Source: an uncultured beta proteobacterium (GTDB taxonomy: Bacteria > Pseudomonadota > Gammaproteobacteria > Burkholderiales > Burkholderiaceae_C). Taken from it: a stretch of 64,000 nt of DNA. Position 1 is the first letter of the stretch, and each line of letters opens with the position of its first letter. Both the position numbers and the translations under genes were made by a program. The notes under the pieces are model-generated. The model made no database searches, was not told where the DNA came from, and saw only the letters and a program-made list of their open reading frames with translations. Location: NCBI GenBank assembly GCA_963783785.1, contig CAWAOQ010000010.1, positions 139,316 through 203,315 of the forward strand. Direction: 5' to 3'. Positions 1-64,000 of this stretch are shown here, piece after piece.

Positions 1-193
1 CTGCCGCGTACTCGGCGGCGCCACCCAGTTGTCCGGCCTCGACCGTCATCGTTCGCACCGCGCGCACGGGCTCGGGTACCGCCTCCGGCTTGGAACATGC
101 GCCGAGCGAGAGCACCAACGCCGCTGCCGACGCGAAGCCGCCCAGGTGCTGAAACGCGGCAGCGCCTTGACGCGACGGCTGGTTGTTCTGCAT
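1..193 (-). CDS. lipoprotein, possibly an efflux-pump periplasmic adaptor (N-terminal fragment; gene runs off window start)
   Basis: ATG at 193-191 on the minus strand opens a frame that leaves the window: MQNNQPSRQGAAAFQHLGGFASAAALVLSLGACSKPEAVPEPVRAVRTMTVEAGQLGG. Lipobox LSLGAC is present. The start of the mature part resembles HlyD/MFP adaptors. It is absent from the ORF track because it is truncated. Confidence 0.4.
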   Translation of the reverse strand, partial: MQNNQPSRQGAAAFQHLGGFASAAALVLSLGACSKPEAVPEPVRAVRTMTVEAGQLGGAAEYAA

Positions 194-265
194 CAAAGGG
201 CCCTATTTCGTGGATCGGCGCGCGCACCGCTGGCCCGTCGCATCCAGATGCGGAGCCACTTAATG

Positions 266-279
266 ACTGACTGGTCAGT
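266..279. promoter_or_regulatory. candidate operator: palindrome ACTGAC-TG-GTCAGT
   Basis: Perfect 6-2-6 palindrome read directly in the divergent intergenic region between the minus-strand lipoprotein gene (start 193) and hpnC. Confidence 0.35.
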
Positions 280-282
280 AAT

Positions 283-311
283 ATATTGACGTTCTTGCCC
301 AACGTCAATAT
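283..311. promoter_or_regulatory. candidate operator/promoter: inverted repeat ATATTGACGTT-N7-AACGTCAATAT
   Basis: 11-bp perfect arms (283-293 and 301-311). The left arm contains a TTGACG -35-like hexamer (286-291), with an A/T-rich -10-like stretch about 17 nt downstream, oriented towards hpnC. Confidence 0.35.
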
Positions 312-376
312 TGCGGCGGATTGCAGGTGCGGTGATCCCAGCGGCATTGCTGGCGCACGCGTGGACAATCACGCCC

Positions 377-1243
377 GTGAGCATCGATCACTACGAGAAC
401 TTCCCTGTCGCGTCGTGGCTGTGCCCGCCGGCACTGCGCCCGGCCGTGACGGCGATCTACCACTTCGCCCGCACGGCCGACGACATCGCCGACGAGGGCG
501 ACGCCTCTCCCACGATACGCCGCGCCCTGCTGTCGGATTACGGTGACGCGTTGAGGCGAGCCGCCGGGGGAGACATCGAGGGTCGATGGCAAGCGGTGTT
601 CGCGCCGTTGGCCGCCGCGATCACCCGCCATCAACTGCCGCTCGAGCCATTGGCCGACCTGCTGAGCGCATTCGCGCAGGACACCGACAACCCGATCTAT
701 GCGGATCGCGCCGAGTTGCTCGACTACTGCGCCCGCTCAGCCAATCCGGTTGGCCGCGTGCTGCTGCACCTCTCCGGCGTCAACGAACGCATCGCACAGG
801 CGCAGTCGGACGCCATCTGCACCGCGCTTCAGTTGATCAACTTCTGGCAGGACCTCTCGCGCGATCTGCCGCGAGGGCGGGTCTACGTCACGGAAGCCGA
901 CGCCGCCGCCGCCGGGCTCGACGTCCGTCGATTGCGCGCCGGCGCCGACAGCGATGCCAGCCGTGCGCTGGTGCGTGCCCTGGTCGCTTGGGCGCGCCAG
1001 ACGATGCTCGATGGCGCTGCATTGGTGCATCGTCTGCCCGGCCGCATGGGCTGGGAACTGCGCCTGGTGGTGCAGGGAGGGTTGCGGGTGCTGGAAAAGA
1101 TCGAAACCGGCGGTTGCAACGCACTGTCGCAGCGGCCGACGATCGGCGCTGGCGATCTGCCGCTGCTGGCCTGGCGTGCATGGGCCATGAAGCGGCCGGC
1201 GGCTGCGACATCCATTCCCATCACGACCGATCAGGGTCTCTGA
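377..1243 (+). CDS. hpnC: squalene synthase HpnC (squalene/phytoene synthase family)
   Basis: ORF 311..1243. The conserved N-terminus VSIDHYENFPVASWLCP..AIYHFARTADDIADEG makes GTG 377 the likely start (TTG 311 is possible). The stop overlaps the hpnD start (TGATG). Confidence 0.85.
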   Translation: MSIDHYENFPVASWLCPPALRPAVTAIYHFARTADDIADEGDASPTIRRALLSDYGDALRRAAGGDIEGRWQAVFAPLAAAITRHQLPLEPLADLLSAFAQDTDNPIYADRAELLDYCARSANPVGRVLLHLSGVNERIAQAQSDAICTALQLINFWQDLSRDLPRGRVYVTEADAAAAGLDVRRLRAGADSDASRALVRALVAWARQTMLDGAALVHRLPGRMGWELRLVVQGGLRVLEKIETGGCNALSQRPTIGAGDLPLLAWRAWAMKRPAAATSIPITTDQGL

Positions 1244-2091
1244 TGACGCCCGAGCAGTACGTGCAAGACAAGGCCGCGCACAGCGGTTCGTCCTTCTACT
1301 ATGCCTTTCGGCTGCTGCCACCGGAGCGACGGGCTGCGATCACCGCTTTCTATGCGTTTTGCCGCGAGATCGACGATGTCGTCGACGAAGTGCATGACCC
1401 AGGGGTCGCGGCCACCAAACTTGCATGGTGGCGCAAAGAAGTGGCCGCCGCGTTTGCCGGGCAGGCGAGCCATCCTGTGATGCACGCGCTGATGCCGCAC
1501 TCGGCGGACTACGGCATCGTGCCCGACCACCTGCTGGCGGTGATCGATGGCTGCGAGATGGATCTGCAGCAAACCCGCTACCTCGATTTCAATGGCCTTG
1601 CCCGCTATTGCCATCTGGTGGCTGGCGTCGTTGGTGAGGTGGCGGCCAACATTTTCGGGCGCAGCGAAAGCGCAACGATTGCCTATGCGCATCGACTCGG
1701 ACTGGCCATGCAGCTCACCAACATCATCCGCGACGTCGGGGACGACGCGCGGCGCGGTCGCATCTACCTGCCGATCGGTGACTTGAAGCAGTTCGACGTG
1801 AAGGCCAACGAAATCCTCGAACGCCGAGCCCCTTGGGGTTACAGCGAGCGCTTCACCCGCCTGATGCGCTTCCAGGCTGAGCGCGCGCACCGCATCTACG
1901 AAGAGGCGCTGGCGCTCCTGCCTGCGACCGACCGCCGTGCCCAGCGCCCCGGCCTCGCGATGGCGCAGATCTATCGCACCCTGCTGCGCGAGATCGAGGC
2001 CGAGGACTTCCGCGTGCTGCACCAGCGCATTGCGCTGACACCACTCCGCAAGGTGTGGATCGCGATGCACACCCACTGGCGCGAACGTTGA
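1243..2091 (+). CDS. hpnD: presqualene diphosphate synthase HpnD
   Basis: Internal ATG of ORF 586..2091. Sequence MTPEQYVQDKAAHSGSSFYYAFRLLPPERRAAITAFYAFCREIDDVVDE ... NIIRDVGDDARRGRIYLP shows the two Asp-rich motifs of the phytoene/squalene synthase family. It is placed between hpnC and hpnE. Confidence 0.88.
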   Translation: MTPEQYVQDKAAHSGSSFYYAFRLLPPERRAAITAFYAFCREIDDVVDEVHDPGVAATKLAWWRKEVAAAFAGQASHPVMHALMPHSADYGIVPDHLLAVIDGCEMDLQQTRYLDFNGLARYCHLVAGVVGEVAANIFGRSESATIAYAHRLGLAMQLTNIIRDVGDDARRGRIYLPIGDLKQFDVKANEILERRAPWGYSERFTRLMRFQAERAHRIYEEALALLPATDRRAQRPGLAMAQIYRTLLREIEAEDFRVLHQRIALTPLRKVWIAMHTHWRER

Positions 2092-3414
2092 CATCCACTC
2101 GCTTCGCGCGCCGTGTGGCGGTGGTCGGAGGCGGCTGGGCTGGCATTGCCGCCGCGGTGCATGCCACCGCGGCCGGCCACCATGTGACGCTGATCGAGAT
2201 GGCGCGGCAGCTTGGGGGCCGTGCGCGCCGCGTCGATCACGATGGCATCGCGATCGACAACGGTCAGCACATTCTCATCGGCGCCTACAGCGAGACGCTG
2301 GCGCTGATGCGCCAAGTCGGTGCGCAGCCAGAATCGCTGTTGCTGCGCCAGCCGTTCGCAATGGTCGACCCCGACGGCAAGGGCCTGCAACTGCCGCCAG
2401 GTGCGGTGGTGCCAGCCTTCGTTCGTGGCGTGCTCGGCCTGCGCGCATGGTCGTTCGCCGAGCGATGCCAGTTGCTGATCACCGCCCTGCGTTGGCGACT
2501 CACCGGCTTCGCCGCCGATGCCAGCGTCAGCGTCGCCCAATTGACGATGGACTTGCCTGCCCGCGTCCGCGAGACGCTGATCGAGCCGCTTTGCCTTGCC
2601 GCGCTGAACACTCCGGCAGCAAAGGCCAGCGCTCGCGTGTTCCTGCGCGTGCTGCGCGATGCACTGTTCAGCGGCCCTGGCGCAGCCGACTTGCTGCTGC
2701 CGCGGGCGCCGTTGTCGGCCCTGCTGCCTGAGCCGGCGGCACACTGGCTGGTGGCGGCCGGTGCCGAATTGCGATGCGGCACGCGGGCCGGTGCTCTGTC
2801 CGCACGCGGTAGCGGTTGGTCGATCGACGGTGAACCCTTCGATGCCGTCGTACTTGCCTGCACCGCCGCCGAGGCAGCCCGGCTCACGCGTCCACTGGCA
2901 CCCGCTTGGGCGCACCTGGCCGCAGCGTTCGACTACGAACCGATCGTGACCGTGTACCTGCGCAGTCGCGGGAAGCCGCCTCGGACGGCCCATGACCGCG
3001 CTGGTTGCCAGCCCGCAGGCCCCGGCGCAGTTCGCCTTTGATCTCGGGGCAATCGATCCCGGTGGCCCACGCGAGGGCCTGTTCGCGTTCGTGGTCAGCG
3101 GCGCCCGCGAGTGGACCGATCGCGGTCTCGAAGCGACCGCGGCTGCGGTGCTGCGACAGGCCCAGTCGGCATTCGCGCCAGGCACATGGCGCACGCCGCC
3201 GACGACACTGCACGCGCTGGCCGAGCGGCGAGCTACCTTTCTGTGTGTGCCGGGCCTTCAGCGGCCCTCCGCAGCCATCGCTGCCGGCGTGGCCGCGGCC
3301 GGCGACTATGTCGACGGGCCGTACCCGGCCACCCTCGAAGGGGCCGTGCGATCGGGCATCGGAGCATTGGCGGTGCTCGACCTTGCAGGCTCGTGCACGC
3401 CTGCCCTTCGGTAG
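2088..3414 (+). pseudogene. hpnE: hydroxysqualene dehydroxylase HpnE (FAD-dependent), interrupted by a +1 frame change
   Basis: The N-terminal dinucleotide fold VAVVGGGWAGIAAA lies in ORF 2055..3041. The C-terminal part (FAFVVSGAREW...AAAGDYVDGPYPATLEGAVRSG) lies in ORF 2992..3414, one frame over. The junction is about 2960-2990. Confidence 0.8.
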
Positions 3415-3514
3415 GCGTGCAGCGATGGCTTCGCCAACCCGACCGCGGCGACCTTGCTGCATGAAGGTGGACCGGACAGTGCCGGCGCGAAAGTGTTGCT
3501 TCCGGAATCCGATA

Positions 3515-4336
3515 ATGGATTTCGCCATGCAAGAATTGCCCGCGCAGCCGACAATCAAGCGAATGGTCAAGAAAGATGTCACCACCCCAAGCATCCAGGT
3601 CCTGGAGCGAAGCTTTGCATTGCTCGACGTCCTGGCCTCGCAGCCGGAACCGTTGCCGCTGAAGGCGATCAGCGAGCGCACGGGACTGCACCCATCGACG
3701 GCGCACCGGATTCTCAACGACCTGGCTGCTGGCCGTTTCGTCGATCGCCCACACGCCGGCACCTATCGTCTCGGCATGCGGCTGCTCGAGTTGGGCAATC
3801 TCGTCAAGGCACGGCTGGACGTGCGCGACGCCGCGTTGGTGCCCCTGCGGGACCTGCACAAGCTCACGCAGCAGGCTGTCAACCTGTCCGTGCGCCAGGG
3901 GGACGAGATCGTGTACATCGAACGCGCCTACAGCGAACGTTCCGGCATGCAGGTCGTGCGCGCCGTCGGCGGACGCGCACCGCTGCACCTCACCTCGGTG
4001 GGAAAGCTGTTCCTGGCCAGCGAGGACCGCGAGCGCGTTCGCGCCTACGCGGCACGCACCGGACTGGCCGGCCAAACACGCAACAGCATCACCCAACTGC
4101 CGGCACTGGAGCGCGAACTCGACACCGTGCGCAGCCTCGGCTTTGCGCGAGACGATGAAGAACTTGAGATCGGCGTGCGCTGCGTGGCTGCGGGGATTTA
4201 CGACGACAGCGACCGCCTGGTCGCCGGACTGTCGATCTCTGCACCGGCCGACCGCCTGGAAGAGGCCTGGGCCGAGCGCGTCAAGGAAACCGCGCGGCAA
4301 ATTTCCGCCGCACTTGGTCAACGACAGAGCGCGTGA
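3515..4336 (+). CDS. IclR family transcriptional regulator
   Basis: C-terminal 273 aa of ORF 3005..4336. HTH segment: SIQVLERSFALLDVLASQPEPLPLKAISERTGLHPSTAHRILNDL. IclR effector domain: GDEIVYIER...PLHLTSVGKLFLA...GFARDDEELEIGVRCVAAGI. Confidence 0.88.
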   Translation: MDFAMQELPAQPTIKRMVKKDVTTPSIQVLERSFALLDVLASQPEPLPLKAISERTGLHPSTAHRILNDLAAGRFVDRPHAGTYRLGMRLLELGNLVKARLDVRDAALVPLRDLHKLTQQAVNLSVRQGDEIVYIERAYSERSGMQVVRAVGGRAPLHLTSVGKLFLASEDRERVRAYAARTGLAGQTRNSITQLPALERELDTVRSLGFARDDEELEIGVRCVAAGIYDDSDRLVAGLSISAPADRLEEAWAERVKETARQISAALGQRQSA

Positions 4337-4339
4337 CCG

Positions 4340-5305
4340 TCAGACCAGTGGCACAGCTCCGCCTGCCACCGGCGGCACCCGCGGCAACGCGGCCTCGCTC
4401 AGCCACTTGCGAATGCGCTCGGCGTCGCCGATGCGCGAATACTTGCCCGTTGAATCGAGCAATACCATGATCAGCTTGCGGCCTGACAACTGCGCCTGCA
4501 TCACGAGGCATCGGCCTGCTTCCGCGATATAGCCGGTCTTCTGCACGCCGATATCCCATTCCCCGCTGCGAATCAGCCCATTCGTATTGCGGAACTGCAG
4601 GCTGCGCGCTCCGATCGCCACGGCGTACTCCGGCGAGGTGGAGAGTTGTCTGATAAGGGGATGTTTGTCCACTTCCTTGACCAGCGCAGCGAGGTCGGTG
4701 GCGCTGGACTGGTTCTGGCTCGACAAGCCGGTGGGTTCGACGTAGCGGGTGTCCTTCATGCCAAGCGACTGAGCCTTGAGGTTCATCGCCGCGACGAACG
4801 CGTTCAGACCGCCCGGATAGTGGCGACCGAGCGCATTCGCGGCACGGTTCTCGCTGGCCATCAGCGCCAAATGCAACATCTGTTCGCGCGTCAAGCGCGT
4901 GCCAACCTGCAACCGTGAGTGGCTTCCCTTCTCGGTATCGATGTCTTCGGTGCTGATGGTCAGCATCTCGTCGAGCGGCTGCTGGGCTTCGGTAACCACC
5001 AATGCCGTCATCAACTTGGTGATCGAGGCGATCGGCAACACTGCCTGCGGATTCTTGCTGAAAAGGACTTCGTTGGTGTCTTGATCAAGCACCAGCGCAA
5101 CGCTTGACTTCAGGTCCAGCGGGTCATCGGTGCCGCGCAGGCCATAGGCCTGTCCAAATGAAGGACGGACCGGGTCGGCACGCAGCCGCTGTGTCTTCAC
5201 GTTCGCCGTCTTCTTCTTGGCAACCTGGCTCTTGGCCGCTCTGGGCTTGGCGAGCGCATCGTGCTGCACGACGACCAACGCAGCCAGCGCCAACAGCCAA
5301 GGCAT
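4340..5305 (-). CDS. pbpG: D-alanyl-D-alanine endopeptidase/carboxypeptidase (peptidase S11, PBP7-like)
   Basis: ORF 4340..5422. Signal peptide from M40 (MPWLLALAALVVVQHDALA). Motifs SITK (SxxK), SEN (SxN) and KTG are present. Confidence 0.85.
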   Translation of the reverse strand: MPWLLALAALVVVQHDALAKPRAAKSQVAKKKTANVKTQRLRADPVRPSFGQAYGLRGTDDPLDLKSSVALVLDQDTNEVLFSKNPQAVLPIASITKLMTALVVTEAQQPLDEMLTISTEDIDTEKGSHSRLQVGTRLTREQMLHLALMASENRAANALGRHYPGGLNAFVAAMNLKAQSLGMKDTRYVEPTGLSSQNQSSATDLAALVKEVDKHPLIRQLSTSPEYAVAIGARSLQFRNTNGLIRSGEWDIGVQKTGYIAEAGRCLVMQAQLSGRKLIMVLLDSTGKYSRIGDAERIRKWLSEAALPRVPPVAGGAVPLV

Positions 5306-5382
5306 CAATCGCTTACAGGATCTCTTTTCCTGGAACAACGGAAATCCCCAGTGACTTTGTCGCCCGAGTGTAGGTGACATGG

Positions 5383-5416
5383 AAAAACCACGCAATACAA
5401 AGACTTGCGTGGTTTT
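5383..5416 (-). terminator. intrinsic terminator downstream of leuA
   Basis: 12-bp stem AAAACCACGCAA/TTGCGTGGTTTT with a 9-nt loop, followed on the minus strand by TTTTT. It lies about 50 nt after the leuA stop. Confidence 0.7.
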
Positions 5417-5464
5417 CCTCAAGTCGATCCTGGGATTTCCCCCAGGTCGTGAAGGATTCCCGAC

Positions 5465-7010
5465 TCAGCCTTGCGCGGCCACGCGCTCGGCATTGCTGCG
5501 CAGCTTGTTCAACGCGGCGAGGTAGGCCTTCGCAGAAGCGACCACGATGTCCGGGTCCGCGCCCACGCCATTGACGATCCGTCCCCCTTGCTGCAGTCGC
5601 ACCGTGACCTCGCCCTGCGATTCTGTGCTGCCGCTGGTGATGGCATTGACAGAGTAGAGCAGCAACTCGGCGCCGCTCTTCACTTTCGACTCGATGGCTT
5701 TCAGGCTCGCATCGACCGGCCCGTTGCCGTCGCTCTCGGCGTGGAACTCACTGCTGCCGATCGCGAAGGCCACGCTGGCGTGCGGCCGTTCGCCCGTCTC
5801 CGACCGCTGCGCCAGCGCGAGCAGGCGGTAATGCTCCTGCTCGTGCGTGACGCTCTCGTCGCCGACCAATGCAATGATGTCTTCATCGAAGATCTCGCTC
5901 TTGCGATCGGCCAGTTCCTTGAACTTGGCGAACGCAGCATTGACATCGGCCTCGGACTCGAGCTGGATGCCCAGTTCCTGCAGCCGCTGCTTGAATGCAT
6001 TTCGGCCCGACAGCTTGCCGAGAACGATCTTGTTGGCCGCCCAACCAACGTCTTCAGCCCGCATGATTTCGTAGGTGTCACGGGCCTTCAGCACGCCGTC
6101 CTGGTGGATGCCCGAGGCGTGGGCGAAGGCATTCGCGCCAACCACCGCCTTGTTGGGCTGCACGACAAAGCCGGTGGTCTGGCTGACCATGCGCGAAGCC
6201 GGCACGATCTGGCTGGTGTCGATGCCCAGCTCCAGGCCGAAGTAGTCGCGTCTCGTGCGCACCGCCATCACCACTTCCTCGAGGGAGCAGTTGCCGGCGC
6301 GCTCGCCCAGAGCCATTGATCGTGCATTCGATCTGACGCGCGCCGCCGATCTTGACGCCCGCCAACGAGTTGGCGACCGCCAGGCCAAGATCGTTATGGC
6401 AATGCACCGACCAGATCGCCTTGTCCGAGTTGGGAATCCTCTCGCGCAGCGTGCGGATGAAGTCTCCGTACAACTCGGGAATCGCATAGCCCACGGTGTC
6501 GGGAATATTCAGCGTCGTGGCCCCTTCGTCGATCGCAGCCTCCAGCACGCGGCAGAGGAAATCGACATCGGAGCGGTAGCCGTCTTCTGGGCTGAACTCG
6601 ATGTCGTCACACAGATTGCGCGCAAAACGCACGGCCAGCTTCGCCTGCTCGAAGACCTGATCGGGCGTCATGCGCAGCTTCTTTTCCATGTGCAGCGCGC
6701 TGGTGGCGATGAACGTGTGGATCCGCGATCGAGCCGCACCGCGGAGCGCGTCGGCTGCACGCGAAATGTCGCGGTCATTGGCGCGCGCCAGCGAACAGAC
6801 CGTCGAATCCTTGATCGCCTCGGCGATCGCCTTCACCGCCTCGAAGTCGCCATTGCTCGATGCCGCGAAGCCTGCCTCGATGACATCCACACGCAGCCGT
6901 TCCAGTTGCCGCGCGATACGCAGCTTCTCGTCCCTCGTCATCGAGGCGCCAGGAGACTGCTCGCCGTCGCGCAAGGTGGTGTCGAAGATGATCAGCTTGT
7001 CGTTGGTCAT
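5465..7010 (-). pseudogene. leuA: 2-isopropylmalate synthase, interrupted by a single-base insertion
   Basis: N-terminus in ORF 6078..7010 ([21 protein letters not shown]...[17 protein letters not shown]...ECTING). The rest is in ORF 5465..6487 ([17 protein letters not shown]...). At about 6313 the coding strand reads GGC-T-CTGGGCGAG where GGC CTG GGC GAG (GLGE) is expected. Confidence 0.9.
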
Positions 7011-7027
7011 GGCTTGGCTTTCATGAA

Positions 7028-7070
7028 GAGAAAAGCAAACGGCCCGCTGGCTGGGAAGCTTGCGGGCCGT
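7028..7070 (-). terminator. attenuator-type terminator immediately upstream of leuA
   Basis: 9-bp GC stem ACGGCCCGC/GCGGGCCGT (7039-7047 / 7062-7070), followed on the minus strand by TTTGCTTTTCTCTTC. It ends about 18 nt before the leuA ATG, so it can only act on read-through from upstream. Confidence 0.5.
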
Positions 7071-7100
7071 CGATGGGCAGGAATACAGGCATGCAATCGA

Positions 7101-7157
7101 TCAGCGCGCGGGCAGCACTCCTAGAAGCAGTAGCAGCGTGACGGGATGGATCGACAT
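7101..7157 (-). CDS. candidate leucine leader peptide (18 aa: MSIHPVTLLLLLGVLPAR)
   Basis: Minus-strand ATG TCG ATC CAT CCC GTC ACG CTG CTA CTG CTT CTA GGA GTG CTG CCC GCG CGC TGA. It has five consecutive Leu codons, three of them A/T-ending (CTA, CTT, CTA), which looks unusual for this GC-rich coding sequence. It sits between the pssA stop and the terminator before leuA. No clear Shine-Dalgarno sequence. Confidence 0.5.
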   Translation of the reverse strand: MSIHPVTLLLLLGVLPAR

Positions 7158-7181
7158 GGGCCGAAATGTAGCACGGGGCAC

Positions 7182-8019
7182 TCAGCGGTGCAGGCCGGCC
7201 TCCTCGGGTTCGTCGGTAGACGTTGCGATCACGCTGACTGGCCTGCCCTTGGCCTTCTTGTAGGCGTAGACCACGTAGCCCGACACGCCGTAGAGGCAGA
7301 ACAGGGCAAACAGGACGATCGGCGGATGGATGTTGATCACCGCAATGGCCAGCGCGATCGCGACGATGACGACGAACGGAACCGTGCGCGGCCCGCCCAC
7401 GACCTTGAAGCTGTAGAACGGCGCGTTGGTCACCATCGACAAGCCCGCATACATGGTCATCGCAAAGGCCGTCCACGCAAGCCAATCGATACGCGACACG
7501 CCTCTTGAAGCCGGCGTCGTCCATGACCCAGATCAGACCCATCACCAACGCTGCGGCGGCCGGACTCGGCAGGCCCTGGAAAAAGCGCTTGTCGACCACA
7601 CCAATGTTGACGTTGAAGCGGGCCAGGCGCAAAGCCGCCGCGGCGCAATAGACAAAGGCCGCCATCCAGCCGAATCGGCCGAGCCCCTGGAGCGCCCAGA
7701 CGTAGACGATCAGTGCCGGCGCCAGGCCGAAACTGACCATGTCGCACAGGCTGTCCATCTGCTCGCCAAACGCGCTTTGCGAGTTCGTCATGCGCGCGAC
7801 GCGCCCATCCAGACTGTCCAGCACCGCGGCGCAGAAGATCCCGATCGCCGCCGCCTCGAAGCGACCGTTCATCGCCATCACAATGGCATAGAAACTGGCG
7901 AACAGTGCCGCCAGCGAGATCGCATTGGGCAGGATGTACAAGCCCTTGCGCCTCGGCCGCGGCGGCTCTTCTGCCACCGCCACCGAGGCGTCAGGGTTGT
8001 CGCGCGGGTCAGCTGTCAT
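7182..8019 (-). pseudogene. pssA: CDP-diacylglycerol--serine O-phosphatidyltransferase, interrupted by a single-base insertion
   Basis: ORF 7021..8019 carries the CDP-alcohol phosphatidyltransferase motif DSLDGRVAR...G...D...D. The C-terminus continues in ORF 7182..7499 (SRIDWLAWTAFAMTMYAGLSMV...). The junction is about 7500 (AAG AGG-C-GTG TCG). Confidence 0.85.
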
Positions 8020-8037
8020 TGACGCGAGGATAGCGCG

Positions 8038-9075
<1,038 letters not shown>

Positions 9076-9567
9076 TCAAACTCTGAGGATGCGCTCGCCA
9101 CGCCCGATGCCGCTGGCACCGGTGCGTACCGTTTCCAGAATCGCACCGCGGTCGATGGCGACCAAGAATGCGTCAAGCTTGGCGCCGTCGCCCGTCAGCT
9201 CGATGGTGTAGCTCTTGTCCGTGACGTCGATGATGCGCCCGCGAAAGATGTCGGCCATGCGTGTCATCTCTTCGCGCTCCTTGCCCACGGCGCGCACCTT
9301 CACCAGCATCAGCTCACGCTCGGTGAAGCTGCCTTCTGTCAGGTCGACCACCTTCACCACCTCGATCAACCGATTCAAGTGCTTGGTGATCTGCTCGATC
9401 ACCTCGTCACTGCCGGTCGTGACGATGGTCATGCGCGACAGCGAGGCATCCTCGGTCGGCGCCACGGTCAGACTCTCGATGTTGTAGCCGCGCGCGGAAA
9501 AGAGTGCCACCACGCGTGACAGGGCACCCGGCTCGTTCTCGAGCAGCAGCGCAATGATGTGTTTCAT
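9076..9567 (-). CDS. ilvH: acetolactate synthase small (regulatory) subunit
   Basis: 163-aa ORF: MKHIIALLLENEPGALSRVVALFSARGYNIESLTVAPTED... (ACT domain). Located between ilvI and ilvC. Confidence 0.95.
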   Translation of the reverse strand: MKHIIALLLENEPGALSRVVALFSARGYNIESLTVAPTEDASLSRMTIVTTGSDEVIEQITKHLNRLIEVVKVVDLTEGSFTERELMLVKVRAVGKEREEMTRMADIFRGRIIDVTDKSYTIELTGDGAKLDAFLVAIDRGAILETVRTGASGIGRGERILRV

Positions 9568-9730
9568 GTCGTTCGTCCTGGCGCGCTCTTCACTGGAGCC
9601 GACGGTGATCGGCGATGCTTGGCCACGCGGTTCGATGCGGTTGGAAATGAATGTCCGGGCTGGAAAGCGTCTGCAGCACGAACCGCCTGCGGCACGGTAA
9701 TGCCGCCAACAGCCCTTGCCTGGGTCCGCC

Positions 9731-11514
9731 CTACAGGTCTTCGGACCCTAGCAACATCTCGGAGATGCCTTGACCGGCCTTGACCATCGGCCAGACGTTC
9801 TCGGTCGGATCGGTTCGGATGTCGAGGAACACCGTGCGGTCCTTGAGGCGGATCGCCTCGCGAAGTGCAGCCTCGACGTCGCCGGGCTTCTCGACCAGCA
9901 AGCCGACGTGGCCGTAGGCCTCGGCGAGCTTGACGAAATCGGGCAGTGCGTCCATGTAGCTGTGCGAATAGCGGCCCTCGTAGTCGAGTTCCTGCCACTG
10001 CCGCACCATACCGAGGTAGCGGTTGTTCAGCGACACGATCTTCACCGGCGTCTTGTACTGCTGGCAGGTCGACAGTTCCTGGATGCACATCTGGATCGAG
10101 CCCTCGCCAGTGATGCAGAACACGTCCGCGTCCGGCTTGGCCAGCTTGATGCCCATCGCATACGGCAGCCCGACACCCATCGTGCCGAGGCCCCCGGAGT
10201 TGATCCAGCGGCGTGGCTGCTCGAATCGGTAGAACTGCGCCGCCCACATCTGGTGCTGCCCGACGTCGCTGGTGATGTAGGTATCGCGATCCTTCGTGAG
10301 CTGCCACAGCGTATCGACCACTTGCTGTGGCTTGATGACCTCGCTGCTCTTGCGGTAGGCCAGGCAGTCGCGTTTTCGCCACTCGTTGATCTGCGCCCAC
10401 CACGCATTGAGCGCCTCCTTGCCCGGACGCGCCTGCGCTTCCTTCACCTGGGCGATCAACTCCTGCAGCACATCCTTCACGTCGCCGACGATCGGGATAT
10501 CGACCTTGACGCGCTTGGAGATGCTCGACGGGTCGATGTCGACATGAACGATCTTGCGCTCGACCGAAGCGAAGTGCTTGGGATTGCCGATCACGCGGTC
10601 ATCGAAACGCGCACCCACCGCCAGCAGCACGTCGCAGTGCTGCATCGTCATGTTCGCCTCGTAGGTGCCATGCATCCCCAGCATGCCAAGGAACTGCGGA
10701 TCGCTGGCAGCAATGGCGCCGAGCCCCATCAGCGTATTGGTACAGGGGTAGCCGAGCAGGTGCACCAGTTCTCGCAACTCGGCCGAGGCCTCACCGAGGA
10801 TCACGCCTCCGCCGGTGTAGATGTATGGGCGCTTGGCGGCGAGCAACAGTTGCACGGCCTTGCGGATCTGGCCGCCGTGGCCCTTCTTGACCGGGTTGTA
10901 CGACCGCATCTCGATGCGATCGGGGTAGTGGAATGGTGCGGTCTTCAGCGACACATCCTTGGGCACGTCCACCACCACGGGGCCGGGGCGCCCGGTGCGT
11001 GCGATGTGGAACGCCTTCTTGATGGTCAGCGCCAGGTCGCGCACGTCCTTGACCAGGAAGTTGTGCTTCACGATCGGCCGCGTGATGCCGACGGTGTCGC
11101 ACTCCTGGAAGGCATCCAGGCCGATCGCCGGCGTCGGCACTTGCCCGGTGATGATCACCATCGGGATCGAGTCCATGTACGCGGTCGCAATGCCGGTGAC
11201 GGCATTGGTCACTCCCGGACCCGATGTCACGAGTGCCACGCCGACCTCGCCGGTGGCACGTGCGTAGCCGTCGGCGGCGTGGATGGCGGCCTGTTCATGG
11301 CGCACCAGTACATGCTCGATCGTGTCCTGCTTGTACAGGGCATCGTAGATGTAGAGCACAGCGCCGCCAGGGTAGCCCCAAAGGTACCTGACGCCCTCGG
11401 CCTGCAGGCAGCGGACGAGAATCTCTGAGCCGTTCGGCTCGCGTGCTGGGGAATTGGGGGAGAAGCAGGCTGTGCCGATGCGGCACGCTTGACTTCCGCG
11501 GCAGACATGTCCAT
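9731..11514 (-). pseudogene. ilvI: acetolactate synthase large (catalytic) subunit, N-terminal frame disruption
   Basis: ORF 9731..11359 covers most of the ThDP enzyme. The conserved N-terminus EPNGSEILVRCLQAEGVRYLWGYPGGAVLYIYDAL lies in the same frame but has no start codon. The SD-preceded ATG (11514, MDMSAAEVKRAAS...) is in another frame. The junction is about 11400-11440. This is the only disruption that needs a missing base (or two extra). Confidence 0.85.
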
Positions 11515-11767
11515 CTTGAACCTCTGTGAATTTCTCTAACGAAAATCCATCGGTGCCCCTCCTCGCGCCCTCGTGAGGCGGATGTGGAACCTGCGCGGTC
11601 AGAAACTGGACGCCCGGGTCGGGCCGCCCAACTGAGACCTGAATAGCGTTGTGCGAAGCAGCATTATTACATCAGCCGTCGGCTGCGGCGGCGGCACACG
11701 GCGTCCCTGCTGGGCAGTGACATAATCCGCCGCGCTCCCAAGCCGGGGGCCCTGCGTCTCTGCCGCC

Positions 11768-12337
11768 TTGGCCACCGACAACGAACTCTCTGACTTTCTC
11801 AAGAGCGTCGAGAAACGTGCCTTCAAGCGCACTGCCTACACGGTGCGCAATGACGAGGCCGCGTTGGATATCGTGCAGGACGCCATGATCCGGCTGGCCG
11901 AGAAGTACGCCGACCGGCCCGCCGCCGAACTTCCGCTGGTGTTCCAGCGGATACTGTCCAACGCCACGATGGACTGGTTTCGGCGCCAGAAGGTGCGCAA
12001 TGCGCTGATCGTGAACCTTTCCGAGTTCGAGGGCGCTGACGATGATGGCGGCGATTTCGACCTGCTCGAGTTGCTTGATACCTCCGCCGGCTCGGTCGCG
12101 ACGGAAAGTGCCGCGGACTCCGTGGGTCGCATGCAGACCCTGCAACTCATCGAAGCCGAGGTGGCCCGATTGCCGAGGCGTCAACGGGAAGCATTCTTGC
12201 TTCGTTACTGGGAAGAGTTGGATGTTGCAGAAACAGCATCGGTCATGGGGTGCTCGGAAGGCAGTGTGAAGACGCATTGTTCCCGGGCCGTACATGCATT
12301 GGCATTGACACTGCGCGCCAAGGGGATTTCGATATGA
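11768..12337 (+). CDS. ECF-type RNA polymerase sigma-70 family factor
   Basis: 189-aa ORF (TTG start). Region 2: ALDIVQDAMIRLAEKY...VFQRILSNATMDWFRR. Region 4: LPRRQREAFLLRYWEELDVAETASVMGCSEGSVKTHCSRA. Confidence 0.9.
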   Translation: MATDNELSDFLKSVEKRAFKRTAYTVRNDEAALDIVQDAMIRLAEKYADRPAAELPLVFQRILSNATMDWFRRQKVRNALIVNLSEFEGADDDGGDFDLLELLDTSAGSVATESAADSVGRMQTLQLIEAEVARLPRRQREAFLLRYWEELDVAETASVMGCSEGSVKTHCSRAVHALALTLRAKGISI

Positions 12338-12798
12338 AGAATCAAAGGTTGCCGTCGCCGGATGTGTCGCGATCCGTTGAGGCGATGCAGGCACGGTTTG
12401 CCCTCCGCATCACTGCCAGCCTGTCGGAACTGCAAGCTGGCGGTCTTGGGCCGGATGTGGATGAGCGCCTGCGCTTTGCGCGTGAGCAGGCCTTGTTGCG
12501 CGCGCGCGCGGTTCGCCCGACTCGGTTGGCTGCGCCGGCGGGCGTGGCCCAGAGTGGCGGCACGATGGCACTCGGCCCTGGCGACAGGTCCGACGTCACG
12601 CCGTGGTGGCTGCGCCTTGGCGCGTTGGTGCCGTTGGCCGTGCTCTTGGCAGGCTTGGTGCTGATCGACAGCCAGTACACCCGTGCACAAATCGAAGCTG
12701 CCGCCGAACTCGACGCGGCCATCCTGTCCGATGACCTGCCGCCGGAAGCCTACCGCGACCAGGGATTCGTTGAATTCCTCAAGACTTCGCGGCCGTGA
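12334..12798 (+). CDS. DUF3619-like membrane protein (candidate anti-sigma partner)
   Basis: Internal ATG overlaps the sigma stop (ATGA). Sequence MKNQRLPSPDVSRSVEAMQARFALRITASL... has one TM segment (WWLRLGALVPLAVLLAGLVLI). The position is typical for an anti-sigma factor. Confidence 0.7.
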   Translation: MKNQRLPSPDVSRSVEAMQARFALRITASLSELQAGGLGPDVDERLRFAREQALLRARAVRPTRLAAPAGVAQSGGTMALGPGDRSDVTPWWLRLGALVPLAVLLAGLVLIDSQYTRAQIEAAAELDAAILSDDLPPEAYRDQGFVEFLKTSRP

Positions 12799-13541
12799 CC
12801 CCTTTTGCCACCCCGCTGCTCAGAGTGTTTCTGCACGGCCTCCGCACCGCAGGGGTGCTCTGCGCGCTGGGGTTCGCCGGGCTGGCCGGGGCCCAAGGCG
12901 TCGCCGGGTCAGGCCCGGTGGCTTGGAACAGTCTGAGTCAGGCGCAGAAGAGCGTTCTCACGCCGCTTGAACGCGACTGGCGCGCCATCAGTCCGGATCA
13001 GCAACAGAAGTGGGTCGAGGTGGCCAATCGTTTCCCGGCCATGCCGGCCGAAGAGCGTAGCCGCGTCCAACAGCGCATTGCCGAGTGGTCGCGCCTGTCG
13101 CCCAAGGAACGTGGCCAGGCCCGCCTCAACTTCCAGGAGTCACGCCAGCTCAGTCCGCAAGAAAGACAGCAGCAATGGGAGGCCTACCTGGCGCTCCCGC
13201 CCGAACAGCGTCGGGCACTGGCCGAGCGCATGCGGCCCAGTACCGCGAGCACGCGCAATGGCGTCGCCGGCGATGCGAGCATCAAGTCGAGCGTCGTGCG
13301 TGTGCCTGGCTCACCGCCTGCGCGACCGGTGAGCCCGACGGTCGTGCAGCGCGGTGCCGGAGCGACCACCAACCTGGTCTCCAAGCCAGCGACGCCGCCT
13401 CTGCACCAGCAAGCCGGGTTGCCCAAGGTCGCGGCGACGCCAGGCTTTGTCGACCGTGCGACCTTGTTGCCGCAGCGCGGCGCACAGGGCGCGGCAGCAG
13501 TTGCACCGGTGGCCGCCGATGACAAGTCCAAAGCCAAGTGA
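12795..13541 (+). CDS. DUF3106-like secreted protein
   Basis: The GTG start overlaps the previous stop (GTGA). Signal peptide, then repeated helical motifs: WNSLSQAQKSVLTPLERDW, ISPDQQQKWVEVANRF, MPAEERSRVQQRIAEW, LSPKERGQARLNFQ, LSPQERQQQWEAY. Confidence 0.7.
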   Translation: MTPFATPLLRVFLHGLRTAGVLCALGFAGLAGAQGVAGSGPVAWNSLSQAQKSVLTPLERDWRAISPDQQQKWVEVANRFPAMPAEERSRVQQRIAEWSRLSPKERGQARLNFQESRQLSPQERQQQWEAYLALPPEQRRALAERMRPSTASTRNGVAGDASIKSSVVRVPGSPPARPVSPTVVQRGAGATTNLVSKPATPPLHQQAGLPKVAATPGFVDRATLLPQRGAQGAAAVAPVAADDKSKAK

Positions 13542-14074
13542 CTGCGCCCGTCGCACCGTGCGATGACGCTTCGGCGCCCAGCCTGACTCGACGCATGGCC
13601 GCCTTCGTGTACGAAGGCGTCTTGCTGTTCGGCGTGCTGACGATTGCGGGCTATCTCTACTCGTCGTTGACCCAGCAGCGTCACGCACTGCATGGGCTGG
13701 CCGGGCTGCAGGTCTTTCTCTTCGTCGTGCTGGCCATCTACTTCACCTGGTTCTGGAGCCACGGCGGACAGACTGTCGCGATGCGCGCGTGGCACGTCCG
13801 CCTGGTCACTCGCGACGGACAGCCGGTGACACAGGCGCGCGCGCTGTCGCGTTACCTCGCGAGTTGGGTCTGGTTCGTGCCAGCGCTGGCCTCGGCATCC
13901 CTGGCGCACCTGCAAAGCGCTGCACAGATATTCGCGCTGCTGTCCGCGTGGGTCGTCGTCTACGCCCTGACGGCATTGATGCACCCCGAACGCCAGTTCT
14001 GGCATGACGCTCTGTGCGGCACCCGGCTGGTCATGTGGCGCCCAACCGCACGGCGGGCACAATCGGGCGCATGA
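13538..14074 (+). CDS. RDD family membrane protein
   Basis: The GTG start overlaps the previous stop. Sequence RRMAAFVYEGVLLFGV...GGQTVAMRAWHVRLVTRDGQPV... has three TM segments, matching the RDD domain pattern. Confidence 0.75.
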   Translation: MTAPVAPCDDASAPSLTRRMAAFVYEGVLLFGVLTIAGYLYSSLTQQRHALHGLAGLQVFLFVVLAIYFTWFWSHGGQTVAMRAWHVRLVTRDGQPVTQARALSRYLASWVWFVPALASASLAHLQSAAQIFALLSAWVVVYALTALMHPERQFWHDALCGTRLVMWRPTARRAQSGA

Positions 14075-14130
14075 GCCCGCCGGGGCGCCCGAAGGGCGAC
14101 TACCGGATGGCGGAGCCCAAAGGTATCGCG

Positions 14131-14517
14131 ATGAGCAATGAGTTCAAAGGCCGCACCGGCTTCGACCGCATCGTCCACGCCGCTGGCCATTCGATCAGTG
14201 GCCTGCGTCTGGCCTACGGCAATGAGAGCGCGTTTCGTCAGGAGGTCTGGCTTGCGACGCTGATGCTGCCGACAGCGTTCTGGCTGGGCCGGGGATGGGT
14301 CGAGGTGGCACTTCTGGCCGGGTCGGTCATGCTCGTGATGATCGTCGAGTTGCTTAACTCGGCTGTCGAAGCGGTGGTCGACCGCGTGTCGTATGACTGG
14401 CACGAGCTCTCCAAACGGGCCAAGGATTTCGGCAGCGCTGCAGTCATGCTGTCGCTGCTGCTGTGCGGCTGCATCTGGGCCGCGGCGTTGGCGCATCGCT
14501 TCTTGGGGCAGACATGA
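14131..14517 (+). CDS. dgkA: diacylglycerol kinase
   Basis: C-terminal part of ORF 14014..14517: MSNEFKGRTGFDRIVHAAGHSISGLRLAYGNESAFRQE...ELLNSAVEAVVDR...AKDFGSAAV (prokaryotic DAGK family). ATG 14107 is an alternative start. Confidence 0.88.
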   Translation: MSNEFKGRTGFDRIVHAAGHSISGLRLAYGNESAFRQEVWLATLMLPTAFWLGRGWVEVALLAGSVMLVMIVELLNSAVEAVVDRVSYDWHELSKRAKDFGSAAVMLSLLLCGCIWAAALAHRFLGQT

Positions 14518-15098
14518 CCGGGTTGACCATCGCGGTGTATTGCGGCTCGCGTTTTGGCGATGCTCCAGCGTTCGCGAACGCTGCTCGCGACCTTGGCCGC
14601 CGGATTGCGTCGAGGGGCGACAGCGTCGTCTACGGCGGCGGCCGCGTCGGGCTGATGGGGGTCCTGGCAGATGCTGCCATCGCTGCAGGAGGCCGGGTGA
14701 TCGGTGTGATTCCGCAGGCCCTGATGGACCGCGAGGTTGGCCATGGCGGCCTGGCAGAGTTGCATGTGGTGCGGACAATGCACGAGCGCAAGCAATTGAT
14801 GGCCGAGCGCGCCGACGCCTTCATTGCCCTGCCCGGCGGCATCGGCACACTCGAGGAACTCTATGAGGTGTGGTCGTGGCAGCAATTGGGATACCACGAC
14901 AAGCCTGTGGCATTGCTCAACGTCGATGGCTACTACGATGCGCTGCTGGCCTTCATGAAAGTCAGCCACGAACGCGGCTTCGTCTCCACACCGCAATATC
15001 ACGCACTGCTCGTCGACGACGATGCGGACCGACTGCTCGATCGCATTCGCGAGGCAGCCGCCAAGGCGACGGCGCGCGACGACTACTCGAAGATCTAG
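14514..15098 (+). CDS. LOG family protein (TIGR00730-type nucleotide 5'-monophosphate nucleosidase)
   Basis: The ATG overlaps the dgkA stop (ATGA). Sequence: IAVYCGSRFG...VVYGGGRVGLMG...PGGIGTLEELYEVWSW, with the PGGxGTxxE motif. Confidence 0.88.
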   Translation: MTGLTIAVYCGSRFGDAPAFANAARDLGRRIASRGDSVVYGGGRVGLMGVLADAAIAAGGRVIGVIPQALMDREVGHGGLAELHVVRTMHERKQLMAERADAFIALPGGIGTLEELYEVWSWQQLGYHDKPVALLNVDGYYDALLAFMKVSHERGFVSTPQYHALLVDDDADRLLDRIREAAAKATARDDYSKI

Positions 15099-15119
15099 GC
15101 CCGCGCAGCGCGCCGGGCG

Positions 15120-15491
<372 letters not shown>

Positions 15492-17174
15492 TTAAGCACG
15501 GAACTTGGAGGTGATGGGGTAACGCCAGTCGCGTCCAAAGGCTCGGTGCGTGATGCGGATGCCCACCGGCGCCTGGCGTCGCTTGTACTCGTTGACCTTG
15601 ATCAGCCGCGTCACGCGCTCGACCGTGGCACGGTCGAAGCCGGCAGCGACGATGTCCTCGACGCTGCAATCGTCTTCCATGTACAGCGCGAGGATCGCGT
15701 CGAGCACTTCGTAGGGCGGAAGGCTGTCCTGGTCGGTCTGGTTTGGCCGCAATTCGGCCGAGGGCGCACGCGTGAGGATGCGCTGCGGGATCACCGGCCC
15801 GACCGTGCCGTCGGCGCGCCGCGTCGGCTGGCGATTCTTCCATTCGCACAGGCGATAGACGAGCGTCTTGGCCACGTCCTTGATGACCGCAAAGCCGCCG
15901 GCCATGTCTCCGTACAGCGTGCAGTAGCCGGTGGCCATCTCGCTCTTGTTGCCTGTGGTCAACACGATCGCGCCGGTCTTGTTGGACAACGCCATCAGCA
16001 GCGTGCCGCGGATGCGGGCCTGTATGTTCTCCTCGGTGGTGTCCTCTGGCAGGCCGGCGAACTGTTCGGCCAGACTGGCGCGAAAGGCATCGAACATCGG
16101 CGCAATCGGCAACTCGTCGTAGCGCACACCGAGGCGCTCGGCCATGTCGCGCGCGTCGATCCACGAGATGTCAGCGGTGTAAGGCGACGGCATCATCACG
16201 GTTCGCACCTTGTCGGCGCCCAGTGCATCGACGGCCAGTGCCAGCACCAATGCCGAATCGACACCTCCCGACAGGCCGATGATCGCTCCGGGGAAGCCGT
16301 TCTTGCCCAGATAGTCGCGCACGCCAGTCACCAGCGCCGACCAGGCCTGCGCCTCGAGTTCGGGCACCGCATGCACCTGGCCACGCAACGTCTCGCCATC
16401 GATCTCGACGAACGCCAGCGTCTCGTCGAAGCTCGGGGCCCGCATGCGCAACACGCCAGCCGCATCGACTGCGAACGACGCGCCATCGAATACCACCTCG
16501 TCCTGGCCTCCGACCAGATGGGCATACAGCAGAGGCAGGCCGGCCGCGCGCGCACGTTCGGACATGCGCTTTTCACGCTCATCGGCCTTGTCGATGTGAA
16601 ACGGTGACGCATTGAGCACGGCCAACAGTTGCGCGCCGGCCTGTTTTGCCATCTGCGCCGGCTCGTCGTACCAGGCGTCCTCGCAGATCAGCACGCCGAC
16701 CTTGATGCCACCGATGTCGAACACCAGCGGCCGGTGGCCCGCGTCGCGGCCAGACGCGAAATAGCGCCGCTCGTCGAACACCTGGTAGTTCGGCAACTCG
16801 CGCTTGCAGTAGGTGCCGACGACCTGTCCCCCTGTCAGCAGCGAGGCCGCGTTGAAGCGCATCGGCTGCGCGGTGGACTTGGTCCTAACATCGCCGCGTT
16901 CACCGAACTGATGCGGATGCCCGACCAACACGAACAAACCCTCGCAGGTTGCCAATTCCGACGCGATGCCGCCCAGCGCCTCGGCACAGGCGCGCATGAA
17001 CGCTGGCCGCAGCAGCAGGTCTTCTGGCGGATAGCCGCACAGCGCCAACTCCGGCGCCACCAGCAGGCGGGCGCCGGCAGCATGGGCGCGGCGGGCGGCA
17101 TCGACGATGCGGCGCGCATTGCCCGCCAGGTCACCGACGGTGGCGTTGATCTGGGCCAGCGCAACCTTGATCAC
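15492..17174 (-). CDS. nadE: glutamine-dependent NAD+ synthetase
   Basis: ORF 15492..17294, with a probable GTG start at 17174 (VIKVALAQIN). N-terminal nitrilase/CN-hydrolase domain plus the C-terminal NAD synthase P-loop GLSGGVDSALV. Confidence 0.92.
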   Translation of the reverse strand: MIKVALAQINATVGDLAGNARRIVDAARRAHAAGARLLVAPELALCGYPPEDLLLRPAFMRACAEALGGIASELATCEGLFVLVGHPHQFGERGDVRTKSTAQPMRFNAASLLTGGQVVGTYCKRELPNYQVFDERRYFASGRDAGHRPLVFDIGGIKVGVLICEDAWYDEPAQMAKQAGAQLLAVLNASPFHIDKADEREKRMSERARAAGLPLLYAHLVGGQDEVVFDGASFAVDAAGVLRMRAPSFDETLAFVEIDGETLRGQVHAVPELEAQAWSALVTGVRDYLGKNGFPGAIIGLSGGVDSALVLALAVDALGADKVRTVMMPSPYTADISWIDARDMAERLGVRYDELPIAPMFDAFRASLAEQFAGLPEDTTEENIQARIRGTLLMALSNKTGAIVLTTGNKSEMATGYCTLYGDMAGGFAVIKDVAKTLVYRLCEWKNRQPTRRADGTVGPVIPQRILTRAPSAELRPNQTDQDSLPPYEVLDAILALYMEDDCSVEDIVAAGFDRATVERVTRLIKVNEYKRRQAPVGIRITHRAFGRDWRYPITSKFRA

Positions 17175-17195
17175 ATCGGAACCTGCTGAGTCGAA

Positions 17196-18374
17196 ATGGC
17201 CAACACGGAGAGTGAAAAGAATTATGTCATCCGGGTTCACGACGACCCGACGGCGGTCGACGCCAGCGCCTGGAACGCACTGCTGGATGTTCAAGACTCA
17301 CCGACGCCGTTCATGCGTCACGAGTACCTGCTCGGGTTGCACCGCTCACGAAGCGCCGTGGCCGAAACTGGCTGGGAACCCGCGTGGATCACGATCGAAT
17401 GCCAAGGGGCGCTGCACGGCGCCGCTGCGCTGTACCTGAAAGCCCACTCCTACGGCGAGTACGTGTTCGACTGGGCCTGGGCCGATGCCTACCAGCGCAA
17501 CGGCCTGGACTACTACCCCAAGCTGCTCGGCGCGGTGCCGTTCACACCGGTGCCGGGATCGCGCCTGCTGGCGGTCAACGACGCGGCCCGCGATCTGTTG
17601 CTGCAAACCATCCTGGCACTCGCTCGCCAGCAGCGCCTGTCGTCGGCTCACCTGTTGTTCATGTCGGCAGCCGACCGCGCTGCGTGCGAGCGGGCGGGCT
17701 GGCTGCTGCGCGAGGGCGTGCAATTCCATTGGCAGAACCGTGAAGCCACCCCCTACGCCGACTTCGATGACTTCCTGCATAGCCTTCAGCGCGACAAGCG
17801 CAGGAAGATCGCGCAAGAGCGGCGGCGCGTGGTCGAGGCCGGCGTTTGCTACGAAGTGGTCGAAGGCGAGCGGATCGACGCCGCGCTGTGGGACTTCTTC
17901 TACCACTGCTACACCCTCACCTACCGCGCCCATCATTCGACGCCGTACCTGACACGGGCCTTCTTCGCCGAGATGGCGCAGGCAATGCCCGCGCACTGGC
18001 TGATGGTCGTAGCGACCCGTCGAGGAGAGCGCATCGCCGCATCGCTGATCGCGCGCGACCCGTCGCGCCGTGTCGCGTACGGCCGCTACTGGGGCGCGAT
18101 CGAGTACGTGCCCTGCCTGCACTTCGACGCCTGCTACTACCAGCCACTGAACTGGTGCATCGCCAACGGCTATCTGCGGTTCGAAGGCGGCGCACAGGGC
18201 GAACACAAGATGGCCCGCGGCCTGTTGCCGGTCAAGACCCTGTCGGCGCACTGGTTGGCCGACCGCAGGTTCGCGTCGGCAGTGGCCGACTTTCTGGCAC
18301 GCGAGGGCGCCGGTGTCGAAGCCTATGTGGACGAACTCAACGAGCGCAACCCTTTCAAGGCTGCGCCGCCTTGA
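17196..18374 (+). CDS. GNAT-fold protein of the DUF482/FemAB-like family
   Basis: 392-aa ORF: AWNALLDVQDSPTPFMRHEYLLGLHRS...YGEYVFDWAWADAY...YYPKLLGAVPFTPVPG... I recognise this as a conserved proteobacterial family of unknown function. Confidence 0.75.
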   Translation: MANTESEKNYVIRVHDDPTAVDASAWNALLDVQDSPTPFMRHEYLLGLHRSRSAVAETGWEPAWITIECQGALHGAAALYLKAHSYGEYVFDWAWADAYQRNGLDYYPKLLGAVPFTPVPGSRLLAVNDAARDLLLQTILALARQQRLSSAHLLFMSAADRAACERAGWLLREGVQFHWQNREATPYADFDDFLHSLQRDKRRKIAQERRRVVEAGVCYEVVEGERIDAALWDFFYHCYTLTYRAHHSTPYLTRAFFAEMAQAMPAHWLMVVATRRGERIAASLIARDPSRRVAYGRYWGAIEYVPCLHFDACYYQPLNWCIANGYLRFEGGAQGEHKMARGLLPVKTLSAHWLADRRFASAVADFLAREGAGVEAYVDELNERNPFKAAPP

Positions 18375-18377
18375 GGT

Positions 18378-18914
18378 TCACTTCCTGGCGCCCGGCCACG
18401 CGGCCATGCCGTTGACGATTTCCTGCCTCGCGGCATCGGGCCCCTCCCAGCCGACCACCTTGACCCACTTGTTGGGCTCGAGATCCTTGTAGTGCTCGAA
18501 GAAGTGCTGGATCGCGTTCAGGCGCATCGGATTCACATCGGCAGGCTTCTGCCAGTGGTTGTACATCGGAAGGATCTTGCTCGTTGGCACAGCCAGCACC
18601 TTGGCGTCACCGCCGGCCTCGTCTGCCATCTTCAGGATGCCGATCGGCCGGCAAGTCACCACCACGCCAGGGGTCAGCGCGAATGGCGTGATCACCAGCA
18701 CGTCGACCGGGTCGCCGTCGTCGGACAGCGTCTGCGGCACATAGCCGTAGTTGCATGGGTAGTGCATCGCCGTGGTCATGAAGCGGTCGACGAACATGGC
18801 GCCGCTGTCCTTGTCGACCTCGTACTTGATCGGGTCGGCGTTCATCGGAATCTCGATGATCACGTTGAACTCGTCGGGCGCCTTGGCGCCGGGCGTCACG
18901 TTGTGCAGGCTCAT
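18378..18914 (-). CDS. ppa: inorganic pyrophosphatase (soluble, family I)
   Basis: 178-aa ORF: [30 protein letters not shown]...[19 protein letters not shown]. Confidence 0.96.
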
Positions 18915-19129
18915 GGGGACTCGATCGAAGGCAGGGATGACCCGAAGATTCTACGGACGCCCCTTGCACGGCCCTGACCGGCATCGGCCCCCCGCCGAAC
19001 GGGGGAAAAACACGGGCCAGTCGAGCCTGCGGCATCGCGTAGCATTCGAGGTTGAGTCCGGCGGCCGCTGCCGCCGGGGCAGAAAAACCACCCTTCCCAG
19101 GGCCTGAATCAACAAGAGGAGCCTCCTTC

Positions 19130-21604
19130 ATGTCGACCACCATGGCGCTCTATGTCGCGCTTGCCTGCGGCCTGGCTGCAGTGTTGTACGGCTTCGTCCA
19201 GCGCAGCTGGATCCTGAAGCAGGACGCGGGCAATGCCCGCATGCAGGAAATCGCCGGCGCCATTCAGCAGGGTGCTGCTGCCTACCTGGCGCGACAGTAC
19301 AAGACCATCGCCATGGTGGGCGTGGTACTCACGATCTTGATCGCGTTCTTTCTCGATGGCACCACGGCCTCGGGCTTCGTGCTCGGCGCCGTGCTGTCGG
19401 GCGCATGCGGCTTCATCGGCATGAACGTGTCGGTGCGCGCCAACGTGCGCACCGCGCAGGCGGCCACCAAGGGGATCGGCCCGGCGCTGGATGTCGCCTT
19501 CAAGGGCGGCGCGATCACCGGCATGCTGGTCGTCGGCCTCGGGCTGTTGGGCGTCGGCCTCTTCTTCTGGTTCACGACCATGAACGGCCAGATGACTCCC
19601 GACAAGAGCCTGGCTACGGTATTGAAGCCGATGCTCGGCTTTGCCTTCGGCGCTTCGCTGATCTCGATCTTCGCGCGTCTGGGTGGTGGCATCTTCACCA
19701 AGGGCGCCGACGTCGGCGCCGACCTGGTCGGCAAGGTCGAGGCCGGCATCCCGGAAGACGACCCGCGCAACCCGGCGGTGATTGCCGACAACGTCGGCGA
19801 CAACGTTGGTGACTGCGCCGGCATGGCTGCCGACCTGTTCGAGACCTACGCGGTGACTTTGATCGCGACCATGGCGCTCGGCGCGTTGGTCGTGACGGCC
19901 GCGCCGATGGCCGCCGTGATGTACCCGCTGGTGCTGGGCGGGGTGTCGATCATCGCGTCGATCATCGGCTGTGGCTTCGTGAAGGCCAGCCCTGGCATGA
20001 AGAACGTCATGCCGGCGCTGTACAAGGGCCTCGCCGTGGCCGGCGTGCTGTCGCTGATTGCCTTCTATTTCGTCACCGCTGCGGTGATGCCGGCCGACGC
20101 ACTCGGCGCCGGCACCCACATCAGGCTGTTCGGCGCCTGCGCCGTCGGTCTGGTGCTGACCGCCGCGATGGTCTGGATCACCGAGTACTACACCGGCACG
20201 CAGTTCAAGCCGGTCCAGCATATTGCGGCGGCATCGACCACCGGCCATGGCACCAACATCATCGCCGGCCTGGGCGTCTCGATGCGCTCGACGGCCTGGC
20301 CGGTTCTGTTCGTCTGCGTTGCGATCCTGGTCGCGTACAACCTGGCCGGTCTGTACGGCATCGCCGTGGCCGCTACTTCGATGCTGAGCATGGCCGGCAT
20401 CGTGGTGGCGCTCGACGCTTACGGTCCGATCACCGACAACGCCGGGGGCATCGCCGAGATGGCCGAGTTGCCCAAGAGCGTGCGTGACGTGACCGACCCG
20501 CTCGACGCGGTCGGCAACACGACCAAGGCCGTGACCAAGGGCTACGCCATCGGCTCGGCCGGCCTGGCTGCGCTGGTGCTGTTCGCTGACTACACGCACT
20601 CGCTCGAGAGCCGCGGCATCGTTGCGAGCTTCGATCTCAGCGATCCGAAGGTGATCGTCGGCCTGTTCATTGGTGGCCTGATCCCCTACCTGTTCGGCGC
20701 CATGGCAATGGAGGCCGTGGGCCGCGCTGCGGGCTCGGTGGTGGTCGAAGTGCGCCGCCAGTTCAAGGAGATCAAGGGCATCATGGAAGGCACCGCCAAG
20801 CCCGAGTACGGCACGGCGGTCGACATGCTGACCAAGGCCGCCATCAAGGAGATGATGATTCCCTCCTTGCTGCCGGTGATCGTGCCGGTGGTCGTGGGCC
20901 TGGCCCTCGGCCCCGCCGCACTCGGCGGCCTGCTGATGGGCACCATCGTGACCGGGCTGTTCGTGGCCATCTCGATGTGCACCGGCGGCGGCGCGTGGGA
21001 CAACGCCAAGAAGTACATCGAAGACGGTCACCACGGCGGCAAGGGCAGCGAAGCGCACAAGGCGGCAGTCACCGGCGACACGGTGGGCGACCCCTACAAG
21101 GACACCGCCGGCCCGGCCGTCAACCCGCTGATCAAGATCATCAACATCGTCGCGCTGCTGATCGTGCCGCTGCTGCCGGCCGGCACGACGGCGAAGGCCA
21201 CGGCCTCGCACTCAGCGCCGGCTGCTGCCGTCGCTACCGCGCCTGCATCGGTTGCCGCAGCGCCAGCGCCTGTGGTTGCGGCCGCACCGGCGGCGACGAC
21301 CACCGAGGCCAAGTTCCTGTTCGACAGCGGCAAGGCCGACCTGCCGGCCAACTCGGCCGACAGCATCGCCAAGCTGGCGGCTGCGGCCAAGCCCGGTGCC
21401 GGCAAGCTCGTGATCAGCGGTTTTCACGACACGACGGGTGACCCGGCGAAGAACGCCGAACTGGCCAAGGCACGCGCCTTCGCCGTGCGCGACGCGCTCA
21501 AGGCCGCCGGCGTCGCCGAAGATCGCATCGAACTGAAGAAGCCCGAGCAAGTCAACGCCGGCAGCGCCGACGAAGCACGTCGCGTCGAGGTCAGGCTGAT
21601 GTGA
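19130..21604 (+). CDS. hppA: membrane H+-translocating pyrophosphatase with a C-terminal OmpA-like domain
   Basis: ATG 19130 is preceded by AAGAGGA. Typical M-PPase motifs: [73 protein letters not shown]. The frame continues through the linker [43 protein letters not shown] into [10 protein letters not shown]...[29 protein letters not shown]...ARRVEVRL. Confidence 0.9.
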
Positions 21605-21632
21605 CGTCGGCGGCAAAAGGCTTCACACTGGA

Positions 21633-21660
21633 GGGCCGGCACTGACCGGCCCCTTTTTTT
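21633..21660 (+). terminator. intrinsic terminator after hppA
   Basis: Stem GGGCCGG/CCGGCCC with a 6-nt loop, followed by T7. Confidence 0.85.
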
Positions 21661-21688
21661 GTCCGCACCCGACGCGAAAGACACACCG

Positions 21689-23144
21689 ATGTCCGCCATC
21701 CGCCTGAATCCGCTCGATGCATCGTGGCTTTACACCGAATCGCGCGCGACGCCGATGCACGTGGGTGCGCTTCTGCCGTTCCGCCTGCCCGCTGGTTCAC
21801 CGAAGGATTTCGGCCGCCGCCTGATGGCCGACCTGAAGAAACATCAGAAGTTCGCCGCGCCGTGGAATCGTCGGCTGAAGTCCGGCCTGCTGAAGATGCC
21901 AGTGCACTACTGGGTCGAGGACGACGACATCGATCTCGAAGCGCATCTGCGCCATGCCGCACTGCCTCACCCCGGCGGCGAACGCGAACTCGGAGAGCTG
22001 ATTGCGCGGCTGCACAGCCAGCCGCTGGATCTGTCGCGGCCGCCGTGGGAATGCACCTTGATCGAAGGCCTGGACGACGATCGTTTCGCGTTCTTCGTCA
22101 AGATGCACCACTCGCTGATCGACGGCGTCAGTGGCATGAAGCTGCTGCAACGGGCGATGCCGGACGATCCCGAGAAGAGCCTCTCGGTGCTCCCGTTCTG
22201 GGCCATCGGCGCGGGCACTGCTCGCAAGAGTGCCAAGCCGCATCCGGAACGCGACACCCGCGCGGCTACCTTCAGCAACGCCGCAGCCGCAGCGATCGAT
22301 GCGCTGCGCGGGCAGGTCAGGACGGCACCTCAGCTGCTGCTGGCGTTTGCCAAGTTGCTGCGTACGAGCGGGCCGACCGACGAGTCGCTGCAAGTGCCGT
22401 TCGGTGCGCCGCCATCGATCCTCAATGGCCGCGTGCGCGCCAAGCGCCGCTTCGCCACGCAGCAGATCGCGATCGATCGCATGAAGGGGCTCGCTCAAAC
22501 GGCTGGCTGCACCCTCAATGACCTGGTGCTGGCCACCTGCGGCGGCGCAATTCGGCACTTCCTCGAGGACATCGGCGAGTTGCCGGAAAGATCGCTGACC
22601 GCGGGCATCCCGGTCTCCGTGCGCCCCAAGGACGATGAGAACGCCGGCAACGCGATCACATTCATCATCGCAACGCTGGGCACCGACATCGACGATCCGA
22701 TACAGCGTCTGGCGGCCATCCGCACCTCGGTGCAAAGCGCGAAGGCTCACGTCCAGAGCCTGCCGCGACAGGCGATGATGCAGTACACGATCGCGCTGAT
22801 GGCGCCGACGATCCTGACCCTGCTGACCGGTCTGGGCGGGCGCACGCGACCAATGTTCAACATCACCATCTCCAACGTGCCCGGGGCCGGACAAGCCGCT
22901 GTTCTTTCGCGGTGCCGAGATGTTGGGCACCTTTCCGGCCTCGATCGTCACCCACGGCCAGGCGCTCAACATCACCTGCCAGAGTTATGCCGGCATGATG
23001 GACTTCGGCTTCACCGGCTGCCACGCCAGCCTGCCGCACATGCAGCGCATCGCCGTCTACACCGGGGCGGCCTTTGACGAACTCGAGCGCCTGATCCTTC
23101 AACCAGCGAAAACGCCCCGCGCCCGACGCCGGGCGCGGGGTTGA
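21689..23144 (+). pseudogene. wax ester synthase/diacylglycerol acyltransferase (WS/DGAT), interrupted by a single-base insertion
   Basis: MSAIRLNPLDASWLYTESRATPMHVGALLPF and the catalytic motif HHSLIDGVSG lie in ORF 21659..23077. The C-terminus (FRGAEMLGTFPASIVTHGQALNITCQSYAGMMDFGF) lies in ORF 22920..23144. The junction is at the G run 22883-22886 (CCCGGGGCC). Confidence 0.85.
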
Positions 23145-23154
23145 GGACGGGATC

Positions 23155-23922
23155 TCAGGCCATTACCGGCACGCGTGCGTGGCTAGCTGCCGAGCCGCCC
23201 TGCTCGAGCGCGCTGCGAATGAATCCGTCGAGCGCCGAGAGGCTCGGGATGCTCAGATCGCGGCGGCCCTTCTCGTCGAAGCGGATCACGCCACATTGCG
23301 ACAGGCGGCGCAGCGCCCGGCTCACTGTTTCCAGCGTCATGCCGAGGTAGTTGCCGATCTCGGCACGGGTCATGTGCAACGTGATCTGGTCGGTGCGCAG
23401 GCCGCGCGCGGCTAGCGCCTGGGCCCAGTCCTTGATGAAATCGGCCACCCTGGCATCGGCGGGCAACGTCCCCAACGACAACAGCGAATCGGAACCACGC
23501 GCGATCTGGCGGCTCATCGCGGCGTGCATCAGGCGCATCAGTTCCGGCTCGGCGGCACTGGCCGACAGCAGATCGGCGTAGCGCACGCTCCAGACTTCTC
23601 CGGTGTCCAGCGCGATCGCGTCGCAGCCGTAGCGGCCCTCGGCAATCCCGTCGAAGCCCAGCCAATCGCCACGGAAGTGCAGCCCCACCACCTGACCGCG
23701 ACCATCCGCGGTGAAGTTGACCGTCTTGAATTGGCCTGAGTTGATCAGGTGCAGGTGCCCGAACGGCGCGCCGCCCTCATAGATCGCGTCGCCCGCATGG
23801 ACCACGCGGCGCGTGAACGGCAGCAAACGCTGCACCAGCGCCAGGTTGTCGCGCCAGGCTTGTGCGCCGTTGCAGACTTCGCCATGCGATTGGACGGGTG
23901 TCACGGAGGCGGTAGCAGTCAT
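23155..23922 (-). CDS. Crp/Fnr family transcriptional regulator
   Basis: Internal Met of ORF 23155..24060. It has a cNMP-binding-like beta-roll (GDAIYEGGAPFGHLHLINSGQFKT...) and a C-terminal HTH (MTRAEIGNYLGMTLETVSRALRRL). There is no N-terminal Cys cluster, so it is not a classical Fnr. Confidence 0.85.
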   Translation of the reverse strand: MTATASVTPVQSHGEVCNGAQAWRDNLALVQRLLPFTRRVVHAGDAIYEGGAPFGHLHLINSGQFKTVNFTADGRGQVVGLHFRGDWLGFDGIAEGRYGCDAIALDTGEVWSVRYADLLSASAAEPELMRLMHAAMSRQIARGSDSLLSLGTLPADARVADFIKDWAQALAARGLRTDQITLHMTRAEIGNYLGMTLETVSRALRRLSQCGVIRFDEKGRRDLSIPSLSALDGFIRSALEQGGSAASHARVPVMA

Positions 23923-24063
23923 CGCGATACTCCTGGTGGACTGACATGGGTTGTGCAATGTCAAGGAGCGTAGGCACCAGATGCAAATGCTTGATGCATC
24001 GCAAGGGCCGCTGGGCAACGGTGTGTGAACAGCGTGTAAATGCCACGGCCGACGCCGCAATGC

Positions 24064-24086
24064 AAAACGGCCCCGCGGGGCCGTTT
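24064..24086 (-). terminator. hairpin terminator downstream of tRNA-His
   Basis: Palindrome AAACGGCCCC-GC-GGGGCCGTTT. On the minus strand it is followed by TTTTG. It lies 17 nt after the tRNA 3' end. Confidence 0.65.
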
Positions 24087-24102
24087 CAAAGCGCTGTCTG
24101 GG

Positions 24103-24179
24103 TGGGGTGGCTGATGGGACTCGAACCCACGACGACCAGAATCACAATCTGGGACTCTACCAACTGAGCTACAGCCACC
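24103..24179 (-). tRNA. tRNA-His (anticodon GTG)
   Basis: The reverse complement GGTGGCTGTAGCTCAGTTGGTAGAGTCCCAGATTGTGATTCTGGTCGTCGTGGGTTCGAGTCCCATCAGCCACCCCA folds as a cloverleaf. It has the extra 5' G(-1) typical of tRNA-His, anticodon loop TTGTGAT, a TTCGAGT T-loop and an encoded CCA. Confidence 0.95.
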
Positions 24180-24218
24180 ACAGAGCGCCAAATTATAGCG
24201 AGCGGCTTGTATCGGACC

Positions 24219-26141
24219 TCACTTCGCCGGCGCCGATGCCGTCGCGGCCACGGTATCGGCCTCGATCTCGGCCTTAAAGCGGGACTTCAGCGCGCCGTAG
24301 TACGCCTGACCTTCAGCGGCACCCCAGGCCTGCGCATAGCGCGGCAGCAACTGCGTCAACTCAGGCCCGTCAGCAGCCGGCGGCTTGATCGCCGTCAACC
24401 GCACCACGGCATAGCCGGCGTCGCCCAGGTCGACGCCAAGCCATTGCGGCAGCTTGGTGGCGTCGGCACGCAGTACGGCATCGACCAGGGCACGCGGCTG
24501 GCTTTGCGCGCTGGCACGCGACAACAGCACGGCGGGCGGCAGCGTCGACGCATCGCCACTCGCACGCAACTCGGCCAGTTTGACTTCCCCCGCCTTGCGG
24601 GCCCGCGCCGCGGCTTGCTCGGCAATCACGCGCTGGCGCACCTGCGGCATCACCTCCGCCAGCGTTTGCACACGCGCCGGGGTGTGTTGCAAGACCCGTG
24701 CGGCGGCCAACTGGTTGGGGCCGACTTCGACGGCTTCCGTATTGCGCTTGTTCTTCACTGACTCACTGCCGAACACGGTTTCCAGCAACTTGGCGGACGA
24801 CAGCGCCCCGGTGGCACCGGCAGCCGGCGTGCGTTGCACGGTGGCAACCTGCTTCTTCAGCTTGAGCTTGTCGACCACCGGTTGCAGGCTGTCGGCCTGC
24901 TCGTAGACCATGTTGCTGAATTCCTCGGCGACCTCGGCGTAGCGCTTCAACGCCAGTTGCTTCCTGACCTCGTCCTCGATTTCGGCACGCACGCTCTCGA
25001 ACGGCTTCTTGTCGCCGCCGCGCACGGCATCGAGGCGAATGATGTGATAACCGAAATCGGTCTCGACAACATTGCTGATCTCTCCAGGCTTCATCGCGAA
25101 GGCGGCATCCTCGAACGGTTTGACCATCGCACCGCGAGCAAAGAAGTCAAGGTCGCCGCCCCTCTGTGCAGAAGCGCTGTCGCTGGAGTTCTTCTTGGCC
25201 ACTTCGGCAAACGTCGCCGGACTCTTGCGCAGTTCTGCCAGCAGCGACTCGGCCTTGGCCTTGGCCTGCGCCCGCTCGGCGGCGGGGGCATCCTTGGCGG
25301 CGCTGATCAATACATGGCTGGCTCGCCGCTCCTCGGCCACCGAGTAGCGCGAAGCGTTCTCGCTGTAGTACTTGCGCAAGTCTGCCTCGGGCACGCTGAT
25401 GCCTGCCTTCAGGCCGTCGATGTCGAGCACGACGTACTCAATGCTGGCCTGTTCCGGCGCGCGAAACTCGTCCTCGTGGGCCTTGTGGAATGCCGCCAGC
25501 TCCGCGTCGCTGGGGCTGACGCTCGCGACCTGGTCCTTGGCGTCGAAGCGCAGCACCTGGACCTCGCGCTGCTGCAGCAGCGCATCGAGGGCGCTGCGTC
25601 CCGTCGAGCCGCCCGGTGGCACACTGGCCGTGACACCGCCAAGCACCTGACGCAAAACGAGGTTCTGGCGCACATTGGCTTCGAACCCCTCGATGGTCAT
25701 GCCTTGCGCCCCGATCAGCGCCTTGTAGGCCGCCACGTCCATGCTGCCATCGGGGCGACGCAAGGCCGCCAATTGCGGCACGCTCATCAACTCGCGCTGC
25801 AGGCGCTCGTCGCTGACGGCGAAGTGGGCGCGGTTGGCTGCAGCGAACAGTACCCGGTCGCGCACCAGGTTGTCGAGGGTCTCGCGCTTGAACTCCGGGC
25901 TGTCGAAGACGGCAGCATCGAGGTTCGGCATCTGGCTCCGCATCTGCTCGACCTGCCGGCGGTGTGCGGCATCCCATTCTGCCCGCGTGATCTTCTGGCC
26001 ATCGACTTTGGCCACCGCGACACTGCCGGCATCCTTGAACTGGCTGTAGCCCTGCACACCAAAGAAGACGAACGACGGAAAGATCAGCAACACCAGCACG
26101 AAGAACAACACGCGGTTGTGGTTGCGGATGAAATCGAACAT
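24219..26141 (-). CDS. ppiD: peptidyl-prolyl cis-trans isomerase D (periplasmic chaperone PpiD)
   Basis: Internal ATG 26141 of ORF 24219..26312. Sequence MFDFIRNHNRVLFFVLVLLIFPSFVFFGVQGY (N-terminal anchor), SurA-like region and a parvulin domain (ASHVLISA...GGDLDFFARGAMVKPFEDAAF). Downstream of hupB, as in many proteobacteria. Confidence 0.9.
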   Translation of the reverse strand: MFDFIRNHNRVLFFVLVLLIFPSFVFFGVQGYSQFKDAGSVAVAKVDGQKITRAEWDAAHRRQVEQMRSQMPNLDAAVFDSPEFKRETLDNLVRDRVLFAAANRAHFAVSDERLQRELMSVPQLAALRRPDGSMDVAAYKALIGAQGMTIEGFEANVRQNLVLRQVLGGVTASVPPGGSTGRSALDALLQQREVQVLRFDAKDQVASVSPSDAELAAFHKAHEDEFRAPEQASIEYVVLDIDGLKAGISVPEADLRKYYSENASRYSVAEERRASHVLISAAKDAPAAERAQAKAKAESLLAELRKSPATFAEVAKKNSSDSASAQRGGDLDFFARGAMVKPFEDAAFAMKPGEISNVVETDFGYHIIRLDAVRGGDKKPFESVRAEIEDEVRKQLALKRYAEVAEEFSNMVYEQADSLQPVVDKLKLKKQVATVQRTPAAGATGALSSAKLLETVFGSESVKNKRNTEAVEVGPNQLAAARVLQHTPARVQTLAEVMPQVRQRVIAEQAAARARKAGEVKLAELRASGDASTLPPAVLLSRASAQSQPRALVDAVLRADATKLPQWLGVDLGDAGYAVVRLTAIKPPAADGPELTQLLPRYAQAWGAAEGQAYYGALKSRFKAEIEADTVAATASAPAK

Positions 26142-26196
26142 GGGACCAAACCTTCTGCACAGATGCGGCGGGACGCGCAGCCTCCAGACGGCACAA

Positions 26197-26216
26197 AGGC
26201 GAACCGGGGTTCGCCT
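26197..26216 (-). terminator. weak hairpin downstream of tRNA-Val
   Basis: 8-bp stem AGGCGAAC/GTTCGCCT with a 4-nt loop. The minus-strand tail is only TTGTGCC, so the U-tract is poor. Confidence 0.3.
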
Positions 26217-26317
26217 TCGTCTGCCGCCGGCCGGCGGTGGTGGCTGGCGCCGCTTGGCGCGCGCAAGCCCTCTCGAAAGTCGCGCGATTCTAGCCGAGCA
26301 TGCCGGCTGCACGCGGG

Positions 26318-26393
26318 TGGTGGGTGCTGACGGGCTCGAACCGCCGACCTACGCCTTGTAAGGGCGCCGCTCTACCAACTGAGCTAAGCACCC
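26318..26393 (-). tRNA. tRNA-Val (anticodon TAC)
   Basis: The reverse complement GGGTGCTTAGCTCAGTTGGTAGAGCGGCGCCCTTACAAGGCGTAGGTCGGCGGTTCGAGCCCGTCAGCACCCACCA has acceptor pairing GGGTGCT/AGCACCC, anticodon loop CTTACAA and an encoded CCA. Confidence 0.93.
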
Positions 26394-26445
26394 GCTGCCG
26401 ACGTCGCGGATCTCACCTGCCTCGCAGGCGCTAGACCCGACACGC

Positions 26446-26718
26446 TCAGTTCAGCGCGTCCTTCAACGCCTTGCCCGGACGAAACTTGGGCACCTTGGCG
26501 GCCTTGATCTTGATGTTCGCGCCGGTGCGCGGATTGCGGCCGCTGCGCGCAGCACGCTTGGTCACCGCGAATGTGCCGAAGCCGACCAGCGACACGCTGC
26601 CGCCGCGCTTGAGCGTGGTCTTTACGCCGCCAATCACGGCCTCCAGCGCGCGCGTCGCGGCGGCCTTGGAGATGTCAGCTTGCTTGGCGATGTGCTCGAT
26701 CAGTTCAGACTTGTTCAC
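26446..26718 (-). CDS. hupB: DNA-binding protein HU-beta
   Basis: 90-aa ORF: [66 protein letters not shown]. Confidence 0.96.
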
Positions 26719-26893
26719 GAAAGGGTCCCCTCATTCGTCAATTGGGTTATCGCTCGGTATTCTTGTCTGGGCCGCCGTGTCGCAATTGCAGGGACGCGCC
26801 GTCGCCCTATCGACCGAGCCATTACAGCCGTGCCCCCAGCGGGTGTCAAGGCTGCGCGGCAAGCCGGGAGCGGGATTCTATGCGTTCCGCGCG

Positions 26894-27991
26894 TCATGCC
26901 GAGGCCATCAGGGCCTGCTCCACGGCGCGCCCGACATCGGCCGTGGATGCGCGGCCACCCAGGTCCGGCGTGCGCGGCGCTCCACTGGTCGGCTCGAGCA
27001 CGGCCTCGATGGCGGCGACGATCGCATCGTGCGCATCGCGATGGCCCAGGAAGTCGAGCATCAGCGCGGCCGACCAGATCTGGCCGATCGGGTTGGCGAC
27101 GCCCTTGCCGGCAATGTCGGGCGCGGAGCCGTGCACCGGTTCAAACAGGCTCGGCCACTGCCGCGACGGGTTCAGACTGGCCGACGGCGCGATGCCGATG
27201 GTGCCGGTACAGGCCGGCCCCAGATCCGACAGGATGTCGCCAAAGAGGTTGCTCGCCACCACCACGTCGAACTGCTGCGGACGCTGCACGAAGTGCGCGG
27301 TCAGGATGTCGATGTGGAAGCGGTCGACGGCGACGTCGGGATAGGCCTTGGACATCTCGGCAACCCGTTCGTCCCAGTACGGCATCGTGATCGAGATGCC
27401 GTTGCTCTTGGTTGCCGACGTGAGCTTCCTGCGCGGGCGCCGCATCGCTTCCTCGAAGGCAAACCGGAGCACACGGTCGACGCCGACGCGAGACATCACG
27501 GTCTCCTGGATCACCACCTCGCGGTCGCTGCCCTCGAACATGCGTCCGCCGATGCTCGAATACTCGCCCTCGGTGTTCTCGCGCACGATCAGCATGTCGA
27601 TGTCGCCGGGCTGCAGCGGCTGGCCGTCGCGGTCGACCAGCGGCGAGCGGATACCCGGCATCAGCCGCGCCGGCCGCAGATTCACGTACTGGTCGAACTC
27701 GCGCCGGAACTTCAGCAGCGAGCCCCACAGCGAGACATGGTCAGGCACGGTGGCCGGCCAGCCGACCGCGCCGAACAGGATCGCGTCGACGCCACGCAGC
27801 TGGTCTTTCCAGTCGTCGGGCATCATCTTGCCGTGCCGCGCGTAGTGGTCGCAGTTGGCGAAGTCGAAGGTCTGCAGTGCGAGGTCGATGCCGAAGCGGC
27901 GTGCCGCCGCCTCGAGCACACGCAGGCTCTCGGGCATGACTTCCTTGCCGATGCCGTCACCGGCGATCACGGCGATGCGATGCGCAGTCAT
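26894..27991 (-). CDS. tartrate dehydrogenase/decarboxylase (isocitrate/isopropylmalate dehydrogenase family)
   Basis: 365-aa ORF: IAVIAGDGIGKEVMPE...LFGAVGWP...SLLKFRREFDQYVNLRP...IVRENTEGEYS...NLFGDILSDLG. The length and N-terminus resemble TtuC-type enzymes. Confidence 0.8.
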   Translation of the reverse strand: MTAHRIAVIAGDGIGKEVMPESLRVLEAAARRFGIDLALQTFDFANCDHYARHGKMMPDDWKDQLRGVDAILFGAVGWPATVPDHVSLWGSLLKFRREFDQYVNLRPARLMPGIRSPLVDRDGQPLQPGDIDMLIVRENTEGEYSSIGGRMFEGSDREVVIQETVMSRVGVDRVLRFAFEEAMRRPRRKLTSATKSNGISITMPYWDERVAEMSKAYPDVAVDRFHIDILTAHFVQRPQQFDVVVASNLFGDILSDLGPACTGTIGIAPSASLNPSRQWPSLFEPVHGSAPDIAGKGVANPIGQIWSAALMLDFLGHRDAHDAIVAAIEAVLEPTSGAPRTPDLGGRASTADVGRAVEQALMASA

Positions 27992-28054
27992 GTCTTGTCG
28001 TCTCCAAGGAAGGTGAGCAGAGGGGTCGTGCAGCCGTCGAACATCGGCCGATTG

Positions 28055-28945
28055 TCAGCCACGCGCCGGCTCGCGCACGACGAGTGCAACGCCGATCGCC
28101 GTCAGCGCAATGCCGGCAAAGACCACCGGCGTCAGCGCTTCACGGAACAGCAGCCAGGCCAGCAACGCCGTGCACGGCGGCACCATGTACATCAGGCTGG
28201 TGACGCGGGTCGCGGCACCGCGCTGGATCAGCAGCAGCAGCAGCGAACTGCCACCCAGCGTCAGCACCAGTACCGACCAGGCCATCGCCCCGATGAGTTC
28301 CGGGTGGAGGTCGAAGTGACCATCCTCCAACCACGCCAGCGGCGCCGTCACCGCCAGTGCGGCCAACAGCTGCACCGTGTTGGCAGTGCGGACGTCGCAA
28401 GGCGCGACGAATCGCTTCTGGTAAAGCGTGCCGACCGTGATCGCCAGCAGCGCAACCACGGCCATCGGCAGGTTGGTGACGGTCACCTCGCCGACACCGA
28501 GCTTCTGCCACACCACCAGCAATACCCCGGCGAAGCCAAGCACCAGCCCGAGCCATTGGCGCAGCCCCACCGCGTGGGCACCGCCGCGCGAATGCACCCA
28601 CACGGCAGTCAGGACCGGTTGAAGGCTGACGATCAGGGCGGCCGTGCCTGCGCCGAGGCCGCCCTTGACCGCCGACCACACGCCGCCCAGATACCCGGCA
28701 TGCATCAGCACACCGGCCACGGCCAGGTGCAGCCACTGCGCCGAGCTGCGCGGCCAGACCGCACGCGTCGCGGCAATCCAGACCGCGAACGCCAGCACGG
28801 AAAAGGCGTAGCGCCAAGCCAGGAAGCCCATCGGTAGCGCATGCGGCATGCCGTAGCGCGCGACGACGAAACCGGTGCTCCAGATCAGCACGAAGACCGC
28901 CGGCATCGCGCTGAGCAGCAGCGTGCGCTCAGCGGGCCTTGGCAC
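28055..28945 (-). CDS. DMT superfamily transporter (EamA-like)
   Basis: 296-aa ORF with about 10 hydrophobic segments and a duplicated EamA-type pattern. Confidence 0.8.
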   Translation of the reverse strand: MPRPAERTLLLSAMPAVFVLIWSTGFVVARYGMPHALPMGFLAWRYAFSVLAFAVWIAATRAVWPRSSAQWLHLAVAGVLMHAGYLGGVWSAVKGGLGAGTAALIVSLQPVLTAVWVHSRGGAHAVGLRQWLGLVLGFAGVLLVVWQKLGVGEVTVTNLPMAVVALLAITVGTLYQKRFVAPCDVRTANTVQLLAALAVTAPLAWLEDGHFDLHPELIGAMAWSVLVLTLGGSSLLLLLIQRGAATRVTSLMYMVPPCTALLAWLLFREALTPVVFAGIALTAIGVALVVREPARG

Positions 28946-29495
28946 GGATCTCCGGCAGCGCCTTCTGCAGGTAATAGACCATCGACCAGATCGTCAGCAC
29001 AGCGGCGATCACGATCAGCCAGGTGCCCCACAGCCGCGTGTCGATGAGGCCGAACAGACGGCCATCGAACAGCAGGAACGGGATCGCCACCATCTGGACC
29101 ACGGTCTTGAGCTTGCCCAGCATGTGCACCGCGACGCTGCGGCTGGCACCGATCTGGGCCATCCATTCGCGCAGCGCCGAGATCGCGATCTCGCGGCCGA
29201 TGATGACGAAGGCGATCAGCGCGTTGACGCGGTCGAGTTGCAGCAGGATCAGCAGCGCTGCGCAGATCAGGAACTTGTCGGCCACCGGGTCGAGAAAGGC
29301 ACCGAACGCCGAGGTCTGGTTCAACTTGCGCGCCAGGTACCCGTCGGCCCAGTCGGTGATGGCCACGGCGATGAACAGCACCGTGGCGATCTGGTTGCGC
29401 AGAGCCGGTTCGAGCGGCAGATAGAACACCCCGACGACCAGCGGGATCGCGACAATGCGCGCCCAGGTCAGCAGCGTCGGCAGGTTGAAGAACAT
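28929..29495 (-). CDS. pgsA: CDP-diacylglycerol--glycerol-3-phosphate 3-phosphatidyltransferase
   Basis: Internal ATG 29495 of ORF 28929..29720. Sequence MFFNLPTLLTWARIVAIPL...DWADGYLARKLNQTSAFGAFLDPVADK carries the CDP-alcohol phosphatidyltransferase motif. Downstream of uvrC, as in E. coli. Confidence 0.92.
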   Translation of the reverse strand: MFFNLPTLLTWARIVAIPLVVGVFYLPLEPALRNQIATVLFIAVAITDWADGYLARKLNQTSAFGAFLDPVADKFLICAALLILLQLDRVNALIAFVIIGREIAISALREWMAQIGASRSVAVHMLGKLKTVVQMVAIPFLLFDGRLFGLIDTRLWGTWLIVIAAVLTIWSMVYYLQKALPEIRAKAR

Positions 29496-29544
29496 GCGCC
29501 GATCGTAGCCGGTCCGGCCGTCGAGAGGCTGACGAACGCGACCG

Positions 29545-29934
29545 TCAGTCCAGAACGCGCGGCTTGAACCGCCGGTCATCGCGGAACAGGAACACCTCGC
29601 TGAACGTCCAGGGCCGTGGCAGGTGCGACACATCGCCGAACGGAGCGGCGCGATTGACCGCATCGATGGCCAGTTGCACCGTGTCGGTCGCCTGGCTCGG
29701 CTGGCGCTGCACCGTGACACGGTGCACGCTGCCGTCGGCGTTGAGCTCGATCTCCAGCACGGGGATCGCCAGCAAGGGCTCCGGCACTTCGCCGGTGTAG
29801 GTTCCTGTCGGGTTGGCAGCGACCATCCGGCGCCCGGCCATCAGCTTGTAGTCGTCCCAGTCGCGAGCGCGTGCCGTGGGCTGCGGCGGCTCGAACACGC
29901 CGGCAAGCGAGCGAACACGGTCAATGAAGCGCAC
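29545..29934 (-). CDS. hypothetical protein, possible TonB-C-terminal-like fold
   Basis: Part of ORF 29545..30102. The GTG at 29934 overlaps the uvrC stop. The C-terminal pattern [46 protein letters not shown] resembles TonB_C. No signal peptide is seen and the start is uncertain (ATG 29841 is an alternative). Confidence 0.45.
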
Positions 29935-31867
29935 GGTAGATCTCCTCAGCCAGGGGTTTGGAGATCCCGTCGACACTGGCCAGGTCGTCGACACTCGCAT
30001 TGGCCACGCCCCGCACGCCGCCGAAGTGCTGCAGCAGACGAGCGCGCTTCTTCGGGCCGACGCCCGCAATCTCTTCGAGTTTGCTGGCCCCGGTGCGCAC
30101 ACTGGCGCGCCGGGCGCGCATGCCGGTGATCGCGAAGCGGTGGGCCTCGTCGCGGATCTGCGCCACCAGCATCAGCGCTGCCGAGTCGTGGCCGAGGTGG
30201 ATCTTGGCACGGCCATCGGCAAACACCAGTTCCTCGAGGCCGACCTTGCGGCCCTCGCCCTTCTCGACACCCGCGATCAGCGACAGGTCCAGCCCGAGTT
30301 CGCCGAACACTTCGCGGGCCATCGCCACCTGGCCGCGACCGCCATCGACCAGCACCAGGTCCGGCAGCCGCACCTGCGGCCCGGCCTCGCCCGATGCCAG
30401 CGCTTCAGCCAGCTTGGCGTAGCGACGCGTCAGCACCTGTCGCATCGCCGCGTAGTCGTCGCCGCCGGTGATGCCGTCGATGTTGTAGCGACGGTACTGC
30501 GCGCTCTGCATCTGATGGTTCTCGTAGACCACGCAGCTGGCCTGCGTCGCCTCGCCGGCCGTGTGGCTGATGTCGAAACACTCGATTCGCAAGGTGTCGA
30601 GGTCGGCCACGTCCAAGCCGAGCGCCTCGACCAGTGCACGCGTGCGCTCTCGCTGCGAACCCTCTTCGGCCAACAGGCGCGCCAGCGCGATCTTCGCGCC
30701 ATTGATCGCCATTTCGAGCCACACCCGGCGCTGTTCGCGCGGCTGGTGCTGCGCCGTCACCCTGACGCCGCTGTGCTCGGCCAGCGCGGCCAGCAGGGCC
30801 GGGTCGACCGGATGGCTGACCAGCAGCTCCGGTGGCACGAAGCCGTCCAGGTAATGCTGCGCGATGAAGGCTTCGAGCACCTGCACCTCGGGCGACGTGC
30901 CCTCGGCCAGCGCGGCGGCGTCTTCGACGTGGGTCGGGAAATACGCGCGGTCGCCGAGGTGACGGCCGCCGCGCACCATCGCCAGGTTGACGCAGGCGCG
31001 ACCACCCTGCACCTTGACGGCCAGCACGTCGACGTCCTTGTCGATCGCGCCCAGGCTGCTGGCGTCCACCGCCTGTTGATGCAGCACGCGCGCCAGCGAC
31101 TCGATCTGGTTGCGCAGCTCGGCCGCCTGCTCGTACCGGAGCCCCTCGGCGTGGGCCATCATGCGGTGCTGCAAGTCGTCGAGGACGGCCTGGGTGTCGC
31201 CACGCAGGAAGCGCTCGGCATCGGCGACGTCGCGTGCGTAGTCGGCCGGCGACACCAGCCCGACGCAGGGGCCCGAGCAGCGGCGAATCTGGTACAGCAG
31301 ACAGGGCCGCGACCGGTTGGAGAACACCGTGTCCTCGCAGGTGCGCAGGCGGAACACCTTCTGGATCAGCTGGATCGTTTCCTTGACCGCCCAGGCGCTC
31401 GGATAGGGACCGAAATAGCGATGCTTCTTGTCGACCCCGCCGCGGTAGTAGGCGACGCGCGGATAGTGGGGCGCGGACGAGGCCCCTGCCCCGCCGTTCG
31501 ACCGCGCACCGGTGATCTTCAGGTACGGGTAGCTCTTGTCGTCGCGAAAGAGGATGTTGAAGCGCGGGTTCAGCGCCTTGATCAGGTTGTTCTCGAGCAG
31601 CAGCGCCTCGGCCTCGCTGCGCACCACGGTCGTCTCCAGGCGTGCGATGCGGTCGACCATCAGGCCGATCCGCGTGCCGCGGTGGTCCTTCTGGAAGTAG
31701 CTCGCGACGCGCTTCTTCAGGTTGCGCGCCTTGCCGACGTAGAGCACCGCACCCGCCGCATCGAAGTAGCGGTAGACGCCCGGCCGCTGCGGCAGCGCAG
31801 CCACCTCCGCCAGCAAACGCTCGCGCTGGGCGGACAGGTCGGTGCTGGCCACGGTGGCATCGCTCAT
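29921..31867 (-). CDS. uvrC: excinuclease ABC subunit C
   Basis: 648-aa ORF with a GIY-YIG N-terminus ([26 protein letters not shown]), UVR domain, endonuclease V-like domain and a C-terminal (HhH)2 ([19 protein letters not shown]). Confidence 0.96.
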
Positions 31868-31899
31868 CGGGCTCGATTATCCGTGCCGATAATCGGCCG

Positions 31900-32961
31900 A
31901 TGCGCTGGGACATCTTCTGCCAGGTGATCGACAACCATGGCGACCTCGGGGTCTGTTGGCGCCTCGCCGCCGACCTCGCCTCGCGCGGCGAAGTCGTGCG
32001 GCTGTGGGTCGACGATGCGCGGGCGCTGGCCTGGATGGCGCCCCATGGCGCCAGCGGCGTCAGCGTGATCCGTTGGCTCGACCCGCTGCCGCCGCTCGCA
32101 CCGGGCGACGTCGTGATCGAGGCCTTCGGCTGCAACCCGCCAGCGGCATTCGTCGCCCGCATGGCGGCGTCCACGCCACCACCGCTGTGGCTCGACCTCG
32201 AATACCTCAGCGCCGAGGCCTATGTCGACCGCAGCCACGGCCTGCCCTCGCCGCAGCAGCATGGCGCCGGCGCCGGGCTGACGAAATGGTTCTTCTACCC
32301 CGGCTTCACGGCCGCCAGCGGTGGCCTGCTGCGCGAGTCCGATGCGCTCGACGCCCCGGATGCGGTCGCCTGCACCGCTTGGCTGGCCGAGCGTGGCGTG
32401 GCGGTGCGCGCCGGCGAACGCCGGGTCAGCCTGTTTGCCTATGCCGATGCACCGCTCGAGGCGCTGTTCGATCGCCTGGACGGCGAGCCGACCCTGGTGT
32501 TGCTGGCCGCCGGCGCGGCCCAGGCGCCGGCGCTGCGCTGCTTCGATCGGCAGGGCCGGCGCGGCCAGCACCTGCGGGCCCACGCGCTGCCGTGGCTCGA
32601 CCAACCCGGCTACGACCGGTTGCTGCGCGCCTGCGACCTCAATTTCGCCCGCGGCGAGGACTCGATCGTGCGCGCGATGTGGGCCGGCGCACCGTTCGTG
32701 TGGCAGATCTACCCGCAACGGGACGGCGCACACGCCGGCAAGCTGGAGGCCCTGCTGGCCCGCCTGACCGACGGCTGCGAGCCGTCGCTGGCGGCGGCCG
32801 TGCGCCAACTCTGGCGAGCCTGGAACGGCCTGGCAGACTGGCCTGACGCGCTGCCGGAGGTGGCCGGCTGGCGCGCCCTGTGCAAGGCCTGGCGCGATCG
32901 CCTGGCCGCACAGATGGACCTCACCAGCCAGCTGCTGCGCTTCGTGGCGGCGAAACGGTAG
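31900..32961 (+). CDS. earP: EF-P arginine-32 rhamnosyltransferase EarP
   Basis: Internal ATG of ORF 31642..32961: [30 protein letters not shown] (DUF2331/EarP signature). Immediately upstream of an EF-P with Arg32. Confidence 0.85.
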
Positions 32962-33029
32962 AATTGCGGGCTTTGCGCACTGGGGTCGAACACCACGGGT
33001 GCGCCCCACAACTCAGACCGCAAGACACC

Positions 33030-33581
33030 ATGAAACTCGCTCAAGAAATCCGCGCCGGCAACGTCATCATGCAGGGCAAGGACCCGATGGTCGTGCTGAA
33101 GACCGAATACAGCCGCGGCGGCCGCAATTCGGCCACCGTCCGCATGAAGATGAAGAACCTGCTCAACGGCTCCGGCGCCGAAGTGGTCTTCAAGGCCGAC
33201 GACAAGATGGACCAGATCGTGCTGGACAAGAAGGAGTGCACCTACTCCTACTTCGCCGACCCGATGTATGCCTTCATGGATCACGAGTACAACCAGTTCG
33301 AGGTCGAGGCCGAGAACATGGGCGACGCGATCAACTACCTCGAGGACGGCATGCCCGTCGAAGTGGTGTTCTACGACGGCAAGGCGATCTCGGTCGAACT
33401 GCCGACCAGCGTGGTGCGCGAGGTCAGCACCGAGCCCGCCGTCAAGGGCGACACCTCGGGCAAGGTCATGAAGCCGGCCAAGATCGCCACCGGTTTCGAG
33501 ATCGCCGTGCCGCTGTTCGTCGAGAACGGCGACAAGATCGAGATCGACACCCGCACGCACGAGTACCGCAAGAGGGTGTGA
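33030..33581 (+). CDS. efp: elongation factor P (Arg32 type)
   Basis: Internal ATG of ORF 32880..33581. In [44 protein letters not shown], residue 32 is Arg in the loop SRGGRNSA. Confidence 0.95.
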
Positions 33582-33603
33582 CACCTGCCGCAGACAGGAC
33601 AGC

Positions 33604-33628
33604 GGGCACCCGGTGGGTGCCCTTTTTT
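33604..33628 (+). terminator. intrinsic terminator after efp
   Basis: Stem GGGCACCC/GGGTGCCC with a 3-nt loop, followed by T6. Confidence 0.85.
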
Positions 33629-33651
33629 CTGCGCGTTGCATCATCCAGGGC

Positions 33652-34605
33652 ATGGCTTTCGACTTCGACGCCGCGGTGACGGCACCGTTTCGCATGCAGC
33701 CCGGCCTGCGCCGCATGGCGCCTGGCGCATCGCACCTGACGCCGATGCTGCCGGGTTCGCGCCACCAGCGCGAGAAGCTCGCGGTGCTGTGCGCCAACCC
33801 GGCGCAGGCGCTGCAGGCCGTCGCCGGGTTCGATGCGCAGCCCGCGCTGCACGCGCTGGCCGCCCATGCGGCGCACGAACACCCCGGAGACTTCGCGTGG
33901 GACGGTGAACGCGCCACCGCGCCGGCACTGGGTGTCGCGGTGCGCGGCGACCGCATCGAAGAGATCGCCGCCGGCCGCTTCGGACTGGGTGACGAGGTGG
34001 CGCGTTGCATTCGCGGGTTGCCTGAGGCGTGGCGCCTGGCCGGCCTGCTCAGCCTGGCCTTCATCGAGGACTTTGCGCTGGTCGATGGCCAGACGGGCAC
34101 GCTGCCGTGGCTGGCGGTGGCGCTGCCCTCGCACTGGGCGCCAGCGGACAAGATCGGCCGCCACTTCCGCGAGGTCCACGCCCCGGTGGCCGACAACGCG
34201 CTGCTGCTGCGCGCCGGCGACCACCTGATGCGCATGGTCAGCGGCCCCGAGCGATGGGAGCGCTTCGTCTGGAACGTCACCCGCCATCCCCGCCTCAATG
34301 CCCATCCGGCGGCGATCGATCACGCACCGTGGCCGGCCGATGCCTTCGCCGATGGCCAGGCGCTGCGGGCATGGTGGCGCACCGAGCACCAGACCTTCAT
34401 ACCGCTGCCGGACCGGGGCCAAGCGGTGTTCACGATCCATGTCGAGACCGCGCCGCTGGCCGTCGCGATCGACAGCCCCGCCAAAGCCGCTCGCCTGCAT
34501 GACGCCGTCGCCACGATGAGCGATGCGGTGCTGGCCTATCGCAGCCTCGCCAGCGTGCGCGCTGCGCTGCTGGCCTGGCTGGCGGCACGCGCGGCCGCAG
34601 CTTGA
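33652..34605 (+). CDS. DUF3445-like protein (family related to heme-dependent oxidative N-demethylases)
   Basis: Internal ATG of ORF 33613..34605: MAFDFDAAVTAPFRMQPGLRRM...EDFALVDGQTGTLPWLAVALPSHWAPADKIGRHFREVHAPVAD...RFVWNV. The family assignment is from memory of this motif pattern. Confidence 0.65.
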   Translation: MAFDFDAAVTAPFRMQPGLRRMAPGASHLTPMLPGSRHQREKLAVLCANPAQALQAVAGFDAQPALHALAAHAAHEHPGDFAWDGERATAPALGVAVRGDRIEEIAAGRFGLGDEVARCIRGLPEAWRLAGLLSLAFIEDFALVDGQTGTLPWLAVALPSHWAPADKIGRHFREVHAPVADNALLLRAGDHLMRMVSGPERWERFVWNVTRHPRLNAHPAAIDHAPWPADAFADGQALRAWWRTEHQTFIPLPDRGQAVFTIHVETAPLAVAIDSPAKAARLHDAVATMSDAVLAYRSLASVRAALLAWLAARAAAA

Positions 34606-34612
34606 AGGCCAC

Positions 34613-36530
34613 GTGAAGACCACGCCGATCGTCAGTGCCGCGGTCGACTTCGGCGACCCCGTCGCCATCCGCGCGCCGGCCTACGACGATGTCTACCACC
34701 CACGCCAGGGTGCCTTCGAGCAGGCGCGCCAGGTGTTCCTGGGCGGCAACGGGCTGCCCGAGCGCTGGCGGGGCCGCGCACGGTTCGCGATCCTCGAAAC
34801 CGGGTTCGGGCTGGGCAACAACTTCCTCGCCACCTGGGCCGCCTGGCGCGACGACCCGCTCCGCTGCGAGCGCCTGACTTTCGTCTCGATCGAAAAGCAT
34901 CCGCTGACCCCGGCCGATCTGGCGCGCGCCCATGCCGCGTCGCCGGCCCCCGCGCTGGCCCGGCAGTTGGTCGATGCGTGGCCGCCGTCAACCTGCAACC
35001 TGCACAGCCTCGAATTCGACGGCGGCCGTGTGCACCTGCTGCTGGCGTTCGGCGATGTGCAGGCCTGGGCACGCGCACTGGTGGCGCGCATCGACGCCTT
35101 CTACCTCGATGGCTTCGCACCGGCGCGCAACCCGGCGATGTGGGACCGCGGCGTGTTCTCGATGCTCGCTCGACTGGCCGCCCCCGGCGCCACTGCCGCC
35201 ACCTGGAGCGCGGCCCGCGCGGTGCGCGACGGCCTGCAAGGCGCCGGCTTCGTCGTGCATGCCGCGGTCGGCAGCGGCGGCAAGCGCGACATCACGCTGG
35301 CCCGCTATGCACCGCGCTTCGTCGCGCCGGCGCCGCCCGGCCGCGCGATGCCGGCCGAGCCGCCCAGCCACGCGCTGGTCGTCGGCGGCGGATTGGCGGG
35401 CGCGATGAGTGCCGCGGCACTCGCCCGCCAAGGCATCGCCTGCACCGTGATCGATCGCCACGCCGAGCCCGCTGCCGAGACCTCCGGCAACCCCGCCGGC
35501 CTCTTCCACGGTGCGGTGATGGGCCACGACGGCCCGCACGCGCGGCTGCACCGTGCGTCGGCGCTGCGGATGGCCTCGACCGCACGCGCTGCGCTGGCCC
35601 GCGGCGTGCCGGGCCGGGCCGACGGCCTGTTGCGCCTCGAGACGCAACTGGCGTGGCCGGCAATGCAGGCCCTGGTCGAGCGCCAGGGGCTGCCATCGGC
35701 CTACGTGCAGGCCCTTGACGCCGATGCCGCGTCGGCGCATGCCGGCACCCGCGTGCTGCATCCGGCCTGGTTCTACCCCGCTGGCGGTTGGATCGACCCG
35801 GCCGCGTTGGTGCGCGATGCGCTCGCCACGCCGGGCGTGGCCTGGCGCGGTGTGACGCCGGTGCAGCGCATCGCGCGCCACGGCAACGACTGGCAACTGT
35901 TCGATCGCGACAACCGCGCGATCGATGCCGCGCCGATGCTGGTGCTGGCCGCCGCCGCCGATGCGCTGCGCCTGGCTGCCTTGCCGCCGCAGTGGCTGAA
36001 GCGCCAGCGCGGCCAGGTCAGCTGGGCCGGCGATGGCGCCACGCCATGGCGGCCGCAGATGCCGGTCGCCAGCGGCGGCTACGTGCTGCCGATGGCCGAT
36101 GGCCGCCTGCTGTTCGGCGCCACCAGCCGTGACGACGACGACGATCCCGCCGTCCGCGTCGGTGACCACGCGGACAACCTTGCGCGTGTCGCGCAGTGGC
36201 TCGGCGACGCCTCGTTGCCCGATCCCGCCATGCTCGCCGGCCGCGTCGGCTGGCGCGCCGTCACGCCCGATCGTCTGCCGCTGGTCGGGCCGGTGCCGGC
36301 ATTCGATGCGCCGCGCCCGGCCCGCGCCGATGCACCACGCCTGCTGCCGCGCCAACCGGGACTGTGGCTGCACAGTGGCCTGGGCTCGCGCGGGCTGACC
36401 ACCGCGGCGCTCGGCGGAGAGCTGCTCGCCGCCTGGGCCAGCGGCACTGCCCTGGCCCGTCGAATCCGACCTGGTCGATGCCGTCGATCCGGCGCGCTGG
36501 CTGGTGCGCTACGGAGTTGCCCCGATGTGA
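34613..36530 (+). pseudogene. mnmC: bifunctional tRNA (mnm5s2U34) methyltransferase / FAD-dependent cmnm5s2U34 oxidoreductase MnmC, interrupted near the 3' end
   Basis: GTG 34613. N-terminal methyltransferase (FAILETGFGLGNNFL...DAFYLDGFAPARNP) and FAD domain (ALVVGGGLAGAMSAAALA). The true C-terminus PVESDLVDAVDPARWLVRYGVAPM-stop (36530) is one frame over. The junction is about 36454 (CTGGCCC). The track ORF 34523..37513 is a read-through artefact. Confidence 0.85.
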
Positions 36531-36593
36531 CGGGCGGCGCAGGCGGTCCAGACTGCCCGCTCCGGGCCTCGGCCCTCGCATACGGGAGATCGC

Positions 36594-37661
36594 ATGAAGC
36601 TGCTCACCAAGGCCCTTGCCGCTGTCATCGCCATGCTGGGGGCCACCGGCGCCACGCTGGCACAGGACAACAAGCTGCGCCTTCTCACCTGGGCCGACTA
36701 CGCACCCAAGGAGGTGGTCGATCAGTTCACCAAGGAAACCGGCATCGCGGTCGAGATCACGCTGTCGAACAACGAGGAGATGATCTCCAAGCTGCGCGCC
36801 ACCGGCGGCGCCGGCTTCGACCTGGCCCAGCCGTCGCAGGACCGCATTACCGGGCCGCAGCAGGAATTCGGCATCTACAAGCCGATGGACCTGACGAAGC
36901 TGAAGACCGAGCTGTTCATCGCGTCGATGCTCGACGCGACGAAGAAGAACACCACGCTGGCGGGCAAGGTGTACGGCTTGCCGCACATCTGGGGCACCGA
37001 TGGCCTCGTCGTCAACACCAAGCTGGCCAAGATGGCCGACTACCCCGACCTGTGCAAGCCCGAGTACAAGGGCAAGACCGCCGTGCGGCTGAAGCGCCCG
37101 ACGCTGCTGGCGTTCGCGTTCGCTGCCGGCAAGGACCCGTTCGCGCTGTACGGCGACCCCAAGGCCTACGCCGCGCTGATGGACGAGACCGGCAAGACGC
37201 TCGCCGCCTGCAAGGCCAACCTGAAGTTCTTCTGGGACAACAAGGACCAGTTGCTCAACGGCATGCGCTCGGGCGAAATCGTCGGCGCGATGATGTGGGA
37301 CACCGGCGGCTGGAAGCTCAACGCCGACAGCGCCGACATCCAGTACATCGCCCCGAAGGCCGGCGCCATGGGCTGGATCGACACCTTCGCGATTCCTGCC
37401 AAGGGCCGCAACGACGCTGCCGCGTATGCCTGGATCAACTTCAACATGCGCCCGGAAATCGCCGCCAAGGTGGCGACCTCGGCCGGCAACTTCACCGCCT
37501 CCAAAGGCGCTGACCAGTTGATGGACGCCAAGCTGAAGTCGCAATTCGCCGCCAGTTTCCCCGAAGCGGCGTTGAAGAACATCAAGTGGTACCCGGCGGT
37601 GCCCGCCGGCATCGAGGAAATCGAAGGCCGCGTGCTGGATCGCGTGAAGGCGGCGAATTGA
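36594..37661 (+). CDS. ABC transporter periplasmic substrate-binding protein (polyamine PotD/PotF-like)
   Basis: 355-aa ORF with a signal peptide (MKLLTKALAAVIAMLGATGATLA) and LRLLTWADYAPKEVVDQFTKETGI... This is the first gene of a four-gene ABC operon. Confidence 0.85.
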   Translation: MKLLTKALAAVIAMLGATGATLAQDNKLRLLTWADYAPKEVVDQFTKETGIAVEITLSNNEEMISKLRATGGAGFDLAQPSQDRITGPQQEFGIYKPMDLTKLKTELFIASMLDATKKNTTLAGKVYGLPHIWGTDGLVVNTKLAKMADYPDLCKPEYKGKTAVRLKRPTLLAFAFAAGKDPFALYGDPKAYAALMDETGKTLAACKANLKFFWDNKDQLLNGMRSGEIVGAMMWDTGGWKLNADSADIQYIAPKAGAMGWIDTFAIPAKGRNDAAAYAWINFNMRPEIAAKVATSAGNFTASKGADQLMDAKLKSQFAASFPEAALKNIKWYPAVPAGIEEIEGRVLDRVKAAN

Positions 37662-37700
37662 CGGCCCCAAGTTCACGGCGTTCGCTGTCCCCACGGCGCG

Positions 37701-37736
37701 CTCAACCGGCTTGGCAGCGCAACCGCGCCGGTTGAG
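37701..37736 (+). promoter_or_regulatory. intercistronic stem-loop between the binding-protein and ATPase genes
   Basis: 10-bp stem CTCAACCGGC/GCCGGTTGAG with a 16-nt loop, ending 1 nt before the GTG start of the ATPase gene. There is no T-tract. Confidence 0.4.
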
Positions 37737-38831
37737 GTGACGTCAGACCTCCAGGTCGATCGCGTCGTCAAGCGCTTCGGCGACCACACGGCCGTCGAAG
37801 CGTTGTCGTTCGAGGTCGCGCGCGGCAGCTTCTTCTCGATCCTCGGCCCGTCGGGCTGCGGCAAGACCACGCTGCTGCGCATGATCGCCGGCTTCTCGGC
37901 GCCCGACGCGGGCGACATCCTGATCGGCGGCCGCTCGATGCGGGGCGTGGCGCCGAACCGGCGGCCGGTGAACATGGTGTTCCAGCACCTGGCCCTGTTC
38001 CCGATGATGTCGGTCGGCGAGAACGTGGCCTACGGCCTGACCCAGCGCGGCGTGGCCCGGGTCGAGATCAGTCGTCGCGTCGGCGAGATGCTCGAACGCG
38101 TCGGCCTGGCCGGCGCCGAGGCCAAGCGCGTCGACCAGCTGTCGGGCGGCCAACGCCAGCGCGTGGCGATCGCGCGCAGCCTGGTGCTCGAACCCACGCT
38201 GCTGTTGCTCGACGAACCGCTCGGCGCGTTGGACCTGAAGCTGCGCGAACACATGAAGATCGAACTGAAGCAGTTGCAGGCCGCTTTCGGCACGACCTTC
38301 GTCTACATCACGCACGACCAGTCGGAGGCACTGGTCCTGTCCGACCATGTGGCGGTCATGAACCGCGGCCGCTTCGAGCAGGTCGGCACGCCGCAGTCGC
38401 TGTACTACGAGCCGCAGACACCGTTCGTGGCCGGTTTCGTCGGCGCCAACAACCGCTTTGCCGGCCGCGCGACCGCCGTGCACGGCGATCGCGTCACGCT
38501 GACCAGCGACGCCGGCCTGGTGCTGCAGGCCCGTGCGCAGGGCCGTCTGGCCGCTGGCGATGCGGTCGAAGCCTTCGTGCGGCCCGAGGTTGCCTGCCTG
38601 GCACGCGGCGCCGCCGAGTTGCCCGCCGACCAGCCCCGCTACGACGCCAGCGTCGAGAGCCTGCTCTTCGACGGCGCCAGCTCGGCGGTGCTGCTGCGCG
38701 AATCGTCGAGCCGCACCGAAATCCGCGTGACCTTGCCGCAGACCGGCCGCTTCGCCGATCTGCGTGTCGGCGAGCCGGTGGCATTCGGCTTCGACCCGCA
38801 ACGCGCGGTGTGCTTCGCGGCGCCACCATGA
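37737..38831 (+). CDS. ABC transporter ATP-binding protein (PotA-like)
   Basis: 364-aa ORF with Walker A GPSGCGKTT, signature LSGGQRQRVAIARS, Walker B LLLLDEP and a C-terminal TOBE-like domain. Confidence 0.92.
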   Translation: MTSDLQVDRVVKRFGDHTAVEALSFEVARGSFFSILGPSGCGKTTLLRMIAGFSAPDAGDILIGGRSMRGVAPNRRPVNMVFQHLALFPMMSVGENVAYGLTQRGVARVEISRRVGEMLERVGLAGAEAKRVDQLSGGQRQRVAIARSLVLEPTLLLLDEPLGALDLKLREHMKIELKQLQAAFGTTFVYITHDQSEALVLSDHVAVMNRGRFEQVGTPQSLYYEPQTPFVAGFVGANNRFAGRATAVHGDRVTLTSDAGLVLQARAQGRLAAGDAVEAFVRPEVACLARGAAELPADQPRYDASVESLLFDGASSAVLLRESSSRTEIRVTLPQTGRFADLRVGEPVAFGFDPQRAVCFAAPP

Positions 38832-39712
38832 CGCCCGACACGCGCCGCGCTGCGCTGCAGGCGCGCCTGCTGCTGTTGCTGATGCTCGCACCGGCGCTGC
38901 TGTGGCTGGTGGGCCTGATCGTGTTGCCGCACGTCGAGTTGGCGCTGCTGTCGCTGCGCTCGCGCGTCGCCCCGCGGGTCTACGAGTTCAGCCTGCGCCA
39001 GTACGGCACCTTCTTCGAGGAGCCGCTGTACTGGCACACCTTCGTGCGCACCGCGGTGATGTCGGTCGTGGCCACCGCGTGCACGCTGCTGCTGGCGTTT
39101 CCGATCGCCTGGACCATCGCCAAGCTGGTGCGGGGTCGGCCGCGCTCGCTGCTGTTCATGGTCTGCATGATCCCGTTCTGGGTCAGTGAAACGGTGCGCA
39201 CGCTGGGTTGGACGATCCTGCTGCGCGAGTCGGGCGTGTTGCCGACCCTGCTGGTCGGGGCTGGGCTGGCGCCAGCGCCGCCCGAGCTGCTCTACCACGA
39301 CGCCACCATCCTCGTCGGCCTGGTCTACACCTCCCTGCTGTTCATGGTCGTGCCATTGATCGGCGCCCTCGAGTCGCTCGACGATTCGCTGATCGAGGCC
39401 GCGTACAACCTCGGCGGCAGCGGGCCGTCGATCCTTTGGCGCATCGTCATTCCGCACGCGGCGCCGGGCATCGTCGCCGGCTGCATCGTGGTGTTCATGC
39501 TCACGCTGGGCAACTACCTCACACCCACGTTGCTCGGCGGCAAGAACTCGCTGTGGTTCACCGAACAGATCTACACGCAGTTCATCACCCGCTTCAACTG
39601 GGAACAGGGTGCGGCGTTCGGTTTCCTGCTGCTGATCCTGTCGACGCTGATCGTGTGGTTGGGACTCCGGCTCAGCGGACAACGTTTCGGCGACGTGATG
39701 AGGCGCACATGA
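38828..39712 (+). CDS. ABC transporter permease (PotB-like)
   Basis: The ATG overlaps the ATPase stop (ATGA). Six TM segments and the EAA loop LDDSLIEAAYNLGGSGPSILWRIVIP. Confidence 0.9.
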   Translation: MTPDTRRAALQARLLLLLMLAPALLWLVGLIVLPHVELALLSLRSRVAPRVYEFSLRQYGTFFEEPLYWHTFVRTAVMSVVATACTLLLAFPIAWTIAKLVRGRPRSLLFMVCMIPFWVSETVRTLGWTILLRESGVLPTLLVGAGLAPAPPELLYHDATILVGLVYTSLLFMVVPLIGALESLDDSLIEAAYNLGGSGPSILWRIVIPHAAPGIVAGCIVVFMLTLGNYLTPTLLGGKNSLWFTEQIYTQFITRFNWEQGAAFGFLLLILSTLIVWLGLRLSGQRFGDVMRRT

Positions 39713-39858
39713 GCGTGCCGACGAGACCCTTCCCGGTCTGGATGCCGCTTCGCGGCCCGTTGCGGCAGTCTGCGTGTGTCCGCCTCTGTGCGTGCCTGCA
39801 TCGGCGCGAGCAAGGCGGCGGGTGGCGTTCGAGGTCGCGCACGCCACCCCTGGTTCTG

Positions 39859-40095
39859 CAACGGGGCAGCCGGGCAGCGCACGGCGCGCATGTGAGGCGC
39901 CGAGCAGCACAGGGTGCGGGGCCCGCGCGCGCAGCGCGCATCGTGATCTGACTCGGCGCGCCTGTCCGAGCGCAGCGAACGCAGTGAGCGCAGCGAGTTG
40001 CGCGACGGGGCCACGGACCCGAGCAGCGCAGGGCAGTCTGAGCGCAGCGAAGACCGCCTCAGCTGCGCGCCGTGCGCTGCCCGGCTGCCCCGTTG
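39859..40095. repeat. palindromic REP/MITE-like element inside the ABC operon
   Basis: 32-bp perfect inverted repeat: CAACGGGGCAGCCGGGCAGCGCACGGCGCGCA (39859-39890) and its exact reverse complement (40064-40095). Both arms extend imperfectly (TGTGAGGCG / CGCCTCAGC). The core holds three copies of GAGCGCAGCGA (39968, 39986, 40040) and two of CCGAGCAGCNCAGGG. Confidence 0.8.
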
Positions 40096-40211
40096 CCGCG
40101 CCACCACCAGCAACGCGGACTTCGAGTGAAACCTGCGCCCGGCAAGCTGCCGCTGCACGCCGGCGCCGTTGACGTGCCGTGCAAAGTGCAAAGCGCAGTG
40201 GAGCCATCGAC

Positions 40212-41066
40212 ATGATCGCGTCGCTCCCGCGTCCACCCTGGCTGCGCACCGCCACGGTCGTCTATGCGCTGGCGTTCTTCGCCTTCCTGTTTCTGCCGCT
40301 GGCGGTGGTGGCCCTGTTCGCATTCAACGATGCACCGTATCCGGCGCCGCCATGGCGGGGTTTCACCTGGGACTGGTTCACCGGGCACGGCGACGCCCGT
40401 CGCGTCGGCCTGTTCGCCGATGGGCCGCTGCTGGCAAGTGTCTGGACCAGCGTGGTCGTCGCCAGTTGGGTGACGCTGCTGTCGGTCGCGGTGGGCACGG
40501 CCAACGCATTCCTGCTCGAGCGTGCGACGTTCCGCGGCAAGTCCGCGCTGTCGTTGCTGATGCTGGCGCCGCTGGTGATCCCCGGGGTGATCCTCGGTAT
40601 TTCGATCCTCGCCTTCGCCAGCCGGCTGGCGCAGCTGGCCGACGACCTGTTTGCCTGGGAATTGAGCTTCCTTCGGCCCGGTCTGCCGCTGGTCGTGCTG
40701 GGCCAGTTTTCCTACATCGTCTCGATCGCCACGCTGACCATCGCAGCCCGGCTCAAGCGCTTCGACACCACGCTCGAAGAGGCGGCCTTCAATCTCGGCG
40801 CGTCGCGCATCTCGGTGTTCACCGGCATCGTCCTGCCGTACCTGCGCCCATCGCTGATCGGCGCCGCGGCGATCTCGTTCCTGATGTCGTTCGAGAACTT
40901 CAACACCACGCTGATGCTGGTGGGCTCGGATCCGCCTCTGACGGTGATGATGTACGGTCGCATGCGAGAGGGTGCGAGCCCCGTGCTGAATGCCGTCAGC
41001 CTGTTCCTGATGCTGGGCTCGGCCTTGCTGGCGCTGGCATTGATGCGCCGGCGTGACCCGGGCTGA
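40212..41066 (+). CDS. ABC transporter permease (PotC-like)
   Basis: Internal ATG of ORF 40179..41066: MIASLPRPPWLRTATVVYALAFFAFLFLPL..., with the EAA loop FDTTLEEAAFNLGASRISVFTGIVLP. Confidence 0.9.
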   Translation: MIASLPRPPWLRTATVVYALAFFAFLFLPLAVVALFAFNDAPYPAPPWRGFTWDWFTGHGDARRVGLFADGPLLASVWTSVVVASWVTLLSVAVGTANAFLLERATFRGKSALSLLMLAPLVIPGVILGISILAFASRLAQLADDLFAWELSFLRPGLPLVVLGQFSYIVSIATLTIAARLKRFDTTLEEAAFNLGASRISVFTGIVLPYLRPSLIGAAAISFLMSFENFNTTLMLVGSDPPLTVMMYGRMREGASPVLNAVSLFLMLGSALLALALMRRRDPG

Positions 41067-41067
41067 T

Positions 41068-41730
41068 TCAGTCGAACTGCAGGCGCTGCACGCCGGCGGC
41101 GGTGCCGAGCAGGCACACGCGCGCGCGGTGCCGCGCGAAGATGCCCACCGCGACCACGCCCGGCCACTGATTGATTTCGGTTTCGAGTGCCAGCGGATCC
41201 GTGATCGACAAACCATGCACGTCGAGCAGCGGGTGGCCGTTGTCGGTGGTCACGCCGACCCGCAGCACAGGATTGCCGCCGAGGGCGCGAAAGCGCCGAG
41301 CCACCTGCTCGCGCGCCATCTCGATCACTTCCACCGGCAGCGCGAACTTGCCCAGCACGGCCACGCGCTTGCTTTCGTCGGCGATGCAGACGAAGCGCTC
41401 GGCCAGGTCGGCGACGATCTTCTCGCGCGTCAGCGCGGCGCCGCCGCCCTTGATCATGCAGCCGTGGCCATCGATCTCGTCGGCACCGTCGATGTAGACC
41501 GGCAGCCGCTCGACCTCGTTGGCATCGAACACGCGGATGCCGAGCGCACGCAGACGTTCGGTGCTCTGTGCCGAACTCGACACCGCGCCGGCGATGCGAT
41601 CCTTGATGCCCCCCAGCGCGTCGATGAACTTGTTCACCGTCGAGCCGGTGCCGACGCCGACGACACTGCCCGGCACCACGTAGTCGAGCGCGGCCTGCCC
41701 GACCAGGGTCTTCAACTCGTCTTGGGTCAT
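41068..41730 (-). CDS. rpiA: ribose-5-phosphate isomerase A
   Basis: 220-aa ORF: [18 protein letters not shown]...VGVGTGSTV...IDGADEID...[12 protein letters not shown]. Confidence 0.95.
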
Positions 41731-41770
41731 CGACGCCAGCCTCGAAGTGTTTGCGAGAATGTCGCAAATT

Positions 41771-42805
41771 ATGGCTGTCGTTCCCTACGCCCTCACCCGC
41801 CCGTTCCTGTTCGGCCTCGACCCCGAAATCGCCCATGAGCTGACGCTCGGCGCCATCGCCCGCCTGCAGAACACGCCGGCGCAATGCCTCTGGCAGCAGC
41901 CGCGAGTCGACGATCCCGTCACCGTCGCCGGCCTGCGCTTCCCCAACCGCGTCGGCCTGGCCGCCGGGCTCGACAAGAACGGCCGCTGCATCGATGGCCT
42001 GGGCGCGATGGGCTTCGGCTTCATCGAGGTCGGCACGGTGACGCCGAAAGGCCAGCCGGGCAACCCCAAGCCGCGCATGTTCCGCGTGCCCGCGGCGCAC
42101 GCGCTGATCAACCGGCTCGGTTTCAACAATGAAGGCCTCGATGCCTTCGTCGACAACGTTCAGCGGGCCAAGACGTTTCGCGCCGCCGGCGGCATCGTCG
42201 GCCTGAACATCGGCAAGAACGCCGCGACGCCGATCGAACGCGCTGCCGATGACTACCTGCTGTGCCTGCGCGGCGTGTACCCGCACGCCGACTACATCAC
42301 CGTCAACATCTCGAGCCCGAACACGCAGAACCTGCGCGCGCTGCAGAGCGACGAGCAATTGCAGCTGCTGCTCAACATGCTGGTTGGGCGCCGCGCCGAA
42401 CTCGAGCGCGAACATGGCCACAAGCCGATCTTCCTGAAGATCGCACCCGACCTGGATGAAGAGCAGATCAAGATCATCGCCGCCACGCTGCTGCGTCACG
42501 GCATCGACGGCGTGATCGCCACCAACACCACCGTCTCGCGCCACGGCGTGCACCACCTGCCCAACGGCCAGGAAACCGGCGGCCTGTCGGGGGCGCCGCT
42601 CTTGGCCGGCAGCAACCGCGTCATCCGCCTGTTGCGGGCGCAGCTCGGCAAGGGCTACCCGATCATCGGCGTCGGTGGCGTGATGAGCGCAGCCGACGCG
42701 CGCTCCAAGATCAAGGCCGGCGCCGACCTGGTGCAGATCTACACCGGGCTGATCTACAACGGCCCGGCGCTGGTGCCGCAGGTGGCCAGGGCGCTGAAGG
42801 GTTGA
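41771..42805 (+). CDS. pyrD: dihydroorotate dehydrogenase (quinone)
   Basis: ORF 41747..42805. The start at 41771 aligns with the class 2 N-terminus ([21 protein letters not shown]). Motifs [22 protein letters not shown] and IGVGGV are present. Confidence 0.95.
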
Positions 42806-42889
42806 ACGCTGGAACGTGCCGAGCGCGACCGACTCGCACGCCACCCAACCGCTTGACAACGGCCCCTTGCGGCCTCACGCGCCGGCCCG

Positions 42890-43529
42890 CTACTGCAGCG
42901 GCACGCCGGTCTTGCTCTGCACCTCTTCGCGGGTCACGCCCGGCGCCAGTTCGACGAGCTTGAGCCCGTGCGGCGTCACGTCGAGGACGCACAGGTCGGT
43001 GATGATGCGGTCGACCACGGCGACGCCGGTCAGCGGCAGCGTGCAGTGCGGCAGGATCTTCAGATCGATGCTGCCGTCCTTCTTCTTGGCCACGTGCTCC
43101 ATCAGCACGACGACGCTCCGCACGCCGCCCACCAGGTCCATCGCGCCGCCCATGCCCTTGACCATCTTGCCGGGGATCATCCAGTTGGCCAGGTCGCCCT
43201 TCTCGCTGACCTGCATTGCGCCGAGGATCGACAGGTTGATCTTGCCGCCGCGGATCATCGCGAAGCTGTCGTGGCTGCCGAAGATCGAGGAACCGGGGAT
43301 CGTCGTCACCGTCTGCTTACCCGCGTTGATCAGGTCGGCATCGACCGTGTCTTCGGTCGGAAACGGCGCCGATGCCGAGCATGCCGTTCTCGCTCTGCAG
43401 CCAGACCTCGATGTTGGGGTCGACGAAATTGGCCACCAGCGTCGGCAGGCCGATGCCGAGATTGACGTAGAAGCCGTCGGCCAGCTCCTTGGCCGCACGG
43501 GCCGCCATTTGCGCATGTGTCCAAGCCAT
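42890..43529 (-). pseudogene. scoB: 3-oxoacid CoA-transferase subunit B, interrupted by a single-base insertion
   Basis: N-terminus [36 protein letters not shown]...[11 protein letters not shown] is in ORF 43317..43529. The remainder ([21 protein letters not shown]...) is in ORF 42890..43516. The junction is about 43367 (ATC GGC-G-CCG TTT). Confidence 0.88.
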
Positions 43530-43531
43530 TT

Positions 43532-44239
43532 TCAGATCCCCGCCTTTTCGGTGATGGTGCGTTTCTCGATGCGCTTTTCGGGATGCGCATTGAGCACGAT
43601 GCGGTGCACGTAGATGCCCGGCAGGTGCACGGCGTCCGGCGCGAAGGCACCGGTTTCGACGATCTCCTCGACCTCGACCACGGTCGTCTTGCCGGCCATC
43701 GCCACCGCCGGATTGAAGTTGCGCGCGGTCAGGCGGAACAGCAGGTTGCCGCTCCTGTCGGCCTTCCAGGCCTTGACCAGCGACACATCGGGCACCAGCG
43801 AACGCTCCATCACGTAGGTGTGGTCGTCGAACTCGCGCAACTCCTTGCCTTCGGCAACCATCGTGCCGACGCCGGTGCGGGTGAAGAATGCCGGGATGCC
43901 GGCGCCGCCGGCGCGCAGCTTCTCGGCCAGCGTGCCCTGCGGCGTGAACTCGAGTTCAAGTTCGCCGGCCAGGTACTGGCGCTCGAACTCCTTGTTCTCG
44001 CCGACGTAGCTCGAGATCATCTTCTTGATCTGCCGCGTCTCGAGCAACTTCCCGAGGCCGAAGCCGTCGACGCCGGCATTGTTGGAGATGACGGTCAGGT
44101 TCTTGACGCCGGTGTCACGCAGCGCGTCGATCAGCGCTTCGGGGATGCCACACAGGCCAAAGCCACCGACGGCCAACAACTGACCGTCCCGGACGAGGCC
44201 GTCGAGTGCGGCCTTCGCACTCGGATAGATCTTGTTCAT
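43532..44239 (-). CDS. scoA: 3-oxoacid CoA-transferase subunit A
   Basis: 235-aa ORF: [40 protein letters not shown]...[15 protein letters not shown]. Confidence 0.95.
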
Positions 44240-44289
44240 GCGCGAGGTCTCCAGGAAAAAGGGCCTTCAACAACAGCGGTGGAGCGTAC

Positions 44290-44318
44290 TACGTAACCCA
44301 TTACGTAGTCGTTACGTA
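44290..44318. promoter_or_regulatory. three TTACGTA-type boxes in the scoA / PAS-LuxR divergent promoter region
   Basis: TACGTA hexamers at 44290, 44302 and 44313 (12- and 11-bp spacing). The extended unit is (G/A)TTACGTAG, with the first copy inverted relative to the other two. Confidence 0.4.
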
Positions 44319-44347
44319 GAATTCAGTAAAGCAAGACCAACAACGCC

Positions 44348-44893
44348 ATGAACCTCGACTACCGCACCGCCTTCGATCTGGCGCCGATCGGCCTCGTGCT
44401 TTCGAAAGACCGGTTGATCGTCGGCTGCAACCAGCAACTGCTGGCGATGTTCGGCGCCCGCGAACCCGAACAGCTCAACGGCCGCAGTTTCGAGCTGCTG
44501 TACCCGACCCACGACGAGTTCGAGCGCACCGGCGCGCGCATCGTCGCCAGCCTCGACAAGCGAGGTTTCTACGCCGACGAACGCATCATGAAGCGGCTGT
44601 CGGGCGAATTGTTCTGGTGCCACGTGTCGGGCCGCGCGCTCGATCCGCAGCAGCCCCACGCCGCCGGCATCTGGAGCTTCGAGGATCTGTCGGCACGGCG
44701 CAGGGTGAGTGCCGAGCTCACGCCGCGCGAACGCGAGATCGCCGCGCTGCTGATCGAGGGCCTGACGAGCAAGCGCATCGGCCTGAAGCTGGCGATCAGC
44801 CCGCGCACGGTCGATGTCTATCGCGCGCGCCTGATGCGCAAGTACGGCGCCTCGACGACCCCCGAACTGGTCAACAAGCTCCTCAGTGTCTGA
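44348..44893 (+). CDS. PAS domain-containing LuxR family transcriptional regulator
   Basis: 181-aa ORF with an N-terminal PAS-like segment (FDLAPIGLVLSKDRLIVGCNQQLLAMFG...) and a C-terminal LuxR HTH (LTPREREIAALLIEGLTSKRIGLKLAISPRTVDVYRARLMRKYG). Confidence 0.88.
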   Translation: MNLDYRTAFDLAPIGLVLSKDRLIVGCNQQLLAMFGAREPEQLNGRSFELLYPTHDEFERTGARIVASLDKRGFYADERIMKRLSGELFWCHVSGRALDPQQPHAAGIWSFEDLSARRRVSAELTPREREIAALLIEGLTSKRIGLKLAISPRTVDVYRARLMRKYGASTTPELVNKLLSV

Positions 44894-44906
44894 AACGAAG
44901 GCCCGC

Positions 44907-45581
44907 ATGACGATCACCGTCCACCATCTCGAGAACTCGCGCTCCCAGCGCGTGCTGTGGCTGCTCGAGGAGCTCGGGCTGCCGTACGAGGTCAAGCGCT
45001 ACGCGCGCGACAAGAAGACGTCGCTGGCACCACCCGAGTTGGCCGCCGTGCATCCGCTGGGCAAGTCACCGGTGGTGAGCGACGGCGCGACGGTGGTCGC
45101 CGAGACCGGGGCGATCGTCGAGTACCTGCTCGACCGCGCCGGCGGCGATGCGCTGCGCCCGCCCGCCGGCACGCCCGAGCGGCTGCGCTTCACCTACTGG
45201 CTGCACTTCGCGGAAGGCTCGGCCATGCCGCCACTGGTGATGGCACTGGTGTTCCAGAAGGTGCGCACCGCACCGATGCCGTTCTTTGCCAGGCCAATCG
45301 CCAAGGCGATTGCCGCCAACGTGATGAAGGGCTTCGTGCAACCCACCATCGATCGGCAGCTCGCATTCATGGAAGCCGAGCTGACCTCGCGGCCCTGGTT
45401 TGCCGGCAAGAAGTTCAGCGCTGCCGACATCATGATGAGCTTTCCGCTCGAGGCGGCTGCATCGCGCGGTGGGCTGGACGCGCGCTACCCGAAGCTCGAC
45501 GGCTTCCTGACCCGCATCCATGCGCGGCCCGCCTACCAGCGCGCGCTGGAGCGCGGCGGGCCGTACGCCTTGGCGGCTTGA
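44907..45581 (+). CDS. glutathione S-transferase family protein
   Basis: Internal ATG of ORF 44886..45581: MTITVHHLENSRSQRVLWLLEELGLPYEVKRY...HPLGKSPVV... Confidence 0.88.
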   Translation: MTITVHHLENSRSQRVLWLLEELGLPYEVKRYARDKKTSLAPPELAAVHPLGKSPVVSDGATVVAETGAIVEYLLDRAGGDALRPPAGTPERLRFTYWLHFAEGSAMPPLVMALVFQKVRTAPMPFFARPIAKAIAANVMKGFVQPTIDRQLAFMEAELTSRPWFAGKKFSAADIMMSFPLEAAASRGGLDARYPKLDGFLTRIHARPAYQRALERGGPYALAA

Positions 45582-45582
45582 G

Positions 45583-46659
45583 CTACAGCAGCGGCTGCGC
45601 GTCGATCGAAGGCTGCTGCACCAGCGCGGCAAACTCGTCGGCCAGGCGCTGGCTCTCGGCAACGGCCCTGGACCACGCTGCCTGCCGTCCCGGCAGGTCA
45701 TCGCCATAGGCCTTGAAATCGCTGCGGTCGGGCAGCTTGCCGCCCGGCAGCCTGGCCCGGATCCACTCGGCGCTCGGCGCCAGCAGCACCACGTTGGCCA
45801 GCCGCGCCGTGGCGCCATGGCGGTGCTTGAGCCCCTTGTCGAGCCAGCCGGGCACCACGCTGGCCTGGAAATGCGGGTACAGCACCAGGCCCTCGCTCAT
45901 CTGCGCATAGTCGAGGTGCAGGTGGTAATCGGTGATGCCGCCATCCCAGTACGCGCCGCGTGGCGCACCGGGAATGTCGTGCACGGCGTCGAGCCAGAAC
46001 GGGATCGAGCAACTGGCGAGCAGGCTCGCTGTCAGGTTGTCGGCGGTCAGCGCGACCTGCCTGGTGCGGAAATCGTGCAGTGCAAACGGCAGCGGCTCGC
46101 GCGGGTCGGAAAACATCACGCGCTCGAGCCAGCCGCCCATTGCGCGGCGGCTGAGCAGGTTGGTGGCGAAGGCACCGAAGTAGCCGAGCGGCGTGCGCAC
46201 GTGGCCTTGCCGGCTGAGCACGTGGCGGCCGCGGCTGGTCAGCACGTGCAAGCGGTAACGGGGGTGCTGCAGCAACTCGGCTGCGCGGCCGCCGAAGCGT
46301 TCGTCGAGCTTGGCGCCGAATACCGCGCTCACGTCGCGCGCCCGTGGCGGCTTGCCCGGCTCGTGCGGATAGTCCTGCGCGATGTAGTCGGCGGCCAGTT
46401 GCGCGAACGCCGCCGCCGGATCAGCCAGGCAGGCACTGGCCAGCCGCCAGGCGCCGATCGAGGCCCCCAGCAGGTGCACCGTCTGCGCTGCACCCGACAG
46501 CCACGGTCCGAAGATGAAACGGTCGAGCGGGTTGAGCACCAGGCCCTTCGGGCCGCCGGCCGCCGCCGGCACCACGCGCACGTCGGCGGCGGCGAGGCCG
46601 CGCTCGCGCAACTGCGTGCGGGCGCGCGGGCCGGCGTAGATGCGCAGCGCCGGCGCCAT
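45583..46659 (-). CDS. patatin-like phospholipase family protein
   Basis: 358-aa ORF with a nucleophile elbow GASIGAW (GxSxG) and a glycine-rich oxyanion region (PAAAGGPKG). The fit to the DGG/DGA motif near WDGGITDYH is weaker. Confidence 0.75.
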   Translation of the reverse strand: MAPALRIYAGPRARTQLRERGLAAADVRVVPAAAGGPKGLVLNPLDRFIFGPWLSGAAQTVHLLGASIGAWRLASACLADPAAAFAQLAADYIAQDYPHEPGKPPRARDVSAVFGAKLDERFGGRAAELLQHPRYRLHVLTSRGRHVLSRQGHVRTPLGYFGAFATNLLSRRAMGGWLERVMFSDPREPLPFALHDFRTRQVALTADNLTASLLASCSIPFWLDAVHDIPGAPRGAYWDGGITDYHLHLDYAQMSEGLVLYPHFQASVVPGWLDKGLKHRHGATARLANVVLLAPSAEWIRARLPGGKLPDRSDFKAYGDDLPGRQAAWSRAVAESQRLADEFAALVQQPSIDAQPLL

Positions 46660-46667
46660 CCTCGCGC

Positions 46668-47198
46668 CTAACGGGTGATCACGCCGCAGGCGATGCGACC
46701 GCCCGCATTGCCGGTCGGCTGGGTACGGTAGTCGTCGGGCATGGCGTGAACGATCAAGCCCTTGCCGACGATGTCGGCGACGCCGCTGCCGACCGTGACG
46801 CCGGTGACATGGAACTGCGCGTCGGCGCGGCCGTTGGCATCGGCCTTCAGGGCCGGCAGGTCGCCGACATGGTGGTCGGCGTCCTGCGGGCCATGCGGCT
46901 TGCCGGTGGGGTTGAAATGGCCGCCGGTGCTCATGCCATCGCCGCTGCTGCAGTCGCCCTTCTCGTGGACGTGGAAACCGTGCTCCTGGCCGGGCTTCAG
47001 GCCCTCCACCCTGGCGTGCACCATCACCCGATCACCCTGCTGGCTGAATGTGACCGTGCCGGCGGCGGTGTTGCCGCGCGTGGCCTCGAGCTTGGCGGTC
47101 GCCGTCGGGCCCGCGCCGGGCGACATGCCGGCACAGCCGGCAAGCGCGGCGGCGACAACCGCGATGGACAGCGTCGAGAAGGTGAAACGTGCATTCAT
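46668..47198 (-). CDS. sodC: periplasmic Cu,Zn superoxide dismutase
   Basis: 176-aa ORF with a lipoprotein-type signal peptide (LAGCAG) and the metal-ligand pattern GFHVHEKGDCS...GGHFNP...HVGDLP...GGRIACGVI. Confidence 0.93.
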   Translation of the reverse strand: MNARFTFSTLSIAVVAAALAGCAGMSPGAGPTATAKLEATRGNTAAGTVTFSQQGDRVMVHARVEGLKPGQEHGFHVHEKGDCSSGDGMSTGGHFNPTGKPHGPQDADHHVGDLPALKADANGRADAQFHVTGVTVGSGVADIVGKGLIVHAMPDDYRTQPTGNAGGRIACGVITR

Positions 47199-47247
47199 GA
47201 GAAGGTCTCCGGCAAGGGTGGAGCGCGGATGCTAAGTCAAGCGGCGC

Positions 47248-49612
47248 TCATTTCCCGCGCAGGCGCTCGAAGGCCGCGGCCATCGAGCCGATGGCCGGCG
47301 CCGGCCCGTTGCGCGCCGGCGCGCGTTCGCCGCGCACGGCGGGCCGGAACGCCTGTTCACCGCGGCGCTCGCCGGCTGCTGCTGTCGGCACGTCGAGCTT
47401 CATCGTCAGCGCGATGCGTTGGCGTGCGAGATCGACCTCCACCACCCGCACCTTGACGATGTCGCCGGTCTTCACGACCTCGCGCGCGTCCTTGACGAAC
47501 TTGTTGGCCAGCTGGCTCACATGCACCAGGCCGTCCTGGTGCACACCGACGTCGACGAAGGCGCCGAACTGGGCCACGTTGCTGACAGTGCCTTCGAGCA
47601 CCATGCCAGGCAGCAAGTGCTTGATGTCATCGATGCCATCGGTCAACTTCGCGACCTTGAAATCCGGGCGCGGATCGCGGCCCGGCTTCTCCAGTTCGGC
47701 CAGGATGTCCTTGACGGTGATCGCACCGAAGCGCTCGTCGGCGAAGACGGCGGGCTGCAGCGCCCTCAGCACATCGCTGCGGCCCATCAGCTCGCCGAGC
47801 GGCCTGCCGGTGGCGGCGAGGATTCTTTCGACCACCGGATAGGTCTCGGGGTGCACGCCAGAGCGATCGAGCGGGTTGTCGCCGTCGCGGATGCGCAGGA
47901 AGCCCGCCGCCTGCTCGAAGGTCTTGGCGCCCAGCCCGGCCACGTCGAGCAACTGCTGCCGGTTGCGGAATGCCCCGTGTGCATCGCGCCAGCGCACGAT
48001 GCTGGCGGCCACCGTGGCCGACAGCCCCGACACCCGCGCCAACAACGGCGGCGATGCGGTGTTCAGGTCCACGCCCACCGCGTTGACGCAATCCTCGACC
48101 ACCGCATCGAGGCTGCGCGCCAGGCCGCTCTGGTTGACGTCGTGCTGGTACTGGCCCACGCCGATGCTCTTGGGGTCGATCTTGACCAACTCGGCCAGCG
48201 GGTCCTGCACGCGCCGCGCAATGCTCACTGCACCACGCAGGCTCACGTCGAGCTCGGGCAGTTCCTTGCTCGCCACTTCGCTGGCCGAATACACCGAAGC
48301 GCCGGCTTCGCTGACGACCAACTTGTGGATCACCGCCTTCGTCGTGGACACCGGCGCATGCTGCGCGACCAGCGCGATCAGCTCGCCGGCCAGCTTGTCG
48401 GTCTCGCGGCTCGCGGTGCCGTTGCCGATGGCGATCAGGTTCACGCCGTGCGTGGCCACCAGCTGCGCCAGCCGTGTGCAGACTGCCCTGCCAATCACGC
48501 CGCGGTTCGTGTGGATAGACCGTCGCGGTATCGAGCACGCGCCCGGTGGCGCTGACCACCGCCACCTTGACGCCGGTGCGGATGCCCGGGTCGAGCCCCA
48601 TCACGACGCGTTCGCCGGCTGGTGCGGCAAGCAGCAGATCGCGCAGGTTGTCGCCGAAGACCTTGATCGCGATCGCTTCGGCGGCCTCGCGGAGGCGCGC
48701 AAACAGGTCGCGCTCCAGGCTCAGCGAGAGCTTGACCTTCCAGGTCCAGGCCACGCATTTGCGGATCAGCTCGTCGCCGGCGCGCGCCTGGTGGCGCCAG
48801 CCGAGGTGGCGTGCGATGCGGCCCTCGGCCAGGCCCGGTTGCCCGGCAACGACCGCCTCATCGATCGCCAGGTGCACATCGAGCACTTCCAGCGCCCGCC
48901 CACGGAACACCGCCAGAGCACGGTGCGATGGCACGCGTGCGATCGGCTCGGCATGGTCGAAGTAGTCGCGGAACTTGGCGACCTCGGCGGCGTTCTCGTC
49001 CTTGCCGGCCGCCAGCCTGGACACGAACAGGCCCTCGGCCCACAACCATTCGCGCAGGCCACCGACCAGCGCCGCATCCTCGGCCCAGCGTTCGGCGAGC
49101 AGGTCGCGCACGCCATCGAGCACCGCGTGCGCGTCGGCAAACCCGGCGTCGGCATTGACGAACGCCGCCGCCTCGGCCCATGGATCGAGCGATGGATCGG
49201 CGAACAGCCTCTCGGCCAACGGTTCGAGACCTGCTTCGCGCGCGATCGCGCCCTTCGTGCGGCGCTTTGCCTTGTACGGTGCGTACAGGTCCTCGAGTTC
49301 CTGCTTGGTCGGTGCCGCGTCGATCGCATCCTGCAGCGCCGGCGTCAGCTTGCCCTGCTCGGCGATGCTCTTGACCACCGCGGCGCGGCGGACTTCGAGC
49401 TCGCGCAGATAGGCCAGCCGCGTTTCCAGTTCGCGCAGTTGCGTGTCGTCCAGGCCCGCGGTGGCCTCCTTGCGGTAGCGCGCGATGAACGGCACCGTGG
49501 CACCGCCATCGAGCAGCGACACGGCGGCATGGACCTGCGCCGGGCGGGCGCCGAGTTCGACCGCAAGCTGGGCGGCAATCTTTGTTTCTGTCGAGGGTTC
49601 CAAGGCGGGCAC
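47248..49612 (-). pseudogene. tex: transcription accessory protein Tex (S1 RNA-binding domain protein), interrupted by a single-base insertion
   Basis: N-terminus (LLDGGATVPFIARYRKEATAGLDDTQLRELE...[15 protein letters not shown]) is in ORF 47627..49612. The rest ([16 protein letters not shown]...S1 domain [31 protein letters not shown]) is in ORF 47248..48498. The junction is about 48472. Confidence 0.9.
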
Positions 49613-49866
49613 AACCGGGAGCGGAAAACGAAGCGCGCGAGTGTGTCACAGCGGGCCTTCGATAGGCCCGGCCGCCGATGAAGTCGTGGTCGGCGACGAT
49701 GCGTCGACGGATCGGGCGGCCGTCGTCGCCGAATGCCAAGGCACCGCCCGGTCAGCGTGGCGGCGGGTGGTTTCGACGAGACCGGCTTCGGTGCCGAAGA
49801 ACCGGTCATCCGCCGCGCGTTGAAGCGGCAGGGCCGCTTCGTGGTGCTGCCCGAACGGGCGCACGA

Positions 49867-64000: not shown

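Follow-up and report, generated by a model that had tools for sequence, protein, structure and literature searches.

The spacer between pssA and leuA in the 64,000-nt stretch of DNA analysed here (the window), which stems from an uncultured beta proteobacterium, very likely harbors a ribosome-mediated leader-peptide transcription attenuator, a device that would tie transcription of leuA to the supply of charged tRNA-Leu. At the level of sequence, everything that a ribosome-mediated leucine attenuator requires is present and conserved: an ORF with Leu codons precedes leuA, an intrinsic terminator is found, and an antiterminator can form that uses the 5' arm of this terminator. The geometry agrees as well, as in footprint-constrained folding models a ribosome stalled on Leu leaves room for the antiterminator, which a ribosome at the stop codon keeps from forming; the leucine response itself is putative. 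A preliminary description of the locus had suggested attenuation akin to that of enterobacterial leuL, a suggestion which the leader ORF, the terminator, the mutually exclusive antiterminator and the conservation of these elements support.

All elements are encoded on the minus strand, between pssA (phosphatidylserine synthase; 7182-8019, stop codon at 7184-7182, identified by a match to TIGR00473) and the gene that would be regulated, leuA (2-isopropylmalate synthase; 5465-7010, ATG at 7010). As read from the sequence and the list of ORFs, the leader peptide ORF (7157-7101) extends from an ATG at 7157 to a TGA at 7103-7101 and comprises 18 codons and the stop, with the product MSIHPVTLLLLLGVLPAR. 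The preliminary description had correctly placed it on this strand; its distance from the pssA stop, given there as 25 nt, is 24 nt. Just as first described, the ORF contains five Leu codons in a row, CUG CUA CUG CUU CUA (7136-7122), which are the presumed regulatory codons. The early impression that the A/T-ending codons among them are atypical is borne out by codon usage: across 1031 long ORFs of the same genome, 0.44% of all Leu codons are CTA and 2.2% are CTT, whereas these two account for three of the five codons in the run. This preference extends to the relatives, with 37% CTA and 10% CTT among the Leu codons of the leaders in the genus (n=22) and 50% CTA in leaders from five other genera of the family. 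The genome carries one tRNA-Leu gene each for CAG, GAG, UAG, CAA and UAA.

The conservation of Leu run and hairpin in orthologous spacers, on which the preliminary description had staked its proposal, is complete in the genus: the ORF, the Leu run and the hairpin with its U-tract are kept in all 22 loci for which upstream sequence is available. The ORF there invariably takes the form M(S/T)IR....LLLLGV..AR*, with a length of 17-18 codons, and in the 22-sequence alignment the leader of the genome under study is unbroken and in register with its relatives. Within the 3.48-Mb genome, a Leu-run mini-ORF behind a -10-like box is unique to leuA; our scan of the genome found no second such leader, and leuC, which is located elsewhere in the genome, has none upstream. 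An in-frame GTG at 7181, overlapping the pssA stop, was considered as an alternative start that would yield a 26-aa version via termination-reinitiation, but it is probably incidental, since the extended frame is open in only some relatives. In the RNAalifold consensus of the 22 sequences, the Leu-codon run pairs with a conserved CUAGGAGUGCUGC in a small hairpin (7112-7137) of 9 pairs; two of these show GC to CG swaps, and the outer pairs contain 3-5 broken cells. With this modest support, it may represent a pause or timing hairpin that is melted by the translating ribosome.

Downstream of the leader ORF, an intrinsic terminator hairpin (7071-7038) is formed by a 10-bp G+C stem, with the arms GACGGCCCGC (7071-7062) and GCGGGCCGUU (7047-7038) enclosing a 14-nt loop that contains a 3-bp inner stem. 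Its fold energy is -23.4 kcal/mol, and it is directly followed by the U-rich tract UUUGCUUUUCUCUUC (7039-7025). The G+C-rich hairpin and T-run of the preliminary description thus exist, with a stem of 10 bp, although they end 14 nt before the leuA ATG and not 18 nt as noted there. Across the 22 genus sequences, 97.9% of the terminator cells are paired and two pairs show compensatory changes, among them GC to AU; the stem is invariably followed by TTT, and relatives have GTTTTGTTTT-like tracts. The 14 nt between the U-tract and the ATG leave no space for a separate leuA promoter, which means that leuA must be transcribed through the terminator. This gap contains a conserved GAAAG (7018-7022), likely a weak ribosome-binding region of leuA. 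GAAAG is also all that is kept in the genus alignment of a five-codon mini-ORF (MKAKP, 7024-7007), suspected at first sight to be coincidental and accurately so, as its ATG is replaced by ACG, CTG or CCG in most relatives; we therefore dismissed it as a functional element.

The antiterminator, which had escaped inspection by eye, emerged from the search for mutually exclusive folds that had been recommended at the outset. Its 5' strand, GCGCGCUGAUCGAU (7109-7096), spans the UGA of the leader ORF and pairs with AUCGACGGCCCGC (7074-7062), a shared strand that serves the antiterminator as its 3' strand and the terminator as its 5' arm. The helix has 12 pairs and involves 12 of the 13 arm bases. 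In the genus, 98.9% of the antiterminator cells are paired, with one compensatory pair (UA to AU, in 7 sequences), a covariation signal to be read against few variable columns and two sub-lineages of a single genus. The shared strand itself contains a variable base that suits both partners: where it is G or A, the terminator partner follows as C or U (12 GC, 10 AU), and the antiterminator partner is an invariant U that accommodates either (12 UG, 10 UA).

How ribosome position would select between the two structures was modelled with nascent RNA ending before the terminator 3' arm and with the ribosome footprint placed codon by codon. For each of the five Leu codons, a ribosome placed there leaves the antiterminator as the fold of lowest energy (whole fold, -18 to -22 kcal/mol; helix alone, -15.2 kcal/mol). 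A ribosome placed on the stop codon masks the 5' strand of the antiterminator, and the helix cannot form. At equilibrium, the terminator is always preferred, with pair probabilities of about 1.0; the switch would thus depend on co-transcriptional kinetics. Single-sequence energies are uninformative for a G+C-rich RNA such as this one: the z-score of the whole-leader fold, -1.59, is not significant alone, and the energy of the antiterminator is equalled by 18% of shuffles, its count of paired arm bases by 1.8%. A candidate anti-antiterminator, GUCGAUC (7155-7149) with GAUCGAU (7102-7096), is 85% paired in the genus, shows no covariation and has many one-sided breaks, and was rejected. With no convincing helix of this kind, untranslated RNA, including read-through from pssA, would default to antitermination.

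Where does the transcript begin? An extended -10 element, TGCTACATT (7173-7165), with TG at 7173-7172 and the hexamer TACATT at 7170-7165, ends 7 nt before the leader ATG. All 22 genus sequences agree in the T, A, A and T of TAnAnT and in a C-ATG at the leader start, and a TAnnnT hexamer is located 5-9 nt, mostly 6-8 nt, before the ATG in 40 of 40 leaders and in the 44 leaders of a family survey. The pattern TGnTAYAWT occurs at 12 sites in the whole genome, two of which are CCGTGCTACATT-N7-ATG before leader peptides. Further upstream, 17 nt 5' of the -10 box and within the last codons of pssA, a weak -35-like hexamer can be read as CTGCAC (7188-7193); it is TTGCAC in several relatives and matches 2-3 of the 6 consensus bases. 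The form (C/T)TGCNC is found at the same 17-nt distance in most loci and is variable where extra DNA parts pssA from the leader. The pssA 3' end, which overlaps the promoter, has the ending GLHR* conserved in relatives.

The lack of a Shine-Dalgarno sequence, listed as a weak point in the preliminary description, is real, and the conserved -10 box, found 5-9 nt before the ATG in every leader examined, would now account for it. As the extended -10 box ends only 7 nt before the ATG, the leader transcript is probably leaderless, with its start predicted at, or 1 nt before, A7157, and leaderless transcription is the best explanation for the absent Shine-Dalgarno sequence. A consensus promoter scan called no promoter at the leader, the -35-like hexamer included, and a simple terminator scan did not call the hairpin at 7071-7038, in the latter case because its loop limit of 8 nt excludes the 14-nt loop. 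These negatives are mild counter-evidence that is outweighed by conservation.

How would these elements, which are mutually exclusive in folding models, conserved and covarying, operate together? We infer that the extended -10 promoter next to the pssA 3' end initiates transcription at or beside the A of the leader AUG, and that the 18-codon leader is then translated in spite of its missing Shine-Dalgarno sequence. When leucine is plentiful, the ribosome would pass the five Leu codons, reach the UGA and cover GCGCGCUGAUCGAU. This would leave AUCGACGGCCCGC free to pair with GCGGGCCGU in the terminator, and RNA polymerase would halt within the U-tract, 14 nt short of leuA. Under a shortage of Leu-tRNA, the ribosome would stall at the rare CUA or CUU codons and leave GCGCGCUGAUCGAU exposed, which could pair with the terminator 5' arm as soon as this is made. 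With the 12-pair antiterminator in place, no terminator would form and the polymerase would continue into leuA.

The same arrangement recurs far beyond the genus. Most of the family's sampled genera have an equivalent leader, located either before leuA or before a leuA-like gene that lies just upstream of it. Another 91 upstream regions were surveyed by eye: of 80 additional genera, 44 have a leader immediately before leuA, 43 of these 44 with a strong hairpin and U run, and all 11 of the apparent negatives that were tested carry a leader before a leuA-like gene that precedes leuA. The genomes with this design include several complete ones. In five other genera, the leader sequences are unrelated (e.g., MKSFALALLLSSHGRRQ) and the logic is alike: with the ribosome modelled on an early Leu codon, ACGGGCGGAG at the 3' end of the ORF pairs with the terminator 5' arm.

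This distribution bears on a simple alternative, namely that hairpin and U-tract terminate transcription of the ilvIHC-pssA operon constitutively, with the Leu-rich mini-ORF present by chance and not translated. The element does come next after pssA, no further terminator separates the two, and it must therefore also meet read-through transcripts; the missing Shine-Dalgarno sequence and the negative promoter scan point in the same direction. However, a constitutive terminator 14 nt before the ATG would deprive leuA of a promoter. Moreover, a coincidental mini-ORF would not be expected to retain its reading frame, length, Leu run and very rare CTA codons across more than 50 genera despite divergent surrounding sequence, nor to have its stop codon always inside the partner strand of the terminator arm, as it does in the genus alignment and in the five other genera. 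We consider this explanation highly improbable.

Is the attenuator still of use to the organism studied here? It could be real in the lineage and a relic in this genome, where leuA and pssA would then be pseudogenes. In the assembly, leuA is split into two frames, with NCBIfam NF002087 matched by frame 1 over profile positions 3-235 and by frame 2 over positions 233-512; comparison with a 91%-identical relative maps the cause to one extra base near 6309, outside of any homopolymer. Likewise, indel mapping against a relative shows the pssA frame to be broken by one extra base near 7502. Yet ilvI within the window and a DAHP synthase on another contig are also broken, a pattern typical of metagenome-assembly indels rather than of the decay of several essential genes. 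Both leuA halves are ~90% identical to the genes of relatives, which have intact frames of 515-570 aa, and the leader is intact and aligns in register. The frame break in leuA thus probably reflects assembly indels, and a relic is unlikely.

A different picture is found in many other families of the Burkholderiales, which have homologous-looking leuA leaders ending in ...LLLRPAR* and no obvious U-tailed terminator. Such leaders imply that some part of the order exerts control without a terminator, and raise the question of whether the leader in the window might likewise sense leucine via another output, be it Rho-dependent termination, control of leuA translation, or T-box-like binding of a protein or tRNA. 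Against this stand the strong hairpin and U run, present in the window and in nearly all family leaders directly before leuA, and the alternative pairing, which hits exactly the terminator 5' arm. As for a T-box-like mechanism in particular, comparison with 4227 Rfam families (cmscan, E up to 10) gave no T-box, riboswitch or other family match, only chance-level hits to unrelated sRNAs (E 1-10). The chance that such an output applies here seems very slim, and transcription attenuation at the terminator remains our reading.

The leaders of these other families nevertheless share with the window the spacing from -10 box to ATG, the Leu run, the position before leuA, and a Pro-Ala-Arg-stop ending over a GCGCGC element (CCC GCG CGC TGA in the window). 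They differ in using mostly CUG codons, where the family of the window has CUA, in ending the ORF with a small hairpin, GCGC(C)-NNN-(G)GCGC, and in often lacking the U-tailed terminator that is canonical in the family of the window. A tentative and rather speculative scenario is that the element belongs, as one branch, to a single uncatalogued family of leucine-sensing leaders on leaderless mRNAs that spans the Burkholderiales. Its members would be recognizable by the Leu run, by an AUG that follows the -10 box at 6-8 nt and by the Pro-Ala-Arg-stop over GCGCGC, and their output part would have been exchanged in evolution. If so, the Comamonadaceae-like family would have the classical terminator/antiterminator and rare CUA, and many others would have a terminator-less mechanism; initiation at a 5'-terminal AUG would then be a device for coupling the first ribosome to RNA polymerase.

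Among the closest known systems is the enterobacterial leu attenuator (leuL), which also combines a short Leu-run ORF with terminator/antiterminator alternatives, lets ribosome position set the fold, and controls the first leucine-synthesis gene. The Leu run of Escherichia coli leuL favours the rare CUA codon as well. In contrast, leuL has 28 codons compared to 18 here, is led by a Shine-Dalgarno sequence where the window leader is apparently leaderless, and controls leuABCD rather than a lone leuA; the 1:2 'protector' helix is without support in the window. Nor did the search of Rfam leader families that had been proposed in the preliminary description return a meaningful match to the leader: RF00512 (Leu_leader; gathering threshold 50 bits) has no match in 6500-7700 at E up to 10 and nothing in the rest of the genome, and none of 20 relatives exceeds the cut-off, which the E. 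coli control does. We therefore rejected membership in the enterobacterial Leu_leader family, to which there is neither covariance-model nor sequence similarity.

Leaderless leader peptides, as predicted here, have precedents. In Corynebacterium glutamicum, ilvBNC is preceded by a leader peptide on a leaderless mRNA with terminator and antiterminator hairpins (PMC11857589). It resembles the window in its leaderless leader peptide, its hairpin switch and the control of a branched-chain amino-acid gene, but belongs to an actinobacterium, is unrelated in sequence and has mixed Ile, Val and Leu codons; its start-codon-sequestering hairpin is an anti-antiterminator, whereas the analogous helix in the window lacks covariation support. 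The trpL of Sinorhizobium meliloti (rnTrpL), a proteobacterial leader-peptide attenuator as well, is leaderless with its transcript beginning at the AT of the leader ATG, and its released attenuator RNA is also active in trans (PMC6614838). Although it senses tryptophan, in an alphaproteobacterium and with unrelated sequence, it demonstrates that leaderless leader peptides work in Proteobacteria. The LeuA leaders of Streptococcus, found by PASIFIC and defined with term-seq and 5'-end data (PMC5314783), are a further, independently evolved case in which leuA is preceded by a Leu-run uORF, a terminator and an antiterminator, and are unlike E. coli leuL in sequence; they differ from the window element in their Firmicute host and in this mode of definition. 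We did not find a betaproteobacterial leuA leader described in the searchable literature; a comparative survey beyond it (Vitreschak et al., 2004; PMID 15135544) may list candidates.

The mechanism is that of the textbook, and the version in the window is an uncatalogued member of the leader-peptide attenuators; the gain is one of coverage and detail, not of principle. It adds a proteobacterial example, predicted to be leaderless, to the few known leader peptides on leaderless mRNAs. Our alignments could seed an RNA family model, with which such mini-ORFs would be annotated instead of being ignored or mis-called. The conserved, extreme use of CUA would offer a clean natural case for asking which tRNA isoacceptor serves as the starvation sensor. 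For a very large group of environmental Betaproteobacteria, in which leucine attenuation is uncatalogued, the element provides a testable model of leuA regulation.

Does leuA in this organism respond to leucine through its own leader? On the minus strand, the spacer between pssA and leuA carries an element that, judging from sequence, folding models and conservation, is very likely a ribosome-mediated leucine attenuator of leuA, with a predicted function like that of the enterobacterial leuL attenuator. The pssA stop codon TGA (7184-7182) is followed after 24 nt by a leader ORF, MSIHPVTLLLLLGVLPAR plus stop (7157-7101), with five consecutive leucine codons, CTG CTA CTG CTT CTA (7136-7122). Downstream lie the terminator 5' arm GACGGCCCGC (7071-7062), a 14-nt loop, the 3' arm GCGGGCCGUU (7047-7038) and the U-tract UUUGCUUUUCUCUUC, which ends at 7025, 14 nt before the leuA ATG at 7010. 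Our reading of the minus strand thus agrees with the preliminary description of ORF, leucine run, hairpin and U-tract except for two small counts, as spacers of 25 nt after pssA and 18 nt before leuA had been given.

The flanking genes are securely named: the upstream one matches TIGR00473 (pssA), and the two halves of the downstream one match the NCBIfam equivalog NF002087 (2-isopropylmalate synthase; profile positions 3-235 and 233-512). One extra base breaks the frame of leuA at about 6309 and of pssA at about 7502, and the 5' end of ilvI (11440-11514) and the DAHP synthase gene on contig C15 of the same genome are also frame-broken. As several essential biosynthetic genes are affected, all with intact frames in relatives, the breaks are most likely indel errors of the metagenome assembly rather than marks of pseudogenes.

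Leader and leuA belong to a head-to-tail series on a single strand, in the order ilvI, ilvH, ilvC, pssA, leader, leuA. Since no terminator was found between pssA and the leader, that of the attenuator would also end ilv-pssA transcripts, and the gap from U-tract to leuA is too short to hold a promoter. The conserved core GAAAG (7022-7018) probably serves leuA as a weak ribosome-binding site. A five-codon ORF noted earlier as overlapping the leuA ATG (MKAKP; 7007-7024, minus strand) is present here but unconserved, its ATG being ACG, CTG or CCG in relatives. An in-frame GTG also overlaps the pssA stop (UGAGUG; 7179-7184, minus strand); starting there could lengthen the leader to 26 residues (MPRATFRP-MSIH...) by termination-reinitiation on read-through transcripts, though this extension is open in some relatives only.

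The leucine run contains two CTA codons and one CTT despite the rarity of both in this genome of 68% G+C, where they make up 0.44% and 2.2% of leucine codons, respectively (1031 long ORFs of high GC3). As the five tRNA-Leu isoacceptors, UAG and GAG among them, are encoded by one gene each, the run samples three isoacceptors. When the whole genome was scanned for mini-ORFs that contain an amino-acid run and have a -10-like box in front, the leuA leader was the sole leucine case. No leucine leader was found at leuC (contig C5:17572-18984, minus strand, plus upstream sequence), whose upstream neighbour, about 120 nt away, is a permease gene of a branched-chain amino-acid ABC transporter; leuA is the sole attenuator carrier among the leu genes examined here (leuA and leuC).

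An antiterminator, missed in the preliminary description, is offered by GCGCGCUGAUCGAU (7109-7096) pairing with AUCGACGGCCCGC (7074-7062) in a helix of five pairs, a bulged A, four pairs, a C-C mismatch and three pairs. Its 5' strand includes the leader stop codon, and its 3' strand the entire terminator 5' arm. We modelled the decision moment by cutting the RNA before the terminator 3' arm and imposing a 29-nt ribosome footprint. The structures proved mutually exclusive: when the A site holds a leucine codon, whichever of the five, the antiterminator is the minimum-energy fold, whereas a ribosome with its A site on UGA covers the antiterminator 5' strand and so prevents the helix. Alone, the antiterminator helix amounts to -15.2 kcal/mol and the terminator hairpin to -23.4 kcal/mol; as the terminator always wins at equilibrium, the choice would have to be kinetic, as in classical attenuators. 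In these models the antiterminator is the default fold of nascent RNA that is not being translated, be it leaderless or read-through, and no anti-antiterminator was supported, a helix between the 5' end and the stop region being 85% paired with no covariation. Termination would hence require a ribosome that has arrived at the leader stop codon, so that read-through transcripts from pssA may provide a basal level of leuA expression.

We searched 60 relatives for leuA and read the upstream regions. The leucine run and hairpin are kept in all 22 same-genus loci with upstream sequence, where the ORF has 17-18 codons and fits the pattern M(S/T)IR....LLLLGV..AR*; a U-tract is likewise present in each. 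In the alignment of these 22 loci, 97.9% of terminator cells are paired, with GC (12) against AU (10) at one stem pair and UA against AU in the inner loop stem; for the antiterminator the value is 98.9%, with UA (12) against AU (7) at the terminal pair. For either helix, none of the 500 shuffles and none of the slid controls reached the observed pairing. The single variable base of the shared strand (G/A) is matched by C/U in the terminator and faces an invariant U in the antiterminator, which pairs with either. Because variation stems mainly from two sub-lineages, covariation is moderate, not overwhelming. RNAalifold further proposes a small hairpin between the leucine codons and the conserved CUAGGAGUGCUGC (7137-7112), with some GC to CG swaps, which would explain the nucleotide-level conservation of GGA GTG after the run. 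A search of all GTDB species genomes for the exact sequence type matched about 21 MAGs of Burkholderiales, some of which bear the label Aquincola sp., the other 19 or so matches being the number expected by chance; by sequence, the type is confined to one uncultured genus.

Where does the leader transcript begin? No Shine-Dalgarno sequence precedes the leader ORF. The conserved TGCTACATT (7173-7165) ends 7 nt before its ATG, and in the 22-locus alignment the four specified bases of TAnAnT and the C-ATG never vary, a pattern characteristic of a -10 element, with -1 a pyrimidine and +1 a purine. The 40 leaders first examined, some of them from about 13 further families of the order, all have TAnnnT 5-8 nt (mostly 6-8) ahead of the ATG, usually with (C/T)TGCNC 17 nt upstream of this hexamer; in the 44 leaders of a family survey the distance from TAnnnT to the ATG is 6-9 nt. 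The -35 is weak, and a consensus scan called no promoter at the leader. On the most economical reading, which we regard as reasonably likely, the mRNA is leaderless and its first codons are those of the leader peptide, as documented for the leader peptides of C. glutamicum ilvBNC (PMC11857589) and S. meliloti trpL (PMC6614838).

TGnTAYAWT occurs at only 12 sites in the genome, and two of these are identical CCGTGCTACATT-N7-ATG arrangements, one at the leuA leader and one at a second leader peptide. The latter, at C15:149213-149420 (plus strand, outside the window), is MRRAAPFYFGYFWFSPPPVAREASA, with four Phe, two Tyr and one Trp, followed by the terminator GACCGCCGGCAGCCCCGGCGGTTTTTTGTT and a class-I DAHP synthase gene. 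It looks like a second attenuator of the same build, probably one responding to aromatic amino acids.

Leaders of leuA have been described in Gammaproteobacteria, Streptococcus (PMC5314783) and Actinobacteria (PMC1262725), and according to one comparative study the Rfam amino-acid attenuator motifs are essentially gammaproteobacterial (PMC3766115). The present leader was not recovered as a member of RF00512 in an Rfam search, and we found no betaproteobacterial leuA leader in the literature searched, although Vitreschak et al. 2004 might list candidates; it is an uncatalogued, new example of a well-known regulator type. In many other Burkholderiales families (loci L030, L035, L037-L042, L044, L047, L049, L051) the leuA leaders end in ...LLLR(P/L/R)(A/G/R)R*, with mostly CUG codons, the -10-to-ATG spacing seen here and a small GCGC(C)-NNN-(G)GCGC hairpin in which substitutions keep the stem intact; many have no obvious U-tailed terminator.

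Within the family, five other genera have unrelated, also CUA-rich leaders (MKSFALALLLSSHGRRQ, MNLNQLAALLLRRHGRTW and others), in which ACGGGCGGAG at the ORF 3' end is modelled to pair with the terminator 5' arm GGCCCGU while an early leucine codon is occupied by the ribosome, and to be masked when the ribosome is at the stop. One locus (L033, genome G030) has no leader in its pssA-leuA spacer; its place may have been taken by a REP-like insertion, as the spacer holds an inverted repeat of some length (CTCTGCAAAGCCCC ... GGGGTTTTGCAGAGG). In a survey of 80 further genera, one genome each, a leucine leader directly precedes leuA in 44, and in 43 of them it is accompanied by a U run and a hairpin at least as strong as -12 kcal/mol. 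In most of the negatives a leuA-like gene of the long form is inserted immediately upstream of leuA, and all 11 tested carry leader and terminator ahead of this gene. In 11 genera (L173-L183) this gene, of about 570 aa, lies between leader/terminator and the leuA ortholog, and the terminator loop CACCAGCAAC has its complement in a conserved GGGTTGCTGGTT after the U-tract, a hint of one more alternative pairing. Taken together, the survey and the leaders ahead of leuA-like genes argue that the attenuator design is close to universal in the family.

Follow-up and report, generated by a model that had tools for sequence, protein, structure and literature searches.

A membrane H+-pyrophosphatase fused to an OmpA-like domain in Burkholderiales: a conserved two-domain protein and candidate peptidoglycan-tethered pump

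Membrane pyrophosphatases (M-PPases) have been termed 'single-domain' proteins and are obligate homodimers with functional asymmetry; enzymes that work independently of K+ are recognized by a lysine at position 12.46 together with a threonine at position 12.49, in the motif GNTTKAxT (PMC10897367). An architecture in which the pump is followed by an OmpA-like domain has already been published in silico for the m-PPase of Paucibacter sp. KCTC 42545 (PeerJ 2024;12:e17496, PMC11210485). This protein (UniProt A0A0U2VTE8 / WP_058719013.1) consists of 810 aa and is predicted to be a K+-insensitive H+-PPase with a C-terminal OmpA-like domain of ~110 aa. Its relatives, also from Burkholderiales, are given in Table 2 and Fig. 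S4 of that review, where Rubrivivax, Rhizobacter, Acidovorax, and Polaromonas are named (PMC11210485). The domain was compared there with the whole E. coli OmpA, the resemblance was called remote, and the function of the tail was said to 'remain to be elucidated' (PMC11210485). The review was the sole match in literature searches on M-PPases with OmpA or peptidoglycan. Among OmpA-like domains, Asp271 and Arg286 of A. baumannii OmpA bind meso-diaminopimelate (DAP) and both residues are conserved in PA0833 (PMC12108004, PMC5974059), a protein that binds peptidoglycan (PG) in vitro (PMC5974059).

Here, we describe a gene of the same architecture in a 64-kb stretch of DNA, hereafter the window, which derives from an uncultured lineage different from that of Paucibacter. 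The initial annotation of this DNA had proposed that the hppA frame runs on past the final helix of the pump, through a linker, into an OmpA_C domain, and this reading is borne out: a single ORF encodes an 824-aa product in which hmmscan finds both PF03030 and PF00691 above their cut-offs, as had been anticipated. No stop or frame change separates the two parts, and the Ala/Pro/Thr linker, the OmpA-like domain of ~99 aa, and the strong terminator that had been described were all confirmed in the sequence (Table 1). Translation likely starts at the ATG at 19130, and the stop codon at 21602-21604 follows a tail that ends in ...ARRVEVRLM. The terminator hairpin, GGGCCGG-CACTGA-CCGGCCC at 21633-21652 followed by a T-run, is also kept in locus L001 (MAG MFD04651.bin.2.75), the best genome match of the window gene. 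No further copy of the tail was found within the window. Compared with L001, the next gene (WS/DGAT) carries one additional G within a G-run near 22883.

Table 1. Coordinates of the fusion gene, its domains, and its flanking signals in the window.
Feature	Position	Strand	Basis
ORF	19052 to 21604	+	ORF list
Complete hppA-OmpA fusion gene, 824 aa + stop	19130..21604	+	ORF list, translation, PF03030 + PF00691
Shine-Dalgarno-like AGGAG, 8 nt 5' of ATG 19130	19117..19121	+	Sequence reading
K+-independent H+-translocating M-PPase domain (by signature), aa 1-682, ends with TM16	19130..21175	+	PF03030, NF001951, PDB alignments
Ala/Pro/Thr-rich linker, 43 aa, predicted disordered	21176..21304	+	Composition, AF2
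Compact OmpA-like (OmpA_C/Pal-type) domain, 99 aa	21305..21601	+	PF00691, AF2, Foldseek
Intrinsic terminator: 7-bp all-GC stem, 6-nt loop, T-run	21633..21662	+	Sequence reading

In the whole protein, the Pfam profile PF03030 matches aa 16-678 with an E value of 1.1e-274; its score of 913.5 bits exceeds the cut-off of 29.7, and the match extends over profile positions 2-645 of 645. The NCBIfam model NF001951 scores 1190 bits, its cut-off being 859. A phmmer search of the PDB returned 5GPJ/4A01, 8B37, and 4AV3 at E values of 1e-144 to 1e-151. The domain is colinear with the solved 16-TM M-PPases through TM16, the alignment reaching query residue 679-683 (5GPJ/4A01, 8B37), and the catalytic Asp/Lys motifs are identical to those of the solved enzymes. 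The enzymes of Pyrobaculum aerophilum (8B37) and Vigna radiata (4A01) share these motifs and align with the pump domain over its full length (E ~1e-150), but unlike the window protein they end within ~10-20 residues of TM16. The window pump carries GNTTKAVT, the K12.46/T12.49 signature of K+-independent H+-PPases, which it shares with the K+-insensitive 8B37 (GNTTKATTKG), whereas the K+-dependent Vigna enzyme has GNTTAAIGKG at this place. Judged by this signature, the pump domain is of the K+-independent, H+-pumping subclass. Since the fused products carry the same signature, the name 'sodium-translocating pyrophosphatase' under which they are annotated is probably wrong.

The fusion is conserved, as shown by a survey of relatives of the kind that the initial annotation had suggested for Burkholderiales. 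With the last 210 aa as the query, all of the 120 best protein clusters have PF00691 together with PF03030, at 60-96% identity and a query coverage of 87-100%, mostly 100%. Pump and tail lie in one frame at 46 of the best 80 genome loci, so that at least 46 genomes of related Burkholderiales have the fusion. Two more loci are probably fused too, one of them 5'-truncated (L037) and the other frameshifted (L057). The fused products have ~810-830 aa, or 812-981 aa if the ORF is measured from the stop codon that precedes it, and their tail domains have a mean identity of ~65%. Isolates with the fusion include Variovorax paradoxus NBRC 15149, whose chromosome is complete, along with Ideonella sp. 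A 288 and Pseudorhodoferax Leaf265/267. The window protein matches independent metagenome proteins at 96% identity and 100% coverage without a frame change, and its pump part is 97% identical to L001 at aa 1-690. In a search for other M-PPase lineages with the tail, PF00691 occurred among the best 150 representatives (50% clustering) only on two fragments of this same clade (P0124, P0143). P0121-P0123, the closest representatives of full length (63-66% identity, 680-698 aa), end at TM16. Eight longer M-PPases that were scanned are without an OmpA domain, and one of these (P0126) gave only a sub-threshold CarboxypepD_reg-like match. The initial annotation had named no characterized PPase of this architecture, and none is known to have been characterized; novelty, on the other hand, has to be given up, as the architecture was published in silico (PMC11210485) and is also common in RefSeq genomes.

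This conservation decides against an artefact in which a 1-nt indel joined hppA to a separate downstream gene of the OmpA family. The caution of the initial annotation about 1-nt insertions is correct for this assembly, in which homopolymers are affected, for example by the additional G near 22883 in WS/DGAT, and hppA is frameshifted in some related long-read MAGs (L018, L019, L039, L057). The hppA-OmpA frame of the window is intact, however, and its protein is colinear with the relatives across the junction. Inspection of the linker sequence found no signal peptide and no plausible start, as would be expected there for a separate gene. Above all, the in-frame fusion recurs in 46 independent genomes, isolates and complete genomes included, and in each of the best 120 clusters, which rules out an artefactual fusion and leaves that explanation a negligible chance. 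The fusion is almost certainly real, and such products should be annotated as they stand and neither split nor flagged as frameshift fusions.

The tail belongs to the OmpA-like family, although toward its short end. PF00691 scores 48.2 bits on the whole protein (E 1.5e-12) and 52.4 bits on the tail alone (E 7e-14), against a gathering cut-off of 27.2, and the match in the tail spans model positions 1-77 of 98. All NCBIfam OmpA-family models stay below their cut-offs on the window protein. The MotD and MotB models reach 14-28 bits against cut-offs of 250-301, and the domain sits on a 16-TM pump, whereas a MotB/PomB stator anchor has a single N-terminal TM helix with a conserved Asp, a plug or linker, and a MotA-type partner; a stator of the MotB/TolR type was therefore rejected, its models falling far short and its architecture being wrong. 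A profile of the tail matches 54 OmpA-like chains in the PDB at E<=1e-3, the closest sequence being PA0833-PD (6JFW) with an E value of 2.8e-13. The AF2 model of the tail (pLDDT 87.5, pTM 0.80) shows a beta-alpha-beta-alpha-beta-beta order, and Foldseek aligns it at TM-scores of 0.8-0.88 and a probability of 1.0 to Pal, OmpA-C, OprF-C, TagL, and 3TD5; YfiB is also among the matches and PDB 2HQS is at the top. A Pal/OmpA-C fold is thus confidently predicted.

The residues of the PG-binding motif are also intact. D42, N50, R57, and R93 of the tail are invariant in 42 of 42 aligned tails; D42 (..GFHD..) and R57 (..KARA..) belong to the canonical motif G-x-x-D...N..L..RA, and their counterparts in the alignment are the Asp and Arg that PA0833, C. 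gingivalis OmpA, and YiaD have in this motif. In A. baumannii OmpA, these positions are the DAP-binding Asp271 and Arg286 (PMC12108004, PMC5974059). Where the earlier review saw a remote resemblance to whole OmpA (PMC11210485), the present comparison thus arrives at a confident fold model with an intact motif. The tail has the fold and the DAP-binding Asp/Arg motif in common with Pal, OmpA-C, YiaD, and PA0833, all in PF00691, but has a shorter segment from strand 3 to the last strand. It also differs from them in its carrier, an inner-membrane pump from which it hangs, where they are barrels of the outer membrane or lipoproteins.

The linker that joins the two parts (A20 T7 P6 V4 S3) is poorly conserved and varies from 24 to 73 aa across the 46 fused loci, with a median of 44.5. 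AF2, applied to the last 210 aa, gives it no secondary structure and a pLDDT of ~40-50. A crude Kyte-Doolittle scan gave a borderline value of 1.5 at aa 698-719, in the Ala/Val-rich part. We considered the linker as a 17th TM helix, with the tail then on the cytoplasmic side, and rejected this on the grounds of the six prolines, the variation in length, and the unstructured model. A well-kept tail domain behind a drifting linker is the pattern expected of a tether with a functional domain at its end. In the solved M-PPases 4A01 and 4AV3, we take the C-terminal end of TM16 to be periplasmic or lumenal, and the alignment of the pump through the end of TM16 agrees with the earlier proposal that the topology is compatible with a periplasmic tail. 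From this homology, the non-helical linker, and the fusions to c-type cytochromes described next, we infer that the tail is located in the periplasm.

The same tail subfamily is found on a membrane-anchored cytochrome c (L008) and on a tetrahaem reaction-centre cytochrome (L070; PufC). Both cytochrome carriers are obligately periplasmic, which indicates that the tail works in the periplasm and is not PPase-specific. Small single-pass proteins of Acidovorax, Hydrogenophaga, and Polaromonas bear it as well. With c-type cytochromes and small single-pass proteins as further carriers, the tail looks like a portable anchor module. In the single-pass carriers, the N-tail is acidic and the TM helix is followed by basic residues, an arrangement that by the positive-inside rule would put the tail in the cytoplasm. 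The neighbors of the single-pass genes in Acidovorax and Hydrogenophaga, judged by eye from translations, look like genes for a ChaC-like protein and a pyridoxamine-phosphate oxidase and are not informative.

Taken together, the most likely role of this conserved two-domain protein is, in our judgment, that of a pump non-covalently tethered to PG, and we rate this as probable. The proposal of the initial annotation that the pump is tethered to the wall gains support from the invariant motif residues and the confident Pal-like model; the tethering itself is still put forward by inference. On the same grounds of sequence and model, the tail probably binds PG. The last TM helix would exit to the periplasm and continue through a flexible Ala/Pro-rich tether into the small OmpA-like domain, which most likely binds the meso-diaminopimelate stem peptide non-covalently, in the manner of Pal, OmpA-C, YiaD, and PA0833. 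Such binding would fasten the homodimeric pump to the sacculus, limit its lateral diffusion, and hold it in wall-apposed cytoplasmic membrane, and each pump would double as a tie between the inner membrane and the wall. Whether immobilization or localization is the selected function is close to an even call, leaning slightly toward the negative, and a proton pump, unlike MotB, is without a known mechanical need for an anchor. We know of nothing reported on how or whether bacteria position M-PPases.

An OmpA fold that does not bind PG is the first alternative for the tail. The domain could instead recognize a periplasmic or outer-membrane protein, or dimerize and in this way stabilize the M-PPase homodimer or modulate it, for instance in its half-of-the-sites asymmetry. 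Pal-type domains do bind proteins as well, Pal holding TolB by the same face in 2HQS, the top Foldseek match, so the ligand of the tail could be a protein; PA0833 is dimeric in solution (PMC5974059), M-PPases are asymmetric obligate homodimers (PMC10897367), and the compact domain has diverged from the curated OmpA-family models. Against this stand both DAP-contacting positions together with N50 and R93, which are invariant over 42 diverse tails, and a long, disordered, length-variable linker, which suits a distant layer and not packing on the pump. Unrelated carriers, namely cytochrome c, PufC, and single-pass proteins, speak against a PPase-specific regulation, and we regard this alternative as rather unlikely.

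A second alternative retains PG binding and shifts the selected function to envelope architecture, an abundant inner-membrane protein serving as one of several carriers of a tie between inner membrane and wall by which these Burkholderiales would set the spacing of the periplasm or stabilize the envelope. The portability of the module, which occurs on several inner-membrane carriers and, in Acidovorax, Hydrogenophaga, and Polaromonas, as a minimal anchor with a single pass, fits this idea, as does the narrow 24-73 aa range of linker lengths. It is uncertain, however, how the single-pass carriers are oriented, and the idea overlaps with the tethered pump, both requiring PG binding; as the main function we hold it to be improbable. 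For the tethered pump, a conserved PG-binding tail would offer a simple, testable case of a wall that limits how freely an energy converter of the inner membrane moves or where it resides, and the occurrence of this tail on periplasmic cytochromes points in the same direction. Good genetic hosts are at hand in Variovorax paradoxus and Paucibacter.

Comparable inner-membrane anchors are MotB/PomB, TolR/ExbD-type proteins, and TssL/TagL, in which an OmpA-like domain behind a periplasmic linker binds PG and fastens a machine to the wall. These have one TM helix, a MotA, TolQ, or T6SS partner, and a clear mechanical anchoring role, whereas no partner of the MotA/TolQ/T6SS type is implied for the 16-TM pump described here. 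A more speculative and rather doubtful reading is that Burkholderiales have repeatedly grafted a clade-specific Ala/Pro linker with an OmpA-like 'wall anchor' onto periplasm-facing components of energy conversion, with the sacculus as a scaffold that immobilizes or organizes bioenergetic complexes. Its carriers would tentatively comprise the H+-PPase, the membrane-anchored cytochrome c, the reaction-centre tetrahaem cytochrome, and the minimal single-pass proteins; if true, the cell wall would help to pattern the energy-transducing domains of the inner membrane. A precedent for the tethered pump, which under this reading would be a case of convergence, exists in PsaB of Gloeobacter violaceus (7F4V chain aB, 872 aa). 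PsaB, too, spans the cytoplasmic membrane many times, transduces energy, and bears an OmpA-like domain on a C-terminus that faces the periplasm. PsaB residues 756-832 (7f4v_aB) match the tail profile, although the extension is unresolved in the PSI structure. It differs in that the carrier is a photosystem I core protein from another phylum and the fusion is independent, and its C-terminal OmpA-like extension has been hypothesized to anchor PSI to PG (PMC11565984).

The hppA-OmpA gene encodes a membrane pyrophosphatase (M-PPase) pump, a linker, and an OmpA-like tail, and its translation has no stop after the final pump helix (...[18 protein letters not shown]), so that the frame stays open as the initial annotation had read it. 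The 824-aa product, the 43-aa Ala/Pro/Thr linker followed by an OmpA_C-type domain of about 99 aa, and the strong intrinsic terminator that it described are all borne out by the sequence features listed below. Both expected domains were recovered in the product by Pfam: PF03030 (E 1.1e-274, aa 16-678, full profile) and PF00691 (E 1.5e-12 for the whole protein and 7e-14 for the tail alone, both above the gathering score). The top NCBIfam model is M-PPase NF001951 (1190 bits against a cut-off of 859), and the YiaD, LptF, OmpA, TssL, and MotD models match the tail weakly, all below their own cut-offs.

Features of the window and of related loci (L numbers, genome matches of the tail profile)
Feature	Positions	Strand	Basis or content
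FemAB_like protein, adjoining ppa	17196-18374	+	PF04339 'peptidoglycan biosynthesis/recognition', E 2.9e-136
Soluble family I inorganic pyrophosphatase (ppa), divergent, just upstream of hppA	18378-18914	-	PF00719, E 1.4e-57
Single ORF of the fusion gene, including upstream extension	19052-21604	+	ORF list
AGGAG, 5' of the ATG	19117-19121	+	read from sequence
Probable start ATG of the 824-aa product	19130	+	AGGAG upstream
Linker, 43 aa	21176-21304	+	translation; A20 T7 P6 V4 S3
OmpA-like tail domain, 99 aa	21305-21601	+	translation; every motif quoted in the initial annotation
Stop codon of the fusion gene	21602-21604	+	translation
7-bp all-GC hairpin and T-run, 3' of the fusion gene	21633-21652	+	sequence
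Wax-ester synthase/diacylglycerol acyltransferase (WS/DGAT), next gene downstream, frameshift-split	21659-23144	+	PF03007 and truncated PF06974
L008, membrane-anchored cytochrome c and tail	3152-4288		PF13442 and PF00691; Ala/Pro linker between
L070, reaction-centre tetrahaem cytochrome PufC and tail	122-1900		PF02276 (E 1.7e-139) and PF00691; Ala/Pro linker between
L009, secreted NHL-like protein and tail	3167-4294		Ala/Pro linker between
L075, single-pass tail protein	3761-4297
L045, single-pass tail protein	3770-4297
L044, single-pass tail protein	3743-4294
L035, single-pass tail protein	3794-4291

The concern that the fusion might be an assembly artefact was reasonable because the assembly does contain homopolymer insertions. 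The WS/DGAT gene is broken near 22883, where the window reads GGGG and the best genome match (L001, MAG MFD04651.bin.2.75) reads GGG; the extra G, probably an error of homopolymer sequencing, bears out the earlier remark on 1-nt insertions. The artefact reading of the fusion is nevertheless excluded, since the fusion is shared across isolates, metagenome-assembled genomes, and protein clusters. A protein search with the last 210 aa as query gave 8000 matches, and all of the best 120 clusters, which were examined, carry PF00691 and PF03030 (60-96% identity; 87-100%, mostly 100%, query coverage). When one genome per species was scanned with the tail profile, a relative of the tail was present in at least 537 species, and among the best 80 loci pump and tail share one frame in 46, in ORFs of 812-981 aa measured from the upstream stop; a further two (L037, 5'-truncated, and L057, frameshifted) are probably fused as well. 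The junctions follow one plan throughout: TM16, the last pump helix, is conserved, the Ala/Pro-rich linker after it varies, and the tail is again conserved. Isolates with the fusion include Variovorax paradoxus NBRC 15149 (complete chromosome), Ideonella sp. A 288, and Pseudorhodoferax Leaf265 and Leaf267, and fused MAGs are assigned to Polaromonas, Rhodoferax, Rubrivivax, Methylibium, Paucibacter, Rhodocyclaceae, and Casimicrobiaceae. The survey of orthologues thus finds the fusion conserved; it is independent of this assembly, and the window copy is not an error. The broken hppA-OmpA genes (L018, L019, L039, L057) all lie frameshifted in MFD-series MAGs while isolate orthologues are intact; these frameshifts are likely sequencing or assembly errors, and would lead to mis-annotation as split genes.

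The pairing of ppa with hppA recurs in 25 fused loci, and the two genes, whose products both hydrolyse PPi, may have a regulatory region in common. The FemAB_like gene is also kept upstream in several fused loci (L001-L003, L011, L028, L067, L071, L072).

Residues 1-682 can be aligned end to end with the solved enzymes of Vigna (4A01/5GPJ), Pyrobaculum (8B37), and Thermotoga (4AV3) at E values of 1e-144 to 1e-151, with catalytic motifs intact, and the alignments stop at query residue 679-683, the end of TM16. In solved M-PPases the C-terminus beyond TM16 faces the lumen or periplasm and, by analogy, the tail of the window pump should be periplasmic. The motif [10 protein letters not shown] has the Lys at 12.46 and the Thr at 12.49 that mark K+-independent H+-PPases (PMC10897367); K+-insensitive Pyrobaculum 8B37 has the same pattern, whereas the K+-dependent Vigna enzyme does not. 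By this signature the pump is a K+-independent H+-PPase, and for that reason the database name 'sodium-translocating' is probably wrong.

An exhaustive HMMER search recovered 23,437 relatives among 1.84 billion representatives. Of the full-length representatives, the nearest (63-66% identity, 680-698 aa) stop at TM16, PF00691 occurs in only two fragments among the best 150 representatives at 50% clustering, both of the window pump's clade, and the other long M-PPases scanned for domains contain no OmpA domain. On this evidence the fusion seems restricted to a single clade of Burkholderiales as GTDB defines the order, and fused pumps in sampled loci are 72-97% identical to that of the window. 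Separately, the representatives P0126 (878 aa), P0140 (960 aa), P0201 (1001 aa), and P0166 (1016 aa) have long C-terminal or internal extensions without a Pfam match above threshold, that of P0126 having a sub-threshold CarboxypepD_reg-like match. Multi-domain M-PPases may be more diverse than the 'single-domain' description implies.

In a 42-sequence alignment of the tail, F6, G39, D42, G45, N50, L53, A54, K55, R57, A58, G69, P80, R93, and V94 are invariant. The tail profile matches 54 OmpA-like PDB chains, best among them PA0833-PD (6JFW, E 2.8e-13), C. gingivalis OmpA, and YiaD, and in these alignments D42 and R57 fall at the Asp and Arg positions of the canonical G-x-T-D...N..LS..RA motif. 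At these positions Asp271 and Arg286 of A. baumannii OmpA bind diaminopimelate, and PA0833, which conserves both residues, binds peptidoglycan in vitro (PMC12108004, PMC5974059). The AlphaFold2 model (pLDDT 87.5, pTM 0.80; order beta-alpha-beta-alpha-beta-beta) is matched in Foldseek by Pal, OmpA-C, OprF-C, YfiB, TagL, and the DAP-peptide complex 3TD5 (probability 1.0, TM-score ~0.8-0.88), so that the tail is confidently modelled as a Pal-type fold with its binding-motif residues intact. In a model of the last 210 aa, TM16 is helical, the linker has no secondary structure (pLDDT 40-50), and the OmpA-like domain exceeds 90. Across fused loci the linker spans 24-73 aa (median 44.5; 36% Ala, 13% Pro, 11% Val, 9% Thr), and mean identity is ~65% for the tail and ~86% for the pump. 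A variable linker with a conserved tail fits a flexible tether carrying a domain under selection, and we infer that its length would suffice to bridge the distance from membrane to wall.

In the non-fused remainder of the best 80 loci, the same tail subfamily (~60-70% identity) is found on other carriers, such as cytochromes. Since c-type cytochromes mature in the periplasm, these fusions independently locate the module there. In ~27 of the best 80 loci the tail sits on a small single-pass protein of ~150-175 aa (Acidovorax, Hydrogenophaga, Polaromonas, Rhodoferax lacus, Brachymonas). An acidic N-tail conserved among these proteins (M-S-S-x-D-D-D; MSSxDDD..Q) and Lys/Arg following the TM helix would, by the positive-inside rule, predict a cytoplasmic OmpA-like domain, in conflict with the periplasmic site in the other fusions. 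Their neighbouring ORFs, in translations read by eye, resemble a ChaC-like protein and pyridoxamine-phosphate oxidase. That the tail binds protein or regulates the pump dimer carries lower weight, as its presence on unrelated carriers speaks against a PPase-specific regulator; the subfamily looks like a portable C-terminal anchor module. The best-supported reading is a K+-independent H+-PPase dimer tied to the sacculus through two flexible tethers, each tipped by a putative DAP-binding OmpA-like domain, which would reduce diffusion, keep the pump in wall-apposed membrane, and add a membrane-to-wall tie. A mainly envelope-structural role of the tail is likewise given lower weight than this tethered pump.

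The statement that no PPase of such architecture has been characterised holds, but the architecture itself had been published: a 2024 PeerJ review had picked it up with a UniProt filter for long M-PPases, described Paucibacter sp. KCTC 42545 (A0A0U2VTE8, 810 aa) with an AlphaFold model and a HMMER OmpA match, listed relatives in Burkholderiales, Rubrivivax, Rhizobacter, Acidovorax, and Polaromonas, and noted that the role 'remains to be elucidated' (PMC11210485). Within the literature library searched, that review is the only paper to connect M-PPases with OmpA or peptidoglycan. The window gene is thus real and one more member of a described, not yet characterised family, to which are added here the proof that this copy is no error, its assignment to a PPase subclass, a Pal-type fold modelled with confidence and retaining the binding-motif residues, the disordered variable linker, the clade restriction, and the module shared with periplasmic cytochromes and small anchors. 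A parallel to the pump tail emerged from the PDB search with the tail profile in Gloeobacter PsaB (7F4V chain aB), whose C-terminal OmpA-like stretch is a hypothesised anchor of PSI on peptidoglycan (PMC11565984).

Follow-up and report, generated by a model that had tools for sequence, protein, structure and literature searches.

Probable member of a gene-less mosaic repeat family docked at the start codon of a potC-like permease gene in a betaproteobacterium

Introduction

In the 64,000-nt stretch of betaproteobacterial DNA analysed here (the window), the two permease genes of an ABC-transporter operon lie 499 nt apart, from the end of the potB-like open reading frame (ORF) at 39712 to the potC-like ATG at 40212, while the genes at the operon's neighbouring junctions overlap. 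What occupies this spacer, and from where is the downstream cistron translated? A preliminary description of the window had already pointed to a spacer of about 500 nt in an otherwise tight operon, in agreement with the gap and the overlaps measured here. We consider it likely that the spacer is one copy of a gene-less, nonautonomous mosaic repeat that is specific to one betaproteobacterial genus and that was inserted at the potC start. The family has apparently not been described before; a literature search returned no paper on such repeats in Rubrivivax or the related group.

Results

The spacer is palindromic and noncoding

The features of the locus are collected in Table 1. The potB-like gene stops with TGA at 39710-39712, its exact start being uncertain, and the N terminus of PotC (MIASLPRPPW..) is identical to that of relatives with an empty site. 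For annotation, the potC start is placed at 40212, and the 499-nt gap corresponds to no missing gene. Elsewhere in the window, an MnmC-like ORF (34523-37513; Methyltransf_30 and DAO domains) has 996 open codons with its first domain beginning at residue 144; its real start probably lies further downstream.

Table 1. Coordinates of the operon genes, the parts of the inserted element and the second repeat family
Feature	Position	Strand	Basis or remark
potA-like ATPase gene	37737-38831		ABC_tran + TOBE_2 domains
potB-like ABC permease gene (upstream cistron)	38810..39712	+	BPD_transp_1, E 1.3e-12; homologues at 80 related loci
Left ACATGA copy	39707..39712	+	includes the ancestral potC ATG (39709-39711), which overlaps the potB stop; empty sites in relatives
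Incidental 80-codon ORF from the stranded ancestral ATG	39709..39951	+	TGA 39949-39951 in the A core
Outer-left part	39713..39747	+	weakly conserved between loci; at other loci, collinear with the orthologous part in sister species
LO core	39748..39797	+	16-bp inverted repeat CTTCGCGGCCCGTTGC (39748-39763) bounds the invertible block; module BLAST, inversion breakpoints
Unit B left-arm remnant (outer 28 nt)	39798..39825	+	96% match to B positions 1-28
Junction module J, hairpin GGGTGGCG/CGCCACCC	39820..39849	+	kept beside unit A in all full copies
Palindromic unit A	39851..40103	+	arms 39851-39899 and 40055-40103; conserved core 39900-40054
RO1 module	40097..40153	+	overlaps the end of unit A; 68% to consensus (module BLAST)
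Rmod, GCAAAGCGCAGTGGAGCCATCGACATG	40185..40214	+	nhmmer E 6.4e-5; Shine-Dalgarno GGAG 40200-40203, potC ATG 40212-40214
Right ACATGA copy	40210..40215	+	hexamer identical to 39707-39712
potC-like ABC permease gene (downstream cistron)	40212..41066	+	BPD_transp_1; tblastn from residue 1, 80 loci
Second repeat family (G000, outside the window)	C9:256333-257090; C6:229k, 245k, 259k, 261k, 595k; C19:52k, 62k; C9:186k; C11:122k; C12:154k		

As seen, the spacer holds an inverted repeat with 49-nt arms of 90% complementarity, and a 32-bp part of the arms is perfect (39859-39890 and 40064-40095). Three direct-repeat copies of GAGCGCAGCGA (39967-78, 39985-96 and 40039-50) and two copies of CCGAGCAGCNCAGGG (39900-14 and 40019-33) are also present, and a small hairpin on the left flank pairs 39820-31 with 39838-49. 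All of these elements had been described in advance from the window, namely, the perfect repeat with its imperfect extension, both sets of direct repeats in the core and the local left-flank hairpin, and each was recovered. Folding of the 499-nt spacer as RNA gave -300.5 kcal/mol, compared with -265.5 +/- 6.5 kcal/mol for shuffled sequences (z = -5.35), and none of 100 shuffles was as stable.

The longest ORF of the spacer (132 codons) has no Pfam match, and the ORF opened by the stranded ATG is unconserved, with a frame and a length that vary in every copy of the element. Furthermore, one-nucleotide indels break the reading frames among copies and subfamilies and also occur inside the core, which rules out protein coding. 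A real protein gene in the spacer, which the preliminary description had named as an outcome that would count against its reading, was accordingly not found by either approach. A known RNA family was likewise rejected, since neither strand of 39500-40400 has an Rfam match at E <= 1. A consensus scan of the same interval for promoters of the sigma-70 type gave no such site, and no intrinsic terminator was seen in the element by consensus scan.

The spacer belongs to a genus-wide repeat family

The assembly that contains the window (hereafter G000) measures 3.48 Mb with 68% G+C and is 92% complete. A BLASTN search with the 271-nt segment 39840-40110 identified 10 full copies of 96 to 97% identity on eight contigs of this assembly, together with diverged copies at 76 to 80%, and similarity in searches with the whole spacer reached beyond the hairpin on both the left and the right. 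In total, the genome carries about 12 element loci and one remnant (C17:31860-32090). Family members were found in all 24 same-genus genomes searched, with up to ~35 matches each, whereas none of the 16 genomes that represent other families of the order had any. The sister genome G045 (MFD04651.bin.2.75) holds ~27 copies of the palindromic unit A. Public records with an exact 30-nt core motif carry the labels Rubrivivax, Ideonella, Piscinibacter or Burkholderiales and include the isolate Rubrivivax sp. A210.

These results bear out the earlier proposal of a genome-wide repeat family or nonautonomous mobile element inserted into the operon: the segment is multicopy in its own genome and genus-wide, and relatives have empty sites. 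The opposite outcome considered at that time, a single-copy sequence conserved as an orthologous spacer, is contradicted by the 10 near-identical copies and by the empty sites.

Several side observations accompany this distribution. Copies in G000 and in a second related genome, G005 (MFD04651.bin.1.139), often lie inside ABC-transporter operons, at potB|potC, binding protein|permease, permease|ATPase, ATPase|permease and oppB|oppC junctions. The C17 remnant, in minus-strand orientation, precedes a livM-like permease gene, and a CTGC micro-repeat marks the point at which its unit A was reduced to a single arm; right before its own stranded ATG there is an Rmod-like sequence, which suggests insertion into the start site of an earlier copy. 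In addition, several stretches of 5 to 17 kb on contigs C1, C2, C5, C9, C11, C12 and C17 of G000, C11:112017-123928 and C12:152956-164861 among them, are >=85% identical to other contigs, which may reflect strain redundancy in the metagenome-assembled genome (MAG) or true duplications.

The element is inserted at the ATG of the downstream gene

The potB stop and the potC start overlap or nearly abut in most of 80 related loci (ATGA/GTGA). The junction of the Burkholderiales MAG GcL4-2, whose two proteins are 93% and 89% identical to those of the window, is empty and reads GGCGCAC-GTGA-TCGCGTCG; other relatives have GGCGCAC-ATGA-TTCC, and the general pattern is GGCGCAC(A/G)TGAT(C/T).. The filled junction of the window reads GGCGCAC-ATGA-(GCGTGCC ... 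CCATCGAC-ATGA)-TCGCGTCG. From the comparison of the filled and empty sequences, 503 bp were added at the potC ATG. The comparison of the potB-potC junction among relatives, which the preliminary description had put forward as a check, revealed the empty ATGA/GTGA overlap in most of them. Its statement that neither a transposase nor a target-site duplication was visible holds for the transposase; a duplication is visible, since ACATGA occurs twice and at least ATG is duplicated. The repeated start codon, the translation-start module at the right end, the nested build and the loss of one palindromic unit from this copy, all described below, go beyond that description.

The flanks of three other loci of G000 were joined and searched against the genus. 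The C16:11k site was empty in six same-genus genomes (..CTGAA-ATG-AACCGG..), the C6:395k site in 17 (..CTGAC-ATG-TCC..) and the C19:77k site in three, and the break fell at the ATG in all three cases. Loci in which the element and its neighbours are codirectional follow one order, namely, the upstream stop, ATGA within ~20 nt, the element, and Rmod with ATG or GTG followed by codon 2. This order was seen in 6 of 6 codirectional loci of G000 and in 5 loci of G005 for which both junctions were read. An ATG lies on both sides at every codirectional locus, extended to ACATGA in the window; the ATG is the only duplicated part common to all loci, and three bases, which can match by chance, are too short to define a fixed duplication length or to tell it from micro-homology. 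A long target duplication was rejected: across 11 loci, the 45 nt after the stranded ATG resembled the downstream 5' coding sequence no more than did 1,500 random 45-mers. The potB|potC insertion itself is common to three related species (the window genome, G045 and G005), which indicates that it is old at this locus.

The right end supplies a Shine-Dalgarno sequence and a start codon

The right-end module of the element, GTGGAGCC..ACATG, consists of the Shine-Dalgarno (SD) sequence GGAG, 8 nt and an ATG. The module in its conserved form, GGTCGCGCGAAGCGCAGTGGAGCCACTGAC-ATG, runs into the second codon of the downstream gene at six codirectional loci of G000. Rmod abuts start codons at 6 loci of G000 and 6 of G005, and in G005 it is also found reverse-complemented at the left end where the left neighbour is divergent. 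Pfam searches confirmed the downstream genes as real; their products include ABC ATPases and permeases, a GltD-like oxidoreductase and a HAD hydrolase, whose domains begin near residue 1-25. A TGA stands 4 nt before the new ATG in most copies but is missing from the one in the window.

A strict Rmod pattern has 10 matches in the genome, 5 of them at element loci. The Rmod profile, in turn, matches only beside elements with A or B units or beside a second repeat family (see below), and the module was therefore rejected as a general translation-start consensus of the organism. Judged from its sequence, the SD and ATG of Rmod form the putative start site now used by potC. The PotC protein would be unchanged, since the ATG of the element is in frame with potC codon 2.

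The element is a nested mosaic of two palindromic units

From left to right, the element comprises the stranded ATG, an outer-left part of low conservation, a 14- to 16-bp inverted repeat, TTGCGGCCCKTTGC, and the LO core; next follow unit B with its core reversed, the junction J with its small hairpin, unit A, and RO1, which ends in GCAAWGGGCCGMAAGC; finally, ~45 variable nt lead to Rmod (SD GGAG, 8 nt, ATG). Its size ranges from 430 to 750 bp. In the window, RO1 holds a degenerate right partner (~40133-40147) of the 16-bp inverted repeat.

At most loci, unit B is a second, diverged hairpin placed head-to-head just left of unit A. It is missing from the window copy and from the copies at C6:268k, C13:103k and C16:11k, all of which have one common deletion junction that keeps the outer 13 to 28 nt of the left arm of B. 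A single deletion junction in four copies indicates that the B-less form arose once and then spread as a unit. A different derivative of 348 bp was observed at a C6:395k-type junction of another genome (G012:C15:90660-91540, L239), where both cores are deleted and the left B arm runs directly into the right A arm.

The inner block is inverted between sister species and homogenised within genomes

Orientation of the inner block was compared in three genomes, G000, G005 and G045. G045 is the closest relative, with a potC 95% identical to that of the window, and it carries the element at the orthologous potB|potC, C16 and C6:395k junctions. At orthologous loci of these two genomes, the outer parts are collinear and have locus-specific sequence in common, such as GTGACCCTTGCATGARGCCACTTCCG left of the C16 copy in both. 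The whole block between the short inverted repeats is, however, inverted with clean breakpoints at all three orthologous loci. Orientation is uniform within each genome: it is reverse in 10 of 10 copies of G045 with a detectable Rmod and forward in 6 of 6 copies of both G000 and G005. A tally over the public loci with the core motif yielded too few with a detectable Rmod, and G045 was searched directly instead.

A units from the same genome group together regardless of locus. Their identity amounts to 96 to 98% within G000, 96 to 98% within G045 and 96% within G005, compared with 86 to 90% between orthologues of G000 and G045. Since identity within genomes exceeds that between orthologues, the A units, at least, have been homogenised or replaced in each lineage at inherited loci. 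No clustering by genome was seen for B units.

Such an arrangement might also be expected if the inner block were an invertible or exchangeable cassette, as in an inverton or a shufflon, on whose 14- to 16-bp repeats TTGCGGCCCKTTGC / GCAAWGGGCCGMAAGC a trans-acting recombinase operates as a genome-wide switch over many operons. The clean inversion at three orthologous loci with collinear outer parts and the uniform orientation in each genome agree with this explanation, which we nonetheless regard as unlikely. No recombinase was identified, mixed orientations were seen in none of the assemblies, and the uniform state of the three genomes compared would arise equally well if a single master copy in each lineage had spread or had converted the others, as the clustering of A units by genome would have it. 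An extended form of the proposal, to which we attach a comparably low probability, holds that some recombinase supplied in trans reads the 155-nt core or the 14- to 16-bp repeats, and both flips and homogenises start-docked hairpin cassettes throughout the genome. If this were true, 10 to 30 operon junctions, many of them in ABC-transporter operons, would share one orientation state that differs between sister species, amounting to a coordinated genome-wide switch of intercistronic RNA structure.

The core is conserved while the arms covary

An alignment of 73 A and B units from several species revealed a 155-nt core that is nearly invariant. It is composed of CGAGNAGCNCAGG on both sides, a GCGCGC hairpin, the motif TCGT..CTGACT and, at the apex, a 9-mer tandem (GAGCGCAGC/GAACGCAGT). 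The arms are wholly different between subfamilies, yet always complementary, and 33 of 57 consensus arm pairs keep pairing through changes on both sides. The plus strand of the core folds ~6 kcal/mol better than its complement in 60 of 78 units.

These properties raise the question of whether the units are structured noncoding RNAs (genes or parts of such genes) or strand-specific single-stranded DNA sites with a functional core, spread by the host for regulation and not selfishly. The nearly invariant core with covarying arms, the better folding of the plus strand and an excess of G-U over A-C pairs (hand tally of the pair table) would fit a functional nucleic acid. However, covarying arms are expected of any palindrome, and the strand asymmetry is absent from the B units of G000 and may stem from a G-rich composition. 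The results of the Rfam search and of the promoter scan described above likewise argue against an RNA gene. Moreover, A and B lie in opposite orientations within one element and the block is flipped in the sister species, and consequently one transcript cannot carry all units in sense. We therefore think it very unlikely that the units serve as host-spread RNAs or DNA sites of this kind.

Least credible of all, with hardly any probability left to it, is an immobile, ordinary orthologous spacer or degenerate gene remnant, as the insertion common to the window genome, G045 and G005 might suggest, given ten near-identical copies at unrelated loci, empty sites in close relatives and the lack of a coding signal.

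Search for a mobilising activity

With a mobile, nonautonomous repeat as the preferred reading, the genome was also inspected for a partner. The arm sequences do not occur outside element loci in G000, and a self-BLAST of the genome revealed no IS-like repeat with the same arms, an absence that is no proof in an assembly 92% complete. MAGs often lose IS copies. One Y1_Tnp-like ORF of the IS200/RAYT type (G000:C16:62178-62474, 232 residues, 28 bits) sits between genes judged from their translations to be dGTPase-like and gltB-like. A RAYT/REPtron arrangement was rejected, since this sole Y1_Tnp-like gene is not flanked by repeats and its 260-nt flanks are unique in the genome. Searches of G000 for DUF559 and IS110 genes gave no match, and a GIY-YIG nuclease partner was discarded because the sole match in the genome is a 651-residue open frame taken as UvrC. 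Overall, no transposase, RAYT, nuclease or recombinase partner was found in the genome of the window.

Three routes of insertion are conceivable: a 3-bp duplication by a DDE-type enzyme, recombination at micro-homology, and an IS200/IS605-like insertion, in which an element that itself ends in ATG would enter 3' of an ATG-containing word. The comparison was one of assemblies, and no movement was observed in it. We infer that the copies are still subject to some recombination or transposition provided in trans.

Discussion

Gene-less repeats with one or another of these properties are known from several bacteria. As described in PMC12548453 and PMC3184786, MIRU elements (Supply et al. 1997) are gene-less repeats inside operons that are said to insert at start codons, and the element described here was indeed found at a start codon inside an operon. 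Both kinds of repeat have empty and filled sites and short direct repeats at the ends; MIRUs preserve downstream expression, as the present element would. MIRUs, however, measure 40 to 100 bp and are often in tandem, whereas the present element consists of 250-nt hairpins within 430 to 750 bp. MIRUs also act through a small ORF whose stop overlaps the gene start (-4 coupling), in contrast to an element without a conserved ORF that carries its own SD and ATG. A coupled ORF of the MIRU type was considered and rejected here, since the ends vary from 63 nt to read-through and lie in different frames.

Neisseria REP2 and the inverted-repeat (IR) elements of Borrelia plasmids carry a ribosome binding site (RBS) and an ATG (Delihas 2011, PMC3184786). 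The GGAG-N8-ATG of Rmod, joined to codon 2, would similarly provide the downstream gene with an RBS and an ATG. In contrast, REP2 has a promoter, lacks terminal inverted repeats and measures ~120 to 150 bp (PMC3184786), whereas the element here, found mostly within operons, has long inverted repeats and shows no promoter-like site in the sigma-70-like scan. Correia elements (CREE/NEMIS) are cotranscribed with their neighbours, and their hairpin RNA is cut or bound by RNase III (PMC2649163). They also resemble the present family in having terminal inverted repeats around a conserved core and in being nonautonomous with no known transposase (PMC2649163). Nevertheless, they are ~100 to 155 bp long, duplicate TA, and have 26-bp repeats, an IHF site and terminal promoters (PMC2649163); the family here is unrelated in sequence (the arms differ), larger and nested, and it duplicates ATG or ACATGA.

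Like the present element, REP/BIME sequences are mosaics whose palindromic units alternate in orientation and are accompanied by linker motifs, and they typically lie between cistrons of ABC operons (PMC2817692, PMC3116915, PMC3733652). REPs, on the other hand, span 20 to 40 nt, occur in hundreds of copies with GTAG/CGTC tags and flank a RAYT gene (PMC2817692, PMC3116915, PMC3733652), as opposed to units of ~250 nt at ~12 to 30 loci per genome and a sole Y1-type gene that is unflanked. Like IS-derived MITEs, the element has inverted-repeat ends, no gene, multiple copies, empty sites and an apparent short duplication (PMC10969869), but the genome yielded no parent IS with the same ends. Furthermore, the ends of MITEs are conserved (PMC10969869), while here the core is conserved and the arms drift, which is the opposite of an ordinary MITE.

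The element thus shares one or two traits with each of MIRU, REP2/Borrelia IR, Correia and BIME and fails at least one defining feature of each. What is unusual is a large, nested, start-codon-docking mosaic with a conserved core, within-genome homogenisation and lineage-wide inversion. It illustrates how a selfish or semidomesticated repeat can occupy an overlapping stop/start harmlessly by means of a spare RBS and start codon, a habit published so far only for MIRUs and partly for REP2.

As to its consequences for the operon, the insertion would break the ATGA overlap through which potB and potC were ancestrally coupled. A ribosome that initiates at the stranded ATG would terminate within the A core after 80 codons, and potC would initiate from the SD of the element, uncoupled from potB. 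If the operon is transcribed through, the 49-bp stem would form a very stable RNA hairpin between the cistrons, which might act as an RNase III site or as a 3'-end stabiliser of the upstream message. Roles of this kind have been shown for Correia, ERIC and REP elements, protection of the upstream message being the one known from REP; for the present hairpin, such effects on the mRNA are a proposal.

The clustering of copies at start codons may partly reflect selection on survivors, only copies that restore initiation being tolerated in operons, and not targeting. In other species of the genus (G006, G009, G010, G014, G015, G017 and G042; L229-L236), the same stop/start junctions hold unrelated palindromes of 80 to 170 bp, for example CCCCCTCAAGGGGG hairpins, which likewise end near the start codon. 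The presence of unrelated palindromes at the same junctions indicates that these stop/start junctions are generally permissive.

The second palindromic family of G000 is also unrelated to the element. It measures ~430 bp and comprises ~11 copies of 89 to 96% identity with long terminal inverted repeats that contain ACTTTCATTTG..CAAATGAAAGT (Table 1), and its copy at C9:256k is flanked by a stranded ATG with LO-like sequence on one side and by an Rmod with its ATG on the other.
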